Positions 1 to 64,000 of a DNA stretch of 64,000 nt are shown in pieces. The notes under the pieces are model-generated. The model did not search any database and was not told the DNA's origin. It saw nothing but the letters and a program-made list of their open reading frames with translations. Positions within the stretch are counted from its first letter, which is position 1, and the number at the start of each line of letters is the position of its first letter. The position numbers were made by a program, and so were the translations under genes. The stretch is from an uncultured Verrucomicrobiae bacterium (GTDB lineage: Bacteria > Verrucomicrobiota > Verrucomicrobiia > Palsa-1439). The stretch covers positions 32,001-96,000 of the forward strand of contig CAWEWF010000003.1 in assembly GCA_963812605.1 (NCBI GenBank), written 5' to 3'.

Positions 1-789
1 CGCACGCTCGCGGGGATCAGCGCGACGGGGCAGGAGAAAGTGAAGCACGGTTTCGAGCCGCCCGTGGATGGGTTTCGTCACGTTCCGTTCAACGATCTCG
101 ATGCGGTGGCGAAAGCGGTCGGACCAAAGACCGTGGCGATTCTGCTCGAACCAATCCAGGGTGAAAGCGGGATTCGACCGGCCACGGCGGAGTTCTTGCG
201 CGGGCTGCGCCGGCTCTGCGACGAGCGCAAGCTCTTGCTGATGTTTGACGAAGTGCAGTGTGGACTGGGACGGACGGGAGATTTTTGCGGGTTCCGCTCC
301 ATCGCGTCCGATGTCCAACCCGATGCGATCTCGTGGGCAAAGGGCTTGGGCGGCGGATTTCCCATCGCCGCGGTTTGGATCCGCGGGCCGTACGCGGACG
401 TGCTGGGCCCGGGCACACACGGTACGACGTTTGGCGGCACGCCATTGGCCTGCTCGGTGGCGCTCGCGGTGCTCGACACCCTCGAACGCGACGATTTATT
501 GCGCAATGCGCGCGAGGTCGGCCAGTATTTCATTGGCAAATTGCAGGCATTGGCGGCAAAATGCCCGGTCATTCGCGAAGTGCGGGGGCTGGGCTTGATG
601 ATTGGAATCGACCTGACGCTGGAATCGCGACCGGCGGTGCTGAAACTTGCCGAGCACGGATTGATCGGCATCGCGGCCGGCACGAACATCGTTCGTTTCC
701 TGCCGCCGTTGAATATCACGCGCGCGGAAGTGGATGAAGCGGTTGAGAAGATAAGTCGGGCATTCGGTACGGACGAAAACAAACACTGA
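1..789 (+). CDS. argD: Acetylornithine aminotransferase (class III PLP aminotransferase), 5' end outside window
   Basis: Frame open from base 1 (RTLAGISATGQEKVK); motifs EPIQGESG, DEVQCGLGRTG, AKGLGGG, HGTTFGG; argF follows. Confidence 0.92.
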   Translation, partial: RTLAGISATGQEKVKHGFEPPVDGFRHVPFNDLDAVAKAVGPKTVAILLEPIQGESGIRPATAEFLRGLRRLCDERKLLLMFDEVQCGLGRTGDFCGFRSIASDVQPDAISWAKGLGGGFPIAAVWIRGPYADVLGPGTHGTTFGGTPLACSVALAVLDTLERDDLLRNAREVGQYFIGKLQALAAKCPVIREVRGLGLMIGIDLTLESRPAVLKLAEHGLIGIAAGTNIVRFLPPLNITRAEVDEAVEKISRAFGTDENKH

Positions 790-800
790 GATAATATAAA

Positions 801-1118
801 ATGGATGGCAAGGTCGGCAAATGTTTGGAGACGGTGGATGTCGAGCGGGTGTTGCCCATCGACACGGCGCAGGAAAAACGATTGCGTTTCGCGTGGGAAC
901 AAAAGCCGTCGGAACATTTTTTGATGATGTGGAACCAGTACATGGAGCCCAACAGCATGTTCCTCGAAGATGTCACTGATGAAGATATCACGGTCACGGT
1001 ACGCTGGGCATTGATGAAGGAAACGCCCGAACAAATCGCCGCGCGCATCAATCGCTGGTTGGCGCAGATCGAAGAGGGGAAATACCGGCAAAGCGGGATC
1101 AGCGGACGGCACCTGTAA
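801..1118 (+). CDS. Hypothetical protein (105 aa) between argD and argF
   Basis: ORF fills the argD-argF gap with host-like codon style; no recognisable motif. Confidence 0.6.
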   Translation: MDGKVGKCLETVDVERVLPIDTAQEKRLRFAWEQKPSEHFLMMWNQYMEPNSMFLEDVTDEDITVTVRWALMKETPEQIAARINRWLAQIEEGKYRQSGISGRHL

Positions 1119-1141
1119 CAAGTTCGGCAGCCCGGCGAAAC

Positions 1142-2047
1142 ATGAAACATTTACTGACAGTGGAGCAACTCAGCGGCCGTGAGATTGCGGAGATCTTCAA
1201 GCTGGCGCGGGAATTCAAGAAGGGCCGCGGCAAGGCGAAACAGAAGCAGCCGCTCAAGGGCCAGACCTGGGCGTTGATCTTCAACAAGTCCAGCACGCGC
1301 ACGCGGGTCAGCTTTGAGGTCGGCATTCGCGAATTGGGCGGCTCTTCGCTGTATCTTTCGACCAACGATATCCAGATGGGTCGCGGTGAAACCGTGGCCG
1401 ACACGGCCCGCGTGCTATCGCGCTACATTCACGGCGTCGTCATCCGCACCTACGCGCAGAGCGACGTCGAAGAATTTGCCGAGGCGGGATCGATCCCGGT
1501 CATCAACGCGCTCACGGACGACGAACATCCCTGCCAGATTCTCGCGGACCTTTTCACCGTCGTGGAAAAGGCTGGCGCGTTAGCGGGCAAGAAGGTCGTG
1601 TTCCTCGGGGACGGCGCGTGCAATGTCTGCAATTCGTGGCTCTTCGGCGCGGCAAAGACGGGCATGGAAATCTGGGTGGCGGCGCCCAAACAGTTCCAAC
1701 CGAGCAAAGAGTGGGTGAAGCGTGCCGGCGGCAACATTCACGTCACCGAAGACGTTGGCATGGCCGCCAAGAACGCCGACGTGCTTTATACCGACGTGTG
1801 GGTTTCGATGGGCAAGGAAGCCGAGGCGGCGGACCGTATCAAGATTCTTGCGCCGTACCAGGTGAATGCGGCGGTGCTCAAACAGGCCAGACCCGGCGCG
1901 CTCGTGATGCACTGCCTGCCGGCGTATGTCGGCAAGGAGATCACGGCGGACGTTTTTCAAGCGCACCAGAAGACAATCTTTGACCAGGCGGAGAACCGGC
2001 TGCACGTGCAGAAGGCGATCATTACATTGCTGGCCGGTAAACTGTAG
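1142..2047 (+). CDS. argF: Ornithine carbamoyltransferase
   Basis: SSTRTRVSFE, HPCQ, DVWVSMG, MHCLP, AENRLH motifs. Confidence 0.97.
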   Translation: MKHLLTVEQLSGREIAEIFKLAREFKKGRGKAKQKQPLKGQTWALIFNKSSTRTRVSFEVGIRELGGSSLYLSTNDIQMGRGETVADTARVLSRYIHGVVIRTYAQSDVEEFAEAGSIPVINALTDDEHPCQILADLFTVVEKAGALAGKKVVFLGDGACNVCNSWLFGAAKTGMEIWVAAPKQFQPSKEWVKRAGGNIHVTEDVGMAAKNADVLYTDVWVSMGKEAEAADRIKILAPYQVNAAVLKQARPGALVMHCLPAYVGKEITADVFQAHQKTIFDQAENRLHVQKAIITLLAGKL

Positions 2048-2117
2048 CCGCGAACCTTGTTTGCGGTTTCGCGGGCCGCGAAGACGCTTCGCGGCTACAC
2101 AAAGTACGAATCCATCA

Positions 2118-3011
2118 ATGAACCACACCCGCCTCCAGCGCAGCGTTCGGGCCACGATGGCGGGGCTTACCGTGAACGTGGCGCTGGCCATCGTCAAACT
2201 GCTGGCGGGAATCTTCGGCCGGTCGTACGCCTTGATTGCCGACGCCATCGAATCCATGGCGGATGCGGCCAGTTCGATCATCGTGTGGCGCGCCGTGGTC
2301 ATTGCTGAAAAGCCGGCGGATCGGGACCACCCCTACGGCCATGGCAAAGCCGAGGCGATCGCCACCGCGGCGGCATCGGTGATGCTGCTGGGCGCGGCGC
2401 TGTTCATTTGTTCGCGTTCCGCGAGAGAAATCGCGATACCGCATCGCGCGCCGGCACCCTACACCCTGTTCGTCCTGCTCGCCGTCGTTTTGATCAAGGA
2501 GGGGCTTTTCCGTTTCGTAGGGCGGGTGGGTGAAGAAATCGAAAGCGGCGCGGTGAAGGCGGATGCGTGGCATCACCGCAGCGACGCGATTACTTCCGCC
2601 GCGGCGGCCCTTGGCATCAGCATCTCGCTAGTGGGCGGCGAAGCGTACCGGGCCGCGGACGATTGGGCGGCGATTTTTGCGGCGGTCATCATCGCCTTCA
2701 ATGGCTATCGGTTGTTGCGCCCGGCGCTCGACGAGTTGATGGACGCCGCCCCGAAGGAGGACATTGCCGGTTTGGCCCGCACGATTGCCCTGCAGGTGGA
2801 TGGCGTGCGGGGTGTTGAGAAATGCTTCGCGCGCAAGATGGGTTACGGCTACTGGCTCGACATGCACGTCGAAGTGGACGGCGGGCTGACCGTGGCGGTG
2901 GCGCATGAGTTGTCGCACACCGTGAAGGATGCAATTCGCGCCAAGGTGCCCCGCGTTCTCGACGTGACGATTCATATTGAACCGCACGCGCATCCTGTAG
3001 TATCAGATTGA
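2118..3011 (+). CDS. Cation diffusion facilitator (FieF-like) metal transporter
   Basis: ALIADAIES, DHPYGHGKAE, DAWHHRSD and C-terminal IHIEP motifs; start taken at ATG 2118. Confidence 0.92.
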   Translation: MNHTRLQRSVRATMAGLTVNVALAIVKLLAGIFGRSYALIADAIESMADAASSIIVWRAVVIAEKPADRDHPYGHGKAEAIATAAASVMLLGAALFICSRSAREIAIPHRAPAPYTLFVLLAVVLIKEGLFRFVGRVGEEIESGAVKADAWHHRSDAITSAAAALGISISLVGGEAYRAADDWAAIFAAVIIAFNGYRLLRPALDELMDAAPKEDIAGLARTIALQVDGVRGVEKCFARKMGYGYWLDMHVEVDGGLTVAVAHELSHTVKDAIRAKVPRVLDVTIHIEPHAHPVVSD

Positions 3012-3418
3012 TCGCCGTGAAGTGCGCTCGATTCAATCTGGTTGTTGTCGTGACGTTGCTGGCCGCCTTTTTGCTGGTGCAGGCCGATCTTCCCATTTCC
3101 CAAGCGGTGGCCCTTCGTCCTTCCGCGTCGCGTCCCTGCTGCTGTTCCCTCGAAGCGCAGGAACATGGCGCATGCTGCTGTTGCGCCAAAGCAGCGCAAT
3201 CGAAATCCGGCTGCTCATTGCGGGCCTCTCGCTGTGGCGAAAACCGCGCGAATGACAACACGATCATTGTTGTGAAGTTCCAAGTCGTATTGCCGGTCCG
3301 GCCCGTCGCGCATTTGGACGATATCGCGCCCAAGCGGATACCGCCGACCGCCGCCGCCGCCAGTGCGCGCCCCGCCGAGCCGCCTGTCCCGCCTCCCCGA
3401 CCTCTCATTCCCGCCTAA
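3008..3418 (+). CDS. Cys-rich small protein with hydrophobic N-terminus and Pro-rich C-terminus (DUF2946/leader-like)
   Basis: Hydrophobic N-terminus, CCCS...CCCC...C...C cluster, ends EPPVPPPRPLIPA; lies directly upstream of an outer-membrane barrel gene. Confidence 0.6.
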   Translation: MIAVKCARFNLVVVVTLLAAFLLVQADLPISQAVALRPSASRPCCCSLEAQEHGACCCCAKAAQSKSGCSLRASRCGENRANDNTIIVVKFQVVLPVRPVAHLDDIAPKRIPPTAAAASARPAEPPVPPPRPLIPA

Positions 3419-3528
3419 GCGCAGGAAACCGGACAGGCCTTTGGTCTGTCCCCGGTAAATTCACTAACAAAAAAAGCAAAGATGCAAGAGCCGCTTCGTG
3501 CGGCCCCGGTGACTTTAGGATACTCAAG

Positions 3529-4497
3529 ATGACTAATACAAAAACAAGATTTACAGCATTCGGCCGGCGTTTAGCGCTGGGCCTGGCGGCGCTGTTGATG
3601 GTAGCCTTGGCGCCCAGCATTGGTTGGGCTTGCGCCTGTGGCTGCGGCGTTTTCGACGTGGGGACGGGCTTGATGCTTCCTGACGGCGCGGGTGGGATGG
3701 TCTATGTCGATTACGACTATCAGGATCAGAATCACAACTGGAGCGGGACCTCCTCGGCGCCCAATGCGAATAATACCGACAAGGAAATCCGGACCCACTT
3801 CGTTACGGTCGGTCTCCAGTATATGTTCGACCGCAGTTGGGGGATTCAGGTCGAGGTGCCGTATGACGAGCGATACTTCAAGACGACCGGCGGCGCTTCC
3901 GGCACTGACATCGTCGCGCTGAACTGGGCCAGTCTCGGCGACATCCGAGTCGAAGGCATTTACACGGGGTTTTCACCGGATATGTCGACTGGCCTAAACT
4001 TCGGTTTCAAACTGCCTACGGGCGATTACACGCATAATGATGCGTTTGGGGACATCGATCGCGACACGGAACTCGGGAGCGGCAGCACCGATGTTCTTCT
4101 CGGCGGTTTCCATCGCGGGAATCTGCCGGGCAACAATGGCTTTACTTGGTTTGCGCAGGCGTTGTTGGATCTGCCCGTGGTTACGCGAAATGACTACCGT
4201 CCAGGCATTGAAGTCGATGCGGCTGCCGGGGTCTACTACAAAGGTTGGTTTCTCCGCGCAGTGAAGATCACGCCGGTGGCACAGGTAATCGGCTCCGAAC
4301 GGACCAGTGATGAAGGAGCCAATGCGAATCACCCGAACTCCGGCTACCAGCGGGTTATGCTCTCTCCCGGGATCGAGTTCGACATGCATCCCGTGAGCTT
4401 TTACGCGGATGTCGAAGTGCCCGTGTTCCAGGACTTCCGTGGCAATCAAGTGGTGGCGCCCTGGCTTATTAAGGCGTCCGTGAGCTATCACTTCTAG
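3529..4497 (+). CDS. Outer-membrane beta-barrel protein with N-terminal CACGC motif (putative metal uptake)
   Basis: Signal peptide then CACGCG; alternating beta-strand pattern, LGDIRV, FKLPTG, LGSGSTD; terminal aromatic SYHF. Confidence 0.75.
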   Translation: MTNTKTRFTAFGRRLALGLAALLMVALAPSIGWACACGCGVFDVGTGLMLPDGAGGMVYVDYDYQDQNHNWSGTSSAPNANNTDKEIRTHFVTVGLQYMFDRSWGIQVEVPYDERYFKTTGGASGTDIVALNWASLGDIRVEGIYTGFSPDMSTGLNFGFKLPTGDYTHNDAFGDIDRDTELGSGSTDVLLGGFHRGNLPGNNGFTWFAQALLDLPVVTRNDYRPGIEVDAAAGVYYKGWFLRAVKITPVAQVIGSERTSDEGANANHPNSGYQRVMLSPGIEFDMHPVSFYADVEVPVFQDFRGNQVVAPWLIKASVSYHF

Positions 4498-4564
4498 GCG
4501 CACTGCACTGGCTTAAACGACATGGAGGTTTTGGATCGATCCCTCAAATCTCGCGGTAAGACTT

Positions 4565-5149
4565 TTAAAATGCCCAGAGACAAATTCCCGCCACGGCAAT
4601 CGCCGCGCCAGCCCAGCGTACGACCGGCAGTTTCACGGAGTGCGAGACGTACGCCAGCCCGATACCGCTTGCGTGCAGCAATAGGGTCGCCAGCGCGAAG
4701 CCCGTGCCATACGCGTAGCCAATCGCGTTGGCCGGCATCTCCATGCCGTGGGAGTGACCGTGAAAAAATGCGAACAGACCCACCATCGCCATGCTCGCCG
4801 GCAGCGGAAACCGCGCGGCCACGGCAATCAGAATTCCGAGCACCAACACGGAAACCAAAATCCCCTCTTCCGTAAACGGCACACGCAATCCGGCCATGGC
4901 TAGCGCTCCGCCGAGCATCATCACGCCGACGAAACTCGCCGGGACCAGCCAGCGCGCCCGGCCGCCGAGTTGCCCGGCCCACAAGCCGACGGCCACCATT
5001 GCCAAAATATGATCGAGCCCGTGCAAGGGATGCGCGAAACCGCTGCCAAATCCATGAACGTCATTGGGCAAGATGTGGGCCTGGGCGCCCACACTGGTGA
5101 GCAGGAGCAAAACCGCGGAAATCAGCAGAGATCGCGATAGCGTCTTCAT
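4565..5149 (-). CDS. HupE/UreJ family nickel transporter
   Basis: Signal peptide ending AQA-H; GFAHPLHGLDHILAMVAVGLW and FHGHSHG motifs. Confidence 0.93.
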   Translation of the reverse strand: MKTLSRSLLISAVLLLLTSVGAQAHILPNDVHGFGSGFAHPLHGLDHILAMVAVGLWAGQLGGRARWLVPASFVGVMMLGGALAMAGLRVPFTEEGILVSVLVLGILIAVAARFPLPASMAMVGLFAFFHGHSHGMEMPANAIGYAYGTGFALATLLLHASGIGLAYVSHSVKLPVVRWAGAAIAVAGICLWAF

Positions 5150-5155
5150 CGGACG

Positions 5156-5184
5156 ACTCTATTTGCCACGCGCCGGCGCGTCAA
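5156..5184 (-). promoter_or_regulatory. Sigma70-like promoter for HupE/UreJ gene (probably leaderless)
   Basis: Minus strand TTGACG-N17-TAGAGT, 6 nt upstream of the ATG. Confidence 0.55.
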
Positions 5185-5247
5185 GATTTGCGGCGCGGTC
5201 GTTTTCCTAATTCGAACTAGGATATTTTCCACCTTGGCAGAGCAAAC

Positions 5248-5276
5248 TTGCCTCGGCTGGCGTCGCCCGGCATAAT
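5248..5276 (+). promoter_or_regulatory. Sigma70-like promoter for squalene synthase operon (probably leaderless)
   Basis: TTGCCT-N17-CATAAT, 8 nt upstream of ATG 5285; no Shine-Dalgarno. Confidence 0.55.
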
Positions 5277-5284
5277 CGGCGCGG

Positions 5285-6166
5285 ATGAGTGTTAGCTTGG
5301 AGGAATCGTACGCGCGGTGCCGACGGATTGCGCGACAGACGGGGAAGAATTTTTATTATTCCTTCCTGGTCATGCCGCGCGAGAAGCGGGCGTCGATGTG
5401 CGCTATTTACGCCTTCATGCGCCGCAGTGATGACATCGCCGACAGCACCGCCAATCCCGCGGTGGCGTTGGAAGCGCTGCGCCAGTGGCGCGGCCAGGTG
5501 GACGCGGCGCTGAACGGCAAGGAACCACAGGCAGGGACGCCTGTGCCACCAGAGCTGGCGATCCTGCCCGCGCTGGTGGACACGGTGCGTGTGTACAAGA
5601 TTCCCCAGCGCCATTTTCACGAACTGCTCGATGGCACCGAGATGGACCAAACGACCGTGCGCTACGCAACGTTTGACGATCTGTACAAATACTGCTACCG
5701 GGTCGCATCGGCAGTGGGGCTGGTGGTGTTGCCCATCTTCGGTTTCCGGGACAAGGCCGCGCTGGCGCCGGCGGAAGCGTGCGGGATTGCCTTTCAACTC
5801 ACGAACATCCTCCGTGACGTGAAAGAGGACGCGCAGATGGGGCGGATTTACCTGCCGCTGGAAGATTTGCGGAAGTTCGGTGTTTCCGAGGACGACATCC
5901 TGAACGCCCGCGCCACGCCGCAGTTTTTGGAATTGATGAAGTCCGAAGCCGGCCGCGCGCATGAGTTCTACAAAAAGGCAGAACCGCTGCTTGACATGAT
6001 CGACGCCGACAGCCGGGGAACGCTGGCGGTGATGATGGCGATCTACGGCGGCATTCTGCGGAAGATTGAACAAAGCAATTTCGCCGTGTTCGACGGACGG
6101 ATGCGGTTGAGCGCCGCCGAGAAATTGTGGATTGTCGGCAAACACTGGATGGGACATCGACGATGA
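5285..6166 (+). CDS. hpnD: Phytoene/squalene synthase family protein, HpnD-like
   Basis: KNFYYSF, YAFMRRSDDIAD, YCYRVASAVG, AFQLTNILRDVKED, GRIYLP; hopanoid cluster in the same window. Confidence 0.85.
   Translation: MSVSLEESYARCRRIARQTGKNFYYSFLVMPREKRASMCAIYAFMRRSDDIADSTANPAVALEALRQWRGQVDAALNGKEPQAGTPVPPELAILPALVDTVRVYKIPQRHFHELLDGTEMDQTTVRYATFDDLYKYCYRVASAVGLVVLPIFGFRDKAALAPAEACGIAFQLTNILRDVKEDAQMGRIYLPLEDLRKFGVSEDDILNARATPQFLELMKSEAGRAHEFYKKAEPLLDMIDADSRGTLAVMMAIYGGILRKIEQSNFAVFDGRMRLSAAEKLWIVGKHWMGHRR
5526..5549. repeat. REP-like palindrome inside the hpnD coding sequence
   Basis: CACAGGCAGGGACGCCTGTGCCAC; first 23 nt identical to intergenic copy at 9291-9313. Confidence 0.75.
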
Positions 6167-7005
6167 AAACACTGGCTCTTACGGTAATGGCGACATTGGG
6201 GGTTGGCCTGGCAGCTCGCGCCGAAGGTCCGCGACCGTTCCTGTTTCTCAAGACGGGGGAAAAGTTTGCCACCCAGGAAATCGCGGCGCCGACGGTGTCG
6301 GGATTGACCGCGTACATCGGCGAGAAAGTTGTCGGCGCAACCAACGCGTTTGAGCCGCGGGTGATGAACGATCCCGTGAAGGCGGCGGAATTCAGCGGAA
6401 AAAACAAGCCGGCCCTGGGGATTGTCACTGCCGGGTTTTACCTGACGTACGCGAAGGCGCTGGGGATGGAACCGCTCCTGGAAATCAAGCGCGCGGGTGT
6501 GAAGGAGGAGCGTTATGTCCTCGTTACCAGGAAGGATGCCGCGGACGATTTGGCGAAGCTGGAAGGCAAAACAATTGCGACAACACTGGCCGGCGAACAG
6601 CGGTACGTGGGTGGCGTGATTCTGCAGGGGAAACTCGGCGAGGAGATTCGACTCCGACCGACCATGGACGTGGAAGGTTCGGTGTTCGATCTCGCGGAAG
6701 GTTCCAAGAAAGCGGCAGACGCCGTGCTGGTGGAAACGGGCGCGTGGGAGCTGTTCAAGGACGATCCTGATTCCGGCGGGAAGCTGAAAGTGGTCTACCG
6801 ATCGGAAGAGTTGCCGCATGATCTGGTGGTGCTGTTTGCGCCCAAGAGCGATGCGGTGAACATCGACAAACTGAAGCAGGTTTTGAAAGACATGAACGGC
6901 AACGCGGATGGGCAAAAGGTTTTGCAGAGCATTCGCGTTGAGTCGTTCACCGACATCGATGCGGAGAGGCTTGCGAAGGCGGAGAAACTATTCTATGGCA
7001 AATAG
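6163..7005 (+). CDS. Periplasmic substrate-binding protein, PhnD/phosphonate-binding-like (BstB-like)
   Basis: Signal peptide; PBP2-type patterns RYVLVTRKD, LAKLEGKTIAT, ADAVLV, VVYRSEELP; ATGA overlap with hpnD stop. Confidence 0.7.
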   Translation: MKTLALTVMATLGVGLAARAEGPRPFLFLKTGEKFATQEIAAPTVSGLTAYIGEKVVGATNAFEPRVMNDPVKAAEFSGKNKPALGIVTAGFYLTYAKALGMEPLLEIKRAGVKEERYVLVTRKDAADDLAKLEGKTIATTLAGEQRYVGGVILQGKLGEEIRLRPTMDVEGSVFDLAEGSKKAADAVLVETGAWELFKDDPDSGGKLKVVYRSEELPHDLVVLFAPKSDAVNIDKLKQVLKDMNGNADGQKVLQSIRVESFTDIDAERLAKAEKLFYGK

Positions 7006-7797
7006 GCGCGCGCTGTTGCTCCTAGCGGTCGTGGTCGCGGCGACGTACGGTTGCCGGGCCGTGCGGAATGTCCACGTTGATTCCCAACAGCCGGTGACAC
7101 TCAGCAGCGAAGAAGCGCAGAAGCTGCGCGCGGATGGCCTGGCGTTGTATGGCCAGCAGCCGCGCGGACTGGTTTCAGTGACCGATGCGGCGCGCATGCT
7201 CGAACAGGCGGCGCGGACGCTGCGCGAGGACTACGACGCGCAATGGCAGGCGGCGCAGGCGCTGGCCTTCCTGGCCGAGAACGAGACGCGCCCGGAATTC
7301 CGGCTGGAAGCGGCCCGGCGGGGCGTGGTGCTGGCACGTCAGGCGCGCGCTTTGAAACCGGATGGCGTCGAGGGGCAGTACTGGTATGCGCTGATGGTGG
7401 GCCTGCTGGCCAACGAGGACCGTTCCTACGGGCTGAGCGCGGTTGGAGAGATGGAGACGGCGTTGAAACGGGCGATGGAACTCGACGAGCGTTATGATTT
7501 GGCGGGACCCCGCGCGTGCTGGGCATTTTGCATTTGCGCACGCCGCCTCCGCCCACGAGCATCGGCAGCCCGCGCAAGGCGTTGCGGTTGTTGCAGCACG
7601 CGGTGGAATTATTCCCCGATTACCCGGAGAATTACCTTTATCTGGCGGAAGCCCTGCGCGATAATGGCCGGGCGGACGAGGCGCGAGAAGCTCTCCGCAA
7701 AGTCCTGGAGGCAAAGCCGTGGCCGGATCGACAGTTCGAGAGCCAGGAGTGGAAAACGGCAGCGCTCAAGCTGCGCGATCACTTGGACAAACCCTGA
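6995..7797 (+). CDS. TPR-like lipoprotein, TRAP TatT/BstC-like (one frameshift near 7510)
   Basis: Lipoprotein signal MANRRALLLLAVVVAATYG-C; helical repeats GQYWYALMVG, YDLAGP|LGILHLRTP, YPENYLYLAEAL; two ORF halves join across one indel. Confidence 0.7.
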
Positions 7798-8207
7798 AGA
7801 AGAAGCCCCCGCTCTTCTGGGTGGCGATCTCCTTCCTGGTCGTGGCGGCGGCGGTGGCGGGCACGTACACGGTGACGCACGTTGGCAAACACGCGCAGGC
7901 CCGGCACGATGTGCAGGTGATCGCGATGGCGCTGGATGGCTTCGCCATGGAGAACGGTGATTATCCGAAAGGCACGCGGGGTGAGATTTGCCAGTTGTTG
8001 CGCGGCGAATCCATCAAGGGCCAGAATCCCAGGAAGCTCGACTACGTCTCAGCCCTGCCTGCCGAAATGAATGCCGCCGGAGAATTTCTTGATCCTTGGG
8101 GCGAACCGTATCGGATCTCGGTCGACCCAAGAACGCGCGTCTACTCGTGCGGACCAAATCGCGTTGACGACCAGGGCGATGGCGACGACATCACCAGTTG
8201 GAAGTAG
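7794..8207 (+). CDS. GspG-like pseudopilin domain protein
   Basis: N-terminal TM helix, ALDGFAMENGDYP, DPWGEPY, YSCGPN, GDDITSW typical of the GspG C-terminal domain; start codon uncertain. Confidence 0.75.
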   Translation: MKKKPPLFWVAISFLVVAAAVAGTYTVTHVGKHAQARHDVQVIAMALDGFAMENGDYPKGTRGEICQLLRGESIKGQNPRKLDYVSALPAEMNAAGEFLDPWGEPYRISVDPRTRVYSCGPNRVDDQGDGDDITSWK

Positions 8208-8431
8208 GAGGCGGGTCATACCCATGTCGGCACCACCAGCGATGAGATCTTCTACCCGCATAATGGAGGCGATAAGTGGGAACGGCTGGCCGCCTATCTG
8301 TCGCCAGTGCTTTCGCTGGAGGCAGCGGCGGTGTAGTTGTGGTCAGAAATCAAAGACAATTCATAACTTGCCCCGCAGCGCTTCAAGCCAATTGTTTAAC
8401 GGTGAGACCTTACCCTATTTGATAGTAAGCT

Positions 8432-9124
8432 ATGAAGGTGTTTAATAGGCAGAAGTTTGAGTCGTTTTACGACCGAGATTCGGAAGTGACGTTTTCGGAC
8501 ATCGAATTCCGTCGTTGTTACTTTGAGAGCTGCCGCCTATCAATCACGCGAGAGCCGCGATTACGGTCAACAATTCGCAATATCAACCTGTTAAATTGCG
8601 AACAACACGGCTGCGCTGTTAATGCGGCGATCATTGAGGATGTGTTGGTGGACGGGCTAAAGACGCATGGCCTGCTGCAAACTTGGGCGGCAGTGTTCAA
8701 GCACGTGATTTTGCGAGGCTTCATCAATCGTGTCATGTTCAGCTCTGCTGTTGCTGCGGGACTTGCCACCAAAACCGAACAATTGGCTTTTGATGAGGCC
8801 AACGCGGAATGCTACGCAACCGTAGATTGGGCACTCGATATCTCGGAGGGTGAATTCGAAGAGTGTGAGATCCAAGGAATACCTGCGCGTCTGATCCGAC
8901 GGGATCCAGCCACACAGGTCGTGGTGAAACGGCAAAAAGCCATTCAAGGCCATTGGCGTGAACTGGATTTGTCGAAAACCCATTGGGGAACCTCAATTGC
9001 ATTTCTATTGGAACGAGGCGAGGGTGATACGGTGTTAGTTGCTGGGAAACGAGACAAGAAGTTTCGGCAATTGGTCGATGGGTTAAAGTTGCTGCGAGAT
9101 TCGGGTGTCGCCGAGCCTGATTAG
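8432..9124 (+). CDS. Hypothetical protein (230 aa), lower GC than neighbours
   Basis: Long ORF, N-terminal beta-solenoid-like periodicity (DIEFRRCYFESCRL); no firm family. Confidence 0.65.
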   Translation: MKVFNRQKFESFYDRDSEVTFSDIEFRRCYFESCRLSITREPRLRSTIRNINLLNCEQHGCAVNAAIIEDVLVDGLKTHGLLQTWAAVFKHVILRGFINRVMFSSAVAAGLATKTEQLAFDEANAECYATVDWALDISEGEFEECEIQGIPARLIRRDPATQVVVKRQKAIQGHWRELDLSKTHWGTSIAFLLERGEGDTVLVAGKRDKKFRQLVDGLKLLRDSGVAEPD

Positions 9125-9290
9125 AAGGACAGAACTGGTGACAATGCGTCTTTCTGCATTTCTGATTGCGTTCCTTGACATCAGTGTCAGTTCCTCGCCA
9201 GCTATGATTATCGCACGCCGCGGCTAACGAAGAATGAGCGCAGCGCGTGACTCTGCGTCAGGTCTTGTCATTCAGCACATTGGCTTGAAA

Positions 9291-9380
9291 CACAGGCAGG
9301 GACGCCTGTGCCAACAAGGCTTTTTGATGCTGGGGATGCTTGCCCAAAAACTGCGGCGCGGTGGGCCACCGCGCCCTACC
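9291..9380. repeat. REP-like palindromes
   Basis: CACAGGCAGGGACGCCTGTGCCA (9291-9313) and GGCGCGGTGGGCCACCGCGCCCTACC (GTAG family, 9355-9380). Confidence 0.7.
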
Positions 9381-9810
9381 ATTGCGTGCGAACTTCGTTG
9401 CCTTCGTCGATGTCGAGGAGGTCGAAGAAGGTTTGGATGTCGTCGCGGTTGGCGACGCCGAATTCTTTTTTGCGTTCCGCGAGACGCTGGCTGGCATCGT
9501 CGCGCCAGCCGCGTTTGCTGAGGAAACCGTTCCACACTTCGATTTCTTCGGGTGACGGTTTGCGGCCATTGGTGAAACACCATTCGAGGACGTCGACATC
9601 CTCGCCGCCCAGCTTGACGCGGGCAACGACATCTTCGTATTTCACGCCCAGAAAGGCGCAGCAGCGACCGTCGAATCCGCCGCCGAGCGCTTTATGGTAA
9701 TCCGCGGGCAGTTTGCCCTGCGCGTGGAGGCGGATTTTGTCGAGCATGCGGCCAACGTACACAATGTCGCCAAGTTTTTCGTGTGGACTGCGAAGACCGG
9801 AAATTTTCAT
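9376..9810 (-). CDS. DUF5069-like protein
   Basis: LRSPHEKLG..YVGRMLDKIR, FDGRCCAFLGV, TFFDLLDIDE; promoter TTGCGC-N17-TACAAT 6 nt upstream supports ATG 9810. Confidence 0.8.
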   Translation of the reverse strand: MKISGLRSPHEKLGDIVYVGRMLDKIRLHAQGKLPADYHKALGGGFDGRCCAFLGVKYEDVVARVKLGGEDVDVLEWCFTNGRKPSPEEIEVWNGFLSKRGWRDDASQRLAERKKEFGVANRDDIQTFFDLLDIDEGNEVRTQW

Positions 9811-9942
9811 GAGGCGATTGTAGCGCGTAGTAGGGTGCGGCGCAATGGGGAGAAAGAGCGACGAGCTTTTTAATTGAAGGGATACGCTCCGTCGCGTCCG
9901 TCTGGTCAATGCGGCCACGACGGAGCGTGGCCCTCCGAGAAA

Positions 9943-10662
9943 TCAGAATTTGAAATTCCAAGCGTCGGTGGCGTATTTCTCCCGCACGAGTTTCTCCACG
10001 CGTTTCTCGGGAATCTCCTTTAGCGCTTCGCCGGCATTCCAGGCGCGCTTCATCGCGTCTTTAATGTCCTCTGCCGGCAAATTCAGGTTTGTGAGGAAGT
10101 CTTTGTGCGCACGGCGACGGCGGTACTGTGGTTGTTGGGAAGGCATTTGCAACACCTGTTCCATGAGCGCGAGATCGAGGTTGAGCAGGAAGGAGCCGTG
10201 GAAGAGGAGGAAATGCCGTTTGCGGCGTTGCGAATTGCCGGAGAATTTCAGTCCTTGCAGCGTCAGGTCGGTGTGGCCCTGGATGAGGACTTTGCCACCG
10301 AGCAGCAGGTTCAGCGCGTTACGGTTTCGGTTCATGACGAACGCGTTGGCTTCGGCGATGTTCGCGAGGGGCAAGTCGCCGCGAATTTTGAGGAGAAGCG
10401 CGTAATTCAGGCACCCCGGCCCTTGCAACACCGTCCCGCCGCCGCTGCACCGGCGCAGCACCGGGACCTCCAGCTTTTTGCAGGAATCCAGGTTCACTTC
10501 TGTGCGGGTTCTGTTAGAATATCCGAGGACGACGAAGTGTTGGCGCGGCTGCCAGAAGCGGAGGATTTCGTCGCCCGACCCTTCTTCGCACGAATCGAGG
10601 AGCGCCTCGTCGCCCGCGAGATTCTCTTGCGGAGTGTGCAGGGTTCGGTCTAAGTATTTCAT
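9943..10662 (-). CDS. lplA: Lipoate-protein ligase A family protein
   Basis: ENLAGDEALL, RRCSGGGTV, KFSGNSQ, HGSFLL; divergent from PDH operon. Confidence 0.88.
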   Translation of the reverse strand: MKYLDRTLHTPQENLAGDEALLDSCEEGSGDEILRFWQPRQHFVVLGYSNRTRTEVNLDSCKKLEVPVLRRCSGGGTVLQGPGCLNYALLLKIRGDLPLANIAEANAFVMNRNRNALNLLLGGKVLIQGHTDLTLQGLKFSGNSQRRKRHFLLFHGSFLLNLDLALMEQVLQMPSQQPQYRRRRAHKDFLTNLNLPAEDIKDAMKRAWNAGEALKEIPEKRVEKLVREKYATDAWNFKF

Positions 10663-10718
10663 GGCACTTGGATTTGGTCGGAAAAAGGCTATTATCCAAT
10701 TAATGGCCCGGTAACATT

Positions 10719-13454
10719 GTGAAAGCAGACGCGAAAGAACAACAACAAAGTGCGCCGTCCACGGGGCGGCTGGAGCCGTCCGTCGTTTCCGCCCCGAACA
10801 AGAACGGCGGCGAAGATCAGCGGTCGCTGGATTCACTCGAATTCATCCTGGAATACGTGCTGAAGAACCAGGGGACCGAGCATGCCTCGCTGGTGTTGAG
10901 CAAGCTCTTGAAGCGTTTGCGGGAAGCGGGAATCAAGCTGCCGTCGGGCATCAGCACGCCGTATGTGAACACGATTCCCGCCGAGGACGAGCCGGAATAC
11001 CCCGGTAACCGTGAACTTGAACGTCGTATCAAGAGCCTCACGCGGTGGAATGCGATGGCGATGGTGGTCAATGCCAACCGCGAGCACGCCGGTCTTGGCG
11101 GTCACATCTCCACGTACGCTTCTTGTGCCACGTTATACGAAGTCGGTTTCAACCATTTCTTCCACGGTGGCGAGGGCAACGGGCCCGGGGACTTGGTTTA
11201 TTTTCAGGGTCACGCTTCGCCGGGGAACTACGCACGGGCTTTCCTCGAGCGGCGGCTGGATGAGCATCACTTGCAGCATTTTCGCCAGGAACTCGCCGAG
11301 GGCGGCGGGTTGTCGTCCTATCCGCATCCGTATTTGATGCCGGACTTCTGGCAGTTCCCAACGGTATCGATGGGACTCGGCCCGATCATGTCGATTTACC
11401 AGGCCCGTTTCAATCGGTACCTGCGGGCCCGCGGTTTTGTCTCGGGCGAAGAGCCGAAGGTCTGGTGTTTCGTGGGCGACGGCGAAAGCGATGAACCGGA
11501 GACTCTCGGGGCGCTGACGCTGGCTTCACGCGAGGGACTCGACAATTTGGTTTGGGTGGTCAATTGCAATCTCCAGCGCCTGGACGGGCCGGTGCGCGGC
11601 AACGGGAAAATTATTCAGGAACTGGAAGCGGCGTTCCGCGGCGCAGGCTGGAATGTAATCAAGGTCATCTGGGGCTCGAATTGGGACCGGTTGTTGCGCG
11701 CGGACAAGACGGGGCTGCTGGCGAAGCGCATGGAAGAAGCTGTCGATGGCGACTACCAGAAATACTCGGTCGAGCCGGGCAGTTATACGCGCAAACATTT
11801 TTTCGGCAAGTATCCCGAATTGCTCGAATTGGTGAACGGCCTTACGGATGACCAGATTCACAAGCTCGTACGCGGCGGTCATGATCCGCAGAAGGTTTAT
11901 GCCGCGTTCAAAGCTGCCGTCGAGCACAAGGACGCGCCGACCGTGATCCTCGCCAAGACCGTCAAAGGCTACGGTCTCGGCGAAGCCGGCGAGGGCCGCA
12001 ATATCAGCCATCAGCAGAAGAAGATGAACGAAAAAGAGCTGCGCGAGTTTCGCGAGCGCTTTGGCGTGCCGATCAGCGACGAGGATGTGGCGCAGACGCC
12101 GTTTTATCGTCCGCCCCCGGATAGCCCCGAGACGAAATATCTGCTGGAACGCCGCAAGGCGCTGGGCGGGTTCCTGCCGGTGCGGACTGTGCGCGCGCCG
12201 AAACTCCAGGTACCGGCGCGGAGTGAATTTGGCGAGCTGCTTAAAGGTTCGGGGCGAATGGAAGCATCGACGACGATGGGGTTTGTCCGACTGCTGAGCA
12301 TGCTGCTGCGCAATAAGCAGATTGGCAAACACATCGTGCCAATTATCCCCGACGAAGCGCGCACCTTCGGGATGGATGCCCTGTTCCGCGAGATTGGCAT
12401 CTACGCGCCGAAGGGACAGCTTTACGAGCCCGTGGACCGCGAATCGCTACTGTATTATCACGAGACAAAGGACGGACAAATTCTGGAGGAAGGCATCACC
12501 GAGGCAGGGTCGATGTCATCGTTCATTGCGGCGGGCACGGCGTACGTGAACCATGCCGTGAACATGATTCCGTTTTACATTTATTATTCGATGTTTGGCT
12601 TCCAGCGCATCGGGGACCTGATGTGGCTGGCAGGCGATATTCGGGCCAAGGGTTTCCTGCTCGGTGCAACGGCCGGCCGGACCTCGCTGAACGGCGAAGG
12701 TCTGCAACATCAAGACGGACACAGCCAGTTGATGGCCGCGACAATCCCGACGTTGATGGCCTATGATCCGGCATTCGCTTATGAGATCGCGGTAATCGTC
12801 CAGGACGGGATGCGCCGCATGTACCAGGAGGGCGAGGATGTTTTCTATTACCTTTCGCTCTACAATGAGAATTACGCGATGCCGGCGATGCCCGAAGGCG
12901 TGGAGGATGGCATTCTCAAGGGGCTTTATAAATTTCGCAAGGGCGCGGGTGGCAAGAAGCACAAGGCGCACATTTTCGGCAGCGGCACGATTATCCGCCA
13001 GGCGTTGCGCGCGCAGGAGATTCTCGCCGAACGATACGATGTTTCCGCCGATGTCTGGAGCGCGACGAGTTACAAGCTGTTGAAGACGGACGTGCAACGC
13101 GCCAGCCGTTGGAACATGCTGCACCCGACCGAGCCGCCGCGGAAATCTTATTTGGAAACGCTGTTGCAACCGGAGAAAGGCGTGTTTGTGGCCGTTTCGG
13201 ACAACGTCAAGCTCGTGCCCGACCAGATCGCGCCGTGGGTGCCAGGCGGACTGGCGACCCTCGGCACGGACGGTTTTGGACGCAGTGACACCCGCGAAAA
13301 CTTGCGCCGCTTCTTTGAGATCGACGCCGAAAGCACGGTCATCGCCACGCTCTATTCGCTGGCGAAAAAGGGCGAGATCGAGATGAAGGTGGTCGCGCAG
13401 GCGATCAAGGACCTGAAGGTCGATCCGGAAAAAGCGTACCCGTTTACGGTGTAG
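10719..13454 (+). CDS. aceE: Pyruvate dehydrogenase E1, homodimeric type
   Basis: LGGHIS, QGHASPG, GDGESDEPE, ARTFGMDALF, GEGLQHQDGH, GTDGFGRSDTR. Confidence 0.97.
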   Translation: MKADAKEQQQSAPSTGRLEPSVVSAPNKNGGEDQRSLDSLEFILEYVLKNQGTEHASLVLSKLLKRLREAGIKLPSGISTPYVNTIPAEDEPEYPGNRELERRIKSLTRWNAMAMVVNANREHAGLGGHISTYASCATLYEVGFNHFFHGGEGNGPGDLVYFQGHASPGNYARAFLERRLDEHHLQHFRQELAEGGGLSSYPHPYLMPDFWQFPTVSMGLGPIMSIYQARFNRYLRARGFVSGEEPKVWCFVGDGESDEPETLGALTLASREGLDNLVWVVNCNLQRLDGPVRGNGKIIQELEAAFRGAGWNVIKVIWGSNWDRLLRADKTGLLAKRMEEAVDGDYQKYSVEPGSYTRKHFFGKYPELLELVNGLTDDQIHKLVRGGHDPQKVYAAFKAAVEHKDAPTVILAKTVKGYGLGEAGEGRNISHQQKKMNEKELREFRERFGVPISDEDVAQTPFYRPPPDSPETKYLLERRKALGGFLPVRTVRAPKLQVPARSEFGELLKGSGRMEASTTMGFVRLLSMLLRNKQIGKHIVPIIPDEARTFGMDALFREIGIYAPKGQLYEPVDRESLLYYHETKDGQILEEGITEAGSMSSFIAAGTAYVNHAVNMIPFYIYYSMFGFQRIGDLMWLAGDIRAKGFLLGATAGRTSLNGEGLQHQDGHSQLMAATIPTLMAYDPAFAYEIAVIVQDGMRRMYQEGEDVFYYLSLYNENYAMPAMPEGVEDGILKGLYKFRKGAGGKKHKAHIFGSGTIIRQALRAQEILAERYDVSADVWSATSYKLLKTDVQRASRWNMLHPTEPPRKSYLETLLQPEKGVFVAVSDNVKLVPDQIAPWVPGGLATLGTDGFGRSDTRENLRRFFEIDAESTVIATLYSLAKKGEIEMKVVAQAIKDLKVDPEKAYPFTV

Positions 13455-13484
13455 GCGGGACGATCTCGGTAAAAGGAAACTCGA

Positions 13485-14774
13485 ATGGATATCAAATTAC
13501 CGCGTTTGGGCGAAGGGGCTGAATCGGGGACGGTCGTCAGCATCTTCGTCAAGCCGGGCGATCAGGTCAAGGAAGGCCAGACGATCCTCGAATTGGAAAA
13601 CGAAAAGGCGGTCGCGCCGATTCCGGCCAGCGCCTCCGGTCGCGTGGACAAACTCTACGTCAAGGAAGGCGACAAGATTTCAGCCGGCCAATCGATCCTG
13701 GCGTTGGCGAACGATGGCGCGGCAATTCCCGCAGCGGCGAGAGCGACGGATGCGCCGCGTGAGGGCACGCGGGCTGCAACATCCACGGCGGCTGTATCCG
13801 TTGCGCAACCGCAACGTCCGGAGGTTGCGGTCCTGGGCCAGCCAGTGGCGAGTGGGGCCGTGGCCGCGTCGCCGACCATCCGCAAACTGGCGCAGGACCT
13901 TGGTATCGATTTGACTCGCGTACGCGGGAGTGAGCGTGGGGGGCGTGTCGTCCTGGAGGACCTGCGCGCATACATTCAACAGCTTCAACGGTCCGCTCTC
14001 GAGCCGCAGACCGCGGCGGCGCCGACCGTAGCTCCGGCGAAACCGGCGGAGAAAGTTGATTTTGCGAAATGGGGTCCGGTGTCCCGCCAGCCCGTGACGT
14101 CCTTGCGCAAGATCATTGCGCAACGGATGCATGAATCGTGGGCCAGCGTTCCCCGCGTGACCCAGTTTGATGAAGCCGACATTACCGGCATCCTGGCGTT
14201 GCGGAAGAAGTACGTCGCGAAGTACGAAAAGAAGGGTGGACACCTTACGCTGACGCCGTTCCTGATGAAGGCGGTTGTCGAGGTGTTGAAGAAGTATCCA
14301 GCTTTCAACAGCAGCCTGGACGAGGCGAGCGAGGAAATCGTTTTCAAGAAGTACTATCACATCGGCATCGCGGTGGACACCGAGCAGGGGTTGCTCGTGC
14401 CGGTGATTCGCGATGTGGACAAGAAAAGCGTGCTGCAACTGTCGAAGGAACTGGCCGAAGTGGCCGAAAAAGCGCGCCAGCGCAAGGTGGCGGCGGACGA
14501 TTTGAAGGGCGGCACGTTCACCATCTCGAACCAGGGCGGCATCGGCGGCGGCTTTTTCACGCCGATCGTCAACAAACCCGAGGTAGCGATTTTAGGCGTG
14601 GGGCGCGGAGTCTTGAAGCCGGTGGTGCGTGGTGCGAAGATTGAAAAGCGCACCTTACTGCCGCTCGGGCTGTCGTACGATCATCGGGTGATTGACGGGG
14701 GGACGGCGGCACGGTTTACTGTCGAGGTGGTGCAGGCGCTGGAACAATTTAAGGAAGCCGGCGTCAAGATTTAG
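13485..14774 (+). CDS. aceF: Dihydrolipoamide acetyltransferase E2
   Basis: One lipoyl domain (ENEKA), E3-binding domain (ASPTIRKLA), catalytic SYDHRVIDG. Confidence 0.95.
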   Translation: MDIKLPRLGEGAESGTVVSIFVKPGDQVKEGQTILELENEKAVAPIPASASGRVDKLYVKEGDKISAGQSILALANDGAAIPAAARATDAPREGTRAATSTAAVSVAQPQRPEVAVLGQPVASGAVAASPTIRKLAQDLGIDLTRVRGSERGGRVVLEDLRAYIQQLQRSALEPQTAAAPTVAPAKPAEKVDFAKWGPVSRQPVTSLRKIIAQRMHESWASVPRVTQFDEADITGILALRKKYVAKYEKKGGHLTLTPFLMKAVVEVLKKYPAFNSSLDEASEEIVFKKYYHIGIAVDTEQGLLVPVIRDVDKKSVLQLSKELAEVAEKARQRKVAADDLKGGTFTISNQGGIGGGFFTPIVNKPEVAILGVGRGVLKPVVRGAKIEKRTLLPLGLSYDHRVIDGGTAARFTVEVVQALEQFKEAGVKI

Positions 14775-14798
14775 GTTGTGGTCCAATAAAGGAAAGCG

Positions 14799-16232
14799 AT
14801 GGAGTCGATCAAGACCGAAATTGTGGTATTGGGCGCGGGCCCGGGCGGTTACGCGGCCGCGTTTTATGCCGCGGACAAGGGCAAGAAGGTGCTGCTGGTC
14901 GAGATGGACAAGCGGCTCGGGGGCGTCTGCCTCAATCGCGGGTGCATCCCGTCCAAGGCGCTCCTGCACGCGGCGCAACTGATCACCGAAGCGCGCAATT
15001 CCGAGCACCGCGGCATTACGTTTGGCGCCCCGAAGATCGACCTGGGCAAACTGCGCACGTGGAAAGACTCCATCATCGAGAAACTGTCGGGCGGCATTGC
15101 CAGCCTGGCGAAGCTGCGCAACGTCGAGGTGTTGTATGGCCGCGGGTATTTTGAAGACTCGAAGACCCTGCGCGTGGAGACGTCGGAGGGCCAGAAGTTC
15201 GTCACGTACGACGCGGCCATCATCGCGGTCGGCTCGAAGTCGGCGATGCCGAAGGCGTTCGACCTTGGCAATCCGCGGATCATGACTTCGCGCGAGGCGC
15301 TGGAAGTGCCGGATGTGCCGGGAACCTTACTGATTGTGGGCGGCGGTTACATCGGGATGGAATTGGGGACGGTGTACGCGACGCTGGGCAGCAAGGTGGT
15401 CGTGGTCGAGGCGCTGGGGTCGATTTTGACCGGGGCCGACCCGGACCTGGTGCGACCTGTCCAAAAGTACGCCGAGAAGGCCTTCCAGGAAGTCCGCGTG
15501 AAGACGAAGGTGGTTTCCATGGCGACCGTGGGCAAGCAGATCAAGGTGGTCATGGAGATGAACGACAAGAAGGTCGAGGAGCTTTATGACCGCGTGCTCG
15601 TGTCGGTCGGCCGCGTGCCGAACCACGCCGACCTCGGGCTCGGAAACACGAAGATCGCGAAGGACGACCGCGGCTTCATCAAGGTCAACGAGAAGCAGCA
15701 GACGAGTGATCCCCGCATTTATGCGATTGGCGACGTGGCGGGCGGAGTGATGCTCGCCCACAAGGCCACGCGCGAGGGGAAAGTGGCGGTGGACGCGATC
15801 CTCGGGGAACACGAGACGCCAAATAAATACATCATTCCCGCTGTTGTTTTCACCGATCCCGAAATTGCGTGGTGCGGGTTGACGGAAACCGAGGCCAAGG
15901 AGAAGGGGATCCCGGTAAAGGTCGCGCGGTTTCCGTGGGCCGCTTCGGGTCGCGCGTTGACGTACGATCGCCCGGACGGACTGACGAAGTTGGTTATCGA
16001 TCCGGCGACCGAGCGCGTGCTTGGAGCCGGCATTGCCGGGCACGGCGCGGGCGAATTGATCGGCGAGATGGTGCTGGCCGTTGAAATGGGCGCGACCGCT
16101 TATGATGTGGCGTCGTCGATCCATCCGCACCCGACACTTTCGGAGACGCTTATGGAGAGTGGTGAAGTATTTTACGGGCAGGCCACGCATACGTTTACGC
16201 GCAAGACGCCCAAGCCGGGCGCTGAAGAATAG
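14799..16232 (+). CDS. lpdA: Dihydrolipoamide dehydrogenase E3
   Basis: GAGPGGY, GGVCLNRGCIPSK, HPHPTLSE. Confidence 0.97.
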   Translation: MESIKTEIVVLGAGPGGYAAAFYAADKGKKVLLVEMDKRLGGVCLNRGCIPSKALLHAAQLITEARNSEHRGITFGAPKIDLGKLRTWKDSIIEKLSGGIASLAKLRNVEVLYGRGYFEDSKTLRVETSEGQKFVTYDAAIIAVGSKSAMPKAFDLGNPRIMTSREALEVPDVPGTLLIVGGGYIGMELGTVYATLGSKVVVVEALGSILTGADPDLVRPVQKYAEKAFQEVRVKTKVVSMATVGKQIKVVMEMNDKKVEELYDRVLVSVGRVPNHADLGLGNTKIAKDDRGFIKVNEKQQTSDPRIYAIGDVAGGVMLAHKATREGKVAVDAILGEHETPNKYIIPAVVFTDPEIAWCGLTETEAKEKGIPVKVARFPWAASGRALTYDRPDGLTKLVIDPATERVLGAGIAGHGAGELIGEMVLAVEMGATAYDVASSIHPHPTLSETLMESGEVFYGQATHTFTRKTPKPGAEE

Positions 16233-16311
16233 CCCATGTTGGGACTTTGATGGGCGTCAATGGGTGCGTTCAAATCTAAGAGGGGCGTAACATAGCCGGA
16301 AGAACAGAGAA

Positions 16312-16521
16312 TCAGCGAGATTTGTACTTGCCACGATCTTCGCGGGCGACGGTAAGGCGCGACGGTGTCTCCAAGTATTTGAGACCGTGACGGCGGGCGA
16401 ACTCCTTGCCCTGCCGATTCACCTCGGCCCAAAACTTCTCGCTGCCGACACGCTTCTCTTCGGCGAGCATCGTCTGGCGAATCCGATGCAGTTCCCGGAC
16501 AGCTGCCGGCTCCTTTTCTTT
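16312..16521 (-). pseudogene. 3' part of a small gene (putative PIN-toxin partner) interrupted by the IS1595 element
   Basis: Removing the IS and one target copy rejoins ATG 18439 to give MKKEKEPAAVRELHRIRQTMLAEEK...KYKSR. Confidence 0.75.
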
Positions 16522-16570
16522 CGGAATTATCCCCTTTACATACGGTAGCGTTTTGATGTAGCTTGTTCGC

Positions 16571-17443
16571 ATGAAAACGAAAGCGAGCATCACCATTCGA
16601 GACTTTTTCCGTATGTTCCCCAATGACGAATCCTGTTTGGCGCACGTCTTTACAATGCGCTACGGGCCGGGTCACCTGTGTCCCAAATGCGAGCGCAAGG
16701 CCAACTGGTATCGCATCAAGGCCGAACGCGCCTATTCCTGCCAATGGTGCGGGCATCATATCCACCCCACGGCTGGCACGCCTTTCGAGGACACCCGCAC
16801 CCCGTTGCAGCTTTGGTTCTATGCGATTTACCTCTACACGACTTCCCGGCACGGTGTTCCCGCGAAGGAATTGGAGCGCCAGCTTGGTGTGACGTACAAA
16901 ACGGCATGGCGCATGGCGCACCATATCCGCAATCACATGGCCGATGTGGACGGCGAATTGATGCTCAGTGGCGACGTTGAGATTGATGAAACCTTGGTCG
17001 GCGGTCGGCACCCCGGCAAACGCGGACGCGGTGCAAAGGGCAAGACCATCATCTTCGGAATGCTGGAACGCGACGGCCAGATTATGACCAAGATTGTTGC
17101 CAGCGTGAAACGCCGTACCCTGCAACCGCTTATCTGCAAGAACGTGGCATCGGGTTCTCGGGTCAATACGGATGAGCTTCACACCTACAAGAGCCTTCCT
17201 GAAAAAGGCTACGACCATCAGTGCGTCGATCACGGCGCAAAAGAGTATGTACGCGGCACCGTCCATGTAAACGGCCTTGAAAACTTTTGGAAACACTTCA
17301 AGTGCGCCGTTAAGAGCACTGACATTCACGTATCCAAGAAACACATGCAGAAGTATGTGAAGGAATTCGAGCATCGGTTCAACTCCCGGAAGAATCCTTC
17401 CGCGATGTTCCCCGTTTTGGTTCCACAGTTTGCGAAGCCATAG
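16571..17443 (+). CDS. IS1595-family transposase
   Basis: Zn ribbon CPKC..CQWC, HTH (LGVTYKTAWRM), DETLVGG, TDE..Y, HVNGLENFW, EFEHRFN. Confidence 0.95.
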   Translation: MKTKASITIRDFFRMFPNDESCLAHVFTMRYGPGHLCPKCERKANWYRIKAERAYSCQWCGHHIHPTAGTPFEDTRTPLQLWFYAIYLYTTSRHGVPAKELERQLGVTYKTAWRMAHHIRNHMADVDGELMLSGDVEIDETLVGGRHPGKRGRGAKGKTIIFGMLERDGQIMTKIVASVKRRTLQPLICKNVASGSRVNTDELHTYKSLPEKGYDHQCVDHGAKEYVRGTVHVNGLENFWKHFKCAVKSTDIHVSKKHMQKYVKEFEHRFNSRKNPSAMFPVLVPQFAKP

Positions 17444-17552
17444 ACTTTACGACGCCGTGAAAATGCTTGTGACTGGCCTTTGGGTGCGTTTTCTCGCGCT
17501 CTTTGATGAAGTGCTTGAGCTTGCCTTTTTCTCTGGCTTCTTTGAGGTGCAT
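17379..17552 (-). CDS. Small basic IS passenger ORF convergent on the transposase 3' end
   Basis: 57-aa ORF MHLKEAREKGKLKHFIKERE..., immediately downstream of the larger passenger gene. Confidence 0.5.
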   Translation of the reverse strand: MHLKEAREKGKLKHFIKEREKTHPKASHKHFHGVVKSMASQTVEPKRGTSRKDSSGS

Positions 17553-17556
17553 ATAA

Positions 17557-18363
17557 TTACTCCTTGATTCTATCCGCCAAGGCTGCGAGCGCCATTGCAA
17601 CATCTTTGGCAACAAGCTCATTCACTATTGCTAATGGCAATTGGTCGCCAAACAATTCCAGTTCCTTAGAACGAAAACCCAATTCAGAAAGCTGTTCTCG
17701 CATGGATAAAATTCTTCCGACGAATCTTCGATCGAATTCACCTACTTGTTTCGTTTCGTAATCTTCCCAAATCTTCATATTCTTCATATATTCTTCCTGA
17801 GAAGTATTGCCGTAACCGAAGGTTGGTGGCCTGTTTATCTGCCATTGCTCTAGGAAGTCGAACATTTCTTTCGTGAGAATTCCGGCCCTCTTTTTTATTC
17901 CCGCTGCACTTGGATCGCGCGCGAAATCAATGTCTGATATTTTTTTCTGTAGCTGTGCATTAACAGATTGTAGGGTTTGTATCGTCGTGTCCTTTTGTTG
18001 AATCAAAGCAACGAGAGAATCGTTTTTCTGTCGCACTTTGGAATTTTGATTGGTCGCGATGTCAACTTCTTCAGACGCCACCCGTTCTGCATTCTTTGCC
18101 TCACGATAAACCCGAGCGGGAGATATAAAAAATAGTTGAACCAAAAAGACGAGCAGCGCGATGAGTAACGTCGCCAAGACTCCCATGAGAATGTCATTGC
18201 CCCATTCCCTCGCATGTGCCGCACTTGTGCGTTTGTGTATAAAAAAAAGCGACACAAGAAATATAATCACCGCATTCATCAGAAACAAGGGGGTCTGCAC
18301 CAATTCAAAATCCCAAGTGGAATTGAATGCGCGATGTGCGATATGAAGCCAATCGTGGAGCAT
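17557..18363 (-). CDS. IS passenger gene: 2-TM membrane protein with coiled coil
   Basis: AT-rich ORF within the IRs; two hydrophobic segments then heptad-like region (NSKVRQKNDSL...LQKKISD). Confidence 0.7.
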   Translation of the reverse strand: MLHDWLHIAHRAFNSTWDFELVQTPLFLMNAVIIFLVSLFFIHKRTSAAHAREWGNDILMGVLATLLIALLVFLVQLFFISPARVYREAKNAERVASEEVDIATNQNSKVRQKNDSLVALIQQKDTTIQTLQSVNAQLQKKISDIDFARDPSAAGIKKRAGILTKEMFDFLEQWQINRPPTFGYGNTSQEEYMKNMKIWEDYETKQVGEFDRRFVGRILSMREQLSELGFRSKELELFGDQLPLAIVNELVAKDVAMALAALADRIKE

Positions 18364-18435
18364 GACCACGAGATTGCCAAAAACAGGTCTAAAAAGCAAC
18401 TACGTATGCGAAGGGGATAATTCCGTTTTCTTTTT

Positions 18436-18564
18436 TCATAGTCCCATCACCTCTTTTGGGGTGTGAATCCGCATCAGCGGCCAGCCATGCAGGCGATTCA
18501 CTTCGTTAATGCGCGCCACTTTGTTCGGATTGGCCAAGTGTTTCATGTTCCAACTTACGATCAT
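18436..18564 (-). pseudogene. C-terminal remnant of a PIN-domain (VapC-like) toxin
   Basis: MIVSWNMKHLANPNKVARINEVNRLHGWPLMRIHTPKEV matches the SWNxKH...IxTPxE tail of a PIN subfamily; stop overlaps next ATG (ATGA); no N-terminal part upstream. Confidence 0.7.
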
Positions 18565-18636
18565 ACCCAGGCAATGACAAACCGCCACGGCCACCAAAAC
18601 GGCAGCGCGTTATCGTTGAGCCATCGATGAGATGTT

Positions 18637-18701
18637 GGTAGGGCGCGACCGCCGGGCGCGCCACGGTTGGGACGCGGGCCGCCCGGCGGTCGGCCCCTAC
18701 C
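18637..18701. repeat. Inverted pair of GTAG-family REP sequences (REPIN-like)
   Basis: GGTAGGGCGCGACCGCCGGGCG...CGCCCGGCGGTCGGCCCCTACC. Confidence 0.75.
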
Positions 18702-19089
18702 CACGGCGCGGAATGTGCAGTCGTCCATTTTCCCGGACAGAGTCAAGCTACACCCTCGTATATCGGCTACCGATAATTCTGCTGGACACGGTATGCTGAG
18801 ATGGGTATCCTTGGCCCAGTTCTTTGACAGGGGGAGCAGATTGCATTGTTTGTCAGGGGGATACGGGCGCAAAAACATGTCTTTTTGCGAAGCGAACCCC
18901 CCAGTTAACTGCCCGATTTGCAAGCACTTGGGCGTTCGACTCTCGAAAACCGGCCGGGGCGGTACGTGAAGGATGACGGGGGTGCTTGCGCCACTTGGAT
19001 CTCTCTACGACGCCCTGTCGGATTGGGACACCTCCGGCGTTGTTTGCCACTTGCTCAGTAGCCCGGCGCACGATAAAGTGAACCACGTT

Positions 19090-20507
19090 ATGTCATCTTT
19101 GACCTGAAAAAGATCGTCTCGCAGCGACTCGGGGAGAACTACGAGTTGCATGAGAAGTACATCAACCCGACGCTGGTGAAGGTTTTTCGCACCATCAGTT
19201 TCGACAAGGTTTACACAAAGGCCAAGGGCCAGTATTTGTGGGACAAGGAAGGCAACCGCTATCTCGACATGCTGAGCGGATTCGGGGTATATTCGATTGG
19301 TCGCAACCATCCGCAGGTGGCGCAAGTTATCCGCGACGTACTCGACCTGGATTTGCCCAACATGGTGCAAATGGATTGCGCGTTCCTGGCTGGGCTGTTG
19401 GCCGAGGCGCTCATTAAACGCACACCGCCGCATCTCGATGCCGTTTTCTTTTGCAATTCCGGCACGGAAGCGGTGGAGGCGTCATTGAAGTTTGCCCGCG
19501 CGGCGACGGGCCGCAGCAAGTTCGCCTATCTGGATCACGGTTGGCACGGGTTGTCGCTCGGGTCGCTGGCCATCATGGGGAACGAGGAGTTTCGCGAAGG
19601 ATTTGGCGAAATGTTGCCCGGCGTGGAAGTGCCCTACGGTGATTTGGAAGCGCTGGAAAAGGCGCTGGCGAAGAAGGACATTGCCGCGCTGGCCGTGGAA
19701 TGCATCCAGGGAAAAGGCGTGCGGATTCCGCCGCCGGATTACCTGCCCGCGGCGCAGGCGCTCTGCCGCAAGTACGGCACGCTGTTTTTCTGCGACGAAG
19801 TGCAGACAGGTTACGGCCGAACCGGCAAGTTGTTCTCCTTCCAGCATTGGAACCTGGAGCCCGACATTATTTCCACCAGCAAGGCGCTCAGTGGCGGTTA
19901 CGTGCCGGTCGGCGCGATGATCACGCGCCGCTGGATTTACCAGAAAGTTTTCAATCGCATGGATCGCTGCTGGGTCCATTCGTCGAGCTTTGGCCGCAAC
20001 AATCTCGGGATGGCCGTGGGACTGGCGACCTTACACGTGTTGGAGGAAGAGAAACTCGTTGAACGCAGCGCAGCGCAGGGCCAGAAGCTGATCGACGCCA
20101 TCAATGGGCTGAAGTCCAAACATGAAATGCTGATGGAAGCGCGCGGCAAAGGCTGCATGATCGGCATCGAGTTCCACGAACCGAAGAGTCTCAAGTTAAA
20201 GATGGCGTGGAAGATGATCCACGCGGCGCATGACGGTTTGTTTGCGCAGATGCTGGTGATGCCGCTGTTGGAGAAACACCATGTGTTGACCCAGGTGAGC
20301 GGGAACCACGGGGACATCATTCGCATCCTGCCGCCGTTTGTCATCACGGACGAGGACATCCAGTATTTTGTGCATGCGCTCGACGACGTGCTCAGCGATT
20401 GCTACAAGTTGCCCGGGCCGATGTGGGACCTCGGGGCGAACCTGGTGAAGGCCGCGATGCGCAACAAGGGTGAAAAGCAGCCGGAACCAGCAGCGGCGCC
20501 CGTCTGA
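19090..20507 (+). CDS. hpnO: Class III aminotransferase, hopanoid-associated HpnO
   Basis: DMLSGFGV, NSGTEAVE, DEVQTGYGRTG, HSSSFG; adjacent to hpnN/G/H/shc; true start probably ATG 19090 with one T missing in a T-run (MSSFDLKK). Confidence 0.82.
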
Positions 20508-20528
20508 GGCCCCTCCCACATTTCGACA

Positions 20529-23248
20529 ATGCGACAACGGTCTTTAACTGCGCTGGCGAATACCGTTTGCCGCTGGCCCTGGCTATTACTGGTCGTCGGC
20601 ATTCTGCTGGCGGTCGTTTCCGGTGTTTACACGGTGTACCGCCTGGAATTCAAGACCAGCCGTAACGACTTAATCGGGCGCGACAGCGATTACTGGCGCC
20701 TTTACAGCGAATACGCCAAGGAGTTCCACTCGGAGGAGGATTACGTCATTCTCGTCGAAGGCGACAAACCCGAGCGCAACAAGACCGCGATTGACGCGGT
20801 GGTGCAGGGCCTGTTGTCGCCGCAGAACAATCCACATCCAGGCGATGATCCGGGAGCGCAACAGTTCGTCGCTGACGATCTGTTCTACCAGGTCAACCTG
20901 GAAGCGTTCCAACGGTGGTTCCTGTACTACCTCACGATGGAGGATTTGAACTGCCTCAAGGATTTCCCACAACTGGTATTCGTGCTCCAGCACCAGCCGA
21001 ACATGGCCGGGTTCCTCCATGTCGCCAACGAATCGCTGATGCAGATGGGAATGGCGGGCGCCGACCGGAAAAAATGCACGCTGGGGTTCCTGCCGATGAT
21101 GACGACGGTGGTGGGGCAGATCGGAGATCTTGCGGCCACCACCGGTCCAACCGAATGGCATTCACCGTGGATGCAGGCGTTTATTGGGCCCGGAGAGAGC
21201 GAAAAGGCAGAAGAACAAATGCGGTGGCAAGGATACCAGACCTTCCGTCACGGCAAGATGTTCCTGCTGATGGTGCATCCACGAGTCGAGAAAGGGACGC
21301 CGGAAGCGTTGCATGAAGCGACCGTTCCAAAACTCCGTCGCATCATGGCGCAGGCGCAAGCCCGGTTTCCCGAAGTGAAAATCGGTCTCACCGGCGAGCC
21401 GGTGCTGGATTATGACGAGACGCTCCAGTCACAGCGCGACGCGACCAAGGCGACGGTACTCACGTTGGTCCTTATTTGCATCCTGTTTGTGGTCGGTTTT
21501 CGCGAGGTATTGCGGCCCCTGATGGCGGTGGCGACGATGGTCATCGTCCTGGCGTGCTGCATGGGATACGCCACGCTTTCGGTCGGCCACCTGAATATGA
21601 TCACGGTGACCTTCGCCGTAATGATCCTGGGACTGGGCATTGACCTGGGAATTCAATTCATCGCCCGCTACGAGGAGGAACTGAAGAAAAACCCACGGCG
21701 CGAAGAGGCCGTGCGGATGACCATTCACCACACGGGACCGAGCATCATCACGGCGGGTGTAACGAATGCGGCGGCGTTCTTCGCGATGGGACTCAGCGGT
21801 TTTCGCGGAGTGATCGAACTGGGGATCATCGCCGGCGGCGGGATGCTGATTGCGACGGTAGCGACCATGACCGTGCTGCCGGCGTTATTGTTATTGGTCC
21901 ACCGCAAGGAGGAAGCCACCCACATTCCCACGTGGACGATGGCGGCCCGCGTCGAGCTCATGTTGTTGCGTCGACCGTCATTCACGCTGGGAATCTGCGC
22001 ATTGGTGACCCTGCTTGCAGTTATCGTGGGCGGTCGGGTCCAGTTCGACTACAATGTGCTGAACCTGCAATCCGCCAAGGCCGAGTCCGTGAAGACGGAG
22101 TTGAGCCTCCTCCATGCCGACGCGGAATCGACGATTTTCGCCTCGGTTGTTTGCAGCAATCTCGATGAGGCGCGACAATTACAGAATCGGCTGGTCCAAC
22201 TGCCAACGGTCCGGTCCGTCCATAGCATCGCGGAGATGATTCCCGAAGACCAGGAGTCGAAGATCAAGATGATTCAGGATATCCGGCAGGCGCTGGGCAC
22301 GATTCACTTCGACGTGATACCGGATGATCCGGAGGAAGTTCTCAAGGCGCTGGGATCACTGCGGCTGCGCGCCAATGCGCTGGCCCGCGAGGCGGGACAA
22401 CACGGCGACAAGGCGAGCTTTGGAAGTTTTGAGTCCCGCTCACGAATGCGCTGACCCAGGCGCAGGTAAAACTAAAGCGGCCGACCGGTACCAATTTCAG
22501 TCGCGCCTGACCGATTATGAGCACCATTTCTACTCCGATTTGGAGTCGCAACTGGTGATCATCGCCACCCAGGCGGACCGCCCAATGACCGATTGAGGAC
22601 GTGCCCGCCCAGGTGCGGCGGATGTTTCGTCGGCAAGACCGGAAAGTTCCTCGTGCAGGTGTTTCCACGGGAGAACATTTGGGAGCGGGAGCCGTTGGTG
22701 AAGTTCGTGCGCGAGGTGCGCGAGGTTGCTCCCGGGGTGACCGACACGCCGTCGGGGTTGTACGAGTTTGTGGACATCCTGTTGCGCGGGTACATCAAGG
22801 CGGCGCTATGGGCGTTCCTGGTGATCACCGTGCTGATCTTTATGGATTTTCGCAATGCCTACGCGGCGCTGTTGACGCTGTTGCCGCTGATTGTCGGGAT
22901 GATCTGGATGGTCGGGGTGATGGTGGCGGCGCGGATCGATTTCAATCCCGCCAACATCATGGTGCTGCCGTTGATCGTGGGCATTGGCGTGGCGTACGGG
23001 ATTTATGTGGTCCAGCGCTATCGCGAGAGCCACGAAGCGACGTTCTACAGCAAGAGCACGGGACGCGCCGTGATTCTCTCGGCGTTGACGACCACGTTTG
23101 CGTTCGCCAGCCTGCTCGTCGGCGCGCACCGCGGCATCCGCAGCCTGGGTTGGTGATGACGATCGGCGTCATTGCCTGCCTGATCGCCGCGCTGGCGCTG
23201 CTGCCGGCGTTACTGGAGACCGCGCGCCGCAAGGGCTGGAAGGTGTAG
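20529..23248 (+). CDS. hpnN: MMPL/RND hopanoid transporter HpnN (several frameshifts at about 22430-22630 and 23150)
   Basis: GLTGEPVL, GLGIDLGIQF, second repeat NPANIMVLPLIVGIGVAYGIY, HRGIRSLG. Confidence 0.88.
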
Positions 23249-23990
23249 CTGCTCGACGGCGGCCTGGAGGAAGCGGGCGAGCTTGTCGCCGGAATGCTTG
23301 GCGCGGTAACCGAGGCGCGCGAGATCGGCGAGCACGCGCGGGTCGCGGGCACAACTGGAAATCACCCGCTTCGCGCGCAACTGGCCGAGCACGAAGAAAT
23401 CGTTGAACTCGTCGGGCAGGTTTTCGTGAACGTTGTCGGTAATGCAGCGGACAGCAAGGAAATCCGTCTTGCGGGCCGCGCAGACGGCGGCGACAGCGCT
23501 GGTTTCCATGTCGACGGCCAGGGCGCCGGTGGCCGTGCCGAGCCGCGCCTTGTTCTCCGCTCGCAGCACCATCTCATCAGTCGTCAGGATTTTTCCATAA
23601 TGGACGCGCAGTCCCGGCGTGTCCTCACCGTTGATGCGATTCGGGCGAATGGGTTTGTGAGTGGAGTCCCACGTGATCCTGGTTCCCTGATCCTTGCGCA
23701 GGTCAAGAATCTCGGTGCCGACGACGATGTCGCCGGCATGCATGTCCGGTCTGAAGTCCGCCGCCGAAACCGGAACTGATGACCAGATCCGGCCGGTAAC
23801 AGTGGATGGTCATCTCGGCGGCGATGCGGGCGCATTCCTTGCCGATGCCGAGCGCCAGCAGGGCAACAGGCTGGCCGCCGAGCGTGCCTTCGTGGAAGTC
23901 GAGGTGTTCCTGGCGGACGACGTGATTGGCGTCAGCGCGACGCAGGATGGGCTTGAGTTCCTGACGAACGGCAACAAGGATGGCGATCAT
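23210..23990 (-). CDS. hpnG: Nucleoside phosphorylase family, HpnG-like (frameshift near 23745)
   Basis: LVISSGFGGGL, AGDIVV, AVDMETSAVA, VRCITD; downstream of hpnH. Confidence 0.82.
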
Positions 23991-24028
23991 GGTTTTCGGC
24001 GCCTCAACGAAGCGCCGCGACGGCCCGC

Positions 24029-25399
24029 CTAGCTGCAGCAGTCGTCACCCTCGGCATGTTCGTGGCCGTGGGCATGGGCTGTCGCGGCGACGGCAGCATT
24101 GACTTCCTTGTCCGCGAGCACCTGGCGGATATTGGATTGCACCGAGTCGCGCTTGCCGGTGAGATGGCCCCGGCCGGTAGTGACGCCATTGTAGGCATCC
24201 ACCTGGGAACCTGCGGCAATCGGCTGTGGTTTCGCGCCGAAGTTGTAGCGAATAAGCTTCCAGGTATCGCCCCGCTGGGTATCGATGCCGAGCGACGGCG
24301 TGGGCTCGTAACCGCAGTGTGTCATGCAATTCTCGCAACGCGGGTCGCGGGCCACGCCATTGAAGACGCCGTATTTGTCCCAATCGACCTTTGTGAGCAT
24401 CTCCTGGTAGCCTGCGTAATGGCCGTCGGTCATGAGATAGCAGGGGGCTTTCCAGCCCTTGACATTGCGGGTGGGGATCGCCCAGGCCGTGCAATGCAGG
24501 TCGCGCTTGCCGGCAAGGAATTCAAGGTAGATCGGCGAACCGAAGAAGGTGTATTTCTGGCCCCACTCGACGATGTTCTTGAATTTGTCGCGGGTCAGTT
24601 TGCGCGTGAGGAAGAAGTCCTCGGGCTGCTTGTTGAGGCGCTTGATCATGTCCTTCTTGGCGGCATCGTATTCGTAACCGGGGGTGATGGTATGTCCGTC
24701 CACGCCGAGGGCCGAAAGGAAATCGAACATCTTCTCGATCTCGTCCATGTCGGTCTCTTTATAGACCGTGCAGTTCGTGGCGACTTGATAGCCGAGAATC
24801 TTGGCCATCTTGATGGCTTCGATGCATTCCTTGAAAACGCCTTCACGTTCGACGATAAGATCGTGGATGTATTCGAGACCGTCGATATGGACGTTCCAGT
24901 ACATCCATTTCGAAGGCTTGATGCCGGGGCGGCCGTCATTCTTGCCCTTGCGGATCTCCGCGGCTTCCTTGTCGGTGATGAGTTCCTGCGCCAGCAGTGC
25001 CTTGAGCCTGGGCTCCAGGGAAGGGCTGTAGGTGCGGGCCAGGTGATCGCGCATTTTCTTGCGCATGAACATGCCGTTGGTGCAGACGTAGACAATGCGC
25101 CCTTGGTCGAGCAGGCCGTCAACGAGTTCCTCGATCTTCGGATAGATGAGCGGTTCGCCGCCGCAGATGGAGACCATCGGCGCATTGCACTCGAGGGCCG
25201 AGTCGAGGCACTCCTCAAGGCTCATCATGTCTTTGAGATTGGTGGAGTACTCGCGGATACGGCCGCAGCCGGTGCACGTCAGGTTGCAGGTGTGCAACGG
25301 CTCGAGCTGAAGCACCAGAGCGAATTTTTCGGTCTTCTTGATTTTGTTGGTAATGATGTGGCGGGCCATCTTCGCCGACAGTTTAAAAGGGAATCTCAT
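24029..25399 (-). CDS. hpnH: Radical SAM adenosylhopane synthase HpnH
   Basis: LEPLHTCNLTCTGCGRI, ICGGEPL, PCYL, DPRCENCMTHCGYEP. Confidence 0.93.
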   Translation of the reverse strand: MRFPFKLSAKMARHIITNKIKKTEKFALVLQLEPLHTCNLTCTGCGRIREYSTNLKDMMSLEECLDSALECNAPMVSICGGEPLIYPKIEELVDGLLDQGRIVYVCTNGMFMRKKMRDHLARTYSPSLEPRLKALLAQELITDKEAAEIRKGKNDGRPGIKPSKWMYWNVHIDGLEYIHDLIVEREGVFKECIEAIKMAKILGYQVATNCTVYKETDMDEIEKMFDFLSALGVDGHTITPGYEYDAAKKDMIKRLNKQPEDFFLTRKLTRDKFKNIVEWGQKYTFFGSPIYLEFLAGKRDLHCTAWAIPTRNVKGWKAPCYLMTDGHYAGYQEMLTKVDWDKYGVFNGVARDPRCENCMTHCGYEPTPSLGIDTQRGDTWKLIRYNFGAKPQPIAAGSQVDAYNGVTTGRGHLTGKRDSVQSNIRQVLADKEVNAAVAATAHAHGHEHAEGDDCCS

Positions 25400-25428
25400 T
25401 GTTAGGCTTCTCCTGGGTTCAAAAATTT

Positions 25429-27498
25429 TCAGACTTCAGTCAGATGCGCCAGCGCACGCAGACGCGCCACTTTCCGGAGGATGCGCGGTTGCTTGTAAAA
25501 CAACTGGATGACGCGTGATTTCTCGTGCTCGCGCGGCACGGGCGGGAAGCCCTGCAACAGATGGCGTGCGTACATCCCCAACGCCATGAGCGGGAAATAA
25601 TGGCGGTAATAATGGTAGCGCAGATAAAACACGCGCGGGAAACCGGTGCCGGTGAACAATTCTTCGTCCCAACCGCCATCGAGTTCCTGTTGATTGAGCA
25701 GGTACTTGATGCCGCGGGCGACTTCCGCCGAATTGATTTCGCTGGCGGAAATCAGTCCCATCAGCGCCCAAGCCGTCTGCGAAGCCGTGCTCTTGCCAAT
25801 GCCCTTGAACTGGGTGTCGTCGTAGCTGCGCAAGGACTCGCCCCAGCCGCCGTCGGCGTTTTGCGATGTCTTTAGCCAGGCGACGGCGCGACGGACGTAG
25901 GGGAGACGCATGTCCTCGCCGATCAGGTGCAAGCCGCGCAGCACCTGCCACGTCCCGTAGATGTAATTCGTGCCCCAGCGACCGAACCAGGAGCCATCCG
26001 CGCATTGGTCGCGTTTGAGGAAGCGAATGGCTTTCTGGACGCACTCATCTTCCATGGTAAATCCGAAATGTCCCAGCGACTCCAGGACGCGGGCCGTGAT
26101 GTCCGACGTGCTCGGATCGATCATGGCGTTGTGATCGGCGAAAGGCACCTGGGTGAAGAGCCACTTGTCGTTGTCCTTGTCGAAACTCGCCCAGCCGCCG
26201 TCCTTGCCCTGCATACCGAGGACCCAGCGGGTCCCGCGACGGATGGCGGCGAATTTCTCGCGATCGAACTCCGTGCTGACGCGGTTCAAGGCCATCAAGA
26301 CCATGGCGGTGTCGTCAACATCGGGATAGAATTCGTTGTCGTATTCGAAAAACCACGCGCCCACGGGTTTGTTCGGCTCAGTATAGCGATGGCTCTCGGA
26401 ATGTTTCACGCGCCAGTCACCGGGACGGCGCACTTCCTTGTCCAACAGCCAGCGGGTGGCGGATTGCAGCGCGGCATGGTCGGCGGACAGGCCGGACTCA
26501 TGAAGGGCATTGATGCTGATGGCGGTATCCCACACCGGGGAGAAGCAGGGCTGCAAGCGCAGCGTGTCACCTTCCTCGATTTCGAGTTTTTCCATCTCGC
26601 GGATGCCGTGGACGACGAGGTAACTCTCGTTGCTGTAACCCAGCACACGCAGGGACATGACGTAGTTGGCCATGGCGGGGAAAATCGCGCCCAGGCCGCC
26701 GGGTGTCCGGCCATGCTCGATGACCCAGCGTTCCGCCTTGCGGAGCGCGAAGCGGCGCACGAATGGCACGGGATGATGGCGGTGGACGAATTTCAGCAGG
26801 TGGTCAACCAGTAGAAAGAAATTGTGCCAGGTGCAGGTCCGTTCGTCCCGCGCCAGGCGGATGTCGGCTTTTTCGCGTCCGCCGACCCAGAGTTCATCCA
26901 ACTGCCATTCGCGGGGAAGGGGCTTGACGGGTTCACAGGAGCGGATGATCGACAGCGGCACGAGCATGGCCCGCGACCACGAGGACATATTGTAAATGCT
27001 AAAGCTGAACCACTTCGGGAGAAGAATTAGTTCTGGTGGAATCGCCGGGCAACCGCCCCACGGATAGAGGCCGATCATGGCGAGGGCGATCTTCGTGAAG
27101 GTGTTGCAGCGCGTCATCCCGCCGGCGGCGAGGATCGCGTCGCGGGTCTTGACCATGTGCGGGGCGTTGACGGAATCGCCGGCCATTTTGAGGGCGAGGT
27201 AACCCTTGACGGAGGCGCTGAACTCCATCGGGCCGTCGGGATAGATGGACCAGCCGCCATCGTAGAGGGCCTTGGAGCGAACGTAATTCGCCACCTTGCG
27301 GACGATCACCGGGTCGAGTTTGTCAATAAAATGGAGGTAAAAGAGGTACTCGGACTCCAGAATGGTGTCGCCCTCCAATTCGGCGCACCAATGCCCGTCG
27401 GAGGCCTGCTGATCCAACAACCAATCCTGCGCTCCCGAGATAGCACCTTCGAGCTGCTCAATTAGCTGTAGATAAGAATCTTCCTTCGCTTGAATCAT
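25429..27498 (-). CDS. shc: Squalene-hopene cyclase
   Basis: YPDVDDTA (DXDD), QPCFSPVWDTA, WFGRWGTNYIYGT, QW repeats, FTGTGFPRVFYL. Confidence 0.97.
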   Translation of the reverse strand: MIQAKEDSYLQLIEQLEGAISGAQDWLLDQQASDGHWCAELEGDTILESEYLFYLHFIDKLDPVIVRKVANYVRSKALYDGGWSIYPDGPMEFSASVKGYLALKMAGDSVNAPHMVKTRDAILAAGGMTRCNTFTKIALAMIGLYPWGGCPAIPPELILLPKWFSFSIYNMSSWSRAMLVPLSIIRSCEPVKPLPREWQLDELWVGGREKADIRLARDERTCTWHNFFLLVDHLLKFVHRHHPVPFVRRFALRKAERWVIEHGRTPGGLGAIFPAMANYVMSLRVLGYSNESYLVVHGIREMEKLEIEEGDTLRLQPCFSPVWDTAISINALHESGLSADHAALQSATRWLLDKEVRRPGDWRVKHSESHRYTEPNKPVGAWFFEYDNEFYPDVDDTAMVLMALNRVSTEFDREKFAAIRRGTRWVLGMQGKDGGWASFDKDNDKWLFTQVPFADHNAMIDPSTSDITARVLESLGHFGFTMEDECVQKAIRFLKRDQCADGSWFGRWGTNYIYGTWQVLRGLHLIGEDMRLPYVRRAVAWLKTSQNADGGWGESLRSYDDTQFKGIGKSTASQTAWALMGLISASEINSAEVARGIKYLLNQQELDGGWDEELFTGTGFPRVFYLRYHYYRHYFPLMALGMYARHLLQGFPPVPREHEKSRVIQLFYKQPRILRKVARLRALAHLTEV

Positions 27499-27571
27499 AC
27501 TTTCTGCGACTCCTCCTTCAACCTGTAGCAAGGGAACACTACAATACGGTAACCGGCGTTGTAAAGCTGAT

Positions 27572-30025
27572 TTACGGTAGGTGATTTCCCGTATTATTAC
27601 CCCAAAAATTTCCTAGTTCCGTTGCCAGATTGTAACCGGCTTTGGCACTGGCCATACTTTCAGACCAATCGGGTGGGAAAAGCGTCGAGTACTGCGGCTG
27701 CGCAAAGCGTTGGCACACAAGCACTGCCACGCCCAAATCCGACTCCGAACGGATCAGGCGGCCAACGGATTGGATGACGCGATTCATGCCCGGGTAGAGG
27801 TAGGCAAATTCGAAGCCTTTGCCGTAATGTTCCTCATAGTATTGACGCATCAGTTCCCGCTCGAAACTCACCTGCGGGAGGGCTGGACTGACGATGATCA
27901 CGCCCAAGAGGGTTTCCCCCGGATAATCGACGCCTTCGGCGAACAGTCCGCCTTGAACGGCAAAGATCAGCTTTGGCGGCTGGGGCTCCTTGAGGGATTC
28001 CAAAAGCGCAAGGCGCTGTGGCTCGGACATTTTCGGTTCCTGGACGATCACCTCCCAGAGACCGTTGGGCAGCCGGCTCGCCACGCCGCGCATGAAGTCG
28101 TAACTCGGGAACAGGGCCATGTAGTTTCCGGGCCGGGCGGCGGCAGTGGTCGCGACGATATTGGCGATCTTGCCGTAATGGGCGACCCGCGCCCGATAGG
28201 TGGTCGAAACGGTCGGTACGACAATGATGCGCCGGTTCTCCTTGGGGAAGGGTGAGGGGAAATTCGCCTGGTCGGTCCGCTCAGGATCGAAGCCAAGCAT
28301 TTTTCGGTAGAACTCCATCGGGTCGAGAGTGGCCGACATCGCGATGACGCTGTGGAAACCTTCGAGCCGTTGCGCCAACTGCCGCGAGGGGTCTTTGCAG
28401 ACGATCTTCAGCGCTTCGCCGCCCGTCGTGTCGTAGATGTAGGAGAACTCCTCGCCTTCCATCGCCAGCACGCCGCAGAACTGGCCGAGCGCCGAGAAGA
28501 ATTCGTCCACGGGATCATCGGGGATGACGCGTCCGCTGGTTGTTTTGTCCAACAGGTAGCGCATCGACAGTTTGCTGAACATCGGCTTGAGTTCGTCGAA
28601 AAAACCGCGCGGTGAGGGAATGAGGTATTTGTCCTGGGCGAGTTCGGCGTCGTCGAGTTGGGTGTATTCGTCGGCCTTGGGACGGGTCTGCTGGCGGAAG
28701 AAGTCATCGATTTCGTCGAGGAACTTGCGGAGTTCTTTTGCGAGGGACGGCTCGACGTGGCGCAGGTTGCCGTGCAGGTCGCGGATCTGCTGGCGTGAGA
28801 GAGCGGGGGAATAATATTCCAACGCGCGCTGCACGAGATTGTGCGCTTCGTCGATGATGAGGATGGCGTCCGAGTAATCGGCGTCGAGGAAGAAGCGGCG
28901 GAAGTAGACCTGTGGGTCGAAGACGTAGTTGTAGTCACAGACGATCACATCGGTCAGCTCGGCCTCGATCAGGGCGAGTTCAAAAGGGCACAGGCTTACG
29001 CCGCGACCCGCTTCCATCATGGCTTCGGGAATGATGAGGCGTTGCGCGAGCAGACGGTTCACCACGCCGGTGCCTTCCAGTTTGGCCTGGAAGTCGCGGA
29101 GATGCGGACAGAATTCCTCGCGGCAGGCGTAAACGTCATTGATGCACATGCTCTCGCGTGCGCGAAAGAAGACGGCATTCGGATGGGCCGCGCGGTCTGC
29201 GCCCATGCGCTGGAGAGTTTCGCGGACGATTTGTTGCTGGGTATTCTTGGCGGTGACGAAGAAGACGCGTTTATCGTGGGCGAGCGCGTACTTAACCACG
29301 GGATAGAGCGCCGCGGTGGTTTTGCCCACGCCGGCGGGAGCGGAAACGAGCAGGTGACGGCCTTCATTCAGGGCATGCTCGACCGCCGCCATCATTTCGC
29401 CTTGGTGCGCGCGGGGTTTGTCGTGCGGGAAATGGAGCGAACCGGAATGCGTGCGGCGTTCTTCCTGGCGGCGTTGTTCTTCCTGCGCTCGCGCGATAAG
29501 CGAACGCACGCGGTCGGCGATGAGGCGCTCGCAGTCGTCGAACGGCCCGCGAATTTCGACTTCCTTCGTGGTCCCATCCGCCACATTCACGAAGACCAGG
29601 CGGCCGAGGGCGCTTTTCTGTTCTTGTTCGATGAAGAAACAGTAGAGGCGGAGTTGCTCGACGTAATGCGGATAGGAATTCGCGTCCAGCGCCGCGAACA
29701 CGAGCGGCGGCAGGACGACAGACTTGATTTCCTCGATCACATACGCGCCGCCGTTGTGGGGCGGATGAACGCCGTCGATGCGTCCCGAGATCGTCACGTC
29801 GAACCCATCGACAACGGCCTTGTGGCGGACGGTGATTTCCCGCGCGTACCCTTCGTACAACCCGGCCTGCGTGCGCTGGTGCGTCACATGCGCCTCGCGT
29901 CCCAGCGCCAGCCGCGTCCAGACCCCGAGACCCGCGACGCGATTGCCATTGGAGACCGGCTCCGCGACGATGTCGCCGACGCCGAGGGCGATCTTCTTTT
30001 GGGCCAACTGAATCTTGATGGACAT
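27572..30025 (-). CDS. DinG/XPD-family FeS helicase with N-terminal PD-(D/E)XK nuclease domain
   Basis: GRIDG..EEIKS..QLRLY nuclease; APAGVGKT, FeS Cys cluster, DEAHNL, EGVDYPG, QSVGRLIR. Confidence 0.9.
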   Translation of the reverse strand: MSIKIQLAQKKIALGVGDIVAEPVSNGNRVAGLGVWTRLALGREAHVTHQRTQAGLYEGYAREITVRHKAVVDGFDVTISGRIDGVHPPHNGGAYVIEEIKSVVLPPLVFAALDANSYPHYVEQLRLYCFFIEQEQKSALGRLVFVNVADGTTKEVEIRGPFDDCERLIADRVRSLIARAQEEQRRQEERRTHSGSLHFPHDKPRAHQGEMMAAVEHALNEGRHLLVSAPAGVGKTTAALYPVVKYALAHDKRVFFVTAKNTQQQIVRETLQRMGADRAAHPNAVFFRARESMCINDVYACREEFCPHLRDFQAKLEGTGVVNRLLAQRLIIPEAMMEAGRGVSLCPFELALIEAELTDVIVCDYNYVFDPQVYFRRFFLDADYSDAILIIDEAHNLVQRALEYYSPALSRQQIRDLHGNLRHVEPSLAKELRKFLDEIDDFFRQQTRPKADEYTQLDDAELAQDKYLIPSPRGFFDELKPMFSKLSMRYLLDKTTSGRVIPDDPVDEFFSALGQFCGVLAMEGEEFSYIYDTTGGEALKIVCKDPSRQLAQRLEGFHSVIAMSATLDPMEFYRKMLGFDPERTDQANFPSPFPKENRRIIVVPTVSTTYRARVAHYGKIANIVATTAAARPGNYMALFPSYDFMRGVASRLPNGLWEVIVQEPKMSEPQRLALLESLKEPQPPKLIFAVQGGLFAEGVDYPGETLLGVIIVSPALPQVSFERELMRQYYEEHYGKGFEFAYLYPGMNRVIQSVGRLIRSESDLGVAVLVCQRFAQPQYSTLFPPDWSESMASAKAGYNLATELGNFWGNNTGNHLP

Positions 30026-30747
30026 TGCCGTAGGAATACAGTAGTCAGGAGGAGAAGGCAAAAAGGTAGAAAGCCGAAAGCGCAATGGGGAGCGGGCCGA
30101 GGCTGCGTGTAGTATTCCACACGAAAACCCCTGGAATTTTTCTGATGCAAAAAAGCGAAACCAGTGTGAGAGAAGGAGTGGGCCATGTTCATGGAGTTGA
30201 TACATATGAAAGATATGTATCAGGCTCTGGGAACACACACAGAACGCGGCACGATAAATCACGGAGGCACGGAGAACACAGAGATGGTGGACAGCGCTGG
30301 CGACCGACCCCGAAGGGATCCGCCGTCGCCAAGCCTATGGCACGATGAGGGAGTTTGGAATTAGTAGCCAGTAACCGAGTAGCCGAGGGGAGAGAAGGCC
30401 GGAATACAGAGAGCGGAGATGGGGAACCCGTGACGGAGAAGGGCCAGGGGGAAGATTGGGAATTGGAGATTTGATATTGGGGAGGCGGAAGGGGGAATCG
30501 GCGGTCCCTTCGGTCAGACTCAGGGCAGGCGTAGACTGCCGCAAGGAATTATGAAGCTGAAATCTGCGCTTCACAGAAGCGCCGCTACAGCGGGCCAGTT
30601 TGTTCTGGACATCGGATTCCGATAATTGTATGATGCGGGCTAAACAAATGAACACTCAACTTCTAACGTTCAACGCGGAAGTCTCAAGGGGCGGAAATAC
30701 GACGTGCAGCGTCTCGCTTCGCTCGGTTCCGTCCGACTCGGCTCCCC

Positions 30748-32262
30748 TCACCCAAGCCCTAAGCGTTGCTGGTTTTTACACGCTTCTTCAGAAGATGGTA
30801 GGTGCGAGAAGCTTATGTCAATTTCGCCGTCGCCGATGACGATCTTTTCCAGGAGACTTTCAACAATCTTCCGCTTGTCATCCGAAGCCATGGCGGGCCA
30901 ACGGTCGTAGAGGGTGTTGGCTTCATGCAAGATATCGTCGGCGGAGAGCTTATTGACTTTGAGGAAATCAACCTCCGCCTGGAGTCTCGGAAGTTCGGAG
31001 ACAAGCTGGTTCAACCGCTCCTCGGCGGGTTTGTAGAACTGCCCAAAGCCTTGGGCGGTGATCTGGCCTTCGAGATACAACCGATGGGTACGGGTCATTT
31101 CGTCTCGGACTTTCTGCAACTCCCGTTGGTGTGTATCGAGCAAGGCTTGTTTCTCGGCAAGATTTCTGTCCGCTTCCTGCAAATGCCCAGCAATACGCTC
31201 AGGCTGGCCAAAGAACGCCTTCAATTCTTGATGGACGATGGTTTCCAGGTCCACGATCGGGATCTTGTTGTGGCATTTGCGGCAGAAGTACTTGGGATTA
31301 TCAGCACGGACATACATCTTGTGGCCACACGCGCAATGCGCCAGACCGCTGAATAAGTGCACCGGCGGTTTGCCCGGTTTCTTCCATGATTTAAGCTGCT
31401 CTTCGACGATCTGATTGACCTGATTCCACAGGGCTTCGGGAATGATTGACTCGCATTCGACCTTTCCCCATTCACCCTCGGGTTTAGGTTCGGCGCGCCA
31501 CGATCCAGTATGGTGGAAGCGGTTAAAATAGTAGACTCCCTTGGCGCTGGGATCGACAAGGATGCGCAGAACCGAGGTGTCGCGCCAAATTGCACCGTCA
31601 CGGGTGCGATAGCCGGCGGCGTTAAGAACCCTAGCGACATTGCCCTTGCGTCGGTTCGCCAGAAAGAGTTCATACGCTTTGCGACGAATCGCTGCCTCTT
31701 CTGGCTGGACGATCAACTTGCGATCTTTCCATCTATAGCCATACGGGGCACTGCCATTGATGGACTTGCCCATCTTGGCGCGGGTCAGGACGGACGCATT
31801 CACACGTTCGGTAATTTCCTCCCGTTCCCATTGGGCGAACACCCCGAGCAGATGAAAAAACATGCGCCCGGCGGTGCTGGTGTCGATGGCTTCACTCAAA
31901 GAAATGAGATCGGCCTGGTGCTTGTTAAAGAAATCGGCAAAGTCTTCCAGTTCGCGACGGTTGCGGGACAGACGGGCCAATTTGGAAAAAACCAACCCAG
32001 TGATATGGCCGCGCTCTACATCTTTCATCATCCGCTTGGCTTCGGGGTGCTGCATGACGGCCTTGCCGCTTTGTCCGGCCAGGTCATAGACCTCTTTGAC
32101 CTGCCAGCCGCGGCTCTTGGCGTAGCTGCGCGCGCGTTCCTTGTGATGTTCCGGGCTTTCGCCTTTGGCTTGGTCTTCGGTGCTGACACGAATCCAGATG
32201 CCAACAGACTTATCACTTAATTCCTTCAATGAGGCAGTTTTCACAGCACATACCGTAGTCAT
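30748..32262 (-). CDS. Large serine recombinase (integrase)
   Basis: WIRVSTEDQ catalytic Ser, LARLSRN, FAQWERE, APYGY, Zn ribbon CACG..YFC..C, coiled coil; start uncertain. Confidence 0.93.
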   Translation of the reverse strand: MTTVCAVKTASLKELSDKSVGIWIRVSTEDQAKGESPEHHKERARSYAKSRGWQVKEVYDLAGQSGKAVMQHPEAKRMMKDVERGHITGLVFSKLARLSRNRRELEDFADFFNKHQADLISLSEAIDTSTAGRMFFHLLGVFAQWEREEITERVNASVLTRAKMGKSINGSAPYGYRWKDRKLIVQPEEAAIRRKAYELFLANRRKGNVARVLNAAGYRTRDGAIWRDTSVLRILVDPSAKGVYYFNRFHHTGSWRAEPKPEGEWGKVECESIIPEALWNQVNQIVEEQLKSWKKPGKPPVHLFSGLAHCACGHKMYVRADNPKYFCRKCHNKIPIVDLETIVHQELKAFFGQPERIAGHLQEADRNLAEKQALLDTHQRELQKVRDEMTRTHRLYLEGQITAQGFGQFYKPAEERLNQLVSELPRLQAEVDFLKVNKLSADDILHEANTLYDRWPAMASDDKRKIVESLLEKIVIGDGEIDISFSHLPSSEEACKNQQRLGLG

Positions 32263-32323
32263 TATGACTACACTTTGCAAGAATAAAGTGGCCTTGTGTC
32301 CAAGTTGTTTCTACACTGGTGGC

Positions 32324-32560
32324 GTGCCAAAAGACACTCAAGTGAATGAGACGGATCTGGCAGCCCTCGCCAAAAGGTGTCGCGAGGCGTCGGGTAAGAA
32401 TCGCGCGCAAGCGGCCCGCGAACTCGGCGTGGCGCGTCCGACGCTAATCCAAGCGGAGGATAGCCCCGATAAAAGTTTGTTTAAGCTGCGCAAGCGAATC
32501 ATTGAAAAATACTCTCCCTACAGGCTAGTTGGCCCCGTATACTGGCTGAGGCGGAAGTAG
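32324..32560 (+). CDS. Small XRE-type HTH protein (regulator or directionality factor candidate)
   Basis: NRAQAARELGVARPTLIQAE; divergent from the integrase; TACACT 6 nt before GTG. Confidence 0.7.
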   Translation: MPKDTQVNETDLAALAKRCREASGKNRAQAARELGVARPTLIQAEDSPDKSLFKLRKRIIEKYSPYRLVGPVYWLRRK

Positions 32561-32575
32561 CGTCGGTCGGCCAAA

Positions 32576-33406
32576 TCAACCGCCGGCTGCAAGTCGCCGA
32601 ATACGATCAAACAGCCGGCGCCTGAACATTTCTTCATAAACGCCCTTGGGTAGGTGATTTCGGACCCACTGCATTGAGTCGACCGTGTTTTCAACAATCC
32701 ACCGGCGATCACCGTGGCCGATAATTCACTAGCATTCTCCCGATTAGAAACTGCAAGAAAGGGAATTCCAGCCGTTTCGTCTTCAGCAAGTGTGCTTGGG
32801 TTTCCCGAGACAAAGAACAATTTTGCGGTCGGTTCGGAATGACCTACCAAAATAATCCGTGTTCGCGGCAACGTTAGCCAAATTGGGAACCCAGTCAACC
32901 GGGTTCGGTCTTCGTCGCGACGAGATCGCTGTCGTTTGCGATAGCAATCTCAATCGGTCCCGGGCTTCACGGTCAACAGCGGGTTATCTGTAGCGATTTT
33001 CTGGTGCGCGACAGCGATAGAAGCGAGCGAATCCGCAGCTTCTGAAACATACTCTGTCTGACTCATTGGTGAAGACATCAACGTCCAGCAATAGAAGTGC
33101 CCGCACAATTTCGTGATGGCCGATATGCCACGGCTGGTAACGGCCCGCGAAAATTAACGTAGCGGACGTGAGTCGCTTGTACAGATATTCAGGAACGTAA
33201 ATGCCAATGGGGTGACGTTGCTTAATCATCGAAGAACCCCCATAAGGCCCGAAGAAAACCGGTATATGGCCATCATGACTAAATCGCTCAATGGCCGGCT
33301 GGCTATCAACATCGAAGAAAAAAACGTGTTGCCGCTTTAGTGGTACGCCGATTGCTTGACTACCCGGTGGCTGTTCCTGTATATTTGAGGGTGTGGTTTG
33401 GGGCAT
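32576..33406 (-). CDS. NMN adenylyltransferase (NadM)-like nucleotidyltransferase, frameshifted
   Basis: FAGRYQPWHIGH (HxGH), DNPL, VSGNP, LSATVI, WVRNHLPKGV recovered across frames. Confidence 0.7.
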
Positions 33407-33662
33407 ATGTTCCTCCTTAGCGGGTGGACTGTCTCTGGCCATACCCGGGCTCGTTCCGCAAGAACGAGCCTATTTTTTTATTTTAGTCGCCTCACTTTCG
33501 CCATCTTCTCCTCTCACCGAACTGCTGCATTACAGCGTACATTTTACCATCTAAATTTATGGCAGTCAAGACCGTACAATATTTGTGGTTTCAAAGTAGG
33601 CCATGTGGAGTATAGTGAGAGGGTCAGGAACGGCCTAAACAGGATTTCGGGATAAAGAGCTT

Positions 33663-34158
33663 ATGATGAAGAAGGACAGTAAGAACATGGGGAAGGCTTT
33701 GGATGTAATCAGCAATGGTTGGGCAATGGCACGAATATTGAGCGAGCACGGGCGGGCGACTACCTCACCGCTTGGCTTCCAAGGCTTAGATCCGCGTGAG
33801 TTTTTGGTTGTGAAACTCGTGGAGAAGTTTCCTGGACATGTTTCGCAGAAATTGATCACGATCCTCTTTGGAATTCAATTTGGCCAGCAAGCCAAAGGTG
33901 AAGCACCTCGAGAAGCTTGACATCCTGAAGCCGTCAGAACGCGGCAAACCGTTGGTGTTAAGCAAAAATGGTCTCCAAGCGGTTGAAAAATTGCAGAGGA
34001 TACAGGCAAGTCGTTTTATTCCCTTGTTTACGGGTTTAAATGACAAAGAGTTCGACCAATTGATTGTGGTAATGGGAAAAGTCGATAAGGCAGCAACCCG
34101 CCTTGTTGAAGAACGGCTTTTCGGCAAACCGCCGGTGGACGAAGAGTTTTTGAGTTAA
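33663..34158 (+). CDS. MarR-like winged-helix regulator (frameshift near 33890)
   Basis: GLDPREFLVV, VKHLEKLDIL, LVLSKNG, LFTGLNDKEFDQL; divergent from the NMNAT-like gene. Confidence 0.6.
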
Positions 34159-34379
34159 TGTAGATTGGATTATTTGTCATGCCTGTTGTCCAAATTTCGT
34201 TTGCCCCCTAGGGGAGGAACCCGGCGGTGGCGCAAACCTGGATCTTTCATGCGGGGGAAGGCCCCGTCAGAGTCTGCTCAAACTGCGGATATGGATGATT
34301 GAAGCGTATTCACCATTGGTTGTCCGGCCGGTCTTCCTTTTGAAAAAGAAATGACGATTCCAAAAGGTGCATGGCGGGA

Positions 34380-34630
34380 TTATCTGGCTTTGGCAGCTTT
34401 GTAGGCTCGCCTAACCAACTCACCGAGATCAACTTCTAGGGCGGCGGTCATACGCAAAACTGTTTCCAGTGAAGGATTTCTCATGCCTCGCTCCACGTAG
34501 CCGATCATTTGCTCGGATAAACCAGACCGTTCGGCCATGGCATATTTGGAGAGTTTCTGGCGTTCCCGCTCCTCGCGGAGTAGACGGGCGACCTGCACGC
34601 AAACCGCATGATATGTTTATCCGGCAACAT
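34380..34630 (-). CDS. XRE-family HTH regulator
   Basis: LSKYAMAERSGLSEQMIGYVERGMRNPSLETVLR; start approximate. Confidence 0.85.
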
Positions 34631-34690
34631 GCGTGAGTGTTATGCAAAGAAGAGCTTGACATAATACTTCACAGTAGTTACGTAGTAGGC

Positions 34691-34928
34691 ATGATTCGCA
34701 GACGACTTGGTCCCGATCCTCACGCCGATGGCGCACAGACAGTAGCCCTCAGCGGCTGTCCGGTAATTTTGAACTCGAATCCGGGGACTTCGCGGTAATT
34801 GGGATCGATATTACAGCTACGACCGTACAACACCTGCCGCCCAGCGCTGGGTCGCCGGATGAGTGCATTTGCTTGTCCCGCGCAAGACGCTCGTTCTTGC
34901 CAGGCCTGATATCCCGAAGCAAATCTAG
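34691..34928 (+). CDS. Small conserved-looking protein with GCPxIFELESGDFAVIG motif (frameshifted, absent from ORF track)
   Basis: Reconstructed MIRRRLGPDPHADGAQTVALSGCP-IFELESGDFAVIGIDIT...VPRKTLVLARPDIP; TTGACA box at 34656. Confidence 0.6.
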
Positions 34929-34970
34929 CTACTTTGTGCCCTTCGTCCGGCTCCGGTATAATACGGAGTC

Positions 34971-35422
34971 ATGGAGGTGTCCTCATGGATTGCAGAACAC
35001 TGGTTCGATGCGATTCAAACCGTCGGCATCATCGGCGGACTGTTGTTCACAGCGTTTGCTATGCGAAGAGATGAAAAGGCCAGAAGAATCAGCAATCTGG
35101 TGTCGATGACCGATCAGTATCGGCAAATTTGGAAAGAAACCTACGAGCGACCGAAGTTATCCGCGTGTTGGAAAAACATGTGGATGTGAATGCGCAGCCC
35201 CCTTCGGATGAGGAAAGCCTATTCATCAATTTTCTGATTCAACACTTGGATTGTGTCTATGAGGCGATGAAGGACGGGATGTTCATCGCCTTGGAAGGGA
35301 TGCGGGCCGACATCAAAGAATTCTTCTCGTTGCCGATTCCCAAAGCGGTTTGGGAAAAGTCCAAGCGACTACAGAATCAGGGTTTTGTCAGATTTGTCGA
35401 GGCCTGCCTGCGTGAACACTAG
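34971..35422 (+). CDS. Membrane-anchored helical protein, DUF6082/DUF4760-like (frameshift near 35163)
   Basis: N-terminal TM, then QYRQIWKE...FFSLPIPKAVWEK..FVRFVE; promoter TTGTGC-N17-TATAAT at 34934-34962. Confidence 0.6.
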
Positions 35423-38400
35423 GATTTCTTCCGCATGGCTTCAGCGGGGCGCGGTAGGCTATCTCCTCGCGTTGCCTCTGTTCTTCCGGCGTGAGCTTCG
35501 GGACGGAGCGCTTGACCTTGTAGCCCTGACGGATCGTTTCCTCCAACTTCGGGACTGGCTGCGGGAGCGCCTTCAAATATGCGATGAACTGGTCGGGCTG
35601 ATGATATGACACCCTCGCCGCAGTATCCGCGCCAAGACTTGCCGAAACCGCCGCTGAGATTTTTTGCAGACGGCCCTCGTCCACGCAAATAATGGCGATC
35701 TGCGGTATCCCCGCCTTGAGGCATTTCTGAACGTTGCCGACTTCATGATCAATGGTTGTGGTGATGGAAATCTCGCACGCGATCTTCTGATCGTTTCGCT
35801 CCAGTAGCAAATCCACGCTTTCCTGACCTTCGGAAGGACGCTTTTCAATCACGCTGCGGAAGCCAAGTGCATCTGCGGCGTCTTTGATGCGCCGTTGAAT
35901 GGCTTGGTGTTGTGACCCGCCTTTGCCCAGGTCACGGAGCGGCTTCTGAATTTCCGCAGCGACCGGTGGCTCCATGTCCAATCGCGCACTCTTGTCACTT
36001 TTCGAAGCTGTTGCTTTCGGAACTTCGGCAGCGTTTGTTTCGGAAGCGTGAATCAGTGGGGAAGCGGGAACTTGAACTGCGGTCGGTACAGTGTTCGGAA
36101 CCGGAGACTGTTCCTGTAGTGGTTTGTTTCTTACGAACACGGAAGTTGGTCGGTCAGTCTCCCAGGCCTGCCGCAACATCGCTTCAACCTGCGCTCGGGG
36201 AGTGCCGTATTTTTCTCGCGAAGCCGCAATCACTTCCTGCCTTCGTTTCGCTCCTGCCGTTTCATCGGGTGCGTCGAACAAGGGAACCGAGAGGTTAAAA
36301 TCAAAATCACTCCGTTCCACGCGACAAATGGCTTGGGCCGTCTCCAAGTTCTTCAAGTCCGCTGATTCAAAGAAGGCGAACCCTTCGGCCAGCTTCTTGG
36401 CGTCGTCGTCGCCGACCCGAAACACGATGCGGGTAAACGGGTGCGACATGACGGCACTGGCTACGTCGGGACTGCGCTGCAATTGGTGTAGTTCGTGATG
36501 CGCCAGAGTCAGGCCAATTCGATATTTTCGCGCGCCCGATAGGATCTCCGCCATGCTTGGGGTGATGAAGTTGGCGAACTCGTCCACGTAGATCCAGCAG
36601 TCTCGGCGGGCGCGTGATCTGCTTGGCCTGGCGGCTCATGGCCATTTGTTGGAACTTGGAAACGAGCAATGCGCCCAGCAAATAGGAATTCTCTCGGCCC
36701 AAGAGCCCTTCGGGCAACTTGGCCAGAAAGATTTTGCCGCGTGTCCATGATCTGGCGCGAAATCCAACCGGTTCTCCGGCTGGGACACCATGTGGCGAAT
36801 CGGTTTTTGTGCCAGAAACATCTCCAAGCCTCGTGAGGATGGGACCAATGGACTTGTTGCCCGATAGATGTGGAAATCCTTTGCTGCCAGTAGTACAGCA
36901 CGTTCGGGTCTTGAACAGATTTCGAGAAATTCGGACCGGAAAGACGGTTCAATCAGGAAGCGGCGCAAGTCGGCGAGCGTGCCGCGCCGATTGCTTTCCA
37001 GAAAGGCGAGAATCGCGTTTTGCAGCACGCTTTGCATCTGGTCGCCCCAGCTTGACGACAGCCGCTGGAATACCGACACCAGATCAGAGGCCAGCAGATT
37101 CTTCTCCAGTTCGCTGTGGGCAGAAAGAATGTTGAACCCGACGGAATACTCTTCGTCAGACGGATCAACCAACACCACGTCGTTGATGCGATGTGCTGGG
37201 ATGATGCGTCAATACCTTGTCCACCAAATCCCCGTGCGGATCGAGCACGGCCACACCTTCACCGTTGTCAATGTCCTGGCGGATGAGATTGAAAAGAAGC
37301 GTGGATTTCCCGGTGCCGCTGGCGCCGATGATGTGGCAATGTCTGACCCGCTGTTCGGGCGTCAGTTTGACCGGAACAGACTGGCCGGCGTGGGCGTTGT
37401 CGCCAAGTAATAGACCAGCGACGTTCCGGACAATCGGCGGGGCGGCTTTGGTCTTGCCACTGTTGCGTTCCAGCGCCGGCGAGCGAACCGCGCTGGATGG
37501 CAGATGCACGAAGCCGGTCAACTCGTCGCTATTGAGGAGCATCCCGGAACGCCGGGACTGGCGACGAAGCACGTCCTCAACATGATCGTAAAAGGGATAA
37601 TCATCGTTCGTGAGCGGGATGAGTTCGTTGCCTTGCGGTTGGGCAAACACCTGAAGCGAACCGGCCATGTCCTTGGCAATCTGCAGCGCACGCTCAAAGG
37701 TTTCGCTTCTTGCGGCAATCCGCACGACGGCGGCATAGAGCGGAACTTCGGATTTTGTTTTCCGCCGCGCTTGGTCAGTTCGGGTTCGTTGACAAAAAAC
37801 GGTTTGCCATCGCTGCCAGTGACGGAGCGCAGGATGCTCTCCGACCATTGTCCCTGCACGGGCTGAAAGAGGACTTGGAAGAGCGCGAGGTCGGCGGATT
37901 GCAATTCCGCCAGCGCACCGACAAGCCCGACAAACGGGTCGACCGTTTGCCGCTGGCAAGCTCGTACATAAACTCACGCGCCAAGCCAAACTCAACTACC
38001 AGCATTTCCTCGCCCTCACAAGATTCCCAAGCCTGCTCTAACGGGCTTTCACATGGCAGAAACACGGCATCGGAGAAGTGGGCCTGCAACTGGCGGCGGA
38101 CCAGCGGGGCATCGCTCTGGCTGGCGACGAACTGGACAATAACGCGCCTGGCGGTCCCTAGCAATTCAAAGGCGATCGGCTCGCGACAGAGTGACAAGAT
38201 TAGAGAGGAATTGCTCAAAGGCTTCTGCAGTCAGTATCCAGCTTGGCGGGCAGGGAAGTCTGGAGTTCAATCGAGGCTGTCACGTACGAGCGATTGCGGT
38301 TCGGGTTCTTGTTCCCCTTTGGGTACGGCGGATGGTAGGGTCGGCGCGTCACTGAGTTTCTGACTGAGCTTCCGCACCAAGGAACTCAAGAGTGTTGGCC

Positions 38401-38562
38401 GCCTGCCCATCGTCCACGGTGGGGCTGTCGGGCAAATAGTGGCCGTAGAAGGGACGGAACGGTGGTTCGGGATATACGGGTTCATCAAACACCTGCCAGC
38501 CGCGTCCACGTACTTCCCACTTGTCGGAACTGCTCGGTCAGTATTTCATGCACCGAGGCCAT
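35419..38562 (-). CDS. VirD4/TraD-like coupling ATPase with C-terminal PD-(D/E)XK-like domain (multiple frameshifts)
   Basis: HCHIIGASGTGKSTLL, LDPHGDL, YVDEFANF, ARKYRIGLTLAH, FRVGDDDA; C-terminal VDLLLE..IACEIS. Confidence 0.85.
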
Positions 38563-39284
38563 GACGAATCACTTTGGTTCTTCGCGGTACAGGCACGGGC
38601 TTGTAGAGTTCGCCCAGGATGGGTGCCTGCTCGTATTGGCGAGTGAGCTTGACGCCATTGGCGGCGGTGGCTTCTTCGGCAAGTCGTTTGATGACCTTTG
38701 GCACTGTATCCAGATACAACAGGCGCGTATCGGTACGAAAATACGTTTCCTTTCGGAACCAGCACTCGTAAATGGGGCCGATAACAGGCGTTTTGATCAA
38801 TGCGGCATCAAGGTCGGACAGACCCAAGCGCAATCGTGTTCCGAAACACCTGGGCGATGGCGAAGAGAAGGCCCTGCGAGAGCGATCGCCGCGAAAGACT
38901 GCTCCAGTAGCCAGTTGGCAAGCAGCGCGTAGACTGTAGCAAAAAAGAACCAGACCCAGCACAACCGCAGGTGCCAGAGTTTCACGACGGCGGGAATATA
39001 CACACGTGCGGCAGGAGAAGAAATACCCGGTGCCAAACGGTGCGGCACACGTATCGAATATCAGACGTTCACGAATCATGCGCAGATAGACTCGTTTGTC
39101 GGATAACGGGGCCGCCTTCGTCGAATTCGACACGGGTCATGTCCATGCTGGGGATTTTGAGCGGCGGCCAATTCGGCTTCTCGACGGCGGCATAGAATTC
39201 CGAGGGGTGGATAACTGAAACCGCTCAATGAAACGCGATCCAGTGGTTTAAGACCTCACCCTTTTTTCGCTTGAAGCCGAACAT
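38546..39284 (-). CDS. Hypothetical membrane protein coupled to the VirD4-like gene (frameshifted)
   Basis: MFGFKRKKGEVLNHW..., KRVYLRMIRERLIFDTCAAPFGTGYFFS, ETYFRTDT; overlaps the VirD4-like start. Confidence 0.55.
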
Positions 39285-39353
39285 GGGTTTGTCGCAAAGT
39301 TCAGGCCGTCATTATGGCTGGGTGACATCCGAACGGTCAACGCTAAAGGGAGT

Positions 39354-40170
39354 GTGGTCACGTTGCAGAGAGCTTGTGATACGCTTGACCAGATAGCTGC
39401 TGACAAATGGATGAGGCGATTCCATCCGGTACGTTGGAAAGCCGCTGCGCGGCAATGGACGCGCGGGCTGCGACCGCTGCTATGGTGGGCGGTTCTCGTG
39501 CTTGCGCTTTATGGCGTCCGATTGCACCAGCATTTAATCAGCCAAACGCGGTTGACATACTCAGTCACGTTGCAAGGAAGGCCGGTCGATTATCAGGCTT
39601 CGGTCATGCTGGATGGTCGACCAATATTCAGTGGCGCGCCTGTGGCACTCGGCTGGCACAGCCTCTCAATTAGCCATCCCAGGGCGGAATCGTACACGAC
39701 AAATCTGTTCATCTGGTACGGGGAACACCGATCTAGCCGATGTCGCCTTGAACCGCCTTAAGGGCACGCTGGCAATACAAGCCGATCCTCCTGCCGCTTT
39801 GCTCATTATTCGCGGACCAGAATTCACGCTGACGCTGACGAACAGCTTTGGAACAGTTGAGTCGGTCCCCACAGATCAATATGTCGTTGAGGCGCGATAC
39901 CGTCATTGGCAGGGGCGACAGGAAATATCAGTAACACACAACACGATCTCGAATTATACGTTCGCCCCACAGATTGGGGTCTTGCAACTGACCTGCAATC
40001 AGCCGAATACCTCATTTGAATTGTACGGCCCTGACAATGACTTGGTTGAACGCGGCGTACTGCCGTCGATGATAGACGGCCTACCGAATAGGGAAGTATA
40101 CGGTGATCGCTTTCAATCAAGCAAATAGACAGGAGAAGATCGTAACAGTCTCGTCGGGAACGGTGAAGAA
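39354..40170 (+). CDS. Membrane-anchored beta-rich protein, PEGA-like repeats (frameshifted)
   Basis: TM helix then GWHSLSISHP, GTLAIQADPPAA, GVLQLTCNQP. Confidence 0.5.
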
Positions 40171-40383
40171 AATTGACATGTCGTTCCTGTAGAGCTGCCA
40201 GACGAGACGCAGATCTTCTTTGAGGTATTGGAGTATACGACGGGACAGAATGTGATGGTGCTTGGGGTGCTCAATGTCAAAAGCAATTTGATTCTAACAC
40301 GCATCTCTCCTTTCTGCCTCCAAACATTTCACTATCGGCTATTTGTATTGACGAATTGAGTTGGGTTTTGCTCTGTTCCTCGT

Positions 40384-41106
40384 GTGGAAACGAAAACTAT
40401 CGAAGCGAAAGATGATATCCACCAATCTCTGATTGTTTTTGTAGATTTTATCTATGCCGTTGTTTTCGTGGTCATCGTGCAAAAAGTAGTTGACGATATT
40501 CTTAACAATGAAGCCGTGGCGCTATCAACGAAGGTGCAATCTGTATTTTTATTCTGCGGCATCTTTTATTTTCTAGCGTGGGATTGGATTTTGGGCCGTA
40601 TTCTCACCCTGCGTTATCCGTATCGCAGTTACACGCCATTCTTCTGCGAAATCTGCATAGCCACATTTGCATATGGAACTGCAAGTGCCGCAATGGCTGG
40701 CAAGTTGGGTTTCCTCATTTACTTTTCTTTGCTTCTTGTGACCGGTGCCCTTTGGGCGAGGCGGACTGCAGGTCAAGTGACGCTCAAGCGGGACATTCGA
40801 GAGTTGTGTGTGATTCAAAGTCTTCAACTAGTGTTCTCCATTCTTATACTGGTGATCTTCTTTGGGTGGTATTTTTGGATCGAGACCGTAATTTCATGGC
40901 GTTTTGTTGTGCTTGCCATATCAGCCATGTGGGTGTTTATTTTCATATATGAGATGCTTGTGCCGCGGTCTAAAACAGTCACAGCTGGACCTGGGGTGCC
41001 ATTTTTGGCACGATCAGACGTTCGAAAGCTTAAGAAATGGTTAAAAAAACAACTTGAAGATGAGCCGGAAAAGATTGTGCAGTATGCAGAAAGTGGGGAT
41101 AAGTGA
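40384..41106 (+). CDS. Polytopic membrane protein (about 6 TM), AT-rich
   Basis: Six hydrophobic segments; first helix FVDFIYAVVF. Confidence 0.7.
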   Translation: METKTIEAKDDIHQSLIVFVDFIYAVVFVVIVQKVVDDILNNEAVALSTKVQSVFLFCGIFYFLAWDWILGRILTLRYPYRSYTPFFCEICIATFAYGTASAAMAGKLGFLIYFSLLLVTGALWARRTAGQVTLKRDIRELCVIQSLQLVFSILILVIFFGWYFWIETVISWRFVVLAISAMWVFIFIYEMLVPRSKTVTAGPGVPFLARSDVRKLKKWLKKQLEDEPEKIVQYAESGDK

Positions 41107-41185
41107 GGTGGGAGGAATTGTTATTATGGTGCGAGATCCGTCCGTTAACCGAAGACCGAACCATCTTAACAACTGAAGGAGTTCT

Positions 41186-41437
41186 ATGAAAAAGTCAGCT
41201 ACAACGCTGGTGTATAAACGCACGCCCGAGGTGCGTGTTATGCGCCTGGTAGGCGCCGTGGTTTTTCCTGTGTGGTTCTTACTAATGGCAGTTTTTATAT
41301 TCACAGGCGCTTCTCGCCGCGAGTGTTTGGTTGCGACGGTTTTCTTTGCAGGTCTTATCTGCTGTTGGGGATACACGGCACATGTTCTTAAAAAGAAGGG
41401 GCCCGGCCGAAGTCGAATCGTTGTTGTCAGACCATGA
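41186..41437 (+). CDS. Small 2-TM protein
   Basis: AAGGAG RBS before ATG; two hydrophobic segments; terminator follows. Confidence 0.55.
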   Translation: MKKSATTLVYKRTPEVRVMRLVGAVVFPVWFLLMAVFIFTGASRRECLVATVFFAGLICCWGYTAHVLKKKGPGRSRIVVVRP

Positions 41438-41497
41438 CGTAGACTGAACACCCGAATAGTCCGTCCACAGCGTAGGAAGTGAAGTTTCCTGAACCGC

Positions 41498-41526
41498 AGA
41501 CGCCGAAGCAATTCGGCGTCTTTTTT
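41498..41526 (+). terminator. Intrinsic terminator
   Basis: AGACGCCGAA-GCAA-TTCGGCGTCT followed by a T run. Confidence 0.8.
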
Positions 41527-41781
41527 ACGTCCACAACGCCTGCAACGGAGGCGTAACCCCTCTCCCGCGTAGCGTTAAGCGCAGTTGGTCGGCATCGACG
41601 AAACGCGTGGGGCGTAGCGGAAGGGGAAATAGGCGAGCAGCGAAGTCCCGGCGTGTGGAGTCCGAGACGATCCATCTGCGCAGCCGCGTTCGGGTGGGGG
41701 AAAGGAGTCGAGAGGGAAACTGGGGCGGCGGCCGCTCCTGTGTCCCGTTCGACGCCCAGGTTTCCAATATGCTCAAAAACG

Positions 41782-43246
<1,465 letters not shown>

Positions 43247-43252
43247 TTTATG

Positions 43253-44169
43253 TCAGTTCAATATTTCTTCCAGCCACTCGCGTTTGACCTGATGGCCGCG
43301 TTCTAATTTGTAAATCTCTGCTCGGGCGTATGCCAGTGCGGCCGCCGAGTATTCGGCATCGGGATGGATCGCTCGAAGGAGTTCAACCTCGCGACTCTTG
43401 TAAAGTGCCCGCATTTGTTGGATCGTCGATGTTGGGACGAAGCCTTTCCAAGTCTTGAACAATGACGCTGAATTGTGCCAGCCAAAGCCCGGCGGTCATC
43501 AACCAGTTCTTTGCAATGAAGGTGGTAAACCTCGATTGATTCTGCAGCTCTCGCGAGTGCTCCGCAGTACCCTCCGGCTTGGACGGGTGTCGGGTGGCCA
43601 TCGGGCCGAAACGTCAGGAGCTTCCAATCGTCTGGGTCAATCGGGTCAAGAAGCTCGGGGTCCTCCAGTTCGATATCATCGCCTTCCCGCCGCGCCCTAA
43701 AACATCCGCAGGGCTTAGCGGGAAGTGATCCCATTTGCCACCGCTGGTCCCGTGTATCGTCGATCCACGCGGCGCTGGTTGCACCACTGGCTTGAATAGC
43801 GATAATTCCGCGACGTAAATGCAAGCCACCAGTAGCCCTCGTGGGTGGGATCTCCTTCCACCCGGTTTTTTGGGCGAAAATGGTCTACGTTCTTATCAGC
43901 GGTCGGGTTCCGGCTCTCGGAATACCAGCATTTTCCATGTCTTAGCGCTGCGAGGCTGCGCATCCAGGTCTCGCCAAATCTTTTTCCTAGCAGGCCACGT
44001 CCAAACCTGCAGTAATTGCTGCCTTTCTAGCGGCAGACGGGTCTTCTCCTGCCGCGCGCGCTGCGGCCTCTGCTGCAGCGATTTCATCGCGCAATTCATT
44101 AAGTGCTTGGTCGGCTCGTGCTTGCCAGCCATCAGGTAATGCCAACAGGTCAATGTCTACGAAGCGCAT
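43253..44169 (-). CDS. HNH endonuclease, PtuB/retron-effector-like (frameshifted)
   Basis: GKCWYSE, VDHFRPK, GYWWLAF, WCNQ, GGKWDHFPL, LLDP; TGATG overlap with upstream ATPase. Confidence 0.85.
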
Positions 44170-45160
44170 CAGCCATCGACTTCCTTTTCCACTTCTGCAA
44201 CTGCTTCTTTCAGATACCTCGTGTGGCGATTCGGTCAATCTCTTGTTGCTTTTCTGGGGACAAAAATTGTTCGCCCGCCATTAGCTCGCTGTGTCTCCGA
44301 CCCCACGCACGGACGAACGCTGCGTAGTAAGGATCACTGAACGCTTTTGAAAAGCCAGCGGCAGCCAACCTTTTGTCGATTGTCTCAAGTTCTTTTTTCT
44401 CCTGAGCGGTCAATGATTCCTCTTTAGCTACTAAGCGGACTCTGTCATCCAAGTCGGCGAGGGTTTCTGGATCGAGATCGCTTCGAAAACCGAACATTTC
44501 GCTGGTCAGGATGCCCGTGAATCCGAGCCCACGCGGATTGACGCTGGCAGGAGCCCACTTGCAGGCACCAGTCTTCGATGTCGCGCTTCAAAAGGTGAAC
44601 CTGCTCTTTGACCAAGACTCGCAATAACAAGCGGGTCATGAGTCGCCATCAGAATTTGACTGCTCTGCTGCTCAGGTGACTCGAGAGCATTGTCGCTCAT
44701 TACGCGCGTGAGGTCTTTTAGGTAGTCCACACTCCAATGCGGATTCAAATGGGTATCCGGCTCGTCTAGCAAGCACGAGCGACTGATGCGATTTCGTAAA
44801 TCGCATTAAGCCCAAGACCATGAGCAATTGCTGCTCACCCTCGCTCAGTTGGTGGAACGTGATTGGAACCTGCTCGGTGTTGGTCGCTTTGATACGGACC
44901 TGAATCTTCACATCGTGGATCAGCTCGGAGAAGTCGGTGCTCTCCAGCGCCAGAAAAAACGTCCGGGCATCCTGGTACTCTGCTGCGAACGAATGCAGGC
45001 TCTCGAGGTCTGGCAAGAAGAAATAATAGTGGTCTTCCGTGGTTGATCGGTAGCCGTAACTGACTGCCTGTTGCACAACCATCGGCGCAATGGCGTAGCG
45101 GCGAAGCCGCTCCATGACTCGACGCATGATACCGGTGGCTACCCCAGAAATCCTCTGCCT
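44169..45160 (-). pseudogene. ABC/AAA ATPase (PtuA-like), N-terminus with Walker A missing, frameshifted
   Basis: LSEGEQQLL signature, LDEPDTHLNP Walker B/D-loop, MATHDP H-loop; upstream sequence belongs to another gene. Confidence 0.8.
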
Positions 45161-45483
45161 TGCTCGGGTGCTACGTTGGCGAAAGGATTTAAACTGACAG
45201 GGAAGTCGCGGTCGCCCGGATTGAAGTACACGAGATGGTCGGCTCGCTGCGGTGGAAGGTGGTTAAGGAGTTCCTCAGCCAAGTCGCCGTGCGGATCGAT
45301 CAGGCCGACGCCGTGCCCTGCGGCAATGTGTTGAACGATCAGGTTGCGCAGAAGTGTCGTCTTGCCCATGCCGGTTTTACCGATGACGTACACGTGGTGC
45401 CGGCGATCTTCGGCGTGCACGCCAAAAAGCGCGGGGTCACCGCCCCACAAGTCACGTTGGCCGATGTAAATGGGTTGGTTCAT
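45139..45483 (-). pseudogene. N-terminal fragment of a second VirD4/TraG-like ATPase
   Basis: DRRHHVYVIGKTGMGKTTLL, LIDPHGDL, VYFNP, LNP; ends abruptly after about 110 aa. Confidence 0.8.
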
Positions 45484-45660
45484 GGCACCAAGGCCAACCG
45501 CCACTCCTGCCACGTAAAGCAGACCCCGTCGTCATTTGAGTCATTAGGCGCGGCGGTGGCATCGACATACGCGTCGGGTGCGAGTCGATGAGGTAATAGC
45601 GGCTGGCGTTGAAGTCAGACACAACACATTATAGCAGTGAACCGGTCGTAAAATCGCGCG

Positions 45661-45914
45661 GCGCTTTTTCCACAGGTGAGGTAATTGTGTTCGTGGGCGT
45701 ATTCATCAAGCGCGAAGTCGTTAGGCGCGGTGCGCGACACGTTGTCCTTTACTAAAACCAGTTCCCCCAACGTGTGTCGGGCAGGGCGATTGAGCCCGGT
45801 AGCGCCCGACTTCGCGCTTTTTGGTGATGGGTCGGCGGTTAGCAGGACCCGAACCCGATAGCCACATGGAAAAAGCGCGAAGTCGGGCGGTAGCCGACAC
45901 ACGTTGGGGGAACT
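45661..45914. repeat. Nested inverted-repeat element (structured ssDNA/RNA candidate)
   Basis: Perfect 21-bp IR 45760-45780/45894-45914 and perfect 20-bp IR 45803-45822/45870-45889, plus competing 12-, 13- and 8-bp arms to the left. Confidence 0.9.
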
Positions 45915-46189
45915 CGTAGGCCACGGCTGAGCCGCGAATTAGAAAACTGGCAAGCGATAGCCCCTACATACCATGTAAATAGGGGTGTTTGTATGTCGCA
46001 CAAGATTCCTTTTGCGACATGAAATCGGAAAAGTGTCAAGGTTGGGCGGTATATTTGACAAGCCAACTCAAACGTGTTGTAACGTTGTCGTTGGCTTTCT
46101 TTTTTGCGGTAGACCGTGGTATGATGCAAACGCACTTGTGAGGGCCTCCGCTCTCCAGCAGTCATCTAAAACCGCAGACAAGTGCATTC

Positions 46190-46216
46190 AAAAGCCACCG
46201 AGAACCGGTGGTTTTT
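46190..46216. terminator. Bidirectional intrinsic terminator
   Basis: AAAAGCCACCG-AGAAC-CGGTGGTTTTT directly after the stop of the 46222-46698 gene. Confidence 0.75.
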
Positions 46217-46221
46217 GATTG

Positions 46222-46698
46222 TCAATCGAGGGCGGGATCACCATCATGGAGGGTCCTTCCCTGCTCGGTTTGCCGCCAAAACGGAATCAGGCTCCAGAAG
46301 ATCCGTTCACCGCCCGGCAATTGCTTGACGATGACCTTGAACCGTCGGTTTTTCAGCACCGCAACAAATTCGTAATACTTTACGTGTACGAGAAGTTTTT
46401 CCCATCGGCCATGCCGGTGTCGGCGCTCCCATTCGTTCGTGGTCTGTATTCCCTGCACCGTGTGGCTTAATCGTAGGATTTCTGGCGCTTCTGGCAGATG
46501 TTTAAGCCGCATGAACTGGTCACGTCGTTCGCGGCCTCGATTCCAAGTCTTATGGCGTATGTGCTCGAAGCCCTGGGTGTTGAGTTGGACGGGCTGACGG
46601 AAATACGGGTAGTAGACATGGGTGACGGCATAGTAAAAGGCCTGCGCTTTATGCAGAACCTGTTGGAATTCCTGGTCCGTGAATTCGAGCGGAGTCAT
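46222..46698 (-). CDS. Hypothetical protein, possible BECR-fold (RelE/PBECR-like) nuclease
   Basis: VQLNTQGFEHI, YYEFVAV, FKVIVKQ, FWSLIP pattern. Confidence 0.65.
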   Translation of the reverse strand: MTPLEFTDQEFQQVLHKAQAFYYAVTHVYYPYFRQPVQLNTQGFEHIRHKTWNRGRERRDQFMRLKHLPEAPEILRLSHTVQGIQTTNEWERRHRHGRWEKLLVHVKYYEFVAVLKNRRFKVIVKQLPGGERIFWSLIPFWRQTEQGRTLHDGDPALD

Positions 46699-46870
46699 AT
46701 CAGAATTGGATCTGCATCAACTCGGCCTGCGTGAGTCGTTCACGAATCAGAGTGCGCCAGTGCTCGTTTCGCAGAGCGCTGTCCAACCACTGCACAAAGA
46801 GGTGATCGATTGGCCCTGTGGATAAGTCGCGCCCTTTGCGACGGGTGCGATTCATCTTAAAAGGTCTGCG

Positions 46871-46972
46871 ATTTCTCATATTCTTAATCTGTATATTCTT
46901 ATATAGAGTGAAGTCAGACCGGCTTACCTTCAGACGTCAGCGGGTTTACTTCTTGAAGTAAGCCTGTTTACC
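46871..46972. promoter_or_regulatory. Iteron-like repeats plus AT-rich tract (candidate replication origin)
   Basis: GAAGTCAGACCGGCTTACC / GACGTCAGCGGGTTTACT / GAAGTAAGCCTGTTTACC at 22-23 bp period (46910-46972) next to AT-rich 46871-46905. Confidence 0.55.
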
Positions 46973-47329
46973 TCTGGGGGTTTTATCCCCAATTTGCTTC
47001 ACCTGAAAATGGATCGTGTAGAGGTTCGTTCTCCCCTGTCCCCTGCGCTGAATGCTGATCAAACCTGCATCGTCCAATTCGGCAATCAACTGGGTCACTC
47101 GAGGGCGCGTCAGGCCCATGTCCTCGGCCAGCCGTTCCTGCCCTGGAAAGCACGAATCGTTGTGCCAGGCATAGCTCAGAAACATGGAATAGACTACTTT
47201 TGCGCCCACTGAGATGCCCGAGTCTCTGAGGATGAAGTTCGGGACCTGGGTAAACCCGTCGCGGGCCACCGGATTCTGCGTATCCAGCTTGATGTTGCGC
47301 TCGCGGATGATTTCCCCAATTGGTTGCAT
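46946..47329 (-). CDS. HTH_36-type replication initiator-like protein (may extend past an indel)
   Basis: GFTQVPNFILRD, AKVVYSMFLSYA, CFPGQERLAEDMG, RRGQGRTNLY. Confidence 0.8.
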   Translation of the reverse strand: MQPIGEIIRERNIKLDTQNPVARDGFTQVPNFILRDSGISVGAKVVYSMFLSYAWHNDSCFPGQERLAEDMGLTRPRVTQLIAELDDAGLISIQRRGQGRTNLYTIHFQVKQIGDKTPRGKQAYFKK

Positions 47330-47422
47330 GTGATAGAATTATCACATACGCGATCCGTCTTGTCCCTGTGCACAACTTCCCTTTCAAGTCGCGTTCGTCG
47401 CTATTCATACCCCACTGATTCT

Positions 47423-48085
47423 ATGCCAGATACAAACCAGTCTTCTGAGCTTGGCGGAAACATTCCGCATGATTCCGAATCGCTCAGAGCCGTTCCGATT
47501 GCTGCCGAAAGTTTCCGCAATATTCTGAAAACTTCCGAACGCAAGGAAAGCCACACTCTAACCGTGCGCGAAGTCGCGCGGATGTTTGAGTCCGCCGGCG
47601 TGGCGCGCACCGAACGGAGCATCATCAATTGGTGCCAGCCAAACAGAATGGGAGTCCAGAGACTCGACGGTTACCTCGATCCGAACGAGCGGCGGTATTT
47701 TATTTCACCACAGAGCGTAGAATTTGCAATCAAAGAAGAGCAGGCAAAGGCCGCTAAGACGCTCCAGTCTTCGGAACCCGTCAGAAACGCCCCGAAAGCT
47801 TCGATAATTGACTCTGATAATCAGCCATCCAACCGCGACGGCATTAAAGACGCAGCAGTTAAGACCCTCGAACACGAGGTGAGAGACCTACAGATCACCA
47901 ATCAAGCAAAGGACTATTACATTGACCGGCTGGAAAAAGAGCGAGAGAGCTTCGTTGAGAAACTGATCAGTTCTAGTCACCGCATCGGCGAACTCGAAAC
48001 CAAGTTGTTGCGACTGGAAGCACCAAATACAGACGGGAGGCCGAAGGTAGAATCTTCCGGGGAAAGCGTGGATCGCACAACATAG
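47423..48085 (+). CDS. Putative DNA-binding protein with HTH-like N-terminal part and coiled coil
   Basis: LTVREVARMF..RTERSIINWC, then coiled coil ending HRIGELETKLLRLEAP. Confidence 0.65.
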   Translation: MPDTNQSSELGGNIPHDSESLRAVPIAAESFRNILKTSERKESHTLTVREVARMFESAGVARTERSIINWCQPNRMGVQRLDGYLDPNERRYFISPQSVEFAIKEEQAKAAKTLQSSEPVRNAPKASIIDSDNQPSNRDGIKDAAVKTLEHEVRDLQITNQAKDYYIDRLEKERESFVEKLISSSHRIGELETKLLRLEAPNTDGRPKVESSGESVDRTT

Positions 48086-48230
48086 CTGGATTCGCGGAAT
48101 ATAGCTATGCGGACCACACTGAGAGGCGACTCCCGGTCCTGCGTTCCAGAATCACGCGAAAAGCATTCTGTGATTTCCTTGCGGATAACGCACGGCTTTC
48201 ATAGTCTTCAAAGAGCCCATAGCGGATACG

Positions 48231-49555
48231 ATGACAGCCGAGAGATCTATACCAGCGCCTCGCTGGCCGAGACGGATTACAGTTTTGCTGATGGCGGTTT
48301 GTGCTCTCTACGCCGGCTCACCGTACTGCCCATTTGGGCATCACCCCCGACGAAATCGAGGCACTGACCTCGGCCCACCAGCAGGGGTACGAGGGACTTT
48401 TTTTGGGCAATGATTGGAATTCTCAGGTTCATTTCTTGAACGTCCTGCTGGCCAAACCCTGTGTCCAGTTCCTGCCGATCAATGAGATCGTCGCTAATCG
48501 ACTGCCTAGTCTACTCGGGCTAGGGTTGTTTCTATGGGGTGTCTGGAGAATCAGTCGCCAGTTTCCTGACGGCAGCAGACCGGCCGCTCGTCACCCTAGC
48601 CCTCTTGTCGAATGCCTTCTTGCTGGATTACTTCGGGCTCGCGCGCGGGTACGGATTGGGCTTGGGCTTCACACTGCTCTCGCTTTCCTGGTTCTTGCAT
48701 GCTAGCCAAATCGCCGCGACAGACAAAGAGACGACCCGGCGGCCCGCTACAATTTCGCTCTGGCTGGCATTCGGTGCAGCCCTTTCAACCATGGCTTTCG
48801 TCTACTTCTATGCTGCCTTGTTGGTTACCATCCTCTGGCTCATTGGCGCAAAGAACTCAAGGCTTCTTGGTGGGCCAGTGCGTTCGTGCTAGCGATCTTC
48901 TATGTTCGTCGCATCCTTGTGACCCGCGCTCAGAACCAACTGTATTTCGGCGGTGATGTTGGATTCGTGCACGACACCGTGAATTCGCTGGTCCGTGTCA
49001 CTTTCGATGACCGACGGATCGGATGGATTCGTGCGTTGGGTATCGGGCGCCGTCGTCTTGCTCGTTCTGGCGGTTGCATACTGGAGTCACCGTGAACGGA
49101 TCCGGTCTGGGTTCCACCTCGGATTGCTAGGAATCTCTGCGACTCTGGGTACGCGGGAGCTGACTAACTACTAAATGTGAAATATCCCGTAGAGCGGACT
49201 GCGTTATATCTCGTTGGTCGTACTAAACATTGGCGTGCTGGCGGCACTGGTCGCAGTTCCTGTCATCTCCGCGTGTGTTTGTGGCAAATACTTCTCGATT
49301 TTCACGGCAAGACACCTACAGGGTGTGAATTTATGTCACACCCTCACGGCGCGTGCAAGCGCAGATGTCCCCGCAGTAATGTTGGCCCTGCAGGATATTC
49401 ACCAGAAAACGGGCCGACGCTTGGAAGTTGCTACAAGCGATGCCATCAAATGGACGGTGTGGTATTACGCCAAGCATTCCTTGGGACTGGATCCCAAGCC
49501 CAAAGACAGCCCGCAATTCCTACCTGAGAAATTACGACTGGCTCACTGTTTATGA
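48231..49555 (+). CDS. GT-C (PMT/ArnT-like) membrane glycosyltransferase, heavily frameshifted
   Basis: ITPDE, HFLNVLLAK, RLPSLLG, LDYFGLARGYGL; many TM segments. Confidence 0.6.
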
Positions 49556-49712
49556 ATGGAAAGCTCAACGGGGACTACTTTAAGCTTCCACCTCAATACC
49601 CTCTCTTGCCCGTAAGGATTTACCGTGTTTCTTAACCGTGACGATTGACGTTTGTTCGACCTCTCATCTGGCTGGGGGGGCCCACCGCCTCAATGCAACC
49701 ACCGACTCTGAC

Positions 49713-50303
49713 ATGCAACTGAGCACATTAGCTGCGCCGGACCTCCATGGCACATATTCCGACAGTGATGCTGGCAGGGGGCAAGACAAAGTGCCGAGTG
49801 GTCACGGAACTTTGACATTGCCAGATGGGCTGGACGTACACCGGCGAATTTCGGGAGGGCCTACCCAATGGCCACGGGGTTTGCACATGGCCAGACGGCA
49901 GGAGATATACAGGCGAGGTCAAGGATGGTGACTGAACTGGCATCGGTGTGAGCACATGGCCATTTGGGGAGCAGTAATCAAAGGGGAGTTTGAGGAGCGG
50001 TCTCCCAAAATGGCCAAGCAACCGAAACATGGTCAGATTGGGACAAAATACGTAGGCAATTTTGAGGATGGTGTACAGTTCGGATATGTCCCCTTGACAT
50101 GGCCGAACGGGTTTAAATACGAAGGAGATTTTTGGAACGGCCTGCCGAATGGTCAGGGTATTGCGACATGGCCAGACGGTACTAGATACGTTGGCGAGAT
50201 GCATAGTGGCCAGATTGATGGCAGAGGCAAAGTTACCAATCCCGACGGAAGTGCGCGTGAGGGTCTGTGGAAGCAGGGTCAATTTGTGGGCGAAATGCGA
50301 TAG
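49713..50303 (+). CDS. MORN-repeat protein (frameshifted)
   Basis: YEGDFWNGLPNGQGIATWPDG, YVGEMHSGQIDGRG repeats. Confidence 0.75.
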
Positions 50304-50627
50304 GCTGGAAGTCGGAATTGTCGGCGTTGAACGTGGGAAGATTTGGCTATTCAGGAGGCAATCACTCAGCCAGTTCTGCTCTGCCGCACTTAAAAATACT
50401 CTTGCGGACTGTCTGCCAGCGGGACGGCAAGATACGATTGTTCCGACTGGGAAGCCATACAAAATGGTTGTCAGACCAAGAGTGCGTGGATCTCCATCGA
50501 CATATGACGGTCAATTTGCTATAGGCACGAACAGCTTCTTACCGGGACATTATGCGGGCGACAGGTTAGGATCGTAGTCAGGAGAGGCGCTACGATTGAA
50601 AATATTCGCAAGAAGGCGTAGGCAATT

Positions 50628-51750
50628 ATGGTCAAACGCATTCTCGTTGTGTTTGGTATCTTATCCTTTATCGTGTACGCGACGTTTTGGAAGTCGCGGA
50701 CTAGCTCTTGCGCAGAATGGTTCAATTGGCTTACCAGATGCCGCCAACAACACCGCTGAATTGTTGCGCGGTTCGGTGGTTTGGCTGCCTCTGGACGAAG
50801 GCCAGGACTGGTACGAATGTGGCTGATATTTCTGGCAACGGACATGGAGACCACCTATTTGGCACGCCACTGCCTATCTGGACGAAAGGCGTCATCTCCA
50901 ACGCGCTGGCCTTCGATGGTGTGGGGAATTATGTGAGTGTGCCTGACGCACCAGACCTCACACCGAGCAACACACTGACTTTGTCGGCGTGGGTAAAGGC
51001 GTCCCCTACGACCACGGGCATCATCGTGGTAAAGTGGATGTCCGATGGACAGTCAGGGAGCTACAGCTTGGCTCTTACTAACGGGCAGATTGGCGTAGAG
51101 ATTTCACTTGACGGAGTGTATTACCCGTCGGTGGCCACAACAGGCATAGAGGATACTGATTGGCATCATGTGGCCGGCATCTTACTGATGGCGTGCGAAT
51201 AATTGTGTACCTTGATGGCGTAGTGGACGCGAGCAGTCTAGCGACCGGGACGCTGGATGTAGCGAAAGTCCCCTTTTCTTGGTTGGTGAACTCACCGGCA
51301 GTATCGACGAGGTGCGGCTTTACGACCGGGCTTTAAGCAAGGACGAAGTGTTTGCGCTCTACGACATTGGGCGAGCCAACCGAGAAAACCGATATGATCG
51401 CAACCAGGAAGCAGAAGAAAGTATTTGCAGGTGCTAACAGCGTCGTTCCACAGGTATCAAATGCAGTGACGGACTCTGTGATTAGCGCACCGCTGACCGA
51501 TCAACACCGAAACGGAAGAGATGTCAGCAACGTGAACCAATCTATCGGCAATAATAACCATGATGGACTCGCACGTACACCGGGCAATGGGCACGGTCCG
51601 AAGAAGGAAATTCAGGCAGCGATTTCAGAGGCCAAAAATCATGAAGATGTAATCGAGGTCAGTGCCGGAACTTATCCACACACCACGTTCATTCAACAAG
51701 GGAAAACAATCACGTTCCAATAGTGTGGGCACAGTCATTATCAACTGAGT
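50628..51750 (+). CDS. Secreted LamG-like jellyroll domain protein (frameshifted)
   Basis: Signal peptide; WLPLDEG, ALAFDG, TLSAWVK, WHHVAG, IDEVRLYDRALS. Confidence 0.7.
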
Positions 51751-51787
51751 AAACGAACCGAATTGAATGCAGGAAATATATCGTTCA

Positions 51788-52460
51788 TGAATAATCCTGT
51801 CAGAAACTGCACATTTTTGTCTGTGGTGCTGTGGGCCGCCCTCCTGTAAATCTCAACTTACTCTGTTTTAGGCGGCGAGTGGATCTACGGACGGTAATGT
51901 CACGGTCAACAGTAACTTGATTGTCAAAGGGGTCGTTTCCGTAACCGCAACAATGTCAATGTCGTTAGCAACCTGACGGCCCATGCGATCTCCCTCCCGG
52001 TCAGACGCTTACGAATTGGCCCGGGATCAACACCGTGCTTAGTGCTGGTGCAGATGCCCGGAAACCACGTCCTGAGCAATCTCTCCTCTTGTGTGGCAAC
52101 CACTATATCCGTTTCGAATCGATTACAAGGGCTGGATCTGGACCCTTTGGACAGGGGGCCTTCGCAATTACGCTTTGGCAGACTTACGTCGACGCATATG
52201 GTGATACGAATCTGATTTATAATGACATTAGCGAGTTTGCGTCAACGTTCAGCGCCGGGGACTATTTCAATGATGTATTATTTGGGGACGCATGCATCCG
52301 ATCTCTTGGAGGAGCAATTCGCTTGGGGTTTGTGATAAATCAATGGTTTGCCAAAGATGGGAACCCGATGATGGACAACGTTACCAGTTCCTTCGTTATC
52401 AGCAGCAATGGGCAGGTTTCCGTTAAACAGTGGCCCGCTTATTATCACCCTGGGGGGTGA
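51788..52460 (+). CDS. Hypothetical exported protein (frameshifted)
   Basis: Signal-like start and Asn/Val/Thr-rich beta pattern; 52035-52460 ORF is the 3' part. Confidence 0.4.
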
Positions 52461-52589
52461 CCTGTTGATGGGTAGCTTCTACCAATTCACCGCCGCACTA
52501 GCAGGTATAAAAACAGGCCCCAGATCGACTCCTATGGACGAATCCTCATGAATGGGCCGTACTACCGAGACGATGGCTTGCTGGATCTG

Positions 52590-53223
52590 TCTTAATAGTG
52601 GTCGCGCTACTGTGCGCACGATCGGAGACCAACGCGGCTGGCCCACAATGGTGGATCGCTCGCGGTGTAACCTACACGAATGCGACTCCAAACGATTACG
52701 CCGCTGTGACCCAGGGGCAGATAAAGAATATCGCGACCCAGGCCGGCTCGGAAATGGCCACAAATTTGCCCGGCGGCGCTGGCTCTAACGTCGCCGCGCT
52801 GGTAAGCAGCTTTTCCTCGACCAACAATTATCTCGCCACCAACATCGGCCAACTCAAGAACGTGGCCAAACCCTTTTACGACCGCCTCATCGCCGTGAGA
52901 TACACAAACGCGTATCCGTGGAGCGGGAGCACGACTACGAATGACTATGCAACCGCAAACATCGGCCAACTCAAAAACCTCTTCAGTTGGGACATAGCGA
53001 CGAGCACCGTCGGCGACGGCATCCCCAATTGGTGGCGGTTCAATTAAATACTTCGGGAGTGCACAACAACCAACAGTAACTCGTGCGCCTCCTGTATGCC
53101 CGATGGCTCTACCAATAGTAATCTGCATGCCTATCAAGGCGGCGTGAGTCCGTTCGCATTCGATCACACGGCCCCATCATTCATCATTACGTATCCCCAG
53201 AACGGCACCACGATTTATCCATG
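52590..53223 (+). CDS. Hypothetical secreted protein with repeated NDYAxxNIGQLKN motif
   Basis: PQWWIARGV, three NDY/NNY..GQ(I/L)KN repeats, GDGIPNWW. Confidence 0.55.
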
Positions 53224-53280
53224 AAACAAACGGGGGCGATTCACTTTGAAGAATTGTGAAGTCGGAAAAGGAGCGCTGAA

Positions 53281-56200
53281 ATGAAAAGAATCTTGCCAGT
53301 CCTCTTATTTTGAGCAGCTTGAGGTTTGTGGGCAGTTGCTCGGGAGATGGGATACTGATTTGCACAAATAGCACATGCGCGCCGTGTCAGGTGCGAGTGG
53401 ATTTGGACGTTATGTCAACACCCTGTGATGCAGGATTCACGGTCTCTTTCTATGATGAAACGGGCAACAGTGAAGGATTGATAAATGGGTCGAGCTTGCA
53501 CACATGCGTCAATCCGTATAGTGGCCATTGTTTTGTCGCGGTTGATGTTCAGTACTATTATCGCCCATACGCGGGGGGATTTTGCCAGCCGTATGTCGGC
53601 ATTGATTTGGGGGGCATATGCAGCCAATTCGGTGAGTGGATTCGCGGGCGACAGGTCTCGGCGGCGACAACGCTGCTACCACCATACACAGTGTGCGCGC
53701 ACGTTTATCCGCCACCGCACGACAACAATTCTCAACGAACCGGTCAGGACACCACGGACGATGAAGATTGGTATCTGGCAGCCAACAGACACCGACTGCA
53801 ATCAAAATACGGGAAGAATTCTATCCGGTAAAGTTGGGTAACGGCGCGACATCTTCGAAGCTCCCGGATCTTCAATTGGTCCCAGTTCCCGGCGAGACAT
53901 TATCGGCAACAAATGCGTACCAGATTCCAATCCAGCGCCAATGCAATTCTCGGCCCCTTTGAAGGCGGGTCGGACCCATAATGACAATGTGTCGTGTCTC
54001 GACGCGACCAATTACGTGATGATTTCGGATTGGCAAGGGAGCCAGCGTGTGTTTACCATAAGCAACAGGGTCTATACCGGAGACGTGAATGTTGCCGGAA
54101 GCTGAACAAACACGACCGTCTTTCCACTGCAGTTGACGCACGGAACACGGTATTGGTTCGACAGCCAGCATGGCAACCGGTTGGGTACGATCACTGACCG
54201 GATCGTGAACACCGTGACGCTTTCCAATGCTACCGGCAACATCCTCACAGGTGTCGTGGATGTAGCGGGAGGAAACTCGCACTCTTCTATAACGTCAGCG
54301 ATGACTTGACGAACGTCGTTGATCCCATTGGTCGCGCCACCAGCTTTGGCTATGACGGACAGGGTCGGCTGGCGAGCGTCAGCGATTCACTCGGAACGCG
54401 GGCCCAGTACGTGTACGGTGATTCCGCGTTGACCAACGCCATCACTCAGGTAACAAATGGCCGAGGCTATGCCGACGGTTTCACGTACAATACACTCGGT
54501 CAGTGCCTCAGTCAAACGAGTGCGTTAGAGAAAGTGCAGACATTTGCGCTGACGCGGGACCAATCAGCAGGTTACCGTCACGAAGTTCGATGGCACCAGT
54601 CACACCCTGTATAACGATGCGACTCGTGCCGTCACCGCCCGCGTCGATGCCGCCGGTACACAACAGTATTGGCGTGATGGCCTGCATCAGGCCACCAATA
54701 TCGTGGACCGGCTTGGCGATAGCACTCAGTATTTGTTTGATACCAATGTGAGCGCCAGCGGGCTCTCGGGCACCCTGCTGAGGCAGATTGACCCGCTTGG
54801 GCGGACGAATTCCTGGACCTACGAGGCAGTATTCAATTTCCCGGTCACCTTCACCAATGCTGCCCGGTGGTGTCGCGCACTGGGGCTACGATAACAAGGG
54901 GAACGTGACCATCACCACCGATGCTGCCGGACAGGTCACCCTTTACCGGTAACGATGGTGCTGGCAACCAAACAAGCGTTACTGACGCCAACACTCACGT
55001 AACAATGTTTGGCTACGACCAATACGGCCACCTTACTGAACGCCACCGACGCGCTCAGCCACGCAACGGGGTTCACCTACGACATTGTCGGGCGACGCAC
55101 CAAGAGTAGCGCGGATGCGCTCGGGCAGAGCGAATCCTTCACCTGGGACGCCCGCGACCGGCTCACTCGCCATGTCAACGCCGCTGGCGAGACCAACATA
55201 TGGAGCTACGATGGCAACGGCAACCAGACCGCGTGGACCGACCCCCAATCAACACCCGCACCAACAGCTACGACGCGCTGGATTGGTCGACGACAACCAC
55301 CTTGCCTGGGCGACAGCGCGGCGTTCGTGACGTACGGCTATGACGACGCCAATAACCGGGTCAAGCGCGACCCATGCGTTGAGTCATCAAACGAAGTTCG
55401 GCTTTGACGCACTGGGTCGACTGACCAGCACAACCAACGCCCTGAGTAAGGTCTGGTCATTTGTCGTGGACGCCGAAGGCCGACGCACCCGCGCGACCTA
55501 CCGAAATAGCCATAGCCAGGGCTTTGTCTACGACGCGGCGGGCCAACTGACTGCGTGGGGACGAACGCGTTGACACAAAGTGCGGGTTACGGTATTCAGC
55601 TACGACCCGCTGGGTAACCTGACGAATGCGTGAGACGCGCGCAGCAATCCGCTGACGTTTGGCTACGATGCCGTGAGCCGTTTGACAGCCGTGACCTATG
55701 CTGGCGGAAGTAGCGAGCAATTTTCCCACGACGGCGTGGGCAACCTGACCGGCTTGGTGACCCGCGCTACACAGACCATCGTCATGACCTACGACGCCGC
55801 GAACCGGCTGACGCAAAAGAGTTACGTTGGGACCGTCGACGCGTTCAACTACGGTTACGACGCGGCGAACCAATTAACCGGTGTAGTAGCCGCCGTCTCA
55901 GGCGGCTCCGTCACTTCTATTCTCGCCTTCGCCTACGACGCAGCAGATCGGCTGACCAATGAAACGCAAACTGTAGGAACAGCGTCCCCGCGCGCGGTGG
56001 GCTACCAATATTTGGACAGATGGTCGCCGCAATCGCCTGACCTACCCTGACGGCAGTTTCATCACTTACGACTACAACACCAAAGGGTGGCTGACGGACA
56101 TCAAGGACGGTGGCACGAATACAATCGTCAGCTACCAGTACGACGCGGCGGGCCGACGAACACAACGAACGCTTGAGAACAACACGTTCACTCTCTACGA

Positions 56201-58011
56201 CTACGACGTTGCCAACCAGTTGACGAGCATTTGGCACCAGGTTACCAGTGGGGGGACCAACACGATCAGCCGCTATCAGTACGGATACGATAACGCGGGG
56301 AATCGGAGTTGGGTGAAGCGGGCGCATCAGTCCAACAAGGGAGATGTCTACACGTACGACGCAGCCGACCAGTTGACCGACGTGAAATACAACGCTACAA
56401 ACCCCGATGGAAGCGCCAGCGGCTGGGATCGGGAAGTAACGTACGCCTATGACGTGGCCGGTAATCGAACGAATCTGATTGAGAAAATCGGCAACGCGAC
56501 GAATGCGACCAGCTATGCAGCGAACAGCGACAACCAGTTGACCAGCGCGACCGCGACACGCCAAGGATTAACTGTGGCCGGGGCGGTTAATTCCGGTCCG
56601 CTCAGCAACAAGTGGTATGCAAGCACAGCCTTGGCGCGCGGAGTCAGCGCCGGAGTCAGCACAATGAACGGCACGTTTTCGCTGCCCTGTGTTCCAATGA
56701 GTGGTTGCAGTAAAACGCTTTGACTGTGACTGTCACCGATGTCAGCGGCAACATCGCCACGCAAATCGTAAACGTGACGATGGCAACCGGGACAAACACG
56801 TTCGGTTACGATGCCAACGGAAACCAGACGAATGATGCTGTGTGGAGTTCACAGCTACGACGCCGAGAACCCGGAAGTCGGCGGCCAATGGATCTCTAAC
56901 GAATAATTACAGCTATGACGCGATCGACCGTTTCATTGGCAGCGAAGGACCAGCGGCAGTAGTGTAATGACCAATTGCCTCTATTACGCTGGCGAGCTAC
57001 CGATTGCCGAGTACAAACGGAGCCGGCGTCCTCCAGCGCAGATATGTCGTGGCCTCGGCGTCGACGAGCCTCTGCGAGTGACCGAGCGGCAACAAATTTC
57101 TATTTTCATGCAGATGGGCTTACGAGCGTCACCGAGATATCTGATTCATCTGGCAACCTCATTGAGCGATACAGTTACGATGTGAATGGTGCGGCGATGT
57201 TCTACAGTAGCAGTGGTGCATTGACCAACGCTTCCGCGATTGCCAACCGCCTCCTCTTCACATCACGCGACCGCGACCCAGACACGGGGTGGTATAATAA
57301 TCGCCATCGCTACTACAACCCGAATGGTGGGCCGGTTCGCCAGCCCTGGACCCGATTCGGGCTAGAGGTGGCGACTTGAACCTGTATCGCTACTGCTACA
57401 GCCACCCGATAGACTTCAAAGATTCTTCAGGGTTGTGCAAAGATGGCAGCTTTTGGAGTGATTACTGGAACAATCTCAGTCAGGACTGGTTCAATAATCT
57501 GAGCGACGGCGCGCGCGGCCTTCTGATGTCTCCAGTGGATTTAGTATCTGGCATAATCGGTGGGGTTGGCGGCTCTGGATTGATGCAGGCAACCTGTCGG
57601 GGCATCCCTGGGGTATCTGGGACTCGACGCTCAACGCGCGACCAAACCTGCCCGGACGACCATCCCGGCTGCACTTGAACAATAGGGAAGCGATCCACGT
57701 GCCATCGGTTCCACCGTTGGGCAAATCGGGATCGGATTTGGAGCCGGGAATGCCTTTGTCTGCTGCAGATGCGCTGTCTGCAGGTGATAAGGTTTCGAGC
57801 GCTGCAAACGCGATCGAAGACTGGTTGGGACCGGACACGAAGTTGAGACGGACTCTGGTAGCCTGATGTTACGATCGGCAGATGGTACTAAGTCAATTCG
57901 CTTTGACCTGTCGGGTTCTGATCGGCACATCAATGTTGAGACTTGGCAGCCACTCGGAAATGGTAGGTTTACGAATGAGTTGGCAATGTGCATGTTTATC
58001 CAAAACCGTAA
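53281..58011 (+). CDS. RHS/YD-repeat polymorphic toxin (many frameshifts)
   Basis: YDGQGRL, YDAANRLT, YDNAGNR repeats; core RDRDPDTGWYNNRHRYYNP and NLYRYCYSHPIDFKDSSG; variable C-terminal region. Confidence 0.85.
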
Positions 58012-58025
58012 GAGTCTGAGCCACA

Positions 58026-58592
58026 ATGAAACGTGATCATCTGTTGAACTAGAGCAGAAAGCGCTGGCGCTGCAAAATCTGGACAGATTCGGGAAGCCGC
58101 CGACGTTTTTGCTGTCCTTGTCAAAGAGCAACCGGACTGGAGCGGGGACTGGATTTGACAGCCTCGCTTTCTGTCTGGAAGAATTGGGTGAGTATGATTC
58201 GGCGGAAAATCATACACCGAAGCATTGAGAGACTGGCCAAAAAACCCGTATTTTTTGGGGGACGTGCCTTCAAAGCTTGCATCGCGACCCAAACACTTTG
58301 AGACTTATTTGAAGTTACTGGAGATGGAACACTTGAGCAAAAGTCAGAAGGGGGTCGAAACGGCTGTGACGGTACTGAAGAGTCTCGGCGAACGGATTGG
58401 GTACGAACGATTGCGGAGAAATGAAGCATGTCTAACTCTCATTGCGATAAAGACTATCTTCAGTGGTAAAAGAGGGGAGATTCGCACCAAGATTCTCAAG
58501 AAGGACATGCTCAAGTTGTTTGGCTTGGACAGTCACCGACAGCCTTTAGACTTGTGGGAACTTTATTTTACTGGTCTGCACCAGCGGAATAG
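58026..58592 (+). CDS. Putative immunity protein, TPR-like (frameshifted)
   Basis: Starts 14 nt after the RHS stop; ELEQKALAL..GQIREAADVFAVLVKEQPDW helical repeat. Confidence 0.5.
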
Positions 58593-58690
58593 GGCTGCGA
58601 GATGTGCGGATTTGCCTCCGTGCAATACCCAACAGGGCTCCTCTCCCCCAAGGGGAGAGGCGGGGGAATCGGAGAGAGGAGGAGGACCTT

Positions 58691-58882
58691 AAAACATGTG
58701 TTTCTGCGAAACGAACCCATTTGTAATGTTGGCAAATGTGGTTGTAAGATGCATAAAGGCAATGAGTTGTGAATCCGGGGAAGAATTTTTGAAATGGGTT
58801 CGTTTTTCGGGTTGCAGAAGGCCTGTGGACGGCTCGGAGAGCCGTCCCTACCCGACAGATGTAAACAGGCGGGACGCCTGTT
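58691..58882. repeat. MITE-like inverted repeat followed by REP palindromes
   Basis: AAACGAACCCATTT (58709-58722) / AAATGGGTTCGTTT (58792-58805); GGACGGCTCGGAGAGCCGTCCCTACC; ACAGGCGGGACGCCTGT. Confidence 0.65.
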
Positions 58883-58955
58883 CAACGTGGAGCGCGGATC
58901 AGGAGCGGCCGACAACGGTGGTGTTTTATAACCAAGGGACTGATAAATTAGGACA

Positions 58956-59942
58956 ATGCTAAAAAAATTGCTTCTGGTTTTGGGCGTTCTCGGTTCGGGG
59001 TTCCTGGTTTTTGCTCCGGCGGGGGCGGCGCAGTCGTTGCCGACTTATGAAGATTTTCGGCGGGTGGATCGGATGCGGCGGATGACGGGGCAATTGCAGA
59101 CGAGCGAGCTGTTGAAGGTGACGCGGGTGGACCCGGGGTTGATCCAGCGGACGGCGTTGCGGGCGACGAATGATTTTCAGGTGACGTGGGGCGCGGCGGA
59201 GTTGATCGGGGATTGGACGACGAAGCGGTTGCTGTTTGAGTCGGCGCTGGCGGCGAGCGGGTCGAACGTGGCGGTGGCGTTGCGGTACGGTTGCGCGGCG
59301 GCACAGAAGCGTGACACGGATACCGCGCTGCCGTTGTTGCGGTTGGCGGAGAAACGTGATGAGGGCAATGCCGTGCCGTGGCTGGTTGAGCTGGGATTAC
59401 TGGAGGCGCAACAGAAAGGGTTTGCGGAATTGAAGCTGCCGGTTGGGTGGACAATCCATTATCGCGATTACGGCACCGAAGCGGCGCGGGCGCGGATTCG
59501 TTTGCTGGAGGCGGCGGGGTATTCGCCTTATGCGGCGCGGCGATTGGGGTTCGCTCCCGAGACGCCGGTGCTCAGCATGGTACGGGAGTTGGCGGAGCGA
59601 CCCATCGAAAAGGCGGCCACGCCGTTTTTGTTGCAGGTCGCGCGGGCGATGCAGGATCGGCCGATGTATTTGTTGACGGAACTGGTGGGGGAGACGCTGG
59701 AGCGCGCGGTGACGGCGACGGGCGTGGAAGGGCAGACGGGCGCCGAGGCCAACATGCGCGCGCTGGAACTGGATCGACGCCGTGATGACATCAAGGCGCT
59801 GGTGTCGTCAGTCGAGCGCGACACGGCGGACATTGCGACCGAGGCGGAGATGGTGGGGTATTTTGATGATGTGCTGAACCTGGGCGAAGACGTGGCGATG
59901 CGGCGGCTCGTCGGGAAGGTGCAGGGAAATCCGCTGCCGTGA
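58956..59942 (+). CDS. Hypothetical exported helical protein
   Basis: Signal peptide, 328-aa ORF with host-like GC. Confidence 0.7.
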   Translation: MLKKLLLVLGVLGSGFLVFAPAGAAQSLPTYEDFRRVDRMRRMTGQLQTSELLKVTRVDPGLIQRTALRATNDFQVTWGAAELIGDWTTKRLLFESALAASGSNVAVALRYGCAAAQKRDTDTALPLLRLAEKRDEGNAVPWLVELGLLEAQQKGFAELKLPVGWTIHYRDYGTEAARARIRLLEAAGYSPYAARRLGFAPETPVLSMVRELAERPIEKAATPFLLQVARAMQDRPMYLLTELVGETLERAVTATGVEGQTGAEANMRALELDRRRDDIKALVSSVERDTADIATEAEMVGYFDDVLNLGEDVAMRRLVGKVQGNPLP

Positions 59943-59950
59943 GCGGGGAC

Positions 59951-61225
59951 TCAAGGCGCGGGTTGTGTTGGTTTCGGATGCTTCATGTTTTCCAACTGGC
60001 TGATGGCGGCTTGCAGTTTTTGATCCGAAGGGACTTGCCGCTGGAGGGACTTAAGCACGTCGATTCCATCATCGATGCGGTTCTGCTCCACGTAGAGTTG
60101 CATGAGCCGAAAGTTGGCTTCGGGATTCTCCGGGCCCAGCGCGATGGCCTGTTTGAAAGCGTACTCAGCTTCGTCGGTCCGTCCGCGGCTGTTGTAAACG
60201 CCGCCGATGGCCGAGCGGTGCTTGGAATACGTCATCCGGGCCCACCTATTCGAGAGAAATCCCGGATCGGCGAGGAGCTGTTTTGTCAGCGCATCCCAAA
60301 ACTCGCGGTCACGCGCGATGACCGCCGGGTCAAGTTGGGCCAGCGGCTTCCGGTTCAGCTTCAAGATCAGTCCGTGCGGCTCGAGGTATGGATACATCCA
60401 GGCCATGGGATGACTTTCTTCAACGTAGAACTCGCGATCCGGGTTCTTGTCGAAAATGAATTTGGAAATCCGCCCTTCCATTGCCAATCTCGCTTCGCCA
60501 CCTTTCATGGCTTCGTCGGGATTGAGTGTTTCCCCGTAAAGGACGCGGTGTTGAACATCCTCCACATACTCCTGAAAACAGCGCTGCACATCTGCCGTGG
60601 TGGGAAGCGTGATACGAGTTCCATACATCGAGCGGGCGTAATCCAGATACGAGTCGTCGCCCAGCCAGTTTTGCGTGAGCGTGAAGAACGGGTCGGCGTT
60701 TATTTGAGAGTTGGACAGGGCCGTGACCAAAGAGCGACCGGGACCAGTGCCGCCGAAATAAATACTCCCCGGCGGGATGGATTGGATAATGTCCCGGGCA
60801 AAGGCGATCGGGTATTTGTCTCCGCCGGCGGCGAACTCCGAGAGCGCGCCGTAGGTTTCCAGCGCCGGTTGCCATTGCTTGACGTGCGAAGGCGAGCGAT
60901 TATTTGCGTCGGGATATTCGTAAAGCAGGGAATGGTCGTGTACGGCTTCCCAAATATTGCTCGCTGTCGGCAAGTCTCCTCGCGCCACCGCCGCGAACAG
61001 GGAGTTGAATTCCGGCGGCAATTCTTTGCCGTCGGCAGCCGCCAGCGCATTGGCCTGCGCTTGCTTCGCGGCGATGAAGGCTTTCAATTGGTCGGAGACC
61101 TTCGATTTGTCAAGGGACCAGATGCGGCTGCGGCTGTCGGCGTCGAGGGAAAAGCTTGCCACCAAAAACACGAGGCTGAACGCTGCGAGCGTCGTCGTTC
61201 TGCGTATGCGGAAGCGCATCTTCAT
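59951..61225 (-). CDS. Exported TPR-containing protein
   Basis: Signal peptide; SIYFGGTGPGR, YPYLEPHGLI; C-terminal TPR EAEYAFKQAIALGPENPEA. Confidence 0.75.
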   Translation of the reverse strand: MKMRFRIRRTTTLAAFSLVFLVASFSLDADSRSRIWSLDKSKVSDQLKAFIAAKQAQANALAAADGKELPPEFNSLFAAVARGDLPTASNIWEAVHDHSLLYEYPDANNRSPSHVKQWQPALETYGALSEFAAGGDKYPIAFARDIIQSIPPGSIYFGGTGPGRSLVTALSNSQINADPFFTLTQNWLGDDSYLDYARSMYGTRITLPTTADVQRCFQEYVEDVQHRVLYGETLNPDEAMKGGEARLAMEGRISKFIFDKNPDREFYVEESHPMAWMYPYLEPHGLILKLNRKPLAQLDPAVIARDREFWDALTKQLLADPGFLSNRWARMTYSKHRSAIGGVYNSRGRTDEAEYAFKQAIALGPENPEANFRLMQLYVEQNRIDDGIDVLKSLQRQVPSDQKLQAAISQLENMKHPKPTQPAP

Positions 61226-61380
61226 AGTTCACCTACCGCGCCGTCAGTGAATCATAGCCACTTGTTCTCGAAACGTCACCTTATTTGGCAGGAAAAGCGA
61301 GCCAAGCGGCAACGTTTCTGTTATCCTTTTTCGGCAGGGTTGGCTGAGGCGGCGACAGTTTGGAAATGGAGCGGAAGGCA

Positions 61381-62352
61381 ATGAAGAAAAATATTTGGAT
61401 CGGGGTGTTGGCGATTGCAGTGGCGGCGCTGGCAATCGTGGTGGGGATGCAGAACGGGCAGATTCAGGGCTTGCAGGAGGAGAAGCGTTTGATGTTGGCC
61501 GCGTTGGCAGAGAAAGCCAAAGCTGCGCCCGCGCCGGTCGAGGAAACCCCGGCGCCATTGCCGGAGACCAAAACGGTTGAGCCAGTGGTGGCCGTGGCAC
61601 CTGCTCCCGAGGCGCCGCCGACCAAGGCGACAACGAACAATCCTTTCGCGGGGATGGCGGAGATGATGAAGAGCCCGCAAATGAAGGAGATGATGCGCGC
61701 CCAGCAGAAGGTGGCAATTAATGGAATGTACGGGTCGCTTTCCAAATACCTGAATCTCTCTACCAATGACATGGATGCACTCAAGGAACTGCTTTTACAA
61801 CGGCAGATGGCCTTGATGGATGCGGGGATGTCCATGATGGGCGGCACCGGGACCGACCCGAAGCAGGCGGCCGCCGACGTGCAGACGGTCAAAGCTGACT
61901 ATGACAAAAAGATCTCGGATCTGCTCGGCGCACAGGATTACCCGGTTTTCCAGGATTACGAAAAAACCGCGGCGGACCGGATGACGGTGCAGATGTTCAA
62001 GAATTCGTTGTCGCCGGACGCGGCATTGACGGATCAACAAGAGGAAAATTTAGTCACGGCGATGGCGGAGGAACGCAAGGCGATGCCGGCCACGTCGGCG
62101 TTGAACAACCAGACTCCCGATCCGTCGAAGTTTACCGAGGAGGGGATCGCGGATACGTTGAAGCAAATGGACCAGTTGCAGCAACGGAATGCCGAGCGCG
62201 CCGCGTCGATCCTCACTCCCACGCAGCTTGACCAGTTCACAAAGTTCCAGCAGCAAATGAACAGCATGGCGGCAGTCGGCATGAAGATGGCCGCGCAGAT
62301 GTTTGGAAACAAGGGCGCCGCGCCGGCGCCCGCCGCTAGTCCCAGCCCGTAA
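61381..62352 (+). CDS. Hypothetical membrane-anchored helical protein
   Basis: N-terminal TM, Pro/Ala linker, LTDQQ and LTPTQ helical motifs. Confidence 0.72.
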   Translation: MKKNIWIGVLAIAVAALAIVVGMQNGQIQGLQEEKRLMLAALAEKAKAAPAPVEETPAPLPETKTVEPVVAVAPAPEAPPTKATTNNPFAGMAEMMKSPQMKEMMRAQQKVAINGMYGSLSKYLNLSTNDMDALKELLLQRQMALMDAGMSMMGGTGTDPKQAAADVQTVKADYDKKISDLLGAQDYPVFQDYEKTAADRMTVQMFKNSLSPDAALTDQQEENLVTAMAEERKAMPATSALNNQTPDPSKFTEEGIADTLKQMDQLQQRNAERAASILTPTQLDQFTKFQQQMNSMAAVGMKMAAQMFGNKGAAPAPAASPSP

Positions 62353-62371
62353 GCGTCCGCGCGATTTACCG

Positions 62372-62400
62372 TTGCGTGTCGAAACCGCGCCCGCTATATT
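62372..62400 (+). promoter_or_regulatory. Sigma70 promoter of tRNA-Leu
   Basis: TTGCGT-N17-TATATT, 16 nt upstream of the mature tRNA. Confidence 0.65.
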
Positions 62401-62416
62401 CTAAAAGATCTGGTGC

Positions 62417-62503
62417 GCGGACGTGGCGAAACTGGCAGACGCGCAGCCCTCAGAAGGCTGTGACCGCAAGGTCATGGAGGTTCAACTCCTCTCGTCCGCA
62501 CCA
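62417..62503 (+). tRNA. tRNA-Leu (anticodon CAG)
   Basis: Acceptor GCGGACG/CGTCCGC+ACCA; anticodon arm CAGCC-CTCAGAA-GGCTG; long variable arm TGACC-GCAA-GGTCA; GGTTCAA T-loop. Confidence 0.96.
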
Positions 62504-62525
62504 ACTTCAGGATCGATTCCCGGTT

Positions 62526-64000
62526 TTAATAGCGGAAGCTGCTGTGGCCGATAAACTCGCGCAGAATCGAAGTCGGCGGCACCAGATGGTCGGAGACGCC
62601 GAGAAAGCTGGACAAGAACGCGAGCAACCGCCGCGCCTCGGCATACTGCGGATGGTACGGTTTGATTTCGACCAACAGCGGCTCGACGAACGGTTTGAGG
62701 ACCGCCAATTCGTAATCCAGCGCCGAGTTGAAGGCGATGTCAGCGCTTTGTTGAAAGGGAAATATCCAGGTCTTCTCGCCGCGGCGCACGCTGGGCCACA
62801 TGTTTAGTGTCGCCAGCGCCGTGTTGCCGCGAAAATTGTTGTCGCGGACCATCCGTCGCACGAGGCGATTGTCCGTCGTGGAAATGCGGTTATTCGAATC
62901 CAGGTTCAACTGCGTCAGCGCGCTGATGTAGATCCGCAATTTATGCGCGGGCGGCACGGACTCGGTCAGGCGGGGATTCAGCCCGTGGATGCCCTCGACC
63001 AGCACGATTTGGTCGGGTTCGATGCGCAACTTCTGCCCGCGAAATTCGCGGGAGCCCTTCTCGAAATTGAAACTCGGCAACTCCACTTCCTCGCCTTTAT
63101 CCAGCCGCAACAGGTGCTCGTTGAACAGCAACAGATCGACCGTCTCGATGTTTTCAAAATCAGCCTTGCCATGCTCGTCCAGCGGCGTCTGATCGCGACT
63201 GACGAAGTAGTTGTCCACCGAAATGGTCACCGGACGAAGGCCGTTGACGCGCAACTGGACGGCCAGCCGCTTGGCGAAGGTGGTCTTGCCCGATGAAGAG
63301 GGGCCGGCGATGAGCGTCCACTTGATCCGGCCCCGATGTTCGTAAATATGGTCGGCGATCTGCGCGATCTTCTTCTCGTGAAAAGCCTCGGCGATCTTGA
63401 TGAAGTCGCTGATCTCCTTGTTGGCGATGATTTCGTTGAGCCGGCCCACCGTATTGACGCCGAGGATCCGGCCCCATTCCTTGTGTTCCTTGAAAATCTG
63501 GAACAGTTGCGGCTGCGGCTCGAACGGCGGCAGGTTCTTCGGGTCTTCCCGTTCGGGGACCTGCAGCACGAAGCCCGGCGCGTACGAAATCAGCTTGAAC
63601 AATGTCAGGGACCCGGTGCTCGGGGCCAGCGGTCCGTGGTCCAGGTCGGAGAAATCCTCGCACCAGCATGTGGCTACCTTGGGCGGGTTGCTGAAGCGCA
63701 GGAGATTGTACTTGTCCCATTGCTTCTCTTTTTCGAAGCGGCGGACGACCTCGGTGAAGGCGATTTTGCGCCGTTCGATCGGGAGGTCGTCTGCGACATT
63801 CGCCCGCATGTGTTTGTCGAGACCTTGCAACTGCTCGTCGCTGAGGCCGGCTTTGCCGTTCATCTCGAAGCTGCAGAAGAAACCCGAGCCCAGCGAATGC
63901 TCAATCGCGAAATGAGCGTCGGGAAATAATTCCTTGATCGCCTTGGCCAACAAAAAACAGACGGAACGCCGGTAGATTTGAAAGGCGTCCGAATCGGCCC
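62526..64000 (-). CDS. Uridine-kinase-family nucleoside kinase with ThrRS-like N-terminal domain, 5' end outside window
   Basis: IAGPSSSGKTTF, ISVDNYF, VEGIHGLNP, RRMVRD, WPSVRRGE, FNSALDYEL. Confidence 0.9.
   Translation of the reverse strand, partial: ADSDAFQIYRRSVCFLLAKAIKELFPDAHFAIEHSLGSGFFCSFEMNGKAGLSDEQLQGLDKHMRANVADDLPIERRKIAFTEVVRRFEKEKQWDKYNLLRFSNPPKVATCWCEDFSDLDHGPLAPSTGSLTLFKLISYAPGFVLQVPEREDPKNLPPFEPQPQLFQIFKEHKEWGRILGVNTVGRLNEIIANKEISDFIKIAEAFHEKKIAQIADHIYEHRGRIKWTLIAGPSSSGKTTFAKRLAVQLRVNGLRPVTISVDNYFVSRDQTPLDEHGKADFENIETVDLLLFNEHLLRLDKGEEVELPSFNFEKGSREFRGQKLRIEPDQIVLVEGIHGLNPRLTESVPPAHKLRIYISALTQLNLDSNNRISTTDNRLVRRMVRDNNFRGNTALATLNMWPSVRRGEKTWIFPFQQSADIAFNSALDYELAVLKPFVEPLLVEIKPYHPQYAEARRLLAFLSSFLGVSDHLVPPTSILREFIGHSSFRY

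Follow-up and report, generated by a model that had tools for sequence, protein, structure and literature searches.

The core finding of this work is a conserved non-coding element of ~350 nt, built around a long nested hairpin and located at about 45640-46000 of the 64-kb stretch of Verrucomicrobia DNA that we analyzed (the window). We consider it probable, though far from certain, that the element is a MOBC-type origin of transfer (oriT) serving a mobilization module that encodes a VirD4-like coupling protein and a Replic_Relax (PD-(D/E)XK-type) relaxase, and possibly a single-strand priming site as well. The structure of the element, its conservation, its covariation, the genes that accompany it and the likeness of its layout to a repeat on plasmid pTEF1 are established; the assignment as an oriT rests on the gene context and on the pTEF1 likeness. 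It would be a further example, in Verrucomicrobia, of a known kind of oriT, with a conserved competing arm, segment X, as its unexplained feature.

Results

A Nested Inverted Repeat with One Dominant Fold

The central part of the element is a two-tier inverted repeat (Table 1). In the repeat search, its 24-nt outer arms are 96% complementary and include the perfect 21-bp stem (45760-45780/45894-45914) listed in the original prediction, and its inner arms form a perfect 20-bp stem within a 32-nt pair that is 84% complementary. The whole repeat spans 161 bp, a size comparable with the ~140-bp inverted repeat of pAD1 oriT2, and a CGGTAGC motif is found at each of the two junctions between the stems, as had been claimed. 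We refer to this fold as State A. A second proposed fold, State B, consists of three stems of 12 nt (45661-45672/45867-45878), 13 nt (45708-45720/45807-45819) and 8 nt (45737-45744/45768-45775), each 100% complementary, and arises because two pieces of the inner stem recur upstream in direct orientation (45661-45669 is identical to 45814-45822, and 45708-45720 to 45873-45885). Every stem of either fold is present in the sequence, position by position, as originally drawn.

When the 301-nt stretch 45640-45940 is folded as DNA, it reaches -85.9 kcal/mol, compared with -56.7 ± 4.1 kcal/mol for shuffled sequences (z = -7.06; 0 of 100 shuffles as good), and for the minus strand folded as RNA z is -6.89; such values lie far beyond chance, and the nested hairpin is genuine. 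State A is both the minimum-energy fold and the centroid structure. Forcing the stretch into State A gives -85.9 (DNA) and -145.8 (RNA) kcal/mol, versus -67.9 (DNA) and -124.0 (RNA) kcal/mol for State B, so that State A is better by 18 (DNA) to 22 (RNA) kcal/mol: the two folds are mutually exclusive, as proposed, but they are not of equal standing.

Table 1. Coordinates of the element and of the adjoining coupling-protein gene in the window
Feature	Position	Strand	Remarks
Truncated VirD4/TrwB-like coupling-protein gene	45139..45510	-	DUF87, TrwB_AAD_bind; match 45163-45471
Segment X (GCGCTTTTTCCA)	45661..45672	+	Direct repeat of the top of the inner left arm; complementary to Z; State B outer stem; A2 columns 104-115
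Segment W (AAGCGCGAAGTCG)	45708..45720	+	Identical to part of Z, in direct orientation; pairs with Y in the 13-bp State B stem; window-specific
Outer stem P1, left arm	45757..45780	+	Core CCCCCAACGTGT invariant, paired in 50/50 sequences
Left junction	45781..45802	+	Small side hairpin GGGC...GCCC and first CGGTAGC (45797-45803)
Inner stem, left arm Y	45803..45822	+	Covaries with Z
Apical 47-nt loop	45823..45869	+	Small hairpin 45829-45833/45846-45850; motifs GGTTAGC, CGATAGCC
Inner stem, right arm Z	45870..45889	+	5' part able to pair with X instead of Y
Second CGGTAGC	45888..45894	+	Unpaired right-hand junction of inner and outer stems; family-invariant, but within the search pattern
Outer stem P1, right arm	45894..45917	+	Repeat search, DNA fold, pair counts
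Small conserved hairpin CGGC-TGA-GCCG	45924..45934	+	Family consensus GCGGCGGTTAAGCCG; alignment pairs 494/503, 495/502
Terminal palindrome	45961..45985	+	Family consensus CCTACATACCATGTATGTAGG, 9-bp stem with compensated variants; 2 mismatches in the window copy

A Relic Copy in the Window

In the window itself, the element is a relic in a decaying island and has outlived its genes, because the adjoining coupling gene is truncated and no relaxase gene is left. The VirD4-like gene downstream of the element in the original prediction does have VirD4-like similarity, but it is not a whole gene: only residues ~13-114 of a 438-aa intact relative are matched, an N-terminal fragment with ~114 codons left. 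No remnant of the relaxase is detectable anywhere within the 64-kb window. The first 33 kb contain long intact ORFs; from ~36 to 58 kb there are only short ORFs, and the Pfam matches are pieces of larger genes in shifting frames, such as an N6 methylase (42059-43014) split over three ORFs, RHS repeats (54306-56720) spread over at least five, and fragments of Laminin_G_3 (50708-51199) and MORN (49956-50300) type. The "PtuAB-like pair" noted earlier likewise shrinks, in Pfam, to an AAA_21 fragment (44506-44769) amid broken genes. An alternative genetic code for the short ORFs near the element was rejected, as no single stop reassignment opens coherent genes. As a whole, the segment 36000-58000 is an island in decay or else a strain-variable stretch that was poorly resolved.

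Three further features of these surroundings were recorded. A second, distant VirD4-like gene (36138-37413, minus strand), split over two frames, has 27-46% identity to the coupling protein of the related genome G052, and no large inverted repeat was found upstream of it (37900-39400). To the right of the element, the minus strand carries a 157-aa ORF of no known family (46222-46698) and an HTH_36 gene, and directly downstream of the 157-aa ORF it has a hairpin that, with its T-run, resembles a terminator (46195-46211); minus-strand transcription from the right probably ends before the element. Finally, a tRNA-Leu (CAG) gene at 62417-62503 is a possible integration site for the island.

The Element Recurs in ~50 Other Assemblies

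Of 60 related genomes searched at the DNA level, three carry the element, with 69-80% identity; one belongs to the same genus, one to the same family and one to a different family of the class. To assemble the wider family, we scanned one genome per prokaryotic species for an exact match to 26 bases of the conserved right arm, which yielded 57 other loci in ~50 other assemblies. Three of the 57 are the loci already found among the 60 genomes; 43 carry titles of Verrucomicrobia-type taxa, and the remaining 14 come from MAGs with other, unconfirmed taxon labels. Because the search pattern consists of 26 exact bases of the right arm, the invariance of that arm is built into the collection. The recurrence of the same nested repeat at so many loci disposes of an assembly fold-back, an artifact that the original prediction had named as a possible refutation.

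Among 400 other genomes sampled evenly across the phylum, one carries the element, and this rare, patchy distribution fits what is expected of a mobile element. The window's own assembly (4.17 Mb, 15 contigs) has a single copy, and six of the ~50 others have two or three loci; at these copy numbers, an interspersed repeat or MITE was rejected. A blastn search with 2.4 kb against phage and plasmid collections gave no match, the right-arm pattern has 0 matches in viral contigs, and among public sequencing runs no RNA run is listed as carrying the element, every run holding at most 0.14 of its words. At nine of the 57 loci (L017, L019, L027, L029, L036, L037, L041, L062 and L065) a contig end falls in the element itself or no more than ~140 nt away, and two assemblies have two such element-broken contigs each; the hairpin or its repetition seems to break assemblies.

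For the comparisons below, the window and 49 loci (50 sequences) were aligned over 400 nt, leaving out eight loci cut by a contig end. From the left, conservation begins with a GC-rich hairpin and segment X (~45640-45672), which are followed by several small hairpins and the large nested hairpin; the right part comprises the GCGGCGGTTAAGCCG hairpin, a GGGC-loop-GCCC hairpin and the terminal palindrome CCTACATACCATGTATGTAGG with its 9-bp stem. The left junction varies in length and sequence within the family and is missing from ~11 sequences.

Covariation Supports the Inner Stem and a Competing Pairing, X:Z

Run on this alignment, RNAalifold predicts State A. The core of the outer stem is paired in 50/50 sequences, but it is uninformative on pairing because it is invariant and its right arm lies in the search pattern. 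The inner stem has changed a great deal: its two halves are 90.3% and 93.1% paired over the 50 sequences, nine of its pairs have changed on both sides, up to four pair types are seen at a single position, and its covariation score is reached by 0 of 500 shuffles, with all slid controls far lower. In the long helices, one-sided changes number 0-1 per pair versus 6-20 two-sided ones, and one copy (G012) has compensating insertions in both arms. Both the homologues and the covariation that the original prediction called for were found, the former at 57 loci and the latter in the inner stem.

The outer stem of State B, formed by X and Z, behaves similarly, with 88.4% pairing and changes on both sides in five of 10 pairs (50 sequences). 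On a tree built from the other alignment columns, X:Z complementarity has been kept through at least six compensated versions over several clades, and at one position 25 sequences have C in X and G in Z, 17 have T in X and A in Z, and Y is a constant T. Z therefore has two conserved partners, Y and X, since both pairings are kept with compensated changes and X tracks Z where Y does not. The X:Z pairing cuts across the outer stem and cannot coexist with the top of the inner stem. The other two stems of State B, in contrast, are peculiar to the window, being 48-63% (13-bp stem) and 30% (8-bp stem) paired across the family. What survives of the two-state idea is a pair of conserved, covarying helices that compete for Z, one from each state; a bistable switch with three nested stems, as first drawn, was rejected.

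Coupling and Relaxase Genes on One Side, Variable Defense Cargo on the Other

In three relatives, the element lies 5' of an intact TrwB/VirD4-like gene of 435-455 aa, which in G052 is followed by genes for Replic_Relax (PF13814; E = 5e-21), a DnaG-type primase, RadC and an N6 methylase. Among all 58 loci (the window and the 57 pattern loci), oriented alike and inspected over 4-kb flanks, 46 have the coupling gene, always to the same side of the element and on one strand (72-91% amino-acid identity where the match is full length), 22 have a Replic_Relax (MOBC, PF13814) relaxase gene, and 11 a CHC2-Toprim (DnaG-type) primase gene. Five of the 12 loci that have no coupling gene have less than 450 nt of left flank, and six, with at least 2.4 kb, have other genes there (CBASS, TIR, Fic, RHS). 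The pairing of a MOBC relaxase gene and a coupling gene beside the element is seen in relatives; the window retains only the truncated coupling gene. A search for plasmid relatives of the relaxase gave one match, a broken remnant on a Bradyrhizobium plasmid with no useful context.

On the right, similarity between loci stops 0-15 nt past the terminal palindrome. An all-against-all BLAST of the oriented loci gave 1362 pairs unlimited by a contig end; the shared stretch ends +95 to +120 from the anchor in 1033 of them and earlier in 299, and only 26 share more than 500 nt further right. In five closer pairs similarity ends at +102 to +118, corresponding to 45984-46000 of the window. A sharp boundary of this kind is the expected product of relaxase-mediated recombination at an oriT. 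Beyond it lies variable defense cargo, in which a scan of 76 ORFs found OLD with UvrD, HamA, Cas3-like helicases, SIR2 with HerA, patatin with SMODS, KAP NTPase, methylases and serine recombinases; the cassette borders a defense-cargo hotspot.

Anti-phage systems are found to the right or left of the element at L013, L021, L025, L028, L038, L042, L049, L050 and L051, and these flanks also include CBASS-like SMODS with patatin or TIR-STING, Cas3-like HD helicases, and a C5 methylase with a GHKL ATPase. Locus L046 is 91.5% identical to L044 from -541 to +104, and its right flank matches the L010/L031/L064 group over more than 1 kb, which suggests an exchange at or near the element; within the 400-nt alignment, L044/L046 is the only pair to reach the criterion set for recombination.

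The Layout Resembles That of a MOBC Plasmid Repeat

In work attributed to Francia and Clewell in 2002, oriT2 of plasmid pAD1 is said to be a ~140-bp inverted repeat adjoining short (6-bp) direct repeats and to be nicked by TraX inside the repeat; its function was reportedly tested. In our analysis, pTEF1 (L066; MOB-suite type MOBC) has a nested repeat of 142 bp whose arms, 18 bp (outer) and 25 bp (inner), are perfect and whose fold z is -10.75; five 12-bp tandem repeats adjoin it. The repeat region (19498-19735) lies between the coupling-protein gene (19757-21970) and the PF13814 gene (18114-18899). The oriT of pAD1 has been mapped between ORF53 and ORF57, with a homologous region in pTEF1 (PMC3084688). 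In the literature, PF13814 is assigned to the PD-(D/E)XK nucleases (PMC3424549) and described as the MobC relaxase superfamily, paired in streptococcal mobilizable elements with a VirD4 coupling protein and a serine integrase (PMC5357655), MOBC relaxases are set apart from HUH enzymes (PMC6736028), and pAD1 TraX is cited as also being a site-specific recombinase (PMC5714925).

The Verrucomicrobia element and the pTEF1 repeat are both perfect or nearly perfect inverted repeats in two tiers (24 + 20 bp over 161 bp in the window, 18 + 25 bp over 142 bp in pTEF1) in which asymmetric unpaired junctions connect the inner stem to the outer one; both lie in a non-coding gap beside genes for a VirD4/TraG-like coupling protein and a PF13814 relaxase, and both have short repeated motifs beside the repeat. 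They differ in order (coupling gene-repeat-relaxase in pTEF1, repeat-coupling gene-relaxase in Verrucomicrobia) and in the repeated motifs, which are five tandem 12-bp repeats in pTEF1 and dispersed G-N-TAGC hairpin loops in the Verrucomicrobia family. The Verrucomicrobia element is, moreover, GC-rich, resides in integrated elements, has the extra conserved arm X competing for the inner stem, and has no sequence similarity to any plasmid in the collection, pTEF1 included. A literature search on MOBC relaxases and oriTs in Verrucomicrobia matched 172 titles, and none of the 12 inspected concerns an element of such a kind. CloDF13 (L068), whose ORFs match no Pfam family, has a nested 134-bp repeat (9650-9783; fold z = -7.33) upstream of a 531-aa ORF; this repeat, at most a candidate oriT, was kept out of the evidence.

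DNA or RNA

A different reading of the same structure is that the element acts as RNA, either as a structured non-coding transcript or as a long 5' leader controlling the mob operon, in which pairing of Z with either Y or X would constitute a bistable riboregulator or attenuator. We regard this as unlikely, yet worth serious consideration. Both competing helices show compensated changes, the element stops sharply after a hairpin, and in part of the family a GC-rich hairpin beside X stands between an A-run and a T-rich run and looks like a two-way terminator. Control of conjugation by alternative RNA folds is known from prgQ of pCF10, whose prgQ/IRS1 leader also has two mutually exclusive pairings of one segment upstream of transfer genes (PMC7117660); the element differs in that its pairing statistics are DNA-like and in that it is known here from sequence alone.

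The pairing statistics in question are the near absence of G-U pairs from the long helices, where 598 of 600 cells in the outer stem are Watson-Crick and the inner stem, one column excepted, has 5 G-T versus 5 A-C cells, together with the scarcity of one-sided changes described above. RNAalifold prefers neither strand (core energies of -37.7 for the plus and -39.6 for the minus strand). No sigma-70-like promoter was found at a consistent site on either strand (at most eight of 51 loci per region, at scattered positions), and there are no -35/-10 hexamers within the window element, the consensus used being that of sigma-70, which may not be the phylum's own. The original prediction had suggested an Rfam search, and in the whole window this matched only the tRNA-Leu; with Rfam 15 over 45400-46300, even at E ≤ 10, the best hit in the element was Mcr7, with 16.3 bits versus a gathering score of 380.

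The loops of the many small hairpins are strand specific, as they would be in an RNA. On the plus strand, G..A loops are found in 32/45, 34/46 and 20/47 sequences at three sites, where T..C occurs in at most 1, and in 43/49 at a fourth site that lay within the search pattern; a further hairpin has a TTCG loop in 16/49. The third base of the G..A loops is mostly T, however, and the resulting G-N-T-A is unlike GNRA. It gives rise to a repeated G-N-TAGC, of which there are five to six, all on the plus strand and in hairpin loops, with no tandem direct-repeat array in the element; G-N-TAGC looks more like a recognized sequence motif than like a GNRA or stability loop. The strand-specific loops suggest a plus strand that is single stranded, as DNA or RNA.

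A true bistable single-stranded switch, in RNA or in transferred DNA, in which X and Y compete for Z, flip the fold of the ~350-nt element and so gate the expression or processing of the MOBC module, appears doubtful to us. If it did exist, it would be a regulatory device undescribed for any transfer origin, in a module that carries anti-phage cargo among Verrucomicrobia.

Single-Strand Origins, Duplex Binding Sites and Other Known Systems

Alternatively, the element might serve as nothing more than a single-strand origin or priming signal: once folded, its plus strand would attract RNA polymerase or a DnaG-type primase of its own for synthesis of the complementary strand, and the nick would be made elsewhere. 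In rolling-circle plasmids and ICEBs1, single-strand origins are extensively folded non-coding regions of 150-400 nt that are specific to one strand, act only as single-stranded DNA and lie near the nick site, in rolling-circle plasmids just upstream of it. The element is likewise long, strand-specific and made up of many hairpins, a CHC2-Toprim primase is encoded in the module beside it, the homology boundary lies just outside it, and the TAGC(G) of its hairpin loops is reminiscent of the CS-6 motif, TAGCGT, of ssoA-type origins. The element is tied to a MOBC relaxase and not to a Rep_trans/HUH initiator. Given that a primase gene is present at just 11 of the 58 loci and that the layout match in pTEF1 is a region known as an oriT and not as a single-strand origin, we find a priming role on its own improbable; priming and transfer overlap, the one not excluding the other.

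Frpo-type single-strand promoters in the leading regions of F-like plasmids are long hairpins in the transferred strand beside transfer genes. The stems of the element differ from these in having no conserved -35/-10 hexamers, the outer stem being invariant but not promoter-like and the inner stem variable, and an Frpo-like or ordinary sigma-70 promoter was rejected for want of conserved hexamers at a fixed place.

Very improbable, in our judgment, is a double-stranded regulatory region, in which X, Y, Z and the palindromes would be repeated sites for a co-evolving DNA-binding protein and no single-stranded fold would form. In its favor, X is almost the same 11-mer as Z read in reverse complement, and the two have changed in concert; the terminal palindrome resembles an operator, as does an imperfect palindrome upstream, AGTGTCTTGACC...GGTCGTGACACT; and strict Watson-Crick symmetry suits duplex DNA. 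Yet the inner stem, over 14-16 bp, varies freely while its complementarity is kept, with four kinds of pair at single positions, a pattern characteristic of paired arms, not of a binding site with a fixed sequence; the compensating insertions in the G012 copy and the strand-specific loop signatures also speak against it.

A retron, to which State A had been likened and whose msr-msd RNA also has flanking inverted repeats around a long hairpin, was rejected, as no reverse-transcriptase (RVT) domain is found in 116 ORFs from 33-59.5 kb of the window or in 24 proteins beside three intact relatives, and the element keeps company with conjugation genes, not with retron effectors.

Discussion

The original prediction leaned towards a role as single-stranded DNA, with an oriT among the options, and this reading fits best in view of the coupling and MOBC relaxase genes that accompany the element, the pTEF1-like repeat and the near-exclusively Watson-Crick stems. 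The covariation of the inner stem, the patchy distribution (3/60 relatives, 1/400 phylum genomes) and the sharp homology boundary also count for an oriT. Against it count the absence of similarity to plasmid sequences in the collection, the gene order, which is unlike that of pTEF1, the lack of tandem short direct repeats, the presence of the relaxase gene within 4 kb at only 22 of 58 loci, and the six loci where other genes replace the coupling gene. The conserved X:Z pairing, which has no known role in an oriT and is reminiscent of an RNA switch, and the strand-specific loops of the small hairpins, which would suit an RNA equally well, have to be set on the same side.

If the element is an oriT, the relaxase and any helper proteins would recognize the parts that do not vary: the outer stem and the terminal palindrome, together with the G-N-TAGC motifs in hairpin loops and the unpaired GGCGGTAGC junction. 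Nicking of the plus strand would take place either in this junction, where the second CGGTAGC is a candidate for the nicked or recognized site, or immediately 3' of the terminal palindrome, and the strand would then be transferred 5' to 3', so that the variable cargo on the right would enter the recipient first and the hairpin region and the mob genes last. In the single strand, the long State A hairpin would fold and serve termination and recircularization, and perhaps priming; the same single-stranded region may prime synthesis of the complementary strand.

For the window's own genome the finding is a modest one, because the copy is a fossil in a decaying island. Its wider interest lies in the relaxases: MOBC enzymes are restriction-enzyme-like and not of the HUH type, and we know of their oriTs from very few plasmids. 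The ~50 diverged copies show that sequence is preserved in the outer stem, in the GGTAGC of junction and loops and in the terminal palindrome, and that in the inner stem only the structure is; the former parts are direct targets for nick mapping, and the conserved third arm, X, is itself testable. In Verrucomicrobia, for which we know of almost no described conjugative biology, the element marks a mobilization cassette whose variable side, at other loci, carries many defense systems.
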